Of a stretch of DNA of 64,000 nucleotides, positions 1 through 64,000 are shown piece after piece. Source of the DNA: Zygnema circumcarinatum SAG 698-1b (taxonomy: Eukaryota > Plantae > Zygnematophyceae); assembly GCA_037447605.1 (NCBI GenBank), contig CM074823.1:372001-436000 (forward strand), read 5' to 3'. Below the pieces are notes generated by a model. The model was not told the origin of the DNA. It saw only the letters and a program-made list of their open reading frames with translations, and made no database searches. Every line of letters starts with the position of its first letter. Position 1 is the stretch's first letter. Position numbers and translations under genes: made by a program.

Positions 1-3000
1 GATCCGACATTTGGAAGTTAGCTTGCAAAAGCTTCTTCAGATCATTGATTCTCTCCAGTGAGAGACTCACCATAATGAGGTCATCCACGTAGATCCCAAC
101 GTATATGAGATCTCCCTCCTCTCTGTGTCGGGACCGGGGGTGATCCGTCTCAAGCGCGCAAATCTGCGCTCAGAAGATCGTCGATCTTCTCGACCATATC
201 CTCAGGTGCCTGTCCAGCCCCCGACACTTCACCAGGCGAGATGAGATGCTCCTGCCCGGACAACTTTCCCTTCGGGCTGCTCCATGCAGATCTCCTTGAG
301 CGAGATCCCCGAGAAACGCGGCTCCACACTTGAACTCAGGGATGTCCCTGAGCTGCTGATTCAGATTAGGCACGAGGAGCTAAAATCGTGACCGGGGCGG
401 GGGGCTTGTGCATCCACTCCCACTCTGGTGTAGCCTTCGCCACCATCTGCTGCCTTAACGGCCCACTCCCGTCCGCCTTCCTGCTTCACCTTGAAGACCC
501 TACTTTGGCATTGATGGCTCTCCTTCCCTTCGCAGCTTCTCCAGTTGCCGCGTCCGCTCCTCATCATCATTCCACTCGCTATCGATCGCTGCTCGCCACT
601 TCGCTCCATCGACCCCATCGTGAGCCTCCTCGAAGGTTTGCGGCTCAGTGATCATGTAGCAGTGGGCAACTCCTGCGAGGTCAGCAGAGTCCGTAGGCAC
701 TCTCTCCTGCATCAGGTTAGTCTGCGACGGCCTGTATCGTTCAGGCCTCCTCACCACACGGGTGCTCCTCCGCGGTCCTTGCGTTCTCCCACTCCTCGAG
801 TTGAAGAAAATTCCGGGAACAAATCCCGGAGGCATCCTTGCCCTCATCGCGTCTCTCTCGGCCATCTCCAAGTCCTCAGACTCCTGCCCGTGCAAAGGTA
901 CAGTTTCGACCGAGTCTTCCTCATCCGACAGGTGAGTGTGTAGTGGGGCCGTCTCCGTCGATTTCTCCGGCTCCCCCGCTTGCGGCACTTCGGGTTCGAC
1001 TCCCGCCTCCGCCTCGACGTTCGGCATTGCTCCTGAGTCACCCTTCGCTTCCGCATGCTGATCCTCCTCTAAGTCTTGGGACCTGAGAGGTTCATCGCCT
1101 CCCCGCTGGTCCTCACGTCCTCACACAGGATTTTCAATCTGGCCCTCCGGGCTGGGTCTCACCTAGCCGTGTTACTTGCCCTTTCTCGCCCACCGCGATG
1201 TCCCTCGAGCCCGCAGCCCTTCGCTCGCCGCATCCAATCTGCAGGTGCCGGCTGCCCATGCTTGAGCCGAGAACACACCCTTCGACCGGTCGCGGGTCGA
1301 ACTTCCTCTTCTGTCTCGCCTTCGGCACCGTCGACCAGCAGCGCGCTCCGAAAGCCTTCAGGTGGGAAACCGTGGGTTTTCTCCCACTCCACACCTCCTC
1401 AGGAACCTGGTCCTTGAGCACAGAAGATGGGCATCTATTCCTAAGGTAAGCTGCGGTCATCACCGCCTCTCCCCAGAAAGAAGCCGGGAAGGGGGAATCT
1501 ATGAGCATGGTCCGCGCCATGTCCCCCAATGTCCTACTCACCCTTTCAGTCCATTACTTTGAGGGGAGGAGGAGCATAGAATTCATGCCTAATTTTATTT
1601 GAGCTTGAGGTACTCGCGAAACTCCTTTGTACCTTGCAACTCCCTCCGCTGTCGAGCGCAGGTCTTCAGTCCGTCCCGCTCTCCGCTCCATCTGAGCTCT
1701 TCACCCTTGCAGGCTCGGGAAAGCCTCAGACTTGTTCTTGAGTGGTGAGAATTTTCCTCGAAAAATCATCGAAGTGATGAAGTACCGAGCTCCTCACCGC
1801 TGCGGTGTCACGGGGCTGACAAAGGCCGGTGCAACCAACTCCAGTTTCTCCTGCGGCAGTGGCACGCCTCCCTCCGCCTCCCGTGTTGGCTCCGGTCTGC
1901 CCGCCTTCCCCCCCAGACACTCCTTGAAAAGCCGAGCTCCTCTCTGATCCAGCATCTACGTCTAACTCACGACTAGCCCCCTGAAGGAGCAAGCCATTGC
2001 ACTCTTTAGGCGGTTAAGATGTCCAAGTCCATGCTATAGATTCACTGGGAGCTTCAGTTTGAGGAAGCGATCCCAGCACTCCATCTCCGTCCTTCTATAA
2101 TGAAGATAATACAGGCCTCCCTTCTCATACCCCTCAAACAACCGCTTCCCCGTCACTGCGTGAGTAGCTACGCAAGACTTCTCCTTGAACGTGATCTCGT
2201 ACCCCCTCTTACACACCTGGCTAACAGACATGAAGTTCTGTTTCAGCTCGGGGGTGTGGAGTACATCACCGATACACAAACGCTCCTCCCTCTCCTCTTC
2301 GTAGATGACAGAGCCGTCTCCGAGAATCATCTTGACTACTCCACCCTTCGTGACTGTCACTCCCTCTCCGGTTGCCGAGTGAACAGATCGAGTCTTCTCC
2401 AGCGTGTCCAACGTGGAGAACATTTGCTGGTCGCCACACATGTGTGTGGAAGCGCCTGAGTCGATCAACCAGGGCCGCTTCAGATCCTAAACCCGGATCT
2501 TCCCAACAAAGTTAGAACCTTCGGGCCTTTCGTATCTATCACCAGGATGGTCTCATTTGATCCTTTGCATTCGGGTCTCCTATTGCTTCTTGCACTTGAA
2601 GCAGATCTCCCCTTGAAGCCTTTCTTCTCCTTCTTGCTGATGCCGCCGCCTCCCCTCCTCCCTACTCTTGGGGACTCCTGTCTGTAGCAGCTCTGCCGAG
2701 AGAGTGGCCAGCCCTGCCACATAGCATGCCTCCCGCAGGGCGTTCTCCTCGGTCTGACTTCGCGCATCTCTTTGGCCCCTGTCGTGAGTGCACTGAGACC
2801 TCCTCGGTGTCTCCTGTACCCTGCATGTGCCCCCTCCCTGACTGCCCTGCCACTGACCAGTCACTCCAGTCCTCAGGCAGCCAGCTGCTGCGGGCTGCGA
2901 TATCATGACAGGTCAATCCCCCTAAGAACTGGCCGATCTCATGGTCACTCTCTAACGGTTCCCCGGAGAGCTATGGACCTTCTCCATTTAAGGTATCAAA

Positions 3001-4341
3001 TTGACTACACATTCATCTAGTTTCCCCACTTTAAGTCATCTTCATCTTCCCAAGCTGCGTGTAAAGACTCACTATCGTGACGTTATCCTTTACATCATAC
3101 ATCTCTTCTAAGCACCTCCACATAGCATGTGAGGTCTTGAGATCATACAGCATGGACGAAGGATTTCCCCTCACACTCATGACGATTTGGTGAGCGCTTT
3201 GTCGTCCCTTGGGCTCCATCTGCGAGCGCCACTTCGTGTCCCACCGCCTGCTCGCCCGCGTCCCTCGGCACCGGTGCCGATGGTGCCGTTGACGGATACC
3301 TAACAGTCCTTGCCCACGAGCAAAGGAACCAGCCGCCATCTCCACCCCTTGTAGTCTTGACCGTCGAATGCGGGAATGCTGAACTTCACGTGGTCCTCGA
3401 CGCCACCATTGGCTCCGCACCACCTGTCGGAGTCTGGATATGCCCTGCCCCGGTGCCACCTCGCGGTGTTGCCCTCCATTGGAACTCCGGCTTCCCATTG
3501 ACCAAGACATCTTCATCTCTCTCACCCCATTCTCACTTCACTCATAGCCCAATACTCATAATGAACGCAGACGATACATTGGAAATCACATTGAGAGAGT
3601 ATAGGAGAAAGCTCACGGCTCTAAAACTCCTTTATAATAAGAATGTCACCCACATGAAGTTCTCCCCTCTCACTAGCTACTTCTCCCTCACTCACTACCT
3701 TGCGAACACAGCAGGAGCGGAGCTACACGAGCAGGCACAAATAAGTCACGGGACTACAGCAGTCTAATGTGGTTATCCTTCATAGGAAGTTAACCCACAC
3801 CGTCATGGCGTGCTCACGTGACATCTTCCTTGTTGACCGATGTCATGTCACGGCCGCCCCCATGCGCTCAGGAGCCGAGACGCGTCTCAACACCCAGCCG
3901 CGGTCCTCCGGGAACTGACGCGAGCAGCCGATCAGCCAGTGTCCGCCCGCCAGCTCCGCGCGGATCTGAATTGTCGCCCGCTCGAGCGCAAAAGTCCGCC
4001 GCACGTCGCGCGTCATATCGCTTCGCCGCCGCATGCAACACATCGCTGCCCGCTGGCAAATCTTTGCCGCTGCATTTCTGTTGCCCCCCACACCCGCTTG
4101 CGCCGACTTGGCTCCTCGGAACTGACTCGCCACATCCTTGCGGATCGCTAAAGATTCTATCTGTTTTGCCACATTATCGACATCCTCCGCTGTTGTGAGA
4201 CCGTGGATCGGCTACTCGAGATTTGGCCGACTGGGGTTTCCTAGGAACACTACTAGCAGATCTCATGTTTCCCAACTGAGGACCACAACAATGTTAGTGT
4301 GAACCCGTACAATGTCTAACTATAGCACACTAACACTAACA
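1..4341 (-). mobile_element. Ty1/copia LTR retrotransposon, family A2 (5' LTR, gag, protease, integrase, start of RT); runs off the window start
   Basis: Minus-strand ORFs give protease MIDSGASTHMCGD (2034-2468), integrase ARTMLIDSPFP..FWGEAVMTAAYLRNRCP (1134-1541) and pre-RT EPQTFEEA..W (500-1027). The gag remnant is LYDLKTSHAMWRCLEEMY (3031-3525). Order PR-IN-RT is copia. Frameshifted. Confidence 0.95.
3425..4341 (-). repeat. 5' LTR of copia A2 (~917 bp)
   Basis: On the minus strand it starts TGTTAGTGTTAG (as at 45052) and ends CAGACTCCGACA, followed by a degenerate PBS GGTGGTGCGGAGCC. Its 3' part matches 35050-35241. Confidence 0.85.
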
Positions 4342-6709
4342 CGATGAAGGTCATGGCACGATGGAAAAGGTGGAACATAGATCGCACTATATGCGAAGGT
4401 TGAGGACGAGCCGTCCTCCACACTGACGTGTAGGGTGAGCTGAACCAACAAGCTGTGGATCCTTCCATCGCTCACCTGAACGTGTGCCCTTTTCCTTAGC
4501 GCTCCACCACCGCCAAGCGGCGTGGGAGTGCGGGCTGCGATGTGCTGGGGAACCAGGCAGATGCAGGCCGAAGGATATGGAGGTATTTCCCATGACATGC
4601 AAAGCATCCATGGCACATTGCATGAGAACATCATCGCCCATGACATTGAGGATAAAGACATGCCAATCACCATTCATCACTACATCCATAAACCCAGAAG
4701 GAGTCACTACAGTTGTAGGGGAGAGAGGAATGGAAGAAGGGAGTACATCAAACACAAAGAGATCTTGCACTCCCAAAGGCCTGCCCACCAAGTTAAGAAT
4801 GTCCAGGGTTCTAAGAAACAAGAGTCTTTTATCCTTGATGGCAGCCCCATTCCCTCCCCCTAGCCTAGCATGTCCACCAGCAACGACCCCTAAGCTGCTG
4901 GTGGGTTGGGGTTTTCCGGCCCCTTGCCCTTCTTGTCCTTGGTGTTGAGAGGGCAATCCCGGGCCTTATGCCCCTCCTTGCGGCAGCGGAAACACTTGTT
5001 CTCCCGCTGCATCTTCTCCATTTCCTCTGGAGTCAACTTCTGCGGCCGTGCAGTGGGTGGGCGGGCAGCCACTTCCGGCTGCTTCCGCTTGTTCTTTCCT
5101 GCCAGTTTGGCAGGAGCTGAGGGTCCCGCCTTCCACGACCCTGTAACGTCGCCCGACCTCTGCTGGGGTCGGGAAAGGCCTGCATCGCCTACAGGGGCGG
5201 TGTCCAACTGAATGGCTGCATCAAAGTACAGCTTAGAGTCAGCGGGGTCCCACGGTTTCAGAGTCCGTGGGTTAGTTCTCAGCTGCTTCCTCAGGTGTGG
5301 CTTCAAGCCATTCCTGAAGTGGAAAAAGAACTCAGCCTGTCCAGGCTTGTGAGTGGTGATCTGAGGCACCACTTGTCGCAGGTCTCGCAGAAACTGCTTG
5401 ACGCTGCCGGTTTGGACCATGTTCTGAAACTTATCCCGGGCCTCCAAGCCGGGATCCAAGGCCCCAAAGTGTTTGATAAGTTCATCTCTGAACTTATCCC
5501 AATCGTCCCCAATCTCATCAGAGAGGCCCTCATACACACGGTATGCGGCTCCTCTGAGTGCTGGGTAAGCAAAGCTTACCCACTGGAGGGGGGGACAGTT
5601 GGTCGCAAGAAGGTAACCCTTCGTTTGACNNNNNNNNNNAGATCTTGCACTCCCAAAGGCCTGCCCACCAAGTTAAGAATGTCCAGGGTTCTAAGAAACA
5701 AGAGTCTTTTATCCTTGATGGCAGCCCCATTCCCTCCCCCTAGCCTAGCATGTCCACCAGCAACGACCCCTAAGCTGCTGGTGGGTTGGGGTTTTCCGGC
5801 CCCTTGCCCTTCTTGTCCTTGGTGTTGAGAGGGCAATCCCGGGCCTTATGCCCCTCCTTGCGGCAGCGGAAACACTTGTTCTCCCGCTGCATCTTCTCCA
5901 TTTCCTCTGGAGTCAACTTCTGCGGCCGTGCAGTGGGTGGGCGGGCAGCCACTTCCGGCTGCTTCCGCTTGTTCTTTCCTGCCAGTTTGGCAGGAGCTGA
6001 GGGTCCCGCCTTCCACGACCCTGTAACGTCGCCCGACCTCTGCTGGGGTCGGGAAAGGCCTGCATCGCCTACAGGGGCGGTGTCCAACTGAATGGCTGCA
6101 TCAAAGTACAGCTTAGAGTCAGCGGGGTCCCACGGTTTCAGAGTCCGTGGGTTAGTTCTCAGCTGCTTCCTCAGGTGTGGCTTCAAGCCATTCCTGAAGT
6201 GGAAAAAGAACTCAGCCTGTCCAGGCTTGTGAGTGGTGATCTGAGGCACCACTTGTCGCAGGTCTCGCAGAAACTGCTTGACGCTGCCGGTTTGGACCAT
6301 GTTCTGAAACTTATCCCGGGCCTCCAAGCCGGGATCCAAGGCCCCAAAGTGTTTGATAAGTTCATCTCTGAACTTATCCCAATCGTCCCCAATCTCATCA
6401 GAGAGGCCCTCATACACACGGTATGCGGCTCCTCTGAGTGCTGGGTAAGCAAAGCTTACCCACTGGAGGGGGGGACAGTTGGTCGCAAGAAGGTAACCCT
6501 TCGTTGACCAAACCACTGCTCGATGGAGCAGTCCGTGGTAGGATGTTCGCCCCAAAAGGAAAGCGGGGCCACCTTGGCCCGATTCCGTCGGGCATCCTCA
6601 GTAGGTTGCGGGAGAGCAGTCCGAGGACTAGGATCTCCTCCGCCCCCAGCAGCTGCCCCCGACGGGGGTCCCCCACTGCTGGGTGGTTCGCCACCCCCGT
6701 GGGGGTGAC
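4342..6709 (-). mobile_element. Ty3/gypsy G1-family fragment (gag and gag-pol junction), interrupted by copia A2, with an internal duplication across an N gap
   Basis: Gag with CCHC knuckle KCFRCRKEGHKARDCP, near-identical to 39092-39451. 4760-5627 is repeated at 5640-6507. Confidence 0.9.
5770..6555 (-). CDS. gag: Ty3/gypsy Gag (C-terminal part with zinc knuckle)
   Basis: Retrotrans_gag-like QTGSVKQFLRDLRQ..FFFHFRNGLKPHLR plus CX2CX4HX4C. A second copy lies at 4890-5537. Confidence 0.85.
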   Translation of the reverse strand: MGRTSYHGLLHRAVVWSTKGYLLATNCPPLQWVSFAYPALRGAAYRVYEGLSDEIGDDWDKFRDELIKHFGALDPGLEARDKFQNMVQTGSVKQFLRDLRQVVPQITTHKPGQAEFFFHFRNGLKPHLRKQLRTNPRTLKPWDPADSKLYFDAAIQLDTAPVGDAGLSRPQQRSGDVTGSWKAGPSAPAKLAGKNKRKQPEVAARPPTARPQKLTPEEMEKMQRENKCFRCRKEGHKARDCPLNTKDKKGKGPENPNPPAA

Positions 6710-6719
6710 NNNNNNNNNN

Positions 6720-7415
6720 GGGGGACGTGATTAGCCAAAATGAAAGTATCAGTTTTTTTCCGAAAGGGGCGCGGATATCCAAAAAGTGGGGCGGCTGTAT
6801 CATTTTCCTTATTTTAGGGGGCGACTATTTTACAGTGTCCTTTTTCTGAATCTGGTGTACGTTTTCACCGGGCAGCAAAAAAAAGGATTTTTCTGCCGAA
6901 AAATGCTGTTTCATACTTTTCAGAATAGATACAGACCTTTTTTCGTCGGATGTACGGATGGTGATTTGAAATGTAGGAAGCGCGCGCGTCTACAAGGTAT
7001 AAGGGCGTAACACGTGGAGCGACATGATTGGTCGCGGCAAAATATGACGTGACAATTATGTTTGGGACCGTGACGTGACGAAACGAGACGCGACAAAAGT
7101 GGAGTCCGCGGACGGCAGTCGGAAATGGCGGGAATTAAAACTGACAGAAAAAGATAGGGCACATAACGTAGCGTGTTTCAGGAAAAATCTGTCAGTTTCA
7201 ATTCCCGCCATTTCCGACTGCTCAACCGCTCCCGGCTCCCCCCGAACCTGTCTGTCCCGTCCGTACTTCGAAATAGGTCACAAAAATGAGATACAGGCTC
7301 GGCGCCCGAGCCTGTCGAACGTCCACTTTTGGCGAAAAAGGCCTGCCGTACAACGCGGAATTGGCCCGACGGGCTCGCGGAATTGGTTTGGCGATGGCCA
7401 AGGTCTGACTCCCCC
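6720..7415. mobile_element. Right end of a TIR DNA-transposon-like element (left part lost in the gap)
   Basis: Ends GGCGATGGCCAAGGTCTGACTCCCCC followed by TA. Its last ~115 bp align with 11776-11886, the right end of the neighbouring element. Confidence 0.6.
7115..7221. repeat. 34-bp inverted repeat (33/34 match) with a ~39-nt loop
   Basis: GCAGTCGGAAATGGCGGGAATTAAAACTGACAGA (7115-7148) versus TCTGTCAGTTTCAATTCCCGCCATTTCCGACTGC (7188-7221). Confidence 0.9.
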
Positions 7416-7959
7416 TAATTTTTAGATTCTGCCCGTTTGACCAAAAGACATTTCATGCTGCCCGTCAACTTACACAAACATTGTTTTATCTGGCCGTTCG
7501 ATCAATAGGGGGAGTCAGACCTTGACCATCGCCCGCGGAATTGCAAGATTTCGACCGCGGAAAGGTATTGATTTCGATTTCCGAATTTGGTCGGAAACCA
7601 CGGCTCCCCCCGAACCTGTCTGTCACGTCCGTACGGCGGAATAGGTTACAAAAATGCCCCCAAATTTCAGAACTCCGCGCTCCGAAACGGGGGGCCTCCA
7701 GAGGCCCCCCGTTTCGAAATTCCAGCTTTCCGCCGATGAGGAATCGTGCCCCGCCTTGTCGCCATGCGCGTCACGCACGTGCGAGCGCCTCTCTGCCGCC
7801 GCCCGGACGCCGCGACCCGCCGCCGCGCAGAGCAGCGTTTCCAGTGCTGGCTCAGGTTTAGGGTTTCGTTTCCCCCAGCACCAGCGCCCTCTTTCCGGCA
7901 ACTGTGAGCACCACGGGAGAGCGGTGAGCGAAGACGTCAAGGCGAAGAGGTACTCCCTC

Positions 7960-9130
7960 TCTATTCCCCTCTGTTGCTGTCTCCCTCGTCTCTCCCTCTC
8001 TGTTCCCCCCTTTCGCTCTCTCTTGCTATCTTCCTCTGTCACTCTCGCCCTGTTGTCTCTCCCACTTTCTCCCTGCCTGTGCCACTCTGCCCCTGCCTCC
8101 ATCGGCCTGGCCCATGCCTCCCTTGTCTCCCTTGTTGCTCTTTCTGTTGCTGCTCCTGCTGCTGCGCTGCTTTTCTCGCTGCTTCGTTTTCTGCTGCACC
8201 AGCTGCTTTTAGTGCTCCTTCTTTCTCTGCTTCTGCTGCTGCTACTGCTGTTTCTTTTTCAGCTGGTTTTGGTATTGTTGTGCTGTTGCTGCTGCTGCTG
8301 CTGCTGCTGCTGTTACTGCTGTTGCTGTTGTTGCTGCTGCCGTCTTTTCTGCTGCTGCTGCTTTCTTTGCTGCTGCTGTTGCCACTGCTGGTGCTCCTGC
8401 TTTCTTTGCTGCTTCTTGTCTGCTACTGCTGCTGCTTTTGCTTCTTTTTCTGCTACTGCTCTTTTTACTGCTTCTTTTTCTGTTGCTTTTTTGCGCTTCT
8501 TTTCCTGTTGCTGTTGCTATTGTTGTTCTGCTGCTGCTGCTGGTGCTCCTGCTTTCTTTGCTGCTTCTTGTCTGCTACTGCTACTGCTTTTGCTTCTTTT
8601 TCTGCTACTGCTCCTTTTTACTGCTTCTTTTTCTGTTGCTTTTTTTGCTGCTTCTTTTCCTGTTGCTGTTGCTATTGTTGTTTTGCTGCTGTTGCTGCTG
8701 CTAATTTTTTTACTGCTTCTTTTTCTGTTGCTTTTAATGTTGCTTTAGTCTCTGCTGCTGCTGCTATTGTTGTTCTGTTGCTGCTAGTGCTGCTGGTGCT
8801 TTTTTTACTGCTTTTTTTTTCTGATGTTTTTTTGCTGCTTCTTTTTCTGCTGTTGTTGTGTTGTTGTGTTGTTGTGTTGTTGTTGCTGCTGCTGCTATTG
8901 ATATGCTGCTGGTGCTGCTGTTGTCCTTTCTGCTGCTGCTTCTGTTGCCGTTGCTTTTTTTGCTGCTGCTTGTTTTGCTACTGTTGCAGCATTCATTTTC
9001 TTTTTTGCTGCTGCATTCCTCTTCCGCATTGCCCTGTCTCTCTTGCCTTTGCCCCTTGCTGTGTTGTTCTTGCCTCTGTCTCCCTTGCCTTTGCTTGTGC
9101 TTCCCATTCCTTATGCTTGTGTTGTGTGTA
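7960..9130 (+). repeat. Degenerate (CTG/CTT/TTG)n pyrimidine-rich low-complexity tract, left arm
   Basis: Runs of gctgctgct, tttttctgctactg and ttgttg. Confidence 0.9.
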
Positions 9131-9163
9131 TGATTGCATATAATTCCTCCCCCTCCCCATTAA

Positions 9164-9233
9164 GTCAAAGTGGCGGATTGATTACGCAACTGTTGTAAAA
9201 CAGTAATAAAGGGGTTCAAATCCCCTCTTTGAC
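9164..9233 (+). tRNA. tRNA-like cloverleaf (probable pseudo-tRNA; GTA in a 6-nt loop)
   Basis: GTCAAAG-TG-GCG/GATTGATTA/CGC-A-ACTGT/TGTAAA/ACAGT-AATAA-AGGGG/TTCAAAT/CCCCT-CTTTGAC. It has a 7-bp acceptor stem, D-arm, T-arm and B box GGTTCAAATCC, but the anticodon loop is one nt short. Confidence 0.6.
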
Positions 9234-9946
9234 CTGCACTGTTTATTCATTCTTCCATTTTGATTCATTTATAGTTTTTGTGTTTGTGCTTCATGTCTTA
9301 TATTTGTTGTTATTTTTCTTAGTTGTTTTTATTGCTTTTTGCCTTTTCCTTCAAAACTTTGAATACGTTTTACATCATATTTTGTTTTGAGCATATATAG
9401 GTAGTTTGCTAACAAAATTATGCCGGCACACTCAGGAAAACCCGTCTTCTTTGGTTTTTGGAAACCTTGGTGGTATTAGCAACCATTCAGGATAACCATG
9501 ATCAAGTGCGGCAATGGGCTGTATTTGATGCCATCAATACAATTATAGAATCCCTTGTAACTGCGTGTGCTCAAAATCCAAAACATCCGGACTTAGGAGA
9601 AACAAGCTGATAAAGGTGCAATTGATTCAACAACAATACAAAAAATATCATTAGAAAAAGAATGATCGACGTGTGGGCTAAGGAGGGNNNNNNNNNNTGA
9701 AGACCAGCCGTTCAAATGGAGTTTCCAAACACCAAGCTGCGAAGAGAGTGAAAAACAAAAAACAAACGCACCAAGGCCAGCATAAAGAGAGGAGGAAGCG
9801 GGTGAGGGATGGGGGGAATGCACAAATAACAAAAGTGAGAATGGGATAAAGAGGGCACAAAGAGGGGGGAAGGGCAGAGAAAAAGCAAAAGCACAAACAC
9901 AAAAACTAAAAATGAATAAAAATAGAAGAATGAATAAATCGTATAA

Positions 9947-10016
9947 GTCAAAGAGGGGATTTGAACCCCTTTATTACTGTTTTGCAACAGTTGCGTAACC
10001 AATCCGCCACTTCGAC
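9947..10016 (-). tRNA. tRNA-like cloverleaf (probable pseudo-tRNA; GCA/Cys-like in a 6-nt loop)
   Basis: GTCGAAG-TG-GCG/GATTGGTTA/CGC-A-ACTGT/TGCAAA/ACAGT-AATAA-AGGGG/TTCAAAT/CCCCT-CTTTGAC. Confidence 0.6.
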
Positions 10017-10029
10017 ATAATGGGGAGGG

Positions 10030-11400
10030 GGTGGAATAACATGCAATCATACACAACACAAGCATAGGCAGAGGAACGGGCAGCAAAAGAAGCAGAAAAG
10101 GCAGCAGCAGCAGCAGCAGCAAAAATAGCAAAAGCAGGAAAAGAAACAGCACAAAAAACTGCAACAGCATCAACAGCAGCAAAAACAGCAGCACACAACA
10201 AAATATGGTATACAAGGTATTCAAAGTTTTGAAAGAAACTCAGAAAACAAAAAAAACAACTAAGATAAATAACCACAAATATTTTACATCAAATGCACAA
10301 ACACAAACACTATATATGAATCAAAATAAACAAATGAAAAAATAGTACGAGTCGAAGAGGGGATTTGAACCCCTTTATTACTGTTTTGCAACAGTTGCAT
10401 AACCAATTTGCCACTTCGACTTAATGGGGAGGGGGAGGAATAACACACAGTCATACACGCAACAAAAGCATAAGCGAAGGAACGAGAGGCACAAGTAATG
10501 GAAGGGAAGACTGAGGCAAAGGCAACATAGCAAGGGGCAAAGGCAAAGGATGTCGAGGCAGGGGCGAGGGAGGTGAAATACGGAACGTGGAATGCGGAAT
10601 GCGGAATGATGAATGAAGCAACAATACAAATAAAACAAAACCTACAGCAGCATTAGCATAAAAGCAAAAGCAAAAAAAGCAGCAGCATAAAAAGCAACAG
10701 CATCAGCAACAACAGCAGCAACATCAACAACATCAGCAACAGCAGCAGCAACATGGAGCAGGAGCTGGAGCTATAGTAGTAGTAACAGGATAAGAAGCGG
10801 CTGAAGCTGCAGTAGTAGCAACAGAAACAGCAACAACAGCAGAAACAGCGGCAACAACACAACAACAACAGCAAAAACAGGAGATGAAGAAGGAGGAAGC
10901 AACAAGAGCAGAAAACGCAAGAGCAAAAAAAACAGCAGTAACATCAACAGTAGCAGCAGGATGAGAAGCGGCAGCAGCTAGAGCAATAGCAGCAGAAACA
11001 GCAGCAACAACAGTAGCAGCGGCAGCAGCACAACACAACAACAACAGCAGAAACAGCAGATGAAGAAGAAGAAGAGGCAACAGCAGCAGCAAAAAAACCA
11101 AAAGCAAAAAAAGCGGCAGCTTAAAAAGCAGGAGCAACATCAACAACAACAGCATAAAAAGCAGCAGCAGTAGCAAAAAGAGCACCAAGGGAGACAAGGG
11201 AGGCATGAGCAAAGGCGAGGGAGGCAGGGGCAGGCGCAAGATCACAGGAGGCAGGGTCAAGGGAAAGGAAGGGAAAGGGAGGCAGAGGGAAGGGCAGAGA
11301 AGGCAGGTGCAGAGGCAAGGGCAAGGGAGGCAGGTGCAAGGGCACGGGAGGCAGGGGCAAGGGTAAGGGAGGCAGGGGCAAGGGCAAGGACTCACTGCTG
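10030..11400 (-). repeat. Right-arm low-complexity tract ((CAG/AAG/CAA)n on plus), inverted counterpart of 7960-9130
   Basis: cagcagcaacagaaacagc and ggcaggggcaagggc repeats. Their reverse complement resembles the left arm. Confidence 0.85.
10351..10420 (-). tRNA. tRNA-like cloverleaf (probable pseudo-tRNA; GCA/Cys-like in a 6-nt loop)
   Basis: GTCGAAG-TG-GCA/AATTGGTTA/TGC-A-ACTGT/TGCAAA/ACAGT-AATAA-AGGGG/TTCAAAT/CCCCT-CTTCGAC. It lies 404 bp from the previous copy. Confidence 0.6.
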
Positions 11401-12485
11401 CTCAAGTCCGCCGTCGTCCCTAAAAACCGATCGCGCTTTTGCCGTGGTCGACGGCACACAGCTCACCGTTCACCGTTCACTGGGGTGAGGCGAGAGGACG
11501 CTCTGCTCACTCCCCTGCAAGGATGGCTCGGGCGATGGCGAGGGAGGAGCCCTAAACCCGAGCTGATCGGGGCTCGCTGAGAGCGAGTAGACGAGCAGGC
11601 GGCGGGCGCGAGGCGCCGCGGTGGGACGCCGCTCGCGCGGTGGTGACGCGCATGGCGACAAAACGGAGGGCGGCGGGCGGCGGGCGGCGGAGGGAGCGCG
11701 TGGGGCCGAAAAGGGGGAGTCAGCCCTGGGCCGGAGATACGGAGGCAAAATAATTGCTCTCTGGAATTCGTGACGCCCGAGCCTGTCGAACGTCCACTTT
11801 TCGCGGAATTGGGCTGCCGTACAACGCGGAATTAGGGTCGGGGGCTTTCTGAATTGATTTGGCGCTGGCCTAAGTCTGACTCCCCCTAATGCCCTTACAT
11901 GAAACTCCGTAAGTTAATTTTCCAAAGTTGGGTCGACACCTGCCTCAGAAAATACAGAAATGCAAAATACAAACAATATCTGCCCGGACAACACCGGCAC
12001 CGCAAACGGTCGAAAAACTGTCAGACATTCGTCGTCCCGCGATTGGTGACACGTGGCATTGTTGTACAACGACGCTCAGTGTCGGAGTTTGAAGCATGCA
12101 TTATCTTTATCGAGCGGGACTTTATCGAGGGTTCAGGGCAGTACTACTACTCGGTCACGTTCTGTTAATCTTTCAGTTGGGTTGAATGGTTTGTCAGGCC
12201 ATTAGCGTGTAACGCTCATATGTAGATACTGGTTTTCATGTTTTTGTGGATTCAACTTTTCGTGGATTCAGCTTCAATCAACTTAATTTTCACATTGTCA
12301 CATCACAGTATAGAAAAACGAAAATACCAAAACATAGCCATATCCCTCCCTATTTCATAATAAAGTCAACGGAAGGACAGGGTCTGCCAGACTTCCTCCT
12401 ACAGACTGCCTTTAAGCCAACTCATATCTTGAAAAACTCAGAAGGGTGAAGAGGGCGGAACCTCCAAGATGCCCTAAGACTGATG

Positions 12486-12775
12486 CCCTCCCTCCCTCCC
12501 TCCCTCCCTCCCTCCCTGCCTCCCTCCCTCCCTGCCTCCCTCCCTCCCTCCCTCCCTGCCTCCCTCCCTCCCTGCCTCCATCCCTCCCTCCCTCCCTCCC
12601 TCCCTCCCTCCCTCCCTCCTCCTCCCTCCTCCCTCCCTCCCTCCCTCCCTCCCTCCCTCCCTCCCTCCCTCCCTCCTTCCCTCCCTCCCTCCCTCCCTCC
12701 CTCCCCTCCCTCCCTCCCCCTCTCTCCTCCCTCCCTCCCTCCCATTTCTCAAACCCTCTCTCTCCTCCCTCCCTC
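12486..12775. repeat. (CCCT)n microsatellite, read as (GGGA)n downstream of LysM-like copy 1
   Basis: Direct reading of the sequence. Confidence 0.95.
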
Positions 12776-12922
12776 AATCCTCCACTTCACGCCCCACTCT
12801 ACCTCCTCCCTCCCCTCCCCCCTCCAGCCCACTCTCTGCCAACCCTTCCCCTCTTCTCCACACATCTCTCTCTCTACTCCCACCATCCCACTCCCTCGCG
12901 CTTCCTCCTTCCTCCTCTTCCC

Positions 12923-13675
12923 TCACTGTGAGGCCGTGCCTTTATCCTCCTCCATTACTATAGATCCGGTGCAGCCCGCCACCTTCACGCCGTTGCAATA
13001 ACACGTTCTCACGCATATCACTGTGCCCGTAGCCCATCCGGCGGAGGGGCACGGGGAAGGGATGGTGGTGCCCATACCTGCATGAGATAACACAATCGAA
13101 ATGCAAAGATCAATGCATAAGTTTAGCTGAAAACACGTCCAGCTCTTATTCGGACATATAACGGCGTTAACAGCGTTGAAAGTAAAATCACCAAAAATGA
13201 TCCCTATCTATCTCCTCCCTCCCTCCCTCCCCTCCTCCCCTCCCTCCCTCNNNNNNNNNNCCCTCCCCTCCCTCCCCTCTCCCCTTTTCTGCCTTTCTCC
13301 CCAGATTTCAGCTGAGTCCTTTCAGGCAGATAGATAGCGAGGAGAGGAGTGTGCCCACATTGCGTCCACGTCTTCGTCGTCGTCGCGCCGCAGAACTTGC
13401 GAACCACGGACAGACACGTGTCGCTACTCTGCCACGTGTAGTACGGTGTTAAACAGGCGTTGACGTACGGGTTGACGTTATCACCTGAACAAGAGCGATG
13501 GGGGGAGGGGGGGTAAGGAGCTGCGGAAGGAGAGGTCAACGCTGCAATTATTTGGGTGGCAAGAGTCAACGGGGAATTCACCGCGGAGGGGCTCAGCGGC
13601 TGTGGATGCGGAGAAGACGAGGGCAGCCATGGCCATGGCGAGGAGAAGGTGAGCGAGCATTGCCTTAGCAGCCAT
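12923..13675 (-). CDS. Secreted Cys-rich LysM-like small protein, copy 1 (124 aa; exons 13675-13582, 13484-13359, 13077-12923)
   Basis: Two phase-1 GT-AG introns (G|GTGAAT..TTCAG|G and T|GTGGGC..ATGCAG|G) splice to one ORF: MAAKAMLAHLLLAMAMAALVFSASTAAEPLRGDNVNPYVNACLTPYYTWQSSDTCLSVVRKFCGATTTKTWTQCMGTTIPSPCPSAGWATGTVICVRTCYCNGVKVAGCTGSIVMEEDKGTASQ*. It has a hydrophobic signal peptide, and YTWQSxDTC...GTVICV resembles LysM. Intron 2 contains an N gap. Confidence 0.8.
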
Positions 13676-14211
13676 CTCTCTCTCTCTCTCCTCTGTCCGA
13701 CTCTCTCTCTCTGCCACTCACTCCCTCGCCCTAGTTATTGTCGCCGCCTCCCACGAGGGTGGGCGTCGATTTGAGGGGCAGCTTCGATGGAATGGGCCAA
13801 TGGAACTTCGGCACATCACATGTGGACAGCTCTGATTGGCTCTTCGCGCTGCCGTACTGACCACTGGCTCTGGTTGAATGGCCGAGTTCGAAACTGAGGC
13901 CCTGTCTCCAAATCATTCAGCCGTTCAGACGCAACCACGTCAGCAAAGTTGAATGAAGTTGATCCATGACTTCGTTTTTAGCATCATTTATACTAAGTAA
14001 TTCTGCCCGAAAAGAGATATTAGCACTTTCACTTGTTTTTCCACCTGACCGCAGAAACGTTTCTTTCTGCCCGCATCGGAGCGGGTCAAATCTACGAACT
14101 TCCTGCCGTATTGTATCGGCGATATGGACAGCGTATCTCCATATCGTATTGGCAATATGTTTTTTGATTCAAAATATCGTATTGACGATATGCAATGTGA
14201 ATCTATATCGT

Positions 14212-14517
14212 GTACGTATCGGGAAAAAGCTCTGAAAGTTGGGGCCGCCGGCAGGAAAATCATAGTACCGTACAGTCGGATCACTTGCGAATGGTACGAG
14301 GATGGTACGATCGACTGCGACAAGCGTTTACAAATCCGATTCTGGCCATTCGTGTACGTACACGTGTACAACACTGACATTCAAAGGTACGGTTAGCTAG
14401 GGTTTCAGTAAAACGTGGCGAGCCTCTATTCGCCATCCCTGAACACCCGCCCCAGAAGGGCCCGTCATCACTCCACAGGCGTGTCTTTACTTGTACGTTT
14501 TCGTACAATAATAGTAC
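14212..14517. promoter_or_regulatory. Dense GTAC-core cluster (candidate SBP-box/CuRE-type sites) upstream of LysM-like copy 1
   Basis: 12 GTAC in 306 bp, against ~1.2 expected at uniform composition. It includes TTCGTACAA at 14500-14508. Function is inferred. Confidence 0.4.
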
Positions 14518-15014
14518 TGTAGTATTATTTTGTCGTTTCGTGAAGAATACAATGTGAACCGAAATTTTCGACTTCGGGGCACATATTTTTTTTCGAATCG
14601 CGTTTCCAAGAATCTCAAAATCACTAAATCCCTAAACCGACGGTTCTCTGTGCCGGCATGTCGATACGCCAAAACGGATTCCAATATGATCAGTATGCTC
14701 AATATTCGTAATATTGCGATTTGGTGCATATTATCGATACTTCTTTTCTCTCGATATTGTGAATATCCTCTCGTTACAGTGGATATCGCGATGTTACTGA
14801 TATGGTCAGCATTCTCGATATTTTACGCCAAGGCGGAATGGTCGAGGTCCCCGGTTCGAGTCCTGAATTTGGCAGTTCCCTGTGCTCTCACTCAGACACG
14901 CATATATATTCAGGGCCAGTTCAGGGCCGTGGGCGACCGCTTTTCCTTTGTCCTTAGAATTTTTTTGCTGCCATGGAAAACTGTAAAAGCTGAAGACAGG
15001 TCGGAGCATTGGAT

Positions 15015-15270
15015 CGGCAACCATTGGGCAACCATTGGATGGCAATGGTTGGACCGCCAATGGTTCCGACCATTGGCAATGGTTGTTTCAGTCCGGCGCC
15101 AATGGTTTGGAACCATTCGAATGGCTGCCAACCATTGGCATCCAATGGTTCCAACCATTGGCAACGGTTGTTTCGGTCCGGCGCCATTGCTTCGGAGAGT
15201 CGCGAAACAATGGTTAGCAACTATTCAAATGGTTGACAACCATTGCAACCATTCGAATGACCGATCCAAT
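15015..15270. repeat. Array of short CCAATGG/CCATTGG palindromes with an ~85-bp internal duplication
   Basis: CCAATGGTTCCAACCATTGG and CCATTCGAATGG motifs. The block starting at 15057 is repeated at 15142. Confidence 0.85.
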
Positions 15271-15624
15271 GGTCCGACCTGTGAAAGCTTCAGAGAAAGG
15301 ATAAGTTCTTTTTTTTTCGGCATTTTCGCATGTCCGCATCCATTTCCATAAGGGGTGGATCCGAGAATTTAGTTCATGGGGGGGTAACCAATGACCTAGG
15401 AAAACAGAAAAAAAAGAAAATCCGAAAATGGGGGGCAAAGGCCCTCCAAACACAACCAGAGGTCCACCACTGACTTGCATTCCACTCACATTGTTCTTAA
15501 TCCTTTGAGAGGCCCATCACCTACTGCTCTTATTGCTATTACTGCTCCTGAACCCTAAATCCGAACACCCTAAACATTAATTTAGCGTTGAGAAACCACA
15601 CAACTTTCAGAAATTTTTAAGGAA

Positions 15625-15810
15625 CTCTCCTCCCTCCTCCCTCCTCCCTCCCCTCCCTCCTCTCCTCCTCCCTCCTCCCCTCCTCTCCCTCCTCCCTCCT
15701 CCCTCTCCCTCCCTCCCTCTCCTCCCTCCTCCCACCTCCCTCCTCCCTCCTCCCTCCTCCCTCCTCCCTCCTACCTCCTCCCTCCTCCCTCCTCCCTCCC
15801 TCCTCCTTCA
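15625..15810. repeat. (CCTC/CCT)n tract, G-rich on the LysM-like copy 2 sense strand directly after its stop
   Basis: Direct reading of the sequence. Confidence 0.9.
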
Positions 15811-15814
15811 TTCC

Positions 15815-16575
15815 TCACTGCGATGCCAAACCCTCGCTCTCATCCTCCGCGTACGTTCCGGTGCAGCCCGCCACCTTCACTCCGTTGCAATAACACGTGC
15901 TCACGCATATCACTGTGCCCGCAGTCCATCCGCCGGCGGGGCACGCAGGAGGGGTGGTGCCCATACCTGCATCACACGAAAAGTAGGATTTTTTGACGCA
16001 ATTCAAAAAACAGTTTCAACATCTCCCCTTCCCCCTCCCCCTCTCCCCCTCCCGCCCCTTCAGCGCTTCCCCCTACCCCTTCTCCCTCCCTCCCTCCCTC
16101 CCCCCTCCTTCCCCTCCCGCACCTTCCCCCCATCCCCCCTCGCCCCTCGCCCCTTCCCCCTCCCCTCTCCCCTTTTCTGCCTTTCTCCCCAGATTTCAGC
16201 TGAGTCCTTTCAGGCAGATAGATAGCGAGGAGAGGAGTGTGCCCACATTGCGTCCACGTCTTCGTCGTTGTCGCGCCGCAGAACTTGCGAACCACGGACA
16301 GACACGTGTCGCCACTCTGCCACGTGTAGGACGGTGAACAGCCGTTGACGTACGGGCTGACGTCATCACCTGAACAGGAGCGATGGGGGGAGGGAGGGTA
16401 AGCAGATGCGGGAGGAAAGGTCAACGCTGAAGTCAAAGCTAAAATCTTTAGGGGGGGCCGAGAGTCAACAGAAGAACTCACCGTTGAGGGGCTCAGCGAC
16501 GGCGGATGCGGAAAAGAGGAGGGCAGCCATGGCCATGGCGGGGAGAAGGTGGGCGAGCATTGCCTTAGCAGCCAT
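15815..16575 (-). CDS. Secreted Cys-rich LysM-like small protein, copy 2 (122 aa; exons 16575-16482, 16369-16247, 15966-15815)
   Basis: Same intron positions and phases as copy 1 (donors GTGAGT and GTGGGC): MAAKAMLAHLLPAMAMAALLFSASAVAEPLNGDDVSPYVNGCSPSYTWQSGDTCLSVVRKFCGATTTKTWTQCMGTTPPACPAGGWTAGTVICVSTCYCNGVKVAGCTGTYAEDESEGLASQ*. All 9 Cys are conserved with copy 1. Confidence 0.82.
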
Positions 16576-17089
16576 ATCTCTCTCTCGCTCTTCTCGCTCT
16601 CTCCCTCTTTCTCTCTCCCTCTCTCTCTTCTCCCTCGTCTCTCTTTTCTCCCTCTTCTCCCTCGTTCTCTCTCTCTAGCTCTCCCTCACTCTTCTCTCCT
16701 TGAGCCTTTCTCCTCTCACCCCTTTCTCTCTCTCTCTCCCTGTCAGCTCCCTTCCACACTCGTCCTGCCCTGTGCCCTAAGCGGGCAGATTCCTTTGAGG
16801 TGGGCCCCAAGAGCATATCTGCAGCGGAGTGGCTGTGATTGGTCGAATCCCTTACGGACACACTCTTTCCGTATAAAGACGGGCTAGATACGACAGAATA
16901 ATATTGGACTGACATACGGACTTGCCACACGGGACCAGGCATATTTCACCACGTGTCATATACGACAGGACGCACGCCAGCTTGGTGGCCGAGCGGGAAA
17001 CTTTGTCGTATCTCAATTGAGGCAGCTGCCGACGACGGACGCTGACGGCGGTCGACGTTTCGTACAGGTGTCGTGTGTACACCCGTTGG

Positions 17090-17524
17090 ATCAACGATTG
17101 GAATGGCTGCGAACCGTCGATTGGAAACCATTGGATTCGGTGGCGGCCATCATTGGCTGTAGACCATTCAATGTTTGCCAGCCATTGGCTATGATTGCGA
17201 ATCTTGCGATCCTTTGATTCGCGACCCAAACAACCATTGCCAGTGGTTGCCAGCCCTCCACTGATTGGCAACCATTGGCAATGGCATTGGATGGCAATGG
17301 TTGGCCCTCCACTGGTTGGCAACCATTGGCAATGGTATTGGATGGCTATGGTTGGCCCTCCACTGGTTGGCAACCATTGGCAATAACATTGGACGGCAAT
17401 GGTTGCCCCTCCACTGGTTGGCAACCATTGGCAATACCTCCACTGGCTGGCAACCATTGACAATGGCATAGGATGGCTATGGTTGGCCGTCTGCCATTGC
17501 CAATGGTTGCCAACCAGTGGAGGG
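17090..17524. repeat. 51-bp tandem repeat (~4.5 units) of palindromic CCATTGG/CAATGG motifs, ending in an inverted unit
   Basis: CCCTCCA recurs at 17254, 17305, 17356 and 17407. 17493-17524 is the reverse complement of the unit's first 32 nt. Confidence 0.9.
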
Positions 17525-18318
17525 AGCATGCACGTACACAGTACAGTATTTATCGGTGGCCTTCCGCCTTTCCCCACATGACGTGGCTGTTGGTGCAGCT
17601 GTGTTCCTCACAGACTCCTCTACACTCTTTCTTGCACCTGAACTGTCTCCCTCATCCTCAGTGGTCGCTGACATTTTCTCTCAACTCTCTTTGCCAAGAT
17701 AATACAACAACAAATCCTTAAAGCAAAACAGAATGCGGAACAAGAGAAAAGGTAAGGAGAAAGCTCAAGGCCCTAAAACTCCTTAATATAAACAAAGAAG
17801 ATTACAACTCAGGCTCCCATNNNNNNNNNNAATGGAATTGAATCCTAATGTGTTTTGTCCTTTTATGAAAGACAGGATTCTGTATGAGAGCAATGGACGA
17901 TTTGTTATCAGTTAACAGTGGCAAGGGATCACAGGGGCGCTCACACTCTTCAAAAAAGTTTTGAAGCCACACCGCTTCCTTCGCAGCATGGCATGTCGCC
18001 ATGTACTCAGCCTCTGTGCTTGAAAGCGCCACTGAGTCCTGCAATTTGGAGCTCCATGCAACAGCTTCTTCCATGGTCCAGACACGATTGGCATGTCGAT
18101 CTCTACTGTCGACATCACCATTACGGATTGGAATCTGCGAACAAGCCGATTCCCTTTCGCTGGACTCAGTGGAAAGACTCACTCCACAAGTGGAATTTGC
18201 TTCCACCCTGCCATGTCCAATCGGATCTGGATGAAAGTTGCTAGGCCACGCTCACCCGGCCTCTGCCCCACCATTGGGTACATTAAACTACCGATGGCTG
18301 ACCTGTAAGGTACGTCCT

Positions 18319-19455
18319 TCATGGCTCTCGCCTCCTCCTCTGACTGCGGCTCCATCTCCTTCGAAAGGTGAACTCCAGCCTCCATTGGGCTAGAGATGGG
18401 CCGGCAATTGAACATCCCAAACCTGTCCAAAACATCCGTGGCATATTTCCTCTGGGAGAGGAAAAGACTGCCATCTCTCGCCTTCTTGAGCTGAATCCCA
18501 AGAAGGTACTCGGCCTCTNNNNNNNNNNATCTTTCAAGCTCTGAATGCTGTGAGCCGAGGAACTGACTATGATGAGATCATCTACATATATCCCCACATA
18601 GACTAGCTCCTTCCCTTCCCCTTTGCTATAAACTGAATGATCGGTTTCGAACCTTTTGAAGCCATTCGCCCTTAACAAGTCATCGACCTTCTCGTACCAA
18701 ACACGTGGTGCCTGCTTCAGGCCATACAAGCTCTTCACGAGTTTGCAAACGAACTCCTCCTTTCCGGCTTCCACCTTCCCCTCTGGCTGCTCCATGTAGA
18801 TTTCCTCTGCAAGGTCTCCATACAAGAACGCCGTTTTGATGTCCAGCTGATGGACCATCATCTCTTCTGAAGCAGCAATTGATATTAGTGCTCTCAAAGA
18901 ATTAAATTTCACAACAGGGGCGAAAGTTTCAGAGTAGTCAATGCCCTCCTTTTGACTGTAGCCCTTTGCTACCAGCCGTGCTTTGTAACGGTCCACGCTC
19001 CCATCGGACTTCCTCTTGATCTTGAAGATCCACTTACATCCTATCGCCTTCCTCCCCTTGGGCAGCTCCTCCAACCGCCAAGTGCGGTTCTCAAGAAGAC
19101 TATTCCACTCACTATCTATGGCCGCCTTCCAAAGGTCTGAATCCGCCCCTTCCAGCGCTTCTGGATAGGACTGAGGTTCAGACACACGTGCCATGTAGCA
19201 GTAGGCAATGCCGGCAAGGTCCGCAGAGTCCGAGGGTACACGATCCTGGGCATGCTTCCGCTGCGCCAAGCTGCGCGCAGGTCTACCAAAAACTGCATCG
19301 GGCTCATAACGAGTAGGTGCCTTCACCGGACGTCCACTCCTCGTTGTCGGCTGGGGTAGAGGCTTAGGCGAGGTGCGGTACACCCTTGGTCGCCTTGGTG
19401 GAGTCACATCTGCATATGGGTCAAATCCCACAGGCACAGTTGATGCCGACGACAT
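18319..19455 (-). CDS. pol: Copia reverse transcriptase (RVT_2), contains an N gap
   Basis: KAIGCKWIFKIK, HQLDIKTAFLYG, LVKSLYGLKQAPR, YVGIYVDDL. Confidence 0.9.
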   Translation of the reverse strand: MSSASTVPVGFDPYADVTPPRRPRVYRTSPKPLPQPTTRSGRPVKAPTRYEPDAVFGRPARSLAQRKHAQDRVPSDSADLAGIAYCYMARVSEPQSYPEALEGADSDLWKAAIDSEWNSLLENRTWRLEELPKGRKAIGCKWIFKIKRKSDGSVDRYKARLVAKGYSQKEGIDYSETFAPVVKFNSLRALISIAASEEMMVHQLDIKTAFLYGDLAEEIYMEQPEGKVEAGKEEFVCKLVKSLYGLKQAPRVWYEKVDDLLRANGFKRFETDHSVYSKGEGKELVYVGIYVDDLIIVSSSAHSIQSLKDXXXXRPSTFLGFSSRRREMAVFSSPRGNMPRMFWTGLGCSIAGPSLAQWRLEFTFRRRWSRSQRRRREP

Positions 19456-20489
19456 CGGCTGAGGTGACTCGCTGGTCTCGAGCCAATCCTCTGGCTCCTC
19501 CTGCCAGGTCCTCCCCCATTTTGAGTCGAGCCTTCCGACTCCTCGGGCTCACCGGGCGCATCTCCTGCAAAAGGATGACTAGGGGAGCCATCTGCCCCCT
19601 TCGGCTGAGGAATCCCTCCAACACCTGCATCCTCCCAAATGAACTCAACCATGTTCCCATCCAAAGGGAACTCCGGGACGTCGGGAAGCTTGCCGAACTC
19701 CCACCTTGTCAGTTCGTCAACCTCTAGGTCCCGGCTGCTCTGAATCTTCATCATTACAGGGTTCCAAACCCGGTAAGTGTGACTATCAGAGTTGTAGACA
19801 AGCAAGAAGCCATCTTCGGAGCGGGAGTCGAACTTCCCCTTCTGCTTTTGCTTAGGAACAGCCATCCAACACCGTGAGCCAAAAGCTCGCAAGTGCTCCA
19901 CGGTTGGCTTCTTCCCACTCCAAACCTCTTCAGGAACTCTATCCTTCAAGACTCTAGATGGACATCTATTCCTGATGTAAGCGGCTGTGTTCACGGCCTC
20001 TGCCCAAAAGGTGGTAGGAAATGGAGAGTCACTTAGCATGGACCGAGCCATCTCTCCTAACGTCCTATTGACTCTCTCAGCAGCGCCATTGCTCTGAGGA
20101 GAGTACGGAGCAGAGAATTCGTGTTTAACACCAAGAGACTTCAGGTACTCACTGAATTTCGTCGACTTGAACTCACCTCCGTTGTCGGAACGGAGGGCCT
20201 TCAGCTTCTTGCCGGTCTCTCTCTCAACTTGCAGCTGCCATTCTCTGAAGGCTTCGAAAGCCTCTGACTTCTGCTTGAGAAACTTCACCCAGATCTTCCT
20301 TGAGCAATCATCAAGGAAGGTAATGAAGTATTGTCCCCCACCTATGCTGGTCGGAGTCACAGGGCCACACAAGTCGGTGTGCACCAAGGCCAGCAGCTCC
20401 TTGGCGTGCTCCACGACAGCTCCACTCCTCACGAATGGCTGCCTATGAATCTTCCCTGCCATGCACGCATCACACATGCTGTGATTCAC
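19404..20489 (-). CDS. pol: Copia integrase (rve core)
   Basis: CDACMAGK zinc half-site, HTDLCGP, DNGGEF, ERVNRTL (DDE). Confidence 0.9.
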   Translation of the reverse strand: MNHSMCDACMAGKIHRQPFVRSGAVVEHAKELLALVHTDLCGPVTPTSIGGGQYFITFLDDCSRKIWVKFLKQKSEAFEAFREWQLQVERETGKKLKALRSDNGGEFKSTKFSEYLKSLGVKHEFSAPYSPQSNGAAERVNRTLGEMARSMLSDSPFPTTFWAEAVNTAAYIRNRCPSRVLKDRVPEEVWSGKKPTVEHLRAFGSRCWMAVPKQKQKGKFDSRSEDGFLLVYNSDSHTYRVWNPVMMKIQSSRDLEVDELTRWEFGKLPDVPEFPLDGNMVEFIWEDAGVGGIPQPKGADGSPSHPFAGDAPGEPEESEGSTQNGGGPGRRSQRIGSRPASHLSRCRRHQLCLWDLTHMQM

Positions 20490-21525
20490 CTTCTCTGATC
20501 AAACAGTCTCTCAACCATCCTCTTACATGGTCTTCAGGCTGCGAAACTCTAAGTGTTCAAGTCTTCTGTGCGATTGGTTCACTTTGTATGGGGACCCTGA
20601 TTTTTTATGCTTCCAATTCAGGAATAAAGACCATTCTTTTGCATCTCTTGAAAGAGAGTCTTTCTTGTCTGAATGTGCGTAGCTGCACACGCCTTTTCAA
20701 GGAAAACGACTTTATAGCCCTTCTTGCACACTTGACTAACAGACACGAAGTTTCTCTGGAGCCCAGGGGTGAGAAGCACATTACCGTTGGTTGCAAGTGT
20801 TGCAACTTGACTGTGCCGTATGTCGATTCTTACTTCTACTACTTGGGTCATGACAATGCTGCCCCGCTCGCTTGATGAATCGAATGAGCCATCTGAGGGT
20901 CGCCAGCCTTCTGAGACTTCGATCATCTTTGCACATGTGTATGAGCTTCAAGATCGATCATCCACGGCTTTACGAGTTAGTCTCCCTCCTAGATTTGCTG
21001 ACTTGCATGTTAGGGAAATCAGGACCGCTTCAGAGCCCTCGGAGCCCACATCTCGTGGCCCTTCTTTTTGCATTTGTAGCAGGTTCCAGAAAACTCCTTC
21101 TTCTCCTTCTTCGACTTGTCGAGCTTCTTGTTCTTCGAATCGCCTCCTTTGTCTTGAGGAGCCTTGCTTCGACAGTCGGGGGAGTAAAGGCCGATCTTGC
21201 CACAGTTGTAGCACGTTGGCGGTGGGCGATCTCCTCCACGGGGGTTCTTCTCCTTGCCTTTCAGTTTGGTCTTAGCTGTAGCCAAGGCGCTCCTTGGCTC
21301 GACTCATCGCAAGAGTCTTCTTCACGAATCCTCTTCTTGACCTGCTCAAACGTCATCTTAGAGTTCACAAGCACGGTCCTAAGTGCAGTAGTCGTGGCCT
21401 CGAATCTACTGGGCAGGCCCCCCAAGAATTGGCTGACCTTATGATCTGACTCTAAGCCTTTCCCCATGACTACGAATCTGGTCATCAGACTGTCAAACCT
21501 GGTCATGTAATCTACCAGCTTCTCA

Positions 21526-22182
21526 TGTAACAACCCGCCCCCTGGCAGGCTGCTCTGAACGTCTAAGTGCCAAAGAGAGGAGGAGAGGGAGAGAAGAGCG
21601 TGAGCTCAATGCTGGTACAAAGAGCTCGGATGGTCTCCCATCCGGGCGCAGCCCCCTTAAGCTCCCCCCGTTGAACCCCCTACCAGCATGGAGGACCGGG
21701 AGCGGGACTGCCCAATCAGAGCCCGCCGCGTGGCGGAGATCCTTAGCCGAGTTATCGGCTAAGGACAAGCCCGTGGTCTCGCCGCATCTCACGGGGCGCG
21801 TCGCGACGCGGCGCGCCGTCGTGCAGCGGCGCACGGCTAAGTCTGACAGAGTCAGACCTGTCAGCCCGTCCGTACAGTACGGACGGTACTTGTCAAAAGA
21901 TGCCACCGCATCTCGTGGGTCGCGCCGCCGTGCGGCGCGCCGACGTGCGGCGGCGCGCGGCCAGATCTCTGGCCGCGGGATCCGTATGTCGGTGCGTCCG
22001 TACACCTGTACGGACGACCAGTACGATCCAAAAGAGATCCTTTGCCCGCCACAAGGATCGAGCCCAAGACCTCCTGCGGTCTTGGCAGCGTCCTAACCTA
22101 TCCGCTAGGCGCTGAGATGAAGGGATAGTCATAGTATCACTATGAGTACGCCTCCAGGGTCACGCTGTAGCGTTACGCTACA
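21526..22182 (-). repeat. 3' LTR of G2 (657 bp)
   Basis: TGTAGCGTAACGCTACA...GGGTTGTTACA, matching 56364-57019. Followed by TGAGA (TSD). Confidence 0.95.
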
Positions 22183-23178
22183 TTACTCCCCCCTGTGAGT
22201 ATGTGAACGCCCTCGTTCACTGGGGAAAAGTAATCTTGGCAGCCCGCAGTTTAAGAGGCACGCTACCGCTTGGGCTGGGTGTGGGCTCTGGAGGGCTCGC
22301 AATAAGCATCCCGCCGTCCTTCCGAAAAGACGCGACGTGTCTAAAAACCTCTAGCCGCCTTCGCCGGCCACCTCGCCGGGTTCAAGGCCCCCAAAGACAA
22401 TCTCTCGAGTTCGCGTGTAATTTGTCGTGATTGTTTCATGCTCCTAATGCTATGTTCAACCCTTATATAGCTCCAACCATTTCAATTTGAGATATTCGCG
22501 GGCGGGAAGTCTCACCTCTTACTCACAGCCCCGGGGTTTGACGTGCCTCTACCTCATACTCGAGGTCACCCTCAATTTCCACTGGAGGGGGATGTGGTTG
22601 GACTCTCCCATCGCTACGGTATGCCTTAAGAAGACCCACATGAAAGACCGGATGCACTTTCATATGAGCCGGTAAAGCCAACCGGTAAGCGACCTCACCA
22701 ATTCGCTTCACGACCGAAAAAGGTCCCATGAAGCGAGGCCACAACTTACGGGTTCCGCCGTAAGTCTTCAGGCGCAAGTTCGCCGTACTCAGCAGTACCT
22801 GGTCGCCTACAGCGAAGGTTAATGCAACACGGCGGCGATCGGCATAGAGCTTGCGCGGAACGCCCCTAGCGGGGTACGCCTTGCCCTCTATAGCCTCGGA
22901 CATTTTCGGTAGAAAGCACTAACGGCGGAGGTTGACTCACGCCGGCTCTGTGCCCCAAGGATCCAGGGGGCACGTGAACATCCGTATTTCACAAATCATT
23001 TCAGCGATCTCTTGAGCGCGAGGATTTAGAGGATGACAAAGTTCAAGAATGGAGTGGTACCGATTGATTCTTGGAATGCATTATTAATGGCATACTCAGC
23101 CACCGGGAGCAGTTCATCCCATCCATCCGGGACGGGTCCCACATAATGCCTCAAATAGTCTTCCAGAATCCGGTTAAC
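21526..23178 (-). mobile_element. Ty3/gypsy chromovirus G2, 3' half (integrase C-terminus, frameshifted chromodomain, PPT, 3' LTR)
   Basis: VNRILEDYLRHYVGP; KLWPRFMGPF..HPVFHVGLLK..LEYEVE (22523-22903); PPT AGGGGGGAGTAA directly before the LTR. Confidence 0.9.
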
Positions 23179-23281
23179 TATAGCGAAACGCTACAGTCAC
23201 CCACGGGAGGTGTACTTAGGGCGCGCTCCGTCCTAGTACTCTCACCCCGGGCGCGGGCCGAGTGGCCAAGGCGTCGGGGAC
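23179..23281 (+). repeat. 5' fragment of a G1-family LTR inserted in the G2 integrase
   Basis: T(A)TAGCGAAACGCTACAGTCACCCACGGGAGGTGTACTTAGGGCGC matches the G1 3' LTR start at 55997. Confidence 0.8.
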
Positions 23282-26200
23282 TGTTGGTGCAAGGAGGGCC
23301 CGAGGGGGCAGACTTCAAGGAAGGGATAAATACATGCCCGGATGAAGCTCAAATCTTTCTTCATCTTCCACTTGGCACGTCCGCTTCCTGCCGCGGACTG
23401 CCTTCCATCCACCCTTGCCAGGTGACAACGGAAAACTGAGCGCGTCACCTGCGGGAGACACTTCAACTCCTCCATGGTCTCGGCTCCTCAAGTCCACGCT
23501 TCTTCAATGATCTCCTCATGTGGAGCGACCCATCGTACAATGGCTGCCTCCACTCATGGATGCGTCGACTTCAGCGTGACGATGATCCAGTGATAAGGAG
23601 AAACCACCGCGTAAAACTCCTTAAACTTCAAGAGTGTAATACAAGCTCTTTAGGAAATTTTCCATAATCCCTTGCATGCCTGAGCTCTCCACTCCTGCAT
23701 GAGCACTGTTGTGTTTGCTGTGGGTGGCTGCACCCAGGCTCAATGGCAAGCTGGCCTCCTGTGCCTCGGCCTCTAGCCTGAGCACAGGGACACACAGTCT
23801 AGTTGGTTTGCTGGAGCTTAGCATGATGAGAGCTAGTTCTCACAGTCTCCGTGCTAAAAGACCGGACTCCTCTACGCCTCAACCTCTGCTTGCTCTTCCT
23901 AAACAAACAGACGACAAGCGCGTGCGTCGGGAGAGTTAGACTTGAGTTAGTGGTGGTAAGTGAGAGAGCCAAGCTTGCTCTCTCTTAAGCAACCGTGGCG
24001 ATGTGACATCAACACTGTCACATCACGCCGGCCCTGTAATCCGCTGGGTGGGGACAGCTCAAGTGGCAACCAGCTGGTGCGCCTCGGTAAATCTCCGATG
24101 GCGCCGACCTAGTTCTTGTCCATCAGATAAGTCCGCGCTTCGCCAGCCCTCAGTAGCGTCTTCGACAAGCGACCATTCTGCCGTACAATGGGGCCAGCGG
24201 ACCCACTGCGATCGTCACCATGGCGTGTCTCGGTTGGCGGCGACATTCCCTTGTCGGTCCGCGCGCGACTCTGCTCAGCGTTCGCGCTCACGCGCGACCA
24301 ATTGAGTTCGCTCATGGGACCTCCACGCACTCACGCACTCTCGGCCGCTTGCGACTCCGTGCTCCGCACTCGGCGTCCGAGCCCGTCAGGCACCCAAATG
24401 CACAGTCTCCACCGACATTCCGACCCTCCGTAGCACGTCGGAGATGCGCGCATTTGCGTATACCGCGCCCCGTCATGCTCGTTCGCGCAGAATCCGCCTC
24501 CGCGCTGCGGATCTCCGCGTCAGCGAAGTACGCGTCGTCCGTGATGGCGCCGTGCGGCCGCGCTGCAATGCGTCCAAGCGCACTCCGCGCACCCCCCTTT
24601 GGTTCGATCTAAGTCAGAGACCGCAAACCTCCAACCCTCGTTTCCCCCTAACCTAGATCCCCATCCCTAATGATCCGACCACCACCATGTTCAATTCCTA
24701 CCACCAAACATGACCAATTCATGCATGACGTCTTCGTCACCAGCACATTGATCAGACAACATCATGTCAGACAGAGTACCAACACCTTGATGTACCCAAT
24801 ACATCAACAATCCCCCTCTTGGTACGTAAGTTCCTTGCAAGCTATACTAACATTGCACCCTAAGCTTAGCAACACTAACTCAGGCATACCTGCCAACTTA
24901 CACATCAACCCTTGGTATAGTCCCGCGTGAATGCAATAGCCATTGCACTTGGCATCTGCTTCAAGCGATGGTCTTCCCTCCACATGTGCATCGATTGCCA
25001 CATCAAATACTTGTAGCGCGATTTAACACCTTGTCAATGCATGGTTGGAACCTTCAACATCTGCATAGTCATTCTCCAAAGGTAAACCCGATAAGTCCCA
25101 ACTTCTCCTCACAACTCACACATCCAAAATGTCGTCTTCTCCATTGCCGCTCACCCCCTCATAAACATGAGGTCGTTCTAAGCTGTCCTTCGAATCTTCC
25201 TCGTGGTACTCTCGCCATTTGTTGTAGGCCTCCACCCAAATGAAGTGCCTCCTTCTCCAACAACTTCCTCTACATGATCCTGGGACCTCACACTATGAAC
25301 TAACTCATCCCCCATGGACAAGCTCTCCTTAGCACCATCTGCCAAGGCCAAACCTGAACACCTTACCTACCCCCTCTTAAGCTAAACAGCCTCCTTGTAC
25401 AAGGACTGGTCCTCCAAAGCCACCTCTAGCTTCGTCATCTCGGCACCCTCCGCTTGTACTCCACCTTTGGGGTCTTAACTCTGCTCACCTACTCCATCAA
25501 TGAGCCAACAAACTAGATGTTCCTCTTCCTCTATAAGTGTCCTACAAACCCTGCTTGACACTTTCTTGATTGCGTGTCAAAATCTCAACGAGTGTAATTT
25601 CTGCACCTTTCATATGCATCTGAAAACACCTCACTCCAGCTTAGTGACTTTTTAAGGAATACTAAGAAGGGAAGTGAACTGCACCATCATCATGATGACA
25701 TTCTCCACACTCTGCTCGCCCCTTGATTCCGTTGCCACCAGCCGCGCCTTCAAGCGCTCCTTGCCGCCACTTGATCTCCATAATCACTTGTAGCCCCTCG
25801 AATCTTCAAGGTCTTTTCTTCAACGCTTAAAAACTGCTCAGCCTCCACTATCATAGCCTCTTCTTCATTTCTCCCACTCCGGAGAAAGGTCATCTGAAGT
25901 CAGCATCTCCAGCCTATGGTCTTGCTGCTCCTCCGCTAATGATAAGCATGATTAGTCTTTCGGGCTACACTAGAAGCACCCTCCTCTAACCATGTACCTG
26001 AGTTTGACTTATCTTCTTCCTTTGAGGGAAACCGAAATCTCCCCCTCAAAAGTCTATCACACAAAAGGTGCAAGGCTGCGGTACCTTGTTTCAGAGCGCC
26101 ATCCCCTCATGAGTGCGACCACGCCAGCTCCATGTCGATGCCCCTGTCCTCTTGTGACTTCCGGACCTAGGCACCTCTGAAGATCCTAGTCCTTGCAAGC

Positions 26201-29200
26201 ACCCTCAAGCTCTACCAGCTTAAGTGACCGAGTTCTTTGATGCCGAGCTCCACAAGCTGTCGTGCCAACGTCCACCGCTGCACCTTCCTCTTTTCGAAGA
26301 AGTACGAGCTACTCCGCTCTATCCCTTCACAAGGGTCTCCATCTGCATCTAGCTCCACCTGCTTGCCTCCAAAATAATTTCACCTTTTAAAGGAAAAAAA
26401 ATTCAAATAAAAATTCAGTGGTCTAAAAGTACTACACCTTGTCTTTCAAGGCAGCTGTACGCCACTTCTCCTTCGAGATCCATCAACTCCTCTTGCCTCC
26501 TCTTGAGTTCAGCAACTTGGCTCCTCCTCTGAAAATTTCTATCCCTTGTTCGGGTAAACTAACATCCGCTCCAGCAAACTCTTCGAACGAAGTCAATAGC
26601 CATTATGGACCGGCTGAGCCACCATGCCCAAGTAGCTTAGATCCGAATGATCCCTCCACAAGAATCAGCCCTGCAAGTTTGTTAGCAAAATGATCTCCAC
26701 AAGCTCCCGGCTGCATAATGTCGACTTGGAATGGAATCCTCCTCGTCCGACTTCAGCCTTGCCCCTTCTTGAATGGTTGTCAATGCCTCTTGACTCTATC
26801 CACTCTAATCCTTTGCTACATCTACTCCTCGGTGAAGTAAACTCCTTGTAGAAAGTTGCGACCTCCCTACCTCTGAATTGATCTCCTCCACTACTCCTCG
26901 GGGAATTCCCTTAACTCCTCCTTAGTGGTCCTTCACTAACATCTTTAGTGACTATCAATTCCACTAGATCTGTCCACCAGACTAGTCAGGATTTAAGCAA
27001 TGATTCCTGGGCAGCTTTCTCCCCTAGATCCTAGATCTTGGGCCCCCTTCACCCCAGACGCATCTGAAATGAACTAATTCCTTATGTGACACTCCTTGCC
27101 ACTCTACACCTCTCCTAGCCTCTCCCACAACCGATGTGAAGATTCCAGTTTGTTAGTCTCTAACTCCAAAGCTAGTCTCTAATCCCAAGAGCGTGCTTGG
27201 GAGGGCAGTCCCCTCCACATACCGTGGCAATCTCGATATGGAACTGGAGCCTTCTCCACTTCTCGAAGTGCTGGTAAGTTCTCCCCTCGAATCCTTCGAT
27301 GAAGCCACTTCGCCTTCTACATATCCGAGCATACAAGCTCCCAAAGGTGAGTCCACCCTTGCTTGTGCGTCTCTCACGCTGCCGCCTCCAACTCCGCTGA
27401 GTTGGGTCACCTCAAGTGTGTGCTACTCAATGCAGCACCTCCACGCCGCCAGACCTTGACTCCCTTGAGCCGGATCTCTCAAAACGACGTTAGAATCAAT
27501 GTCGTTAGGCTAGCCTTCTTTCGCACTCTTTTCCTCGAGCTGTCAAGACTAGTACTCCAAACGCATCCTCTCCTTGTGACTACTCAAAACTGAGTATTCC
27601 AGCAACTTGCTTGCTACAAACGAAACCATAAACGTGACTCCGAGTTTGACCATAGCTATCCTTTTGAGTACCTTTGAGCCAACTATTCAGCTCCCCCAAA
27701 GAACTATCTTTCAGCTCTTTCTCTAGTCAAGGATCTATCCCTTTGGAACTCATACTCTCAAGGATCTGAAACCCCCCCACTCTAGTATGCTCCAAGACCC
27801 TCACTCTCACTTGGTACTCTTTCGGATTACAACTATAAGCTCTAAGACTGAACCTTAAGCACTAGATGCTGAGAATAAACCAGTAGCTGTTGATACCACT
27901 TGTTGGTCAAGGGAGGCAGGAGAGGCGAGCTTCAAGGAAGGGATAAACATGCCGGATGAAGCTCAAATCTTTCTTCATCCACTCGGGCCACATACAGCTC
28001 CTCCACAAACTGTCACTCCCATCCACCTTGCCAGGTCGCAAGCAAAAGCAGACACGTCACCTACAAGAACACTTCAACTCCTCAATGGTCTCGCCTCCAC
28101 AACTACACGCACCTTCAATGAACTACTCGTGTGGAGCAACACACCGCCCATACAATGGTGCGCACTCCACTCATCCACCCGCGTCAATCCAACGCGAGGA
28201 CTCACATGACTTAAAATGATGCGGTAATAAGGGAAAGCCCACGGCCATAAAACTCCTTAAACTTCAAGAGTGTAATACAAGCTCTTTAGGAAATCTACAT
28301 AATCCCTTATGCTAGATTCTCCTCCTTACATGAGCACTATCCTATTCTCATAGATAGCCTACACCCCAACTGCAGTAGCCAGGCACTAATTGCCTCCTTG
28401 AACTCCTCCTCTACCTCAACACATGAGGGACACACCATCTAACTTCATTACTAAAGCTTAGCATGATGAGAGCTAGTTCTCACGACCTTCATACACAAGG
28501 CGGACTCTCCTCCTACGCCTCTCCAACCTACGCTTGCTCTTCTAGCAGCCAGCAGCCAGGCTTGACGTACATTGAGAGAGTTGAGCTTGAGTTGAGAGTG
28601 AGTGAAGTAGTGAGAGCTTAAACTTGCTCTCTCTTAAGCAACCATGGCGTGTGACGTGACACAATTGTCACGTCACGGCCGGCTGCCTACATTCGGCGAG
28701 TGGGCGCACTTTCCGAGTGCTTGACTTCCAACTGAATGCCTCGTAAACCTCACCGATGAGCGACCTAGTTCTTGTCCATCATTACAGTTAAAGCCGCCCG
28801 ACCCACACCGGTAGCATTCTTAAGCCCATGAGCCATTACGCATTACAAATCGAAACCCAGCGAACCCCACTCGCGAGTGGTCCCACGCCGATGTCTCGAT
28901 TATGCGCCCGACATTCCACTTGTCGTTTCAGCGCGCAACTTCTCCCTCAGCGTTCCCCTCGCCGCGCGACTCGCTTCAATTAGGTCGCTCGTCGATTACT
29001 CCAGCGCACTCAGCGGCGCGCACCGGCAGCTTTAGCGGCTCGGTACTCCGCGCACCATGGCTGCGACCAATCGGCGCGCTCCAAATATCTCACAAGTTCT
29101 CCACCGACATTCAGAACTTTTGCGTCACGTCACCGAGAGAGATGCGCCCGCGTTTTCGCGTCTTTGTCGCGACCAATCATGTAAACTTCCGCATAAATCC

Positions 29201-29542
29201 GCCTCGCTTCCAAATCTCGGCGTCCATAAACTTCAGCGTCGTCCGGTAGTCAGCGGCGCCCGTCAAATACTTGGCCCGGCGCTCCCAATCCGTCAAGCGC
29301 ACTCAGCGCACCCCGCTTAGTTCGATCTAAGTCAAAGCGCAAACCTACGACCCTAGACTATTCCTAAACGCACCTTGCGTGCCGTGCCTAATGATCACGG
29401 GCACCACCCATGTTAGGTCACACCCGAAAACTTATGGCCGTTCATACATGACATTGTAAGCTATACCAGCACATTGATCTCCCGGACAACATTCATGCTA
29501 GGAACTAAGTACCAACACCTTGATGTACCCAATACATCAACA
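23282..29542 (-). mobile_element. Ty1/copia family B with long LTRs (23282-24809 and 27901-29542) and a short (~3.1 kb), heavily degenerate interior
   Basis: Both LTRs run TGTTGATGTATTGGG...CCAACA on the minus strand. PBS AGTGGTATCA at 27891-27900; PPT CCAAGAGGGGGAT at 24810-24822; faint RT motifs. The flanks (GGGAC and GTGGT) are not a TSD. Confidence 0.8.
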
Positions 29543-32500
29543 GTGGTATCAGAGCCCAAGGTGGCGAGGAGGACCACGTGAAGTTCAGCATCCCAGCGTT
29601 CGATGGTTCGGACTACAAGGGGTGGAGATGGCGAATTTAGTTCCTTTGCTTGTGTAGGCGAGGCCACGTTGCAGAATACGTTAGCCCGGCACCATCAGAG
29701 CACCCGATGCGGCGGTGAGAACCTGGCCGGGCGGCAGTCGGAGTTGACACGGCGCTGGCGAGATGGAGACCAAGGACAACAAGGCCCTCCACGGTCGTCA
29801 TGGCGTGAGGGAAGTCCCTCTTCCATGCTGTATGACCTTAAGACTTCACATGCTATGTGGAGATCCTTAAAGGAGATGTATGGCGTAAGGATAGCGTAGC
29901 GATAGTCGCGCCTTTACGCGCAGCAGAAGGAAAATGAAGATGTCCTCGGAAGGCTGAGTGAATATATGAGGCCTTGATACTCTAATGGAGATTCATAGCG
30001 CTTCTAAAAAGCAGGAATTAGAGGAGACCATAAAATGACCCGGTTTCTAGGGGGACTGCGGCGATTGATGTAGCAGTTGCAGCTCTTGGGGAATTTCACC
30101 AACAAAACGCAGAGTGATGACCCTTGAGCGAAGTGAAGCGGAGGATCAGAGAGGAGAACAACTGTCCAAGACGTTGGGGGCACCGAGGAAGGTGTTGGCG
30201 GCACTCCGCGACGAGGATTCGAGAATGCGGCAGAGGCGGCATGATGAGGGAAGCCCCTGCGAGGGCGTGTTACCGCGTCGCGGCAAGGCGAGGGCCACTT
30301 CTCGGCCCGTTACAGAACAAGAGCACCAAGATGAGGGTGGGGGTATAGATCATCCGTCGAGAAGGGATTCAAAGGGAATGCGCGCTTCAAATGCAAGAAG
30401 CGAGGCCAAGACACCGGATGCCAGTGGCCCGATTGGAGACGAATCTCATCTTGAGTGAACGATACGATTTTGTTGGGAAGATCCAGGTTGCGGATCTGAA
30501 GCGGCCATGGCTGATCGACTCTGGCGCTTCCACGCACATGTGTGGCGACAAGCGAATGTTCTCTACGCTGGACACCTTGGAGAGGACAGATCTGTTCACT
30601 TTCGTGGCGGAGGGAGTGCGGTTACAAGGTAGTAAAGATGATCCTAGGAGAGCGGCTACGTCATCTACGAAGAAGAAAAGAAAAGCGGTTGGCGCCGGTG
30701 GCGTACTTCACACCCACGATCTGAAGCGAGAACTTCATATTAGGTCAGTCAAGTATGTAGAGGGGAGTGCGAAGTCACCTTTAGGAAAGTCTTCGCGTAG
30801 CTACTCACTTAGGTAGGGAAAGCGGCGAGCGTTTGAGAATTACGAAGGGAGGCCTATATTACCTTCATTATAGGAGAGAAGAAGATGAGGGTGTGATGGC
30901 CGTAACTGAGGGTGCAGTAAATCTCTGGCATCGTAGACTTGGTCATCTAAACCATAGGGGACTGCAACAGCTTGCTACAAGGGGGCTGGTACGCGGGTTA
31001 GACATTGACATAGTTGAGAAGGAGCTAGGCTTTTGCAAAGAGTGTGTAGTGGGGAAGGCGCATCGGGAGACCCTTTGGGGTGGAGGTCATTTCCGCAGCC
31101 TGCAGCTGGAGATGGTACATACCGATTTGTAATGGCCCGTGACACGGCAACAAGTGGAGGCTTCGCTACTTCATCACCTTCCTTGATGATTTTTTGAGGA
31201 AAATTTGGGTGAAAATTCTCAAGTACAAGTCACGGCTTTGGGAGCTTTTTCGGAGATTAGCGGACTCAGATGGAGGCGAGAAGCGGTCGAGAAACTGAAA
31301 CGGTTGCGCTCAAACAACGGAGGAATTCAGAGTGAAGGAGTTAGGTACTTGAAGGCCTCAGCGGAATAAGGCATGAATTTTCTGCGCTCCTTACTCTCCT
31401 CAAAGTAATGGAGCTGCTGAGAGGGTCAATAGGACGCTGGGGGACATGGCACGAACCATGCTGATAGATTCCCCCTTCCCGGCATCTTTTTGGGGAGAGG
31501 CGGTGATGACCGCAACTTACCTTAGAAATAGATGCCCATCTTCTGTGCTTAAGGATCAGGTTCCTGAAGAGGTGTGGAGTGGGAGGAAACCCCACGATTG
31601 TCCCTTGAAGACTTTGGGCTTGTATTTGCTGGTGAAGCGGTCTTAGCGGCGAAGAAAGTTCGACCCAGAGCCGTGGAAGGGTACCTTCTGGCTACAACAT
31701 GGGCGATCGCACCTACGGGTGGCCGAACCTCGAGCAAGCAGTGCGAGAGCTGAAGCGTTCTGATGAATGAAGAGGCGGTGGCTTCGGCTAGAGTGAGACG
31801 CACCCCAAAAGCGGGGCGAAATTGTGTACGAGAATGTGGGGAGCAGCCGAAGAGGGCATGGGCGCCCAGCCTCTCGGGTCAGCTTAGGAGGAAGATCGAC
31901 GCCCGAGGCGAGGGAGCTGGCCGAGGGAAGCAGCGCCCGGCGTGGAGGCAGTGGGAGTTGAACCGAGGGCATGGCGGGGGCATGGCGATCGCGCTTGAGG
32001 AGGCGGCACCACTACACACTCACGTAGGCGAGGGAGCTGCGGCGGCGTACGCTTGCATGGAGTGCGAGGATTTGGAGGCGAGGCGAGAAGAGGAAGCTAT
32101 GTTGTCGAGCATGCCTCTCGGGTTTGTCCCGGGGATTTTCTTCAACACGAGGAGCCGGAGAGCGCAAGGACCTCGGAGGAGCACCCGTGTGGTGAGGAGG
32201 CCTGATCACTACGGGCAACCAGCGGTGCTAACTGAAATGCAGGGAAAAATTGCCTACAGGGCTTCAGTAGGACCTGCGCCGGGGCTGCCTTGTTCATGAT
32301 CACCGAACCGCAAACCTTTGAGGGAAGCACGGCCAGGGTCGATGGAAAGTGGCGGCCCGATGCGACACGAGTGGGGTTTTGGTTGCTAGAGAGCGACGCG
32401 TGGCGACGAGGAACTCTTGGGAAGGAGGAGGAGCCGTGGATACGAAGTGGGTGTTCAAGGTGAAGCGAAAGGCGGACGGGAGTGTCGACCGTTACAAGGC

Positions 32501-34878
32501 GCGGCTGGTGGCGAAGGGCTTCAGCCAGGCGTACGGAATCGACTACACAGAGACCTTCGCCCCCGTGGTGAAGTTCAACTCCCTCCGTGCCCTAATATGC
32601 GATGCGGCGGCGAGGGATACGCATTACATCAACGATATCAAGACGGCGTTTGCATGCGGAGATCACCGAGGAGATCACATGAGTACGGCCGAAGAGATTG
32701 TCGAGGCGAGGGAGCATCTCGTTTGTCGTCTTGTGAAAAGTCTGTACGGACTGAAACAGGCGCCCAGGATTTGGTACGAGAAAATTGATGACCTCTTGAG
32801 GAGTAACGGATTTGCGCGATTCGAGACGGATCATTCCGTCTACCGACAAGGGGAAGAGGCAGATCTCATGTACGTTGGGATCTACGTGGACGACCTCATA
32901 ATGGTGAGCCTCTCATTGGAGATAATCAATGATTTGAAGCAGCTTTTGGAAACTAACTTCAAAATGTCGGATCAGGAGCCGCATTATCTCCTAGGAATCT
33001 TGTTGAAGGAAGACGGCGGCTTATTTCTTTAATGGAAGAAATGCGCGCGGAGAATGTACTGCCAGGTTCAAAATGGAGGAGTGCGTCCTTGCTTTCGGCG
33101 GAATCCGATGTCAGGTCGGAACGCGATTGTCGAAAAGATACCGATACTGCGGCAGTCTGGAGATGCGAGAATGTGCAGTCTTGGAAATCTGGTCGGCAAT
33201 CCCGGGAGTTTAATGTATCGATGATAGGTACTCGTCGACTTGGCAAGCGTGAGCTTCGGCAAGTGTCGGTTCATGGAGAATCGGATCACGAACATTGGGA
33301 GCTGCGTGGGCGGATCTTGGTCGTGGAAAGGACCCAGCGGATTACCGCGACCTCGAGGTTTGAGGGCGACTAGGTGTCCGGATACACCGACTCAGATTGG
33401 GAAGTGGCTGATGGACTACGTCACGCGATGCGGCCTCGGGATTTGTGTGTTCACGAGGCAGGAGGGCGATCTCATGGGCTGATTCTGAGATTACGGTGGC
33501 GGCATGCGAGCACCGAAGGAATTACATGGGGCGTGCCGCGGCGAAGGGAGGGATGTGGTTCCAACATTTCTTTGATGAATGTAGCGACCTGGCCCACCAT
33601 TGACTCTTTTCACCGGACCCGGTCATCTATAGCTCTTATGGAAAACCACGTGTTCCATAAAGAACCAAGCACATTAGGGTGCAATATCATTATGTCTGGC
33701 GAGAGTTGGCCAGAGGGAGGTTATTAGTGGTGAGAGTTTGTAGGAACAAAAGCGGTACTTGAACATGTTGGTAGAGTGTGGGAGACACTACTAGTGAGCA
33801 GCCGAGGTTGATTGGGCTAGGGCCCATGAGGCGGAGTCCCAAGAGGGATTGTTGGTGTTGGTGTATGATAGTTAGACATTGTATGGCACACACACACTAA
33901 TTTGTGAGTACTCGGTTGTAGAACATGAGATCACGCTAGGCGTAGTGCTCTTAGATTTAGTGATGTCGGTGCTCTGACTTTGGTGAGTGCGCCGCGAGTG
34001 CGCGGAGTACGAACGAGCGGCGCTGATTGGTCGCGGCGGTGACACAAGTAAGTGGAGTACGAATGCGCAACTTTGATTGATGTCAGCGCTGACGCTGGTC
34101 GCGCATGTCTGGGGCCTTGGCGACTCGATTGGTGTCGCGGCAGCGGCGAAGCCTTGGCGCAAAGGATGCCCGGCGAGCTTGACATGGAAGATATTTGGCG
34201 GCAGGAATGCGCCCGCGTGGACCGCACGCGTGTAGGTGCGCGAGGATTCCGATATGCGGCGAGATATTAACCGGCGAAGAAGCTGAAAGAGGCGGCGAAG
34301 CGCCCAGCGGCTATGCGGGCCGGGGATGCGATCCAGGAGCAAAAGAACTAGGCCAGGCGCCGCCGCTGGAACTACGGCGGCTAGCTGATCGCTATTTACG
34401 AGTGCGCCCACTGGGGCTTCGATTGCATGGGTTTGCAATGGCGGGCGGCGGCGTGACATGTGTGTCGCGTCACGGACATATTAGCGTAGTTTTACTATGG
34501 GAAATGAAACCACCTACACTACTGTCGCCAGTCACCGAGGGTCTTACCAGCGAGAACGCACACTCGTCTTTGCTAGGCTGCCTACACTTATTAATAAGTG
34601 AGGTAGTAGTAGAGGGACCTTGAAGTGGTGGGAGAACTTCATTGGCCAGGAAGACACAATTTTATTATGAGTTTTAGAGCGTGAGCTTTCTCCTAACACT
34701 CTCTCATTGTGATTTCCGCTGTGCTTGTATTGTAGCTTAATTATTTTGTTTTGGGCGATGTGTGTAGTAAGTTAGAGCTTTGAGTGTTTGAATGTCTTCA
34801 TCCGTGGGAACTCAAGTTCCAATGGAGGGCGTCACCCGAGGTGGCGCCGGAAGTGGGGAGCAGACCCCTGCTTCAACA
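29543..34878 (+). mobile_element. Ty1/copia family A1 lacking its 5' LTR (PBS, gag, pol, PPT, 3' LTR 33850-34878); frameshifted
   Basis: PBS TGGTATCAGAGCC at 29544; WLIDSGASTHM, LWHRRLGHL, KWVFKVK..YKARLVAKGF..YVDDL (32349-33032). The LTR matches 45052-46078. Confidence 0.9.
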
Positions 34879-36613
34879 ATTAGACTACTGTAGTCCCGTG
34901 ACTTATTTTGTGCCTGCTCGTGTTGCTGGGCTGCCCTGCTTGTGTCGCAACGTAGTGAGTAAGGGGAGAAGTAGCTAGTGAGAGGGGGAGGAGCTCATGT
35001 GGGTGACATTACTTTATTATAAAGGTTTTAGAGCCGTGAGCTTTCTCTATACTCTCTAGGTGTGTGATTTCGGCTGTGCTTTCGTCTCTTTCTAGCGTTC
35101 GTGCAATGAGTTATGGGCTATGAGTGAAGTGAGATAGAGTGAGAGAGAGTGAAGATGTCTTCATCGGTGGGAACCGGAGTTCCAATGGAGGGCGACACGC
35201 GAGGTGGCGCCGGGAGCAGCGAGCAGATCCAGACTCCAACAAGTGGTATGAGCCAATGGTGGCGGCGAGGACCGCGTGAAGTTCAGCATTCGCATTACGT
35301 GGTCAAGACTACAAAAGAATTGGAGATGGCGGTAGTTTCCTTGCTTTCGTGGGCAAGGACTGTTGGGAATGCGTCAAGCGGCACCATCAAGGCACGGTGC
35401 TACCCGGAGGAGCCTGGCGGAAGCGGCGGTCGGAACAGTGGCGCTCGCCAGATGGAGTGCCAAGGACAACAAAGCGCTCACCCAGATCGTCATGAGTGTG
35501 AGGGGAAATCCTTCGTCCATGCTGTATGATCTCAAGACCTCACATGCTATGTGGAGGTGCCCAGAAAGAGATGTATGATGTAAGGATAACGTCACGATAG
35601 TGAGTCTTTACGCTGACTTGGGAAGATGAATGACTTGGATGGCGAGTGAATATATGGTCAGTTTGATACCTTGATGGAGAGGTTCATAGCTCTACAGAAA
35701 CCGTTAGAGAGTGACCATAAGATCAGCCAGTTCTTAGGAGGGTTGACCTCCAGATTTGATGTTGCAGTTGCAGCGCTTAGGACTGTCCTAACAAACTCGA
35801 AGATGACCCTTGAGCAAGTGAAGCGGAGGATCAAGGAGGAGGACACCGTCCAAGACACCGGGAGCACCGAGGAGAAGGTGCTAGCGCTGCACTCACGACA
35901 AGACCGAAGAGGAGGTGCGCCGAAGTCGGACCGAGGAGAACGCCCTGCGGGAGCGTGCTACACGTGTGGCAAGACTGGCCTCTACTCGGCAGACTGCTAC
36001 AAGAACAAGAGTCCCCAAGATCGGGGAGGAGGAGGCGCGCCGGCATTCGGCAAGAAGGAGAAGAAAGGCTTCAAGGGGATCTGCTTCAAGTGCAAGAAGC
36101 GAGGTCACAAGAGCACCGAATGCAGAAGGTCGAATGAGACCAATCTGATGATGGCTGAAAGGCTTGAAGGTTCTGACTTTGTTGGGAAGATCTAGGTTCA
36201 GGATCTGAAGCGGCCCTGGTTGATCGATTCAGGCGCTTCCACACACATGTGTGGCGACAAGCAGATGTTCTCCACGTTGGGCACGCTGGAGAAGACTCGA
36301 TCTGTTCACTCGGCAACCGGAGAGGGAGTGACAGTCACGAAGGGTGGAGTAGTCAAGATGATTCTCGGAGACGGCTCTGTCATCTACGAAGAGGAGAGGG
36401 AGGAGCGTTTGTGTATCGGTGANNNNNNNNNNTCTCTCGTGTGTGATTTCCGCTGTGCTCGTCTCTGCGTTCATTCTGTGAGTTATGGGCTATGAGTGAA
36501 GTGAGATAGAGTGAGAGAGAGTGAAGATGTCTTCATCGGTGGGAACCGGAGTTCCAATGGAGGGCGACACGCGAGGTGGCGCCGGGAGCAGCGAGCAGAT
36601 CCAGACTCCAACA
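34879..36613 (+). mobile_element. Copia A2 pieces: 3' part of 5' LTR (to 35241), PBS, gag, protease, gap, end of 3' LTR (36433-36613)
   Basis: Near-identical in inverted orientation to 2034-3770. Gag 35671-36195 has two CCHC-like knuckles; protease 36220-36422. Confidence 0.9.
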
Positions 36614-36879
36614 AAGGCGAGTTTGTACACCCTATTGTCTTCTGAGTAATGAAAATTCAACAAGAAATTATTAGAAATGAGTCTGACATTGAGAGATCTG
36701 CATGAATAGATGATAACCACTGCCAGCTGGCACCTTCAAGACACCATGTTGCCATGTGGGCCATGTCACGTCACACCACATCCGCATGCCATTTTCAGCC
36801 TCAATCCTTTTCTTAGAGCCACAGACGTGAACCATGTTTCCTTAGAGTTCCCTCCCTCCCTCCCTCCCTCCCTCCCTCC

Positions 36880-37367
36880 CTAGCTGCGCCTCTCTCGTGT
36901 AATAGCTTCGCTTCCGCTACAGTTCGCCCCCTTCACACCGTTATAAAGCACGCCTGTACACCCATCGCTTGTGCTCACAGGCCATCCGCCAGCGTGGCAC
37001 GGGTCCGGGGTGGTGCTTACACCTGCATGGCATGAAAAACAACAAACTTTAGACGCAGTTCTTTTTTTTTTTATACATATAAATCAATCCATATTCTCAC
37101 TATTCAAAACAGGCAGGGAGTGACCGAGACGAGGAGTTTGCCCACATTCCGTCCAAGGCTTCGAAGTCGACGTGGCGCAAGATTTGCGAACCGCCGTCCG
37201 ACACGTGTCGCCGCTCTGCCACGTCGAGTAAGACCCGAAACAGGGGCCGCCAGCACCTGAAGAGAAGCGATGGGGGTAGGACCGTAGGGGGGAAAAGCAG
37301 CTGCGGGAGGAGAGGTCAACGCTAAAGTCAACGATTCAATAATTTGGGGAGGAATCAAGGACTTACC
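36880..37367 (-). pseudogene. LysM-like gene, copy 3 (exon 2 at 37256-37146 intact; exon 3 from 37022 frameshifted; no signal-peptide exon found)
   Basis: Exon 2 reads GAGGPCFGSYSTWQSGDTCRTAVRKSCATSTSKPWTE-C with the same TTCAG| and T|GTGGGC sites. Exon 3 starts VSTTPDPCHAGGW..NGVK and then drifts. The upstream donor G|GTAAGT at 37366 has an in-frame TGA five codons before it. Confidence 0.65.
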
Positions 37368-38072
37368 GTGCAGTAAGAGTCACTGTCTACAGTTTCCTTT
37401 ATAGACTCGTCTCTCCGCGCTCTGCCGTTAGCTGAATCTCTGCTTGCTTTCTCCAAAATCTGCTCTCTCTCTCGCTGCTCTCTCTCTCTCTCTCTCTCTC
37501 CCGGGAATCCCTACTGCTACTCATCTTCCTCTCTTCTCTCTCTTGCCCTCTCGTCCCTTCTCTATTTCTGGCTATGCGCACATCCCTCCCTCCACCCACT
37601 TCGAGTATATGAAGCTTAAGCTCCTAATGCAAGAATGCCTCCTTTTATACTACGCCCTACGTGACGTGACACGGTCCTTCTTAACCATTCATCCATTCAT
37701 TCATTATTCTTTCATTTTCTTCTTTCTTCTTCTTCTTCATCATGTTGCCACGTCATTGCCACGTTTCCCACGTGGCTGGCTGCCGTGACAGCGTGTTTTT
37801 CTTGAGCTCTCCTCTCCTCTGTCAGCCAGCGTGTGTGCCACATATCTGCCATGTGGCAGTGCTTTCCTTTTTTGAGCCCTGTTCTGCGAGCATGAACGTA
37901 CATATTATCTATCGGTGGCCTTCCGCCTCTCCCACCCCGCCCCAGTGACCCTTCTGTCACGCCCTATGCGAGGTGATACCGTCCTCCTTAACCGATGTCA
38001 CATGACGCAGCGTAGCAGGTCCATGCATTCGTTGCTGCCATCTATCCGCGCCGGCGGCATGCATGTCGCCAC

Positions 38073-38323
38073 TGTTGGTGTAACATAGTTAGCATGTTCC
38101 ACGTTCCTGTTAGCGCTAGAGTTCCTAGGGGATGACCTCTATGTCGTTTAGTAGGAGGGGGGGCTGTTTGTCGGTCGGCGTACGACTCAGGCGCGCGGAG
38201 TGGCGCGGTGTACGGACAGGACTACAGTGGTTCGGCTCCGAAATCAGGATCGTACGGACGATAAGGACCGGAGAGGAGTGACGGCGCGCGGCGTCGAAAG
38301 GACCCATCCCACGTAGGTTTTCG
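38073..38323 (+). repeat. Probable start of the 5' LTR of copia D
   Basis: GCCAC|TGTTGGTGTAACATAGTTAGC resembles the copia-A LTR start. The GCCAC flank equals the flank of the D 3' LTR at 17583-17587 (minus). No overlap exists for a direct LTR-LTR comparison. Confidence 0.6.
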
Positions 38324-39423
38324 NNNNNNNNNNCTTGCGGACAGGCTCCGGAGGATCGAGGAAGGTATGCCCCGAACCCCTCCTCAGGCTGTAGAGGCAG
38401 TAGATGCAGCAGGTCCTGGGGACGGGGTTAGGCATACCACTCGTTGGCGTCGTCTTTCCGACGCGCCCCAACCCGGCTGCGGAAGCAGCCCGGCGAAGTC
38501 CGCGCGGCTTTCCCGCGGGGGTCCATCCCCGCGAGGTGGCGAACCACCGGCGAGTGGGGGACCCCTTTGAGGGGCAGGCTGGCAGAGGCGGAGAATCCCG
38601 ATCCACCGGACTGCTCCTCCCATAACCTCGCGAAAGTGCCCGGCAGGTCCGGGCCAAAGGTAGCCCTTTCCTTTTAGGCCCGAACATCCTACCGCAATTT
38701 GCTGATTGAGCAGTGGTTGGAATCAAACGAAGAGGCTACCTTACGGCGACCAGCTGTCCCCCCCTCCGATGGGTAAGCTTTGCTTACCCGGCACTGAAGG
38801 AACGCACGCGCCACCGTGTGTGTATGAGGGCCTTTCGATGAGATTAAGGGGCGGTGGGATAAGTTCGAGATGAGCTTATCAAACACTTTGGGAGGGCCTT
38901 GGATCCGGCTTGGAGGCCGATAAATTTGAACATGGTCAAATGGCGGTGTCAAGCAGTTTTACTGCCGAGACCTGCGTCAAGTAGTACCTCAAATCACCAC
39001 TCACAAGCACAGACGAGCTGAGTTCTTTCCGCCGGGAATGGCTTGAAGCCACACGAGGAGGCGACTAGAACTAACCAGGACTGCGAAACCATTGGGACCC
39101 GACTCTAAGCTGTACTTTGATGCAGCCATTCAGTTGGACACCGCCCCTGCAGGCGATGCAGGCCCTTCCCGACCCCAGCAGAGGTCGGGCGACGTGACAG
39201 GGTCGTGGAAGGCGGGACCCTCAGCTCCTGCCAAGATGGAAGGAAAGAACAAGCGAAAGCAGCCGGAAGTGACTGCCCGTCCACCCACTGCACGGCCGCA
39301 GAAGTTGACTCCAGAGGAAATGGAGAAGATGCAGCGGGAGAACAAGTGTTTCCGCTGCCGCAAGGAGGGGCATAAGGCCCGGGATTGCCCTCTCAACACC
39401 AAGGACAAGAAGGGCAAGGGGCC

Positions 39424-39467
39424 GGAAAACCCCAACCCACCAGCAGTTTAGGGGTCGTTGCTGGTGG
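39424..39467 (+). promoter_or_regulatory. Candidate -1 ribosomal frameshift signal of G1
   Basis: G_GAA_AAC in the gag frame, 6-nt spacer CCCAAC, then CCACCAGCAG..loop..TTGCTGGTGG stem. The pol-side ORF overlaps gag in the -1 frame. Confidence 0.65.
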
Positions 39468-40082
39468 ACATGCTAGGCTAGGGGGAGGGAATGGGGCTGC
39501 CATCAAGGATAAAAGACTCTTGTTTCTTAGAACCCTGGACATTCTTAACTTGGTGGGCAGGCCTTTGGGAGTGCAAGATCTCTTTGTGTTTGATGTACTC
39601 CCTTTTTCCATTTCCCTTTCCCCTGCCACTGTAGTGACTCCTCCTGGGTTTATGGATGTGGTGATGCATGGTCAATGGCATGTGTTTATCCTCAATGTCA
39701 TGGGTAATGATGTCTTGGTGAATTGTGCCATGAATGCCATGCATGTCATGCGGGACACATCCCATATCCTTGCGCTGCATGTGCTGGTTCCTCAGCACAT
39801 GGCAGTTCGCACCTTTCCAAGCGCCACTTGGCGGTTGGTGAAACAGTTGAGGAAAGGGCACACGTTGGTGCAAGAGATGGAAGGATCCACCAGCTTGCTG
39901 GTTGGCTCACCCTACACATTGGTGTGGAGGGCGGCTGGAGTCCTCCAACTGCATATAGTGGTCATATTCCACGCCCATGGAGTACCTGGCCTTCGGGTCC
40001 GGCCAATGGCCACCCAGCGATTATCTTTGCTGAATCTTTGGGAGCGAATGCTAACTGTTAGTTACGCATTCACCAATTTGGG

Positions 40083-41810
40083 TTGACCCGCAGTCCCCAT
40101 TCGAGAAAGTGTTACTTTAGAGGATGGGCCGCAAGAGCCAGATCTCACAGTAGCGTCACACTCAAAGATGGCTCAATCCCTACCGAGAGCGTCAAGTGTC
40201 TTCTAACACAACTGGCCCCTGGTACTGATGTTATTTTGGGGAGTGCTTGGTTAACCATGGTCAAAGCACAAATGGACTTTTCCGTCCCACATTGCATTCT
40301 GCACAGTGGTGACAGGCGGATTACCCTGCACCCTGGCAGAGCCACATCCTCTGCTATCAAGCAGCCTGATACTCCTTATCTGTGCTCCGCTATGCAATTG
40401 GCCAAAGCAGTTAAGGAGGGTTGCACCTTGTTCATGGTGCATGTCATGACAGCCACTGAGGATGTTCATGACGAAGATCAGGAGTGGCAGATCACATCTA
40501 CTGACGTGCTCTCCACTGTTCCCTCCCAGTTCCAACCTCTGTTGGATGAATTCAGGGATGTCTTCCCTGATGACCTTCCAAGAGGGTTGCCCCCATCGAG
40601 AGGGGTGGGGCACACAATCCCTCTTGAGCCTGAGCAAAAGCCGCCTTGGCGGCCGATCTATCGGTTAAGTCCGAAAGAAACCGAGGAAATGCGAAAGCAG
40701 TTGGCCACTTTACGTGACAAGGGCTGGATAGAACCCAGTCAGAGCCCCTTTGGGGCGCCCATCTTGTTTGTTGGGAAGAAAGATGGTTCGTTGAGGATGT
40801 GCATTGATTATCGCGCACTCAACAAGATCACTGTAAAGAATCGATTTGCTTTACCACGTATCGATGATCTGTTGGATCGTCTTCACGGCGCCAGAGTGTT
40901 TACTTCACTCGATCTTGCTCAGGGGTACCATCAGATCCGCGTCACGGAAGCTGATGTGCCAAAAACTGCGTTCCGGACGCCGATTGGTCATTTCCAATAT
41001 AAGGTATTGCCCTTTGGATTGACTAATGCTCCGGCGACTTTCCAGGCTGTCATGAACGAGATGTTCATCGGCATGGACGAGTTTGTTTTGGTTTACCTCG
41101 ATGACATCCTTGTCTTCAGTAAGACAGAGGAGGAACATCTTGAACACGTTCGGAAAGTGTTTGAGACCCTGAGGAAGCACCAATTTTATGCCAAGAGGAA
41201 AAAGTGTCACTTCATGCAACGTGAGTTGCTTTATCTTGGGCATATTCTCAATGATCAGGGCCTTCGGCCTGATCTTGCCAAAGTTTCAGCGGTAGAAGCT
41301 TGGGCACCACCAACTGACTTACATCAGTTGAGGTCCTTCTTGGGATTTGCGAATTATTTTCGTAAGTTCATCCAAGGGTTTAGTAAACTGGTTACCCCCT
41401 TGACTAATTTGACACGTTCCGGTGTCCCCTTTACATGGACCCCTGAATGCCAGGATGCATTCGAAGGTGTGCGCCATGCACTTGTTACCGCACCCACTCT
41501 CCGTTTAGCGGACCCGTCCAAGCCTTATGAAGTGGTTTGTGATGCTTCGGGATTCGCCTTGGGTGCCGTCTTGTTTCAAGATGGCCAACCTTTGGCATAT
41601 GAAAGTCGCAAAATGAATCCCGCTGAGCGCAACTATTCTGCAACAGAACAGGAACTGCTTGCAGTAGTCCACGCCCTGAGGACATGGCGGTGCTATTTAG
41701 AGGGGGCGAAAGCGGTCACGCTGGTCGCGACCACCGCCGCTGGCGTTCCTCTCAACCTTGAGACCTTGTCTAGGCGGCGGAACCGCAGTGCGAAGTTCCT
41801 CAAGGTTTGA
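40083..41810 (+). CDS. pol: Gypsy Pol fragment (protease C-terminus, RT, RNase H)
   Basis: PSQSPFGAPILFVGKKDGSLRMCIDYRALN, LDLAQGYHQIR, PFGLTNAPATFQ, YLDD, CDASGFALGAVL, ELLAVVHAL. Confidence 0.95.
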   Translation: MTRSPHSRKCYFRGWAARARSHSSVTLKDGSIPTESVKCLLTQLAPGTDVILGSAWLTMVKAQMDFSVPHCILHSGDRRITLHPGRATSSAIKQPDTPYLCSAMQLAKAVKEGCTLFMVHVMTATEDVHDEDQEWQITSTDVLSTVPSQFQPLLDEFRDVFPDDLPRGLPPSRGVGHTIPLEPEQKPPWRPIYRLSPKETEEMRKQLATLRDKGWIEPSQSPFGAPILFVGKKDGSLRMCIDYRALNKITVKNRFALPRIDDLLDRLHGARVFTSLDLAQGYHQIRVTEADVPKTAFRTPIGHFQYKVLPFGLTNAPATFQAVMNEMFIGMDEFVLVYLDDILVFSKTEEEHLEHVRKVFETLRKHQFYAKRKKCHFMQRELLYLGHILNDQGLRPDLAKVSAVEAWAPPTDLHQLRSFLGFANYFRKFIQGFSKLVTPLTNLTRSGVPFTWTPECQDAFEGVRHALVTAPTLRLADPSKPYEVVCDASGFALGAVLFQDGQPLAYESRKMNPAERNYSATEQELLAVVHALRTWRCYLEGAKAVTLVATTAAGVPLNLETLSRRRNRSAKFLKV

Positions 41811-43085
41811 CTGCCCGGTGGGTCTCGGCACAGGTGAATATACTTGAACCCGCGAGTAGGCAGCCTGCGGCATCTTGCACAGATGAGTGCTTCGTCGACT
41901 CTGATGTTGGTGAACGAGATAGCGAGTGAGGCGTAACCCGAGTCTCGCGTCTCAGTATACTTTATCGCCGATCCCTCCACCCATTTGTGTGATCAACCTC
42001 CGCTCTCTCTTATCTCGGGGCGAGATGATTGGGAGGGTATACTGGTGATCCGTTGTTCCTGGATGGCCAAGGTAATGGCTATAAGGACAAAGTGGTGTCT
42101 AAGGACGGATTTTGGTACCACGGCCAGCAGTTGGTCGTGCCCAAGGCCGGGACTGTACGGCAGCTCATTCTGGGTGAGCTACATGATCCTCCGTACCGAG
42201 GTCACATGGGAGTTGCCAAAACCCGTGAGGCACTGCTCCGAGAGTTCTGGTGGCCTGGACTCTCGAGGATGTGAAAGCGTATGTACTCGCTTGTCCAACT
42301 TGTCAACGAAACAAACCCCGCACTGGCAGGATCCCTGGCCAGCTGCAACCCCTCACACCTCCATTTCGGAAATGGGACAGTGTGGGTATGGACTTGATCA
42401 CAGATCTTCCTGTGACACCTCGGGGGCATGACTCCATCCTCGTCTTTGTCGATCGACTCAGCAAGATGGTGCATTTTGCACCAACTACTAGACGGCGGCG
42501 GGGTACCTGCGGTTGTATGTTGACAAAGTGTGGAGCAGCGTAGTCTTCGGTCGAGAAGTGGCAATGCGACCGTGATCCCGCGATTCACGGCCATTGCGGG
42601 CGGAAGTGCTCAAAATCATGGGGACCAGGCAGGCGTTGAGTACAGCTTTCCACCCGCAAACCGATGGCCAGACGGAACGGGTGAACAAGATCCTGGAGGA
42701 TTACCTCCGCCATTATGTGGGACCTACCCCGGATGGGTGGGACGAACTGCTCCCAGTGGCTGAGTATGCCATCAATAATGCTTTCCAGGAGTCCATTGGT
42801 ACCACCCCTTTCTTCACGAATCTTGAGTGGCATCCCTAAATCCCACACAACCAGGATCGGTCCACGTCCAGGCGTGGAACGTAAACGTCCGCAACCCCGA
42901 TCCTTGGGGCGAGAGGGGGCTGATGGGACTCAACCTCCCTTGATCAGATCTTTGTCCGACTAATATGCAGTGCGAGGCCGCAGCGGGAACCCTAGCCCAG
43001 CGGCGATCGCGGCAAAGAGCTATCGCTGACCGTCCGCCGTGCCCAACTCACGCCCAGCCCGAAGCGCGATGAGAATATTCTTGAA

Positions 43086-43655
43086 ATGCGGCGAACGAGA
43101 CTCAAAGCTTATGGCGGAACACGTAAGCTGTGGCCCCGCTTCATCGGACCCTTCAAGGTCGTGAAGCGCATCAATGAGGTCGCTTACCGGTTGGATTTAC
43201 CATCCCACATGAAGGTGCATCCGGTCTTTCATGTGGGTTTGCTAAAGGTCTACCGTAGCGATGGGAGGATCCAACCACCTCCCCCACCAGTGGAACTTGA
43301 AGGTGAACTTGAGTATGAAGTTGAAACCATTCAAGCCCACCGTATTGTGAGAAAGGGTCGATCTTCCCGTCACGAATACCTCGTGAAGTGGTTGGGCTAT
43401 GGGGTTGAACATAGCACATGGGAAGCCGAGGGCAACTTAACCAATTGCCAGGAGCTCATCAACTTGTACTGGGAGGCGCAGGCCGCGGGAGAGCGGGCGA
43501 GGGCGGCACGGGGGGTTCCCGGGTCGTCCCCGCGCAGCTCGGAAAGGGACTTGACCGGGATTATCGCAGAGCCCTCCCGGTTATCACGTAGAGTTCGACG
43601 CGTGCCGTTGAAACTGTTGTACGGGACTAGAGGCCGTACAACGTTTGGCACATAG
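43086..43655 (+). CDS. pol: Integrase C-terminus (GPF/Y) and group I chromodomain
   Basis: KLWPRFIGPF; YEVETIQAHR..YLVKWLGYGVEHSTWE with the aromatic-cage Y/W/Y positions present. Confidence 0.9.
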   Translation: MRRTRLKAYGGTRKLWPRFIGPFKVVKRINEVAYRLDLPSHMKVHPVFHVGLLKVYRSDGRIQPPPPPVELEGELEYEVETIQAHRIVRKGRSSRHEYLVKWLGYGVEHSTWEAEGNLTNCQELINLYWEAQAAGERARAARGVPGSSPRSSERDLTGIIAEPSRLSRRVRRVPLKLLYGTRGRTTFGT

Positions 43656-45051
43656 TCTCTAGCGGATAATGAACTAGACACGAACATGAAGCGACAAGGT
43701 TGGTCGCGCGACTAATGTGACGCGATAAGTTCTGGGACCGTGACGTGACAAGATCGAATATCGGCGCCAGCGGTAGCGGCGATAAGTCAGCCCAGCGGCC
43801 GGAGCACTTTCGATTCGCCTGACAGCTGAAGCCTTGAGCGAGCGCGTAAGTCCGGAGATGTCACCAGGGCCAGCGGGCGAAAGAAGCGCCTTGGCGCTAA
43901 GTTGAGGCATGCGAGCGAACCCTTATTCAAGCGAACTTTCAGCAGCATTAAGCTATGGAGGGAGGCCCAGGTCCTTGAGGCAAGGCAGGCCTTCTTGAAG
44001 CACTTACCCAGTGGCTGGCTGAGGAAACCTTGGTAGGCTGGGCTGCATCACCGCTTCAGACGGGCGTGACACGCCCGGTCCACGGGAGCAACTGTCCACG
44101 TAGCTTAGTCGTAGGAAGTATATAGAGGGCAGCATTCCTCAGAGTTAATAACCTTATACCACATGCAGTGAAGAGTATGTATGCTTGTGAGCCCGAGAAA
44201 CTTTGTAGTTAGAAAAAGATAGTCTTTGCGATCTTAGAAGAAGAGGAAGGTAAGTGAGTGCAAAAGGCTGCATTAAGCCCGAGGCGCCCGAATCATTGTA
44301 CTTCACCTCCAAAAGAAAATCGAGTTTTATGCGGTGGGGCTTTCTCTATCTTGGCGTCTCTTGTCTTGCATAAAGTGTGAGCTTTCCTTTGTGGCAATTG
44401 CTGAGGAATGTCGACTCAGAGGCGAGGTGGAGGCGACTTTGTCGAGGGTGGTTCCACCATGGAATTACCAACAAGTGGTATCAGAGCTGATGGAGACATT
44501 CGGCATACTATACCTATCTTCAAAGGAACTGACTACAAGGACTGGCGGTGGCACATGATGACACACTGCGGGCCGGTCCAGAAATGCGTGAAGCAGGGGC
44601 ATCAAGAGCGGCCGTAATGGATTCGCCCATATTTACCCGGCAATTTATCGCGTGGGCGATGAAGGGCGGCTCAAGTGAGAGCATGCTCAAAAGCGTTAAG
44701 GAAGTCCCGCCCGAAGATGCCGAGGAGCTTCACGTCGCCTGCGAAATGTGTGGCGAAGCTTCGCCCAGCATCTGCGGCGTCGCCGATATCACCATCAAAT
44801 TCGAGCTCTACGATGAGCTGATGCAAATGAAGATGGCCCAGACCGAGGAGTTGACTACATACGTGATACGCTTCGACGAACTGATGGCGAAATTCGTTAT
44901 TGCCAGGCAGCCTATCGTCCAGGATCATCAGATTGTGAGCTTCCTCCGAGGTTTGCCGAGCCGGTTTGCACCAACTATCAACTCCCTGAAAACCCTGCTC
45001 GTCAAAAATACGCTTACTCTTGAGGAAGTGATAATGCGAGTGAGAGCGGAG

Positions 45052-48000
45052 TGTTAGTGTTAGTGTATGATAGTTAGACATTGTATGGCACACACTAACT
45101 TGTTGTGGTACTCAGTTTGTAGAACATGAGATCTGCTAGGCGTAGTGCTCTTAGATTTAGTGATGTCGGTGCTCTGACTTTGGTGAGTGCGCCGCGAGTG
45201 CGCGGAGTACGAACGAGCGGCGCTGATTGGTCGCGGCGGTGACACAAGTAAGTGTAGATGCGAATCGCGCTTAACTTTGATTGGTGGCGGCCTTGATTAT
45301 AGAAATCTGGGGCCTTGGCGACTACGATTGATGCATACGGCAGGCCTTGGCCAACCGCCGAGGCGCCAAAGTTGCGGCCAGCGGAAGCGACATGGAAGAT
45401 ATTTGGCGGCCGGCAGATAAGCCCGCGTGGACCACTTTCAGCGATGTAGGTCAGCGAGTTGGGGAATATGCGGCGAGATATGGCGAAGACTGCGAAGGAA
45501 GCGGCCGCTGGCAACGGCGGCTATGCGCGGACCCGGATGTGCGATCCGACCAAGAACTAGATTAGAGCGCCTTGGGTTTCGGCGGCTAGGCCGAGTATTG
45601 CGAGTCGCCCGCACACTGGGGCTTCCAGTGCATGGGTTTGCAATGGCGGGCCAGCGGCGTGACATGTGTCACGTCTGCAGGGTGCAATGCAGATGGCGTG
45701 GTTTTAGCATGGGAAGTAATCCACCTCTGGCACTCTGTCGCAGTCACCGGGGTCTTTTCGAGAACACTTTCGTCTTGCTAAATTTCGCCTACACCCAGTA
45801 ATGGTATGAGTGAGTAAGAGGTTCTTGAGTGGTGGGGAGAACTTGTGTGGGAGAGAGGCGGTTTTATTATAAGGAGTTTTAGAGCCGTGAGCTTTCTCTA
45901 ACACTCATTGGCGTTTCCTTGTGCTTGTCTTTTAGCTTCATTCTGTTGTTATGGGCGATGAGTGAAGTAAGATAGAGCTTTGAGTGTTTGAATGTCTTCA
46001 TCCGTGGGAACTCAAGTTCCAATGGAGGGCGACACCCGAGGTGGCGCCGGAAGTGGGGAGCAGACCCCTGCTTCAACAAGTGGTATCAGAGCCCAAGGTG
46101 GCGAGGAGGACCACGTGAAGTTCAGCATCCCAGCGTTCGATGGTTCGGACTACAAGGGGTGGAGATGGCGGCTGGTTCCTTTGCTTGTGGGCAAGGGGTT
46201 TGTTGGGAATGCGTTAGCGGCACCAGTAAGGCACGGTGCAGCGGAGGAGCCACGGCCCGGGCGGCGGTCGGAGTTCGACCTGGCGCTCGCGGATGGAGGA
46301 CGGGACAACAAGGCCCTCACCCCGGTCGTCATGGCGTGAAGTCCTCTCTTCCATCTTTGTATGACCTTAAGACTTCACATGCTATGTGGAGATCCTTAAA
46401 AGGAGATGTATGGCGTAAAAGGAATAGCATGCTTGATAGTGGAAGCCTTTACAGCGACTTGGGAAAATAAGAAGATGTCCTAGGAAGAAGGCTGAGTGAA
46501 TATATGGTCAGATTTGATACTCTAATGGAGATTCATAAGCTATTTGCAAAACGTTAGAGGGAGACCATAAAATCAACCCGAGTTTCTGGGGGACTGCACG
46601 GCGATTCGATGTAGCAGTTAGGCTCTTGGGGCTGTTCTAACAAACACCGTGACCATGAGCAAATTGAAGCGGAGGATCGAGGAGGAGAACCTTGTCCAAG
46701 GCGTTGGAGGCACGAGGAGAAGGTGTTGGCGTTGCACTCGACAAGTTTGAAGGAAGTGCGCCGAGGAAGCGGGGCAGTGGGGAGCATACAGCGGGGGCGT
46801 GTTACACGTGCGGCAAGGCAGGGCCCATATAGGCCCGTACATTACGAACAAGAACACCCAAGATCGGGTGGGGGAGCATCGTCATCCCGGAGTCAGAAGG
46901 AATTCAAGGAATCACTTCAAGTAATGCAAGCGAGGCCACAAAACGCAGTGCGAGTGGCGGTGGGGAGCGGAAAATATCTCATCTTTGGCCGAACATTCGA
47001 TTTTGTTAGGAAGATCCCGAGTTCGCGGATACGGCGGCCATAGCTGATCGGCTACGGCGCTTCCCGCACGCACATGTGTGGCGACAACTGGCGAATGTTC
47101 TCTGGCCCGGACACCTTGAAGGACAGTCTGTTCACTTTCGGCAGCCCAGGAGAGGAGTAGCGGATTACAAAGGAGGTAGTAAAGATGATCCTAGGAGGCT
47201 CATCATCTCTGAGAAGAAGAAGAAAGAAGAAGCTGATTTGTGCATGGTGGCGTACTTCACACCACGATGCGAAAGCGAGAACTTCATGTCGATGCGTCAA
47301 GTATGTAAGAGAGTGCGAAGTCACCTTTGGGAGAATCTTGCGTAGGCTACTCACTTAGGTAGGGGAAGCATTTGTTTGAGAATACGAGAAGGGCCTATAT
47401 TACCTTCATTATAGGAGAGAAGAAGATACAGGGTGCTTGATGGCCGTGGCGAGGTCTGATAAATCTACGGCATACGTAGACTTGGTACATCTAAACCACG
47501 CAAAGGGGACTGCAGCGACTTCTTTGCAAAGGGGAGCTGGTCAGCCCGGAGTTGGAGCATTGACATAGTTGAGGAAAGGAGCTAGGCTTTGCAAAAGGTG
47601 TGTAGAGGGAAAGGCATGGGAGACCCTTTTTGAGGAGTGGAGAGTCATTCCGCGAGGGAGCTGGAGATGGTACATACCGATTTGTGGCCACAGTGACACC
47701 GGCAACAAGTGGAGGAGCTCGCTACTTCATCACCTTCCTTGATGATTTTTCGAGGAAAATTTGGGTGAAAATTCTCAAGTACAAGTCTGAAGCTTTCGGA
47801 GCTTTCAGAGATTGGCGACTCAGATGGAGCGAGAGAGCGGTCAGAAACTGAAGACGCTGCGCTCAGACAACGGAGGGGAATTCAAGTCGAAGGAGTTCGG
47901 CGGGTACTTGAAGGCTCGCGGAATAAGGCATGAATTTTCTGCTCCTTACTCTCCTCAAAGTAATGGAGCTGCTGATAGGGTCAATAGGACGCTGGGGAAC

Positions 48001-51000
48001 ATGGCACGAACCATGCTGATGGAGTCCCCCTTCCCGGCATCTTGTTGGGGAGAGGCGGTGATGACCGCAACTTACCTTAGAAATAGATGCCATCTTACCA
48101 TTAGCAGGATCCCGGGTTCACGAGAAGAGGTGTGGAGTGGGAGAGCCCACGGTGTCAGCAGAAGACCTTTGGAAGCGGCTAATGGCAGTGCGGCAGTCAG
48201 AAAGCGAAGCGAGAAGAGAATTTCGACCCCCGAGCATTGGAAGGTACCTTCACCGGCTAGCATGAGCGATCCGCACCCTCACAGGGTGTGGAACCCTCGA
48301 GCAAGCGAAGTCACGAGCTTCGAGGCGTTACGATGGATGAGAAGGGGTGACTCGAATTTGGGTGAGACCCGCACCCCAAAGGCGAGTTTGGAAATTGTGT
48401 CTGCGAGGATGTGGAGACCAGCGAGAGGGCATGGGCGCCTCGGGGTCCGGCTTGGAGGAGGAGATGACCGCGCCCGAGGCGAGGGAGGCGAGGCGGGAAG
48501 CAGCCCGAGCGTGGGCGGTGGGGATTGAGCCGAGGCCTGGCGGGGGCGCGGCGATCCCAGCGAGGAGGCGGCACCACTACACACTCACGTCGGCAGGGGA
48601 GAACTTCGGCAGCTACCTTTGCATGGGCGAGGATGCGAGGATTTGGAGGCGAGGCGAGAAGAGGCTATGTTGTCGAGCGCATGCCTCGGGTTTGTCCCGA
48701 GGGATTTTCTTCAACTGCGAGGAGCGGGCGCCAGGACCTCGGAGGAGGAGCACCCGTGTGGTGAGGAGGCCACTGATCACCTCACAGACGCCAGCGGACT
48801 AACCTGATGCAGGGAAGAGTGCCTACGGTTTCAGCCCGGACCTCGCGGGGGCTGCCTTGTTCATGATCACTTAGAACGCCAAACCTTTGAGGGAGGCGCC
48901 TGGCCGGGGTGGAGTGGAGAGAAGTGGCAGCGGCGGTCGACACAGTGGGGCCAGTTCTTAGAAGCGTGCGTGGCGACTTGAGGAGGCTGCCCAGGAAGGA
49001 GACCATTGGATGCAGAGTGGGTGTTCAAGGAATGAAGCGGACGGGGCGTCGGCAGATTACAAGGCGCGTCGGTAGCAAGGGCTTCCAGCCAGGCGTACGG
49101 AATCGACTACGGGAGGGCCTTCGCCCGTGGTGAAGTTAACTCCCTCGGGCGTTGCCTATCTCGATGCGGTAGGGGATGCGTACATCAACTTGTCTCGAGC
49201 TGGCGTTTACATGCGGAGATCTGGCGGAGATCTACATGAGAGTACGGCCGAAGAAGTTGTCAGGCGGGAGCATCTCGTTTGTGCGTCTTGTATGAAAAGG
49301 ATTTTATGCAATTTGAAGCGGCCTAGGATTTGAATGCGAGAAGAAATTGATGACCTCTTGAGGAGTAACGGATTTGCGCGATTCGAGACAGATCATTCCG
49401 TCTATCGACAAGGGGAAGAGGCGGATCTCATGTACGTTGGGATCTCACATTAAGACGACCTCCTTAATGGTGAGCCTCTCGTGGAAGAATCAATGATTTG
49501 AAGCGACTTTTGGAAGCTAACTTCCAAAATGTCGGATCTAGGGGAGGCACAGTATCTCCTAGGAATGCAGTTGAAGAGGGGGCAAGACGGCAGCTTATTT
49601 CTTTGTCAGAAGAAGTACGCCGCAGATGTACTTGCCAGGTTCAAAATGGAGGAGTGCGTCCTTGCTCGAGTCCGGTGGAAGTCGGAGCATGATGTCGAAG
49701 ATATGATGCTGCGGCAGTCTGGAGATACGAGGAAAGAATATGCAATTACCCGTCTGAATCGTATCGGGGAGTTTAATATGTCGATGATAGAGTACTGCAA
49801 ATCGACTTGGCAAAAGCTTAGGCTGACTGCGACCGGTCCGGTTCATGGAGAATCCGGTCCACGAACATTGGGAAGCGAGTGAAAGCGGATCTTGAGATTG
49901 AAAGGACCTTGGATTCTGACCTCAGTTTGAGAGGGGCGACTAAATTGTCCGGATACACCGACTTCCAGTTAAGGAGGTGGCGTGGACACGCGTCACGATC
50001 GGCGTCGGAATTTGTGTTCTGAGCGGAGGAAGTAGCGTCTCATGGAGCTTCCGAAGTTACAAGATTGGTGGCGGCCGAACACCGAAGGAAGTACATGGGG
50101 CGTGCTGCCTTGGCGAAAGGAGGGATGTGGTTCCAACATTTCTTTGATGAATGTAAGCGACCACAGAAGCACCATTGACTCTTTTACGGTGAGCGGTCAT
50201 CTGGACTCTTATGGAAAACCACAGTATTGTTCCATAAAGAACCAAAAGCACATTGAGATTGCAAATATCATTATGTGCGAGAGTTGGTAGAGGAAGGGAT
50301 GATAGTGGTGAGGATTTGTAGGAACAAAAGCGGGGCCCTGCGGACATGATGACTAAAAAGGGGTGTGGGGAGACACTACTAGTGAGCAGCGAGGTTGATT
50401 GGGCTAGGGCCCATGAGGCTTGAGTCCCAAGAAGGGATTGTTGAGTGTTGGTGTATGATAGTTAGACATTGTATGGCCTGCACTAACTTGTTGTGGTACC
50501 GATTTGTAGAACACATAGAGATCACGCTGGGCGTAGTGCTCTTAGATTTAGTGATGTGATTGCTCGACTTTGGTGAGTGTCTTGGCAGTACTTGTAGTCT
50601 GAGCGGCGTGATTCTTCATGGCGGTGACACAAGTAAGTGGAATGCAGATCGCCTTTGTTGATTGATCGAGGCCTTGGCCTTGGTGATTCGCGAAATACGG
50701 ACGCGAGCGACTACGATTGGTAGCGGCTTAGCGGCCTTGGCCTTGAAAAGCGCAAAGTTCTTGGCCTTGAGCTTGACATGGAAGATATTTAGCGGCGAAC
50801 GGAATGCGCCCGCGTGGACCACTCGCGATGTAGGTCAGCGAGTTCGAGACTCACGGCCGAGATATGTGGCGGCGAAGAAGACTTGGCGAAAGCGGCGAAA
50901 CTGTACGGACGGATATGCGATCCGACACTACGCGAAACTAGGTGCGGCGCCCAGCGGGCCAGGATTTCTGGCGGCTAGCTGGTCGGTATTCACGAGTCGC

Positions 51001-51485
51001 CCCTTTCCGGACGATTTCGGTGCGTAATGGGTTTGCAATGGCCGGACCCAGCGGCGTGACATGTGTGTCGCGTCGCGGACCTCATATTATCTAGTCTTGA
51101 TAGTTTTACTATGGGAAGTAATCACCTACACTACTCTACATCATAGTCTGGTCTTGCACCGGAGGCTTTGCTGTGCTGCTAAGAACGCCTACACTTGTAT
51201 GCGTGAGTAGTGAGTAGAGGGACCTTGAAGTGGTGGGAGAACTTCATTGTGGGAAAAGGCATGATTTTATTATAAGGAGTTTTAGAAGTGAGCTTTCTCC
51301 TAACACTCTCTCATTGTGATTTCCGCTGTGCTTGTCTTTTAGCTTCATTCTGTTGTTATGGGCGATGAGTGAAGTAAGATAGAGCTTTGAGTGTTTGAAT
51401 GTCTTCATCCGTGGGAACTCAAGTTCCAATGGAGGGCGACACCCGAGGTGGCGCCGGAAGTGGGGAGCAGACCCCTGCTTCAACA
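45052..51485 (+). mobile_element. Full-length copia A1 nested in E gag; LTRs 45052-46078 and 50439-51485; TSD CGGAG
   Basis: CGGAG|TGTTAG...TTCAACA|CGGAG. PBS at 46081, PPT ..GAAGGGAT before 50439. Interior riddled with indels. Confidence 0.95.
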
Positions 51486-52897
51486 CGGAGGAGAGCACGA
51501 TCAAAGGGACGAAGAGGTCCACCTCGGAGGACGTGATGGCGATCGACCAGCGGAGGCCTCAGAAGAACAGTGGAGCGCCGGCACGACTTTGCAACTTTTG
51601 CAAACGCAAAGGTCACCTTGAAGCCGAATGTCGAACCAAGAAGGCTGCCCAGGGCAACGCACCGACCCCGAGCGCACCCAAGAAGGACGGCAAAGGCAAA
51701 GGCAAGGAGATCATCTGCTACAAGTGCGAACAGCCGGGACACATGGCGCGGAATTGCACGGCAGATGTAGCCGCCCAGATGAGCGCGAGTCTGTCGACTA
51801 GTGAAGCCAAGCACGCAGCATTTGTAAATCAACTTTCAGTTAATGAAATTGACTATTCTGATTATTTGCCGTGGCTTATAGACTCAGGTGCTTCTAAGCA
51901 CATGTGCAGCGACACGTCTCTATTTTCTCACATGCAGACGCTGGATGAGTCACGAGCGGTGACGTCAGCCACGGGAGACCAGATCGCTGTCACACAAGGA
52001 GGTGTAGTCCAGCTGTCACCACGCGGTGAAGGAACAGCTTCCCAAATCAGGATTGGTAGCGTATTGCACACCCCAACCCTTAGAAATAACTTCTTTTCGG
52101 TTAGTCAGATCTGCGGGAGCGGATATGAGGGGATATTTAGGCAGAATACCTGCAAAATAGTGCATAGAAAAACCAGAAAAATCCTGTGTCGAGGGACCCA
52201 GCGGGGAGGGCTCTACTACCTAGACTGGAAACCGGTAAAACGGGAATTAGTCGCATCCGCGCGAGCTGAAGGCAGCAAGCGCGATGGGGGAGTCTCGGTG
52301 GCCGCTTCCGATAGCACGCCCCGAACTCTCAACTCTGTGAACGGTTCAAAAAACTACGAGCAGGGATTGACCGCAACTGTCCTGGGGAGCGATTGCGACA
52401 ATGGCGAGTCTGAACCGTGCACTCCACGCAGTGCAGCCAGCGACCATGGGCCAGCCCACAAAGACGACGGGAGCGGCCATTTTCGACGAGCGAGGGAAGT
52501 TCCGACGGGAACTTGCGAAATCGAAACCACGAGCGTCACCGACAAAGTGAGTGACGAGAACACCCGCGCTAACTGTACGGACAGTATACGCGCGAAGACG
52601 GCTAAGTCCGGGGGCCCCAATTTTGGTCGGCGCCCCGCACCTTTACGCCGTGACGTGACAAATCGACGAATGTTCGCGGCCCCGGGCGGCGCGCGAAATT
52701 CTACTCAGGCGAGTAAGGAGTCAGCATTCAATGGGGGACTCGAGTCCGTACACGCGGCCTCCGATTCAGCCCGACTGTGGCACCGTCGACTTGGGCACCT
52801 GTCGTACAGTGGTTTGGAGACCCTTATACCTCTCGAGCTCGCCCCAGGTTTTCCCTCACGACTAAAACGGAGAGAAGTCTGCCCGACCGCGCCGTAG
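51486..52897 (+). CDS. pol: Copia E Gag C-terminus (two knuckles), protease, long insert, GAG-pre-integrase
   Basis: CNFCKRKGHLEAEC, CYKCEQPGHMARNC, WLIDSGASKHMC, GGLYYL, ~183-aa insert, LWHRRLGH. Confidence 0.85.
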
Positions 52898-55800
52898 GCA
52901 AGACCCATCGCCACCCCCCTTCATTTGACCCACGGGCGCCGGAGACGTTCACAACACGAGGTGTTGGAGCCGCTCACAATGACCGTGGACCGACTACCCA
53001 GACGAAGGGAGTGATCGCAGGTACTTCATCACATTCCTTGATGACTACTCAAGGAAGATCTGGGTTGCGCTATTGAAGCACAAGAGCGAGGCATTCAACA
53101 CCTTTCGTACTTGGCAGATAGAGGTAGAAAGGCAGTCCGGCGAGAGGATTCAGAGATTCCGGACGGATAATGGGGGAGAATATAAATCCCTCCAATTCTC
53201 TGAATATCTCAAGTCCCTTGGGATCCGACACGAGTTCACGGCCCCGTACAGCCCACAGAGCAACGGAGCAGCGGAGAGAGTGAACCGTACCCTCGGCGAC
53301 ATGACACACGGTCGATGTTAAGTGAGTCACCCTTCTCTTTAAATTTTTGGGAGAAGCCATCCTCACGGCGGCCTATATCCGGAACAGATGTCCCTCCAGC
53401 GCCCTGAAGGATCACAGGAAAGTACCGGAGGAGATGTGGAGTGGGAGGAAGCCCACGATTCAGCACTTACGAGTATTCGGCTCGCCATGCTGGATAGCGA
53501 TTCCAAAGAGCAAGCAGACGACGAAGTTCAGCCCGAGAGGAGAATTCGGCTACTTCCTTGGCTACAACGCCGACAGTTTGACTTATCGCATCTGGAATCC
53601 GTCCACAGAGAAGGTCCTGACAAGTCGCGACCTTACCGTTGAGGAAACCCGCAAGGAGACGCAGCACGCGCGGACTCGAGTGGAGCCGCTCCCGACCATA
53701 GAATTTCTCCCAGTGAGGGATATTCTGGGAGGTGAGGATTCACCTCACCAGCCGCCCTTCCCTCAATCTAACGACCAAAAACCCTACCTGGCGCTCGTGC
53801 GTCACAGCCTAATGCGGAGGAGAGGCCTCTTCGTGAGTGAAGCGGCCCTAATCGGGCATTCCCCGAGGAACAGCCCGGCGACAACCTGTCCGGGATCTCT
53901 TGACAACGCATCAAGACATCATCAAGATGAAGCGAGGAGCCCTACCGCGCGCAGTACAACCCAAATGGGTACCGCGGCATGGGATGGACCCACCCCTGTA
54001 TGCCAACGCGAAGGGGTTTACACCCAACTACGGGACAAAACCACCTTGGAGGCCCAGGAACAAGCCTGTGAAATACGGGGATTTCGGTCCAAGGAACCCA
54101 TGGACTCAGAGGGGGAAGAGGCCGAGGGGAAACCCAGAAAAGGTACCCCTTGACTCAGCCGACTTCACAGGAATGGCACTTTGCCTTATGGCACATTTCG
54201 AGGAGCCGCCTACCTATTCCGACGCATTGGATGGAGCGGACGCAGCGAAGTGGAGAGTCGCCATAGATAGCGAGCTGAATAGTCTTAAGGAGAATGGGAC
54301 ATGGCGGCTAGAGGAGCTGCCCCCAGGACGCAAGGCAATCGGCTGCAAGTGGGTGTTTAAAGTCAAACGGAAATCAGATGGGAGTGTAGATAGGTTCAAG
54401 GCACGGCTAGTGGCGAAAGGTTTCGCGCAGAAATTCGGAATTGATTATTCTGAAACCTTTGCACCCGTAGTCAAGTTCAACTCACTGCGCGCATTGATTT
54501 CGATCGCGGCGGACGAAGGGATGCACGTCCACCAGCTGGACATCAAAACGGCATTTCTTTATGGAGATCTCAAGGAGGAGATCTACATGCAGCAACCGGA
54601 GGGAACGGTTGAACCAGGAGCAGAGCACCTCGTCTGCAGTCTTGTCAAGAGCCTATACGGGCTGAAATAAGCGCCGAGAATTTGGTACCAGAAAATCCAC
54701 GAACTGCTCATCAAGAATGGCTTCACGCGCTTCAACGCCGACCACTCGGTGTACACGCAAGGGGAGGGAGACGCACAGATGTTCGTAGGTATCTACGTAG
54801 ATGACCTCATCATTGTGAGTTCCTCCATGAAGAGCATTCAGGGTCTCAAGGACCTTCTAAAGCAGAATTTTCAGATGTCAGATCTCGGCCCTGCGGAATA
54901 CCTTCTCGGCATCCAGCTTAAGAGGGGGAGAGACGGAAGCTTGTTCCTCTGCCAGGAGAAGTACGCCAAGGAAGTCTTGGCGAAGTTCAACATGGACAAA
55001 TGTTCACCATGCTCCACTCCCATGGACGGCAGCGCGGAGCTCAGCCGGGACATGAGCCCTCAGACGGAGGCGGAGGCGCGGGAGATGGCGAGTACTCCGT
55101 ACAGGTCTGCCATCGGCAGCCTAATGTACCTTATGGTGGGAACGCGCCCGGATCTGGCGAAAGCAGTCAGTACGGCTTCCAGGTACATGGAGAATCCAGG
55201 GGCTAAGCATTGGGAGGCAGTCAAGAGAATCTTTCGATATCTAAAAGGGACGTCCCATTATGGACTACGGTTCGAGAGGGGGCGCGGCAGTTCCGTGTTC
55301 GGATACACGGATGCAGATTGGGGAGGAGATCCAGATACGGCGAAGTCCACTTCAGGATACGCGTATCTGAACGCGGGAGGAGTCATCTCGTGGAGTTCAA
55401 AATTACAGGATACGGTCGCTCTGTCGAGTACCGAAGCAGAATACGTGGCCGCATGTCACGCTGCCAGAGAGGCGGTCTGGCTGGCATTATTCTTCGAGGA
55501 GTGTGGAAGACCACAGATTCCCTTACATATCCTGACNNNNNNNNNNAGCTTAGTCGTAGGAAGTATATAGAGGGCAGCATTCCTCAGAGTTAATAACCTT
55601 ATACCACATGCCAATGGGGGTGTGTAGCGAGCTGAGGCCGAGCCTGTAGTTAAGGAGAGGAGTAGTGCTGCCAGTCTTGGGAAAGAGGAAGTGGGGTAGT
55701 GCAAGCTGCATTAAGAAGCCAGGGGCTGCTTGAATCTGTTGTACTTCACCTCCAAAGAAAATCAGAGTTTTATGCCCGGTGGGGCTTTCTCTATCTTGAC

Positions 55801-56052
55801 GTCTCTTGTCTTGCATCTGTCTTGAGCTTTCCTTTCGCGAACAGCTGCTGCGAAGATGTCTACGACTCAAGAGCCGAGTGGAGGCGACTCTGTCGAGGGT
55901 GGTTCCACCATGGAATTACCAACAGAAACTACGAGCTGCCTTTACTACCCCACACACGTGAACGAGGGCGTTCACATCCTCACAGGGGGGGAGTAATGTA
56001 GCGAAACGCTACAGTCACCCACGGGAGGTGTACTTAGGGCGCNNNNNNNNNN

Positions 56053-56363
56053 TAAGGGGTGGAAGTGGCGTATGACTTACTTGCTCCAAGGGAAAGGTCT
56101 GTTCGGCCACGTGACTGGCAGCATAAAGATGCCGAATGCGCAGACAAACCCGGAGGACCACGCCCGGTGGTTGGTGAAGGACAACAAAGCACTCACGCAG
56201 ATAGCTATGAGTGTGAAGGGGAGTCCGACCAGCATGCTTTACGACTTGACCAGCTCTCATGAGGTTTGGAAGTGTCTAGAGGAGATGTATGACACTAGGG
56301 ACAGTGTCACCATCGTTCATTTGTACACAGAGTTAGGAAAAATGAAGATGTCCTCTGATGAGA
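56053..56363 (+). mobile_element. gag: Copia D gag N-terminal part (5' half of the element whose 3' half is at 17588-21525)
   Basis: ..LYDLTSSHEVWKCLEEMY..LGKMKMSSDE| continues as |EKLVDYMTRF at 21525 (minus) once the TGAGA TSD is collapsed. Confidence 0.85.
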
Positions 56364-57760
56364 TGTAGCGTAACGCTACAGCGTGACCCTGGAGGCGTAC
56401 TCATAGTGATACTATGACTATCCCTTCATCTCAGCGCCTAGCGGATAGGTTAGGACGCTGCCAAGACTGCAGGAGGTCTTGGGCTCGATCCTTGTGGCGG
56501 GCAAAGGATCTCTTTTGGATCGTGCAGGTCGGCCGTACGGATCGTACGGCCACACACCGACATATACACGGATCCAGCGGCGGTCTGACAGCGCGCCCTG
56601 CGTCGGCCTTTGCCGCTTACCCGGCAGCGACCAGCGAGATCGCGGTGGCATCTTTGTAAATACCGATAAGCACAATGCGGGCCGGGCGGCGGTCGACTCT
56701 GTCACGGACCCACAGCGTCGCCGCCGCACTACGGCATCGCTGACGCGCCCGTGAGATCTTGGCCGAGACCCGCGGGCTTGTCCTTAGCGATAACTCGGCT
56801 AAGGATCTCCGCCACGCGGCGGGCTTTGATTGGGCAGTCCCGCTCCCGGTCCCCCATGCTGGTAGGGGTTTCAACGAGGGGAGCATAAGAGGGCTGCGCC
56901 CGGATGGGAGACCATCCGAGCTCTTTGTACCAGCATTGAGCTCACGCTCTTCTCTCCCTCTCCTCCTCTCTTTGGCACTTAGACGTTCAGAGCAGCCTGC
57001 CAGGGGGCGGGTTGTTACAGTGGTATCAGAGCCGAGTTTAGAAACTCGGGACTTCCCTTTATTATGCTGTGAAAACGCCTCCGGCCAGCGGAATAACACA
57101 CGGCACCGAGTCTGGCGAGGGCGAGTAAGTGAAGAGAGAGCTTCGAGGAGTAGAGCAGCTAATTGAGGGTACAACGTATCTTGACACGTTGGTTGGTGGC
57201 AGCGGTCTGCGCCTACGCTTGCCCGTTGAACCTCTACCAGCATGGAGGATTGGAAACAGGGCTGTCAATGGCGAACTTGCCATTAATGTCGCTCTCGACT
57301 TTCGAATGGGTCAAAGGTGGCCTGCTTGTCACGAACGCTCACCGCATTCGCTGGCGCGGCGGCGCGCCGCCGTCGTCGGTCTGCGGTCGGATCCCTACAG
57401 CGGCGGCGGCCCGGCGGTACGACTGACCGGTAATCGGTACCAGCGGTAACCACGTGGTAATGCCGGACGGCGGTTGCGTTCCAAAACGTAAGGAAGATGT
57501 GGTGAGTTCCGTGATCTCGACCACATCGGCCCTTTATATATGTCTGTTATACGCGCCGCGCCGAACCCTTGCAACCTTAGCAAAGGCCGATCCCCGAGAC
57601 CCCTCTGGTCACTAGAGTAGTCCCAGCGCCTTAGCCACTAAAGCGCCGAAGTGAAAGTACCGGGGCGAGGGAGGCGGCGCCACAAGTACACCTCAGGTGG
57701 GTATTTGTGGCGTTTACATTACGCACTTTGGAGTGGGAACTGACAAGCTCACGCTGAAAG

Positions 57761-59290
57761 ATGCGGCGGCCAAAACAAATGGCGTCACGCCATTCACCTC
57801 CTCCCTCTCCCGATTCGGAGGAGGACGTAGACATGGGCGCGAACCAGGGGCGCGACTTCGGCGACCCCATAGACACGGGTCCCGGGCCCTCGGTCCCACC
57901 TCCGGCTGCCCCTTCGTCTTCACGGGGGCCGGAACTTCGCGACCAGCCGCTGCCGGAGGAGCAGCGCCAGTCGCAGCCGCATGGGGCGGCAGCGCCTCCA
58001 CCAGAGGCGCCCCGACAGAGGTCGGAAGGGGCTGCCCCCCTCGGCGGGCAGAGCACCCGGACACCCCCGGTGAGTATGGGGGTGCCCATCCCCGTGGATG
58101 GGGATGAAGTCCTCCGACGAGCGGAGGCCAGCGCGGATAAACGCTTTTCCGCGCTGGAGGAGGCGCTGGCTCGNNNNNNNNNNGCTCCTAGGGGGGGAAA
58201 TAGAGGAGCTGCAGCGCCCGTAGGGGTACAGGGACCTTCTGCTCGTCCGGCTGCCTCTGGCAGCGGGCGTGGGTCCACGGGGCGCTCCCAGCCCCGAGGG
58301 GCTGGGGCTCCGCCCGGCGCCGCTGCTTCCCCTGCGGCGGGAGCAGCACTGGCCGTTCCTTTTGAAGGAGGGGGCGGACCGCCAGGCAGCAATCCACCTT
58401 CGGCTGGCGCTGCTGGCGGACGGGGCGACCACATTGGTGGATCTACCCCGGCTGTGCGGGATCCTCCCCCGAGAAATCGGGCGAAGGTTCCTCCGATCTC
58501 CTTGTGGGGGGATCGGCCGAATTCCGATTGCCCAATTGATCATTGGATGGGGCAATTGCGTGGGTACCTGTGTGCTACCCAATGCCCTCCCGATCAATGG
58601 GTGAACTTTGCTTCACCTGCTTTGAGGGGCGTGGCATGGAGTGTCTATGCCGGCCGCAAGACACTAATCGGAACAGACTTTGAGAAGTTCGAGTCAGAAC
58701 TTCTCAAACACTTTGGTATCCTGGATCCCAGTGCTGCTGCACGGGACAGGTTCCAGTCGCTCGTGCAGACTGGAAGCGTGGCGGAATTCCTACGGGAGTT
58801 GCGTGCGGCTTGGGCTTCAATCACCAAGTTCCCACCTGGACCTCAAGAATTCTTCTTCAGGTCCAGTCATGGCTTGAAGCCGTACGTTCGGAAGCAGCTT
58901 CGGCTGAATCCTCGTACATTGGAACCTTGGGGGCCTATGGATGATGAGCTGATGTTTGCAGCTGCAGTTCAAACTGACGCTGTGCCTACAAATGGTGCAG
59001 GGCCTTCCCGTCCCCCGCGTGCGGACATTGTGGACCAACCGCGGAAACCTGGTGCGCCAGGCGGTCGTCCAAAGGGGAACGGCAAGAGGAAGGCACCTTC
59101 CTCTAACCATCAGCAATTCCAACGGCCGCCAACGCCGAAACTTGCTCCACTGGAGATGGAGGCTTTGAGGGCGGAAAACAAGTGTTTCCGTTGCAGGAAG
59201 GTGGGGCATAGGTCTTACGACTGCCCATCTTTCAAGAAGGATAGAAAGGGCAAGAGGCCGGCGGAAAACGGCTCCCCACCAGCAGCTTAG
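57761..59290 (+). CDS. gag: Gypsy Gag with Pro/Ala/Gly-rich N-terminus and CCHC knuckle (spans an N gap)
   Basis: LVQTGSVAEFLREL, KCFRCRKVGHRSYDCP. Confidence 0.85.
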   Translation: MRRPKQMASRHSPPPSPDSEEDVDMGANQGRDFGDPIDTGPGPSVPPPAAPSSSRGPELRDQPLPEEQRQSQPHGAAAPPPEAPRQRSEGAAPLGGQSTRTPPVSMGVPIPVDGDEVLRRAEASADKRFSALEEALAXXXXAPRGGNRGAAAPVGVQGPSARPAASGSGRGSTGRSQPRGAGAPPGAAASPAAGAALAVPFEGGGGPPGSNPPSAGAAGGRGDHIGGSTPAVRDPPPRNRAKVPPISLWGDRPNSDCPIDHWMGQLRGYLCATQCPPDQWVNFASPALRGVAWSVYAGRKTLIGTDFEKFESELLKHFGILDPSAAARDRFQSLVQTGSVAEFLRELRAAWASITKFPPGPQEFFFRSSHGLKPYVRKQLRLNPRTLEPWGPMDDELMFAAAVQTDAVPTNGAGPSRPPRADIVDQPRKPGAPGGRPKGNGKRKAPSSNHQQFQRPPTPKLAPLEMEALRAENKCFRCRKVGHRSYDCPSFKKDRKGKRPAENGSPPAA

Positions 59291-59306
59291 GAGTCTCTGC
59301 TGGTGG
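59263..59306 (+). promoter_or_regulatory. Candidate -1 ribosomal frameshift signal of G2
   Basis: G_GAA_AAC, spacer GGCTCC, CCACCAGCAG/CTGCTGGTGG 10-bp stem. The -1 frame reads straight into the pol ORF (..GGSVLANFVS..). Confidence 0.7.
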
Positions 59307-59328
59307 GCTTGACAGTAGAGGGGGCAGC

Positions 59329-60969
59329 GTGTTAGCTAACTTTGTTAGCGCAGCCTTTTTCAGGACTGCAGGGTTTGCAATCCAGCCTCATTCCGATAGT
59401 GTAACTTTTGGGGATGGACGCACCGACCAGATTTCTGGCAGCGTCAGCGTGAAATTGAAGATTCAGTCTTACTCCGAGGTCGTCAATTGCTTGTTGACGA
59501 TGTTGGCCCCAGGAACAGACTTTATCTTGGGGAGCAAATGGCTGACGCATATGGGTGCTCAGTTGGATTTTGTAGTCCCTAATTGCGTCCTCCGCAGTGG
59601 GAGCAGACGCATAACGCTGCAACCAGGCAGTCCTTCCGGACCGCCCTCTTCGCAGCCGTCTTTGTCGTTTTTGTGCTCAGCCATGCAAGTAGGCAAGGCA
59701 CTAAAAACGGATAGCATCTTATTTATGGTGCAAGTCATGACGGCAACTGAAGATGCTCATGACGAGGATCAAGAGTGGCAACCCACTGCGGGTGAGGCAA
59801 TGCCAACTGTTCCCGCTTTGTTTCAACCGTTGTTGAAGGCGTTTGAGGATGTGTTCCCAGACGATCTGCCAAGAGGTCTGCCTCCGACACGCGGGGTGGG
59901 TCATACCATTCCCCTTGAGCCAGAACAGAAACCTCCTTGGAGGCCTATCTATAGGCTTAGCCCAAAGGAGACTAAAGAGATGCGCAAGCAACTCGCTAAT
60001 CTGCGTGATAAGGGCTGGATTGAACCCAGCCAGAGTCCCTTTGGGGCCCCCATCCTCTTCGTTGGCAAGAAGGATGGATCTTTGAGAATGTGCATCGATT
60101 ATCGGGCACTCAATAAGATAACGGTAAAGAACAGGTTTGCTTTACCGCGCATCGACGATCTGCTAGATCGTCTGCAGGGGGCGAAGGTGTTCACATCGCT
60201 CGACCTTGCCCAGGGGTACCATCAGATCCGAGTCACGGATGCTGATGTGCCTAAGACGGCATTTCGGACGCCGATCAGTCACTTCCAATACAAGGTGCTA
60301 CCTTTTGGACTGACCAACGCTCCGGCTACTTTCCAAGCCGTGATGAACGAGATGTTCATCGGCATGGATGAGTTCGTCCTGGTCTACCTGGATGATATCC
60401 TGGTATTCAGCAAGACAAACACAGAGCACCTTGTGCATGTGCGCAAAGTGTTCGAGGTGTTGCGAAAACACACGTTTTATGCCAAGAGAAAGAAGTGTAA
60501 CTTCATGCAACGTGAGCTGTTGTATCTTGGGCATATCTTGAATGATCAGGGATTGAAACCTGATCCAGCCAAGGTGTCTGCTATAAAGACATGGGCTGTA
60601 CCGACTGATCTTCATCAGTTGCGGTCTTTTCTTGGATTTGCAAATTATTTTCGTAAATTTATCCAAGGCTTTAGTAAGTTGGTAACTCCGCTTACCAACT
60701 TGACACGTTCCGGTGTCGCCTATGCATGGACACTAGAGTGCCAGACGGCCTTTGATGGTGTTAGACATGCGCTTGTGACAGCACCTACGTTGAGGTTGGC
60801 TGATCCCACGTTACCATATGAGGTGGTATGTGACGCCTCTGGGTTTGCTTTGGGTGCGGTCTTGTTCCAAGACGACCGACCACTTGCTTACGAAAGTCGC
60901 AAGATGACCTTGCTGAGCGAAACTACTCCGCCACAGAGCAAGAGCTCTTGGCTGTGGTTCACGCCCTGA
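59329..60969 (+). CDS. pol: Gypsy Pol (protease lacking the DSG segment, RT, RNase H start)
   Basis: ANFVS..DFILGSKWL, LRMCIDYRALN, YLDD, CDASG. Confidence 0.9.
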   Translation: MLANFVSAAFFRTAGFAIQPHSDSVTFGDGRTDQISGSVSVKLKIQSYSEVVNCLLTMLAPGTDFILGSKWLTHMGAQLDFVVPNCVLRSGSRRITLQPGSPSGPPSSQPSLSFLCSAMQVGKALKTDSILFMVQVMTATEDAHDEDQEWQPTAGEAMPTVPALFQPLLKAFEDVFPDDLPRGLPPTRGVGHTIPLEPEQKPPWRPIYRLSPKETKEMRKQLANLRDKGWIEPSQSPFGAPILFVGKKDGSLRMCIDYRALNKITVKNRFALPRIDDLLDRLQGAKVFTSLDLAQGYHQIRVTDADVPKTAFRTPISHFQYKVLPFGLTNAPATFQAVMNEMFIGMDEFVLVYLDDILVFSKTNTEHLVHVRKVFEVLRKHTFYAKRKKCNFMQRELLYLGHILNDQGLKPDPAKVSAIKTWAVPTDLHQLRSFLGFANYFRKFIQGFSKLVTPLTNLTRSGVAYAWTLECQTAFDGVRHALVTAPTLRLADPTLPYEVVCDASGFALGAVLFQDDRPLAYESRKMTLLSETTPPQSKSSWLWFTP

Positions 60970-61564
60970 GGACATGGCGTTGCTATTTGGAGGGGGCGGT
61001 GGCAGTCACGCTGGTCACGGATCACCGGCCACTGACGTTCCTCTCCACGCAGCAAACTCTTTCGAGGCGGCAGGCACGCTNNNNNNNNNNCTGAGCAGGC
61101 AACCCATTCATCTAGCCTGGATGATGCGCTCGTCGACTCGAGTGTTGGTGGTACGAGATGGTGGAGACGAAGGGCCGGCCAACCCAGCGTTTACATCTCC
61201 AGTATGTTTTGTCATAAACCCCTCCACCAGTGACGCAGTCAACCCTCCTGCTCTCTCTGATTTCAGACAGATGATTCAGGAGGGGTACACTGGTGATCCT
61301 TTGTTCCTGGACGGCCAAGGCAATGGCTATAAGAACAAGCTCGTGCTTCGGGACGGTTTTTGGTACCACGATAAGCAGTTAGTCGTACCCAAGGCTGGAT
61401 CTGTACGGCAGCTCATACTGAGTGAGATGCACGATCCTCCGTACAGAGGCCATATGGGGGTTGCCAAAACCCGTGAAGCACTGCTCCGAGAATTCTGGTG
61501 GCCCGGAATTACAGCAGACGTGGAAGCGTATGTACTCGCATGCCCAACTTGTCAACGGGATAAG

Positions 61565-64000
61565 TGTAACAAGCCTTGAGCACAACACCCAAAGCCTGCT
61601 AGAGACTGAGTCACTTAAACGTAATGCTGGTTTCTGGAACGATTGCAAGTGCCCCCTTCCAAGGACCCCCTCTTGCATTCATCCCACGCCCCTTATACGC
61701 TCCCCCCGTCGAACCCTTTACCAGCGTAAGGGACCGGGAGCAGGGNNNNNNNNNNGGCTAGGCATACCGGAAAGGGAAAATCAGGGTTGGCCGGCCCTTC
61801 ATCTCGACCGCTTCGTTCCTCCATCACCCGAGTCGACGAATGCACCATCCAGGCTAGATGTCGCGACTGCCTGCTCAATGGATCCGCCACATTCAACCTC
61901 CCTGGTCGATAGACCCACTGACAGTCAAATCGTTGAAGGAACTCGGACCAGCGTGCCTGCCGCCTAGTCAATGTCTGTTGAGAGGAGAGAAATGTTAACG
62001 CCACTATCCGCTGGACAAGTGCAACCGCCTTCGTCCTCAAACAACACCTCACTCCTCAAGGCGTGGATTACGCAAGGAGCTCTGTCAGTTGCAGATAACG
62101 CGCTCGTTGTTCATCCTACGACTTTCGCACGAAAGAGAACCGCCCCCACCCTGAGAATAGGACGGCTCCTAGCGAAGCCCGGACGCATTATAAACCACCT
62201 CATATGGTTTGGCAGGCCACGCAATGTAGGTGCGGTGACTAAGGCAGTTCAACACCCTCAAAGGCCCTCCGGCATTCGTGCGTCTAATGTAAGTGAGGAC
62301 TGTGAGCGTGTCAGTCCGTCAAGGAGTAACAAGTTTGTTAACCTTGAAATAATTACTAAAATAGTCTGAAGTTGAGGAAGACCGCAACTGATGTAAATCA
62401 GCCGGTGTTTCCATGTCCGAACTGGAATCACCTAGGCGGTCCCGCTTCGAATGCCCTGACCATTCAGGCATGTCTGCAGGTAAAGAAATTCACGTGGCAA
62501 CCCTAAGTGACACTCCTCCACTCATAAAAATGATGCTTCCTCAGCGCTTCAAATACCTCTCCATGTAGTTTGTAAGATGGTCCTCAACCGTCTCACTACG
62601 AGGATATCATCGAGGCACTAAACAAAGTCATCCATGCCAATGAATATCCCCGTTCATGACGGCCTAAAGTTGCCGGAGCATTAGTCAATCCAAAAGGTAA
62701 AACTTTATACTTGAAGTGACTAAGAGTGCAGTGAACGCCGTCTTAGGGTATATCATATTGCTCACACGAATCTGATGACAACTGTGGCAGATCGAGTGAC
62801 TGTGAATATCGCAGACCTTGGAACCCGTTCAGGAAGTCATGAAACACGTGGGTTGCAGACTGGGTCCCCAGAGTCACCTGTTGTCAGAGTCATGGCACAT
62901 TTGCAAAGAACCATCTTTCTTCCCCACAAAGAGGATTGGAGCACCGAAAGGACTCTGGCTGGGTTCAATCCAACCTTTGTCTCTCAAGTTTGAGAGTTGC
63001 TTACGCATCTCTTCGGTCTCCTTGGGACTTAACCGATAAATCGGCCGCCACGGCGGCTTATGCCCAGGTTCCAAGGGAATAGTATGCCCGACACCTCGTG
63101 ACGGAGGCAATCCCCGAGGTAAGTCATCAGGAAAAATATCCCTGAATTCATCCAACAACGGTTGGATCCGAGATGGAACAGGTGACAACACATCCGTAGG
63201 TGTGACATGCCACTCTTGTTCCTCGTCATGAACATCTTCCGTGGTATCCATGACTTGTACCAAAAACAAGGTACATCGCCTTAACAACTTTAGCTGACCT
63301 ATGGCTGAACACTTGAAAAGGTGTACCAAGACCTGCTCAGGAGACATCTGGATCGAATGCTTGGGCCGGAGAGTTGTTTGTCGGATGCCACACCCAAACA
63401 CAAGTAGGTATGGAAAAATCCATCTGAGCCTTGACCATAGATAACCACTGACTTCCCAGAATAATATCTAGGCCAGGCGCCAGATTAGTGACCAAACACC
63501 GAATCTGCCCTGAGTAAGTCTGAATCTTCAGACGTGTGGTTATGGTTCCAAGGATTTGACCCTGTCTACCATCACCAAAAGTCACGACTTCGGTGAGAGG
63601 GGAGACAGACAAGTCAACAAGCTTAACAAGTACAGCACTAATGAAATTAGAATCAGCACCTGAATCAAGTAAAACTACTACAGATCTGCAGCCAATGAAA
63701 CCGTGAAAGGTCATTGCACGGTGTGCAAGGTTGAAGAGTGACCGCACACATACTGATGATGGAGAACATGAAGTCTCCTTTGTAGATTAAAATAATCCTG
63801 CTGATCAACCAGCAAACTGTGGGTATCCACCCCAATGTAGCATGGGATGTCCTTTTCGCCAGGTTTGATGAATTTCCAAGTCATATGGCCTAAAAGTCCC
63901 AATAGAAGCATGCAAGGTATCAATACACGCAAACTTGAGTATGATGAGTGATGCGCTGTCCAAAAGCAATAATGTACAATCATAAGAGACACATTATTGA
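61565..64000 (-). mobile_element. Third gypsy element (G3) nested antisense in the G2 integrase: LTR end at 61565, then degenerate RNase H, RT and protease
   Basis: The minus-strand end ..GGCTTGTTACA resembles the G2 LTR end GGGTTGTTACA. VVLLDSGADSNFIS (63337-63747) and PSQSPFGAPILFVGKKDG (62874-63401). Confidence 0.8.

Follow-up and report, generated by a model that had tools for sequence, protein, structure and literature searches.

Two neighbouring minus-strand genes, genes A and B, within a 64,000-nucleotide window of the Zygnema circumcarinatum SAG 698-1b genome (the whole stretch of DNA analysed) each encode a signal-peptide-like N-terminus followed by a single cysteine-rich module related to the LysM domain. 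The explanation that best accounts for the data as a whole, held with slightly better than even confidence, is that the two genes are tandem duplicates, that their module is a stand-alone copy of the terminal module of larger mosaic proteins, and that the product is a secreted glycan binder. The structural and homology part alone, comprising the gene structure, the homology to the mosaic tail and the LysM-type signature, is held with high confidence.

Both gene models were obtained by reading the sequence and by a script run on the window. Gene B (13675-12923; exons 13675-13582, 13484-13359 and 13077-12923) encodes 124 aa and gene A (16575-15815; exons 16575-16482, 16369-16247 and 15966-15815) encodes 122 aa, each protein having nine Cys. 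The earlier note had described two intact three-exon genes of these lengths with identical intron phases and a signal peptide, and the models were reproduced exactly: all four introns are GT...AG, lie in phase 1 and have pyrimidine-rich 3′ ends, and in both genes they split a Gly codon (G/GT) at intron 1 and a Cys codon (T/GT) at intron 2. Exon 1 of gene A (16482-16575, minus strand, ATG 16575-16573) encodes a signal-peptide-like region of 26-27 aa, with a Lys in the n-region, a 17-aa hydrophobic core and A-V-A at -3/-1 before Glu, and exon 1 of gene B (13582-13675, minus strand, ATG 13675-13673) is likewise signal-peptide-like. The signal peptides were judged by eye from the hydrophobic core and the A-x-A site, together with the Kyte-Doolittle 11-residue maximum, which is 2.24 for exon 1 of gene A and 2.76 for exon 1 of gene B; both proteins are probably secreted, and both genes may be expressed. 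Intron 1 of gene A (16370-16481, 112 nt) is 79% identical to that of gene B. The N-terminal half of the module comes from exon 2 (16247-16369), which carries Cys 1-3 and runs from strand 1 through the GDT loop and helix 1 into the beginning of helix 2; intron 2 (15967-16246, 280 nt) contains a (GGGGAGG)n array and interrupts the codon of Cys 4. Exon 3 (15815-15966) encodes the C-terminal half, in which a loop containing both Cys 5 and a Trp that is conserved precedes strand 2 (GTVICV) with Cys 6. Cys 7-9 lie in the tail that comes next, TCYC-x7-C, after which the protein ends in an acidic stretch and the reading frame in TGA. In gene B the two halves of the module are encoded by exon 2 (13359-13484) and by exon 3 (12923-13077), the latter also carrying the Cys tail and the TGA stop (12925-12923). 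The motif C-x3-YTWQS(G/S)DTC ... GTVICV is present in both genes and measures 49 aa from its Y to its V. Intron 2 of gene B (13078-13358) holds an assembly gap at 13251-13260 and its length is uncertain; the gap lies within a (GGGAGG)n microsatellite, 99 nt past exon 2 and 174 nt ahead of exon 3, and touches no coding base. Since the blocks flanking the gap match gene A in order, orientation and spacing (187 versus 186 nt between blocks), the join across it is plausible, and no codon rests on it.

The Cys-rich stretch showed its closest similarity to the C-termini of two proteins, P0004 and P0005, which combine Peptidase_C1, EGF and LysM domains and derive from transcript-sized Logan contigs of ~3 kb; the combination of C1A protease and LysM is known from non-vascular green plants (PMC6362431). 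Over their last ~70 residues, both align colinearly with exons 2 and 3 taken together. In BLASTP comparisons, exon 2 of gene B matched P0004 597-624 (71% identity, E 7e-13) and exon 2 of gene A matched P0005 739-766 (E 2e-10), while exon 3 of gene B matched P0004 640-664 (E 4e-4) and exon 3 of gene A matched P0005 773-810 (E 6e-5). All eight Cys of the mosaic tail module are aligned in the A and B proteins, including the one encoded across the splice junction, which falls in a one-column gap exactly over a conserved Cys of the uninterrupted P0004 and P0005 sequences and thereby lends the splice model independent support. Four of the eight are at the positions of eukaryotic Cys-containing LysM domains, an additional pair lies close to where helices 1 and 2 end, and a further pair is in the C-terminal tail; the Y-x-W-x-S-G-D-T-C signature of strand 1 and helix 1 and three conserved Trp are shared as well. 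P0005 has repeats at 564, 623, 683 and 744, which makes its tail the fourth member of a regular series of LysM units. Low-confidence AlphaFold2 models of P0004 and P0005 (overall pLDDT 45 and 38, tail 47-75) place a strand-helix-helix-strand arrangement in the tail, as in the canonical LysM1 and LysM2, and a fold search with the P0004 model matched LysM structures over repeat 1 only. A protein word index searched with the P0004 tail returned only P0004 itself, adding no mosaic members, and the alignments are shallow. On these comparisons, which fall under the part of the explanation held with high confidence, the module of A and B is a free-standing counterpart of the LysM-like repeat that comes last, in fourth place, in the secreted papain(C1A)-EGF-LysM mosaic proteins of algae.

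This relationship changes how the peculiarities of the two proteins are to be read. The replaced WNP, the extra internal Cys pair, the Cys tail and the odd Cys count of nine, all listed in the earlier note, are present, but the module is not an orphan, and the P0004 and P0005 tails already carry eight of the nine Cys, the Trp substitutions and the tail. These features are thus inherited from a pre-existing module type, and what is peculiar to A and B is their ninth Cys, the latter of the two in C-Y-C, which is absent from the mosaic proteins, and the stand-alone architecture behind nothing other than a signal peptide. The description of the motif as fungal-effector-style held in so far as the module is LysM-type and divergent; its fungal affinity did not, the nearest relatives being the C-terminal modules of the algal P0004 and P0005. 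Horizontal acquisition of a fungal-type LysM effector is given very little probability, as is contamination by a fungal contig. Two multi-LysM fungal proteins, P0003 and P0011, were among the profile matches with Cys at the same four positions, and basidiomycete LysM formed the top Atlas cluster; however, the fungal matches cover only the generic N-terminal LysM signature, whereas the best and only relatives over the full-length module are the algal-type papain-EGF-LysM proteins. The introns and microsatellites are moreover continuous with the rest of the window, as are the neighbouring copia and gypsy elements of plant type. Given nearest kin among algal-type mosaic proteins and a genomic context of the plant lineage, transfer from fungi was rejected.

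Assignment of the whole ~45-residue domain to the LysM type draws on profile searches, profile-profile alignment and shuffling, by each of which homology to bona fide LysM domains was detectable. In a library of 1.84 billion proteins, 11 matched a profile of exon 2 at E<=1e-3 (best 3.2e-7), and nine of the ten scanned carry PF01476, with the alignments falling on LysM repeats. Against a local HMM built from 36 LysM domains, the exon-2 pieces scored 17 (gene A), 14 (gene B) and 9.7 bits, and none of 2000 shuffles scored as high; the C-terminal half of the module alone scored weakly (0.5-0.9 bits). Alignment of the module profile with a LysM profile by hhalign gave 89.3% probability (E 2.1e-6, LysM positions 1-46), compared with 0.3-0.6% for negative controls. 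The protein-language-model clusters nearest to the P0005 tail were LysM families (0.90). When Pfam was run on single exons, between which the module is split by intron 2, none reached the curated cut-off and PF01476 gave no match; the best per-exon result was PF23462 (LysM3_NFP) for exon 2 of gene A, which scored 12.7 bits (E 0.19) where the cut-off is 28.1. Because of the split, this is a weak negative. A PDB profile search with exon 2 returned as its sole match 5bum_A, the LysM of a plant chitinase A (E 0.11), and the same search with exon 3 returned chance matches only (nitric oxide synthase, E >= 0.25). Taken together, a divergent LysM-type module is supported.

The GDT loop, whose main chain contacts GlcNAc in known complexes of LysM, reads S-G-D-T-C in gene A and S-S-D-T-C in gene B, while the second element of the sugar groove, WNP with its Asn, is replaced by C-M-G in both, and the next loop (helix 2 to strand 2) is ~7 residues longer. 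Because of this replacement and the longer loop, ligand binding may be altered or lost. A functional secreted protein whose LysM scaffold now serves a purpose other than the binding of GlcNAc glycans, either as a disulfide-knotted signalling or recognition peptide or as a mimic of the protease tail that binds a partner protein or another wall polymer, would be in keeping with the lost groove element and the enlarged loop, as well as with two predicted extra disulfide pairs, a free Cys and three conserved Trp that are atypical of LysM. The module also ends large multi-domain proteases, where it could be a docking or capping domain, and LysM specificity is not fixed, since the LysMe proteins of Medicago also bind cellulose (PMC10318984). 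We nevertheless think such re-use improbable, if deserving of some weight: the GDT loop is conserved in A and in P0005, with its Gly changed to Ser in gene B and P0004, in the mosaic proteins the module follows three ordinary LysM repeats and keeps their register, and conserved surface Trp are equally typical of sugar-binding sites and protein interfaces.

Genes A and B are 88% identical from exon 1 through the start of intron 2, and their divergence is 12.5% in the exons, 21% in intron 1 and 32% in intron 2, with exon 2 differing at ~6% of sites. Every Cys and every splice site is retained in both. The duplication extends hardly beyond the gene body, with no relationship between the flanking sequences. 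The tandem family claimed in the earlier note was correct but understated, as a third, degenerate member, copy C, was found on the minus strand at 36880-37368 by tblastn (E 4e-10), by its sequence and by alignment with A and B. It retains exon 2 (37256-37146), a 123-nt intron and exon 3 (37022-36880), and a homologue of intron 1 is also there. Upstream of the exon-1-like donor (37368) lies an in-frame TGA (37383-37381) with neither an ATG nor a signal peptide, and seven Cys are left, with the ICV motif of strand 2 gone; copy C is a probable pseudogene. As a component of the favoured explanation, A and B would be young tandem duplicates, each encoding a signal peptide and one divergent disulfide-rich LysM-type module only.

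The surroundings are dense in retrotransposons, as had been claimed, with copia- and gypsy-type RT/integrase/gag ORFs at 18.3-20.5, 40.1-41.8, 51.4-52.9 and 57.8-61.0 kb. When P0004 and P0005 were compared with the window by tblastn, the tail module alone was detected, in A, B and C, and no coding sequence for papain, EGF or LysM1-3 was found anywhere in it; A and B are therefore stand-alone genes. The idea that they are the terminal exons of a mosaic gene was rejected on the same absence of the other mosaic domains. Their module does not sit at the C-terminus of a C1A protease-EGF-LysM chain, and exon 1 of each supplies its own ATG and signal-peptide-like sequence. Among 1.84e9 protein representatives there were no proteins like A or B, whether transcript-derived or annotated. 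Word-index protein searches with the exon-3 part (within an 89-aa stop-free stretch) and the exon-2 part gave no match, and two metagenome scans with exon-2 and exon-3 alignments yielded pattern matches of which none was confirmed by tblastn.

Such a setting invites the reading of A and B as non-functional relics, in which the 3′ part of a mosaic protease gene was duplicated into a transposon-rich region, an upstream ATG exon is there by chance, and decay is proceeding in the direction already taken by copy C. Copy C is plainly degenerate, the large protein libraries hold no matching transcript assembly or annotated protein, the retroelement-dense region and the narrow duplicated unit with unrelated flanks are compatible with decay, and dN/dS between A and B is 0.72, which is not significantly below 1 (Fisher p = 0.28). 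We regard decay as unlikely, however, given that two independent copies have kept their three-exon frames, four splice sites, nine Cys and a well-formed signal-peptide exon, that the low divergence of exon 2 contrasts with the 21-32% of the introns, and that the substitutions between the copies spare the Cys and the conserved LysM signature. If A and B are unexpressed, the locus would merely record a partial gene duplication in a transposon-rich region.

Beyond gene structure, homology and signature, we infer the following for the favoured reading of A and B as functional duplicates of the mosaic tail. The protein would be secreted into the algal wall or mucilage, where it would bind a glycan, most probably a GlcNAc-containing polymer (chitin fragments or peptidoglycan), using that side of the LysM groove on which the conserved GDT loop lies, in the manner of plant LysMe and fungal LysM effectors; glycan binding alone is rated just short of an even chance. 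As the same targeting module is found on the mosaic proteases, the small protein could occupy or mark the same ligand. The predicted disulfide pairing would leave the ninth Cys unpaired, which would allow a covalent dimer or attachment to a partner. A bolder proposal is that the A and B proteins are undescribed algal extracellular regulators, detached copies of the protease tail that act as a decoy or antagonist and compete for, or mark, a ligand on microbial or algal walls, with the free Cys specific to A and B allowing covalent dimers or partner capture; this we consider a speculative and distinctly unlikely reading. If true, it would be an early streptophyte analogue of the tuning of LysM-receptor signalling by LysMe, but one of independent origin, with a protease tail rather than a receptor as its source.

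Streptophyte algae are a reference point for the land-plant perception of chitin, peptidoglycan and symbiotic signals by LysM proteins. An alga near the land plants would here have reached the combination of a signal peptide plus one LysM by another route, through a freed eight-Cys terminal repeat of LysM-tailed proteases. The small genes would offer a tractable handle of ~100 residues on what the tail binds, and hence on the targets of the mosaic proteases. The locus also illustrates that gene finders and Pfam can miss domains that are short, split by introns and divergent. For the secreted single-LysM proteins of plants, function has been assigned only recently (LysMe in mycorrhiza, PMC10318984).

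[quoted passage not shown] Tandem arrangement and a Cys-containing LysM are common to both, and extracellular glycan binding would be expected of both. However, LysMe have four Cys and a canonical, Pfam-recognised LysM with demonstrated binding of chitin, chitosan and cellulose (PMC10318984), whereas A and B have nine Cys, Trp in place of the strand-1 Val and no WNP; no LysMe was among the 11 matches of the exon-2 profile, so that orthology is not indicated. The fungal LysM effectors (Ecp6, Slp1, Mg1LysM/Zt 6q40, RiSLM) are likewise secreted, consist of LysM domains only and share the four Cys positions of the eukaryotic type (one ahead of strand 1, one in GDTC, one in the loop and one in CV). 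Dimerisation belongs to the mechanism of some of them (PMC7337405, PMC3700227), but it proceeds via chitin or non-covalent contacts and not via a free Cys, and these effectors are fungal, delivered to a host and recognised by Pfam, whereas A and B are algal genes with their closest kin in algal protease tails. In the chitinases, the sequence A-C-x-x-Y-Y-T-V-K-S-G-D-x-C of Equisetum chitinase A (5bum_A) aligns with A-C-L-T-P-Y-Y-T-W-Q-S-S-D-T-C, and the Volvox chitinase (5k2l_A) is the best structural match of LysM1 in a related mosaic protein, but these are canonical domains on a glycoside hydrolase and the 5bum match is non-significant, covering strand 1 and the loop only. The likeness to the mosaic protein tail is the most extensive: it is colinear over the whole mature module (57-71% identity in the exon-2 part), with the same eight Cys, three Trp and tail (T-C ... 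C) and with WNP replaced alike (C-M/L-G), and A and B differ from it in presenting the module alone behind a signal peptide, with an extra Cys (C-Y-C) and an acidic C-terminal extension of ~12 residues.

Sequence reading and scripted translation of the minus strand between 12800 and 16700 exactly reproduced the two three-exon gene models proposed in the earlier note, gene A (exons 16575-16482, 16369-16247 and 15966-15815; 122 aa) and gene B (exons 13675-13582, 13484-13359 and 13077-12923; 124 aa), and the translated product of each contains the odd number of nine cysteines that had been noted. Every intron follows the GT...AG rule, has a pyrimidine-rich acceptor region and lies in phase 1, and in both genes intron 1 splits a Gly codon (G/GT) and intron 2 a Cys codon (T/GT). 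In the exon 1 product, M-A-A-K is followed by a hydrophobic core of 17 residues, and positions -3 and -1 ahead of a Glu carry small residues (A-V-A or T-A-A); judged by this layout, it is a textbook putative signal peptide. One of the 13 gaps of 10 N in the window (13251-13260) lies within the (GGGAGG)n array of gene B intron 2, with 99 nt separating it from exon 2 and 174 nt from exon 3. The scaffold join across this gap is credible, as the homologous blocks flanking it match those of gene A in order, orientation and spacing (187 nt against 186 nt); no codon depends on the join, and the uncertainty is confined to the length of intron 2. Genes A and B are a real gene pair, correctly described in the earlier note.

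The nearest relatives of the two genes were the last ~70 residues of two mosaic proteins, P0004 (664 aa) and P0005 (812 aa), in which Pfam identified Peptidase_C1, EGF and LysM domains. Both originate from Logan assembly contigs of ~3 kb that are presumably transcripts, since an uninterrupted ORF of 2.0-2.4 kb occupies most of each contig. By BLASTP, exon 2 plus exon 3 of A and B align colinearly with these C-terminal tails (exon 2, E 7e-13 and 2e-10; exon 3, E 4e-4 and 6e-5). When the exon-2 and exon-3 peptides were aligned with the mosaic tails, they met at a single column at which P0004 and P0005 both have a conserved Cys; the codon divided by intron 2 encodes Cys at exactly this column, a match that independently supports the predicted splice. 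Eight cysteines are in register across the four intact sequences, and A and B have one Cys beyond the shared eight, the second C of C-Y-C. Three Trp residues are also conserved, located in strand 1 (replacing the usual Val), in helix 2, and in the loop ahead of strand 2. In P0005, a local LysM HMM placed repeats at 564, 623, 683 and 744, and this even spacing indicates that the tail is the fourth unit of a regular LysM array. The fourth LysM-like repeat of both mosaic proteins is an 8-Cys, Trp-substituted variant and the best Pfam stretches are the canonical repeats only; Pfam domain counts for the papain-EGF-LysM family may therefore miss the tail repeat. The main new point is that, in A and B, the tail of the mosaic proteases exists in detached form.

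An alternative, that A and B are the final exons of a mosaic gene inside the window, was ruled out, as tblastn of the 64 kb found no papain, EGF or LysM1-3 parts of P0004 and P0005 and located the tail module alone, at A, B and a third copy (C); A and B each have their own start codon and signal-peptide-like exon. Copy C (36880-37368, minus strand) was identified by local tblastn and consists of an exon 2 (37256-37146), a 123 nt intron and an exon 3 (37022-36880), with introns, intron 1 included, that are homologous to those of A and B. An in-frame TGA (37383-37381) is present upstream of the exon-1-like donor, and inspection of the sequence upstream of this donor revealed neither an ATG nor a signal-peptide exon. 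Alignments showed that seven cysteines are left and that the strand-2 I-C-V is lost. Copy C is probably a pseudogene.

The LysM reading of the earlier note was supported by profile evidence. Searched exon by exon, the spliced models gave a single sub-threshold Pfam match, LysM3_NFP on gene A exon 2 (E 0.19), and word-index protein searches with the exon-2 and exon-3 parts returned no match. A HMMER profile built from the three exon-2 peptides was searched against 1.84 billion representative proteins (E<=1e-3) and yielded 11 matches, none of them close, with P0004 and P0005 among them; nine of the ten that were scanned contain PF01476 LysM, and the matched stretches are LysM repeats. The sole PDB sequence match of this profile was 5bum_A (E 0.11), the LysM domain of chitinase A from a plant. 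The 11 protein matches also included P0007 (E 3.3e-4), an 88-aa ORF on a 576-nt ENA metagenome contig, in which a ~29-residue segment resembling the helix-1/helix-2 part of the module occurs twice; P0007 has no Pfam family and may represent a fragment, or an artefact of reading frame, from a related gene. On the local LysM HMM, for which 36 LysM repeats validated by Pfam were used, the exon-2 peptides scored 17.0, 14.0 and 9.7 bits over HMM positions 1-17, scores reached by 0 of 2000 shuffles, and the exon-3 peptides matched weakly at positions 38-46, in the correct order.

A profile of the tail, made from the alignment columns from P0004 residue 590 onwards with the exon pieces as separate rows, was run in hhalign against the LysM profile of 36 repeats, which gave a probability of 89.3% (E 2.1e-6) across LysM positions 1-46, relative to 97-98.5% for the positive controls (mosaic repeats 1-3) and 0.6% and 0.3% for the EGF and papain negative controls, respectively. 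In this alignment, four tail cysteines coincide with those of Cys-containing LysMs from eukaryotes (one ahead of strand 1, one within G-D-T-C, one in the loop and one in C-V), and the loop between helix 2 and strand 2 is longer in the tail by ~7 residues. In the Atlas, the P0005 tail lies beside LysM clusters (0.90), with weaker placement of exon 2 alone (0.80-0.85). AF2 runs on full-length P0004 and P0005 with a very shallow alignment produced poor overall models (mean pLDDT of 44.8 and 38.4), in which the tails are predicted as E597-599, H606-614, H622-626, E645-647 (P0004; pLDDT 53-75) and E743-745, H752-760, H766-773, E792-794 (P0005; pLDDT 47-63). The same strand-helix-helix-strand order is predicted for canonical repeats 1 and 2 of these models, and the predicted tail fold is thus consistent with LysM.

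Identity between genes A and B is 88% over a stretch that starts 50 nt before the ATG and extends into intron 2, and 76% across exon 3 and the 3′ microsatellite; their flanks are unrelated to each other. Purine-rich microsatellites (coding strand) flank both genes (16577-16698, 15627-15816, 16025-16172, 12500-12775 and 13214-13290), with (GA)n immediately 5′ of each ATG, (GGAGGGA)n immediately 3′ of each stop, and (GGGGAGG)n within intron 2, the site of the gene B N gap; these arrays essentially bound the duplicated unit. Between the two genes is a 42-nt-period tandem array (15020-15260; TRF array 15055-15193) of repeated CCATTGG/CCAATGG palindromic cores that occurs once in the window. The block had been described as retrotransposon-dense, and retroelement ORFs of the copia and gypsy types are indeed abundant in it (18319-20489 on the minus strand; 40083-41810, 51395-52897 and 57761-60969 on the plus strand), with RVT_2, rve and gag-pre-integrase domains in the copia type and RVT_1, RNase H and gag in the gypsy type. 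A and B diverge by ~12.5% in exons (pS 0.155, pN 0.115), by 21% in intron 1 and by 32% in intron 2. The dN/dS ratio of 0.72 is not significantly <1 (Fisher p = 0.28), and zero substitutions fall at a Cys or in the core signature. This pattern fits a secreted family that is young, evolves fast and is subject to some constraint, and it leaves room for early decay of the pair.

The most economical reading of these sequences is that A and B arose through DNA-level duplication, as suggested by their retained introns, from a gene for a signal peptide and the 8-Cys terminal LysM-type repeat otherwise found in algal papain-EGF-LysM proteins, at their C-termini; that their products would be secreted, disulfide-rich proteins of ~96-98 residues; and that these would bind an extracellular glycan on the side of the LysM groove that carries the conserved G-D-T. 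Given the lost W-N-P element, longer loop, extra disulfides and conserved Trp, the putative ligand could be something other than classical chitin or peptidoglycan. The odd Cys could form a covalent dimer. No A/B-like protein was found in the libraries searched (1.84 billion representatives), which is mild evidence against abundant expression in the sampled conditions.

The literature searched yielded no description of the tail module or its stand-alone copies, and the combination of C1A peptidase and LysM in non-vascular green plants is noted only in a domain survey (PMC6362431). Plant LysMe proteins, which have a signal peptide and one LysM with four Cys, occur in tandem arrays and bind chitin weakly (PMC10318984), resemble A and B in their architecture of a signal peptide plus one LysM. 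Fungal LysM effectors are likewise a parallel in architecture, whereas by descent A and B are closest to the protease tails.
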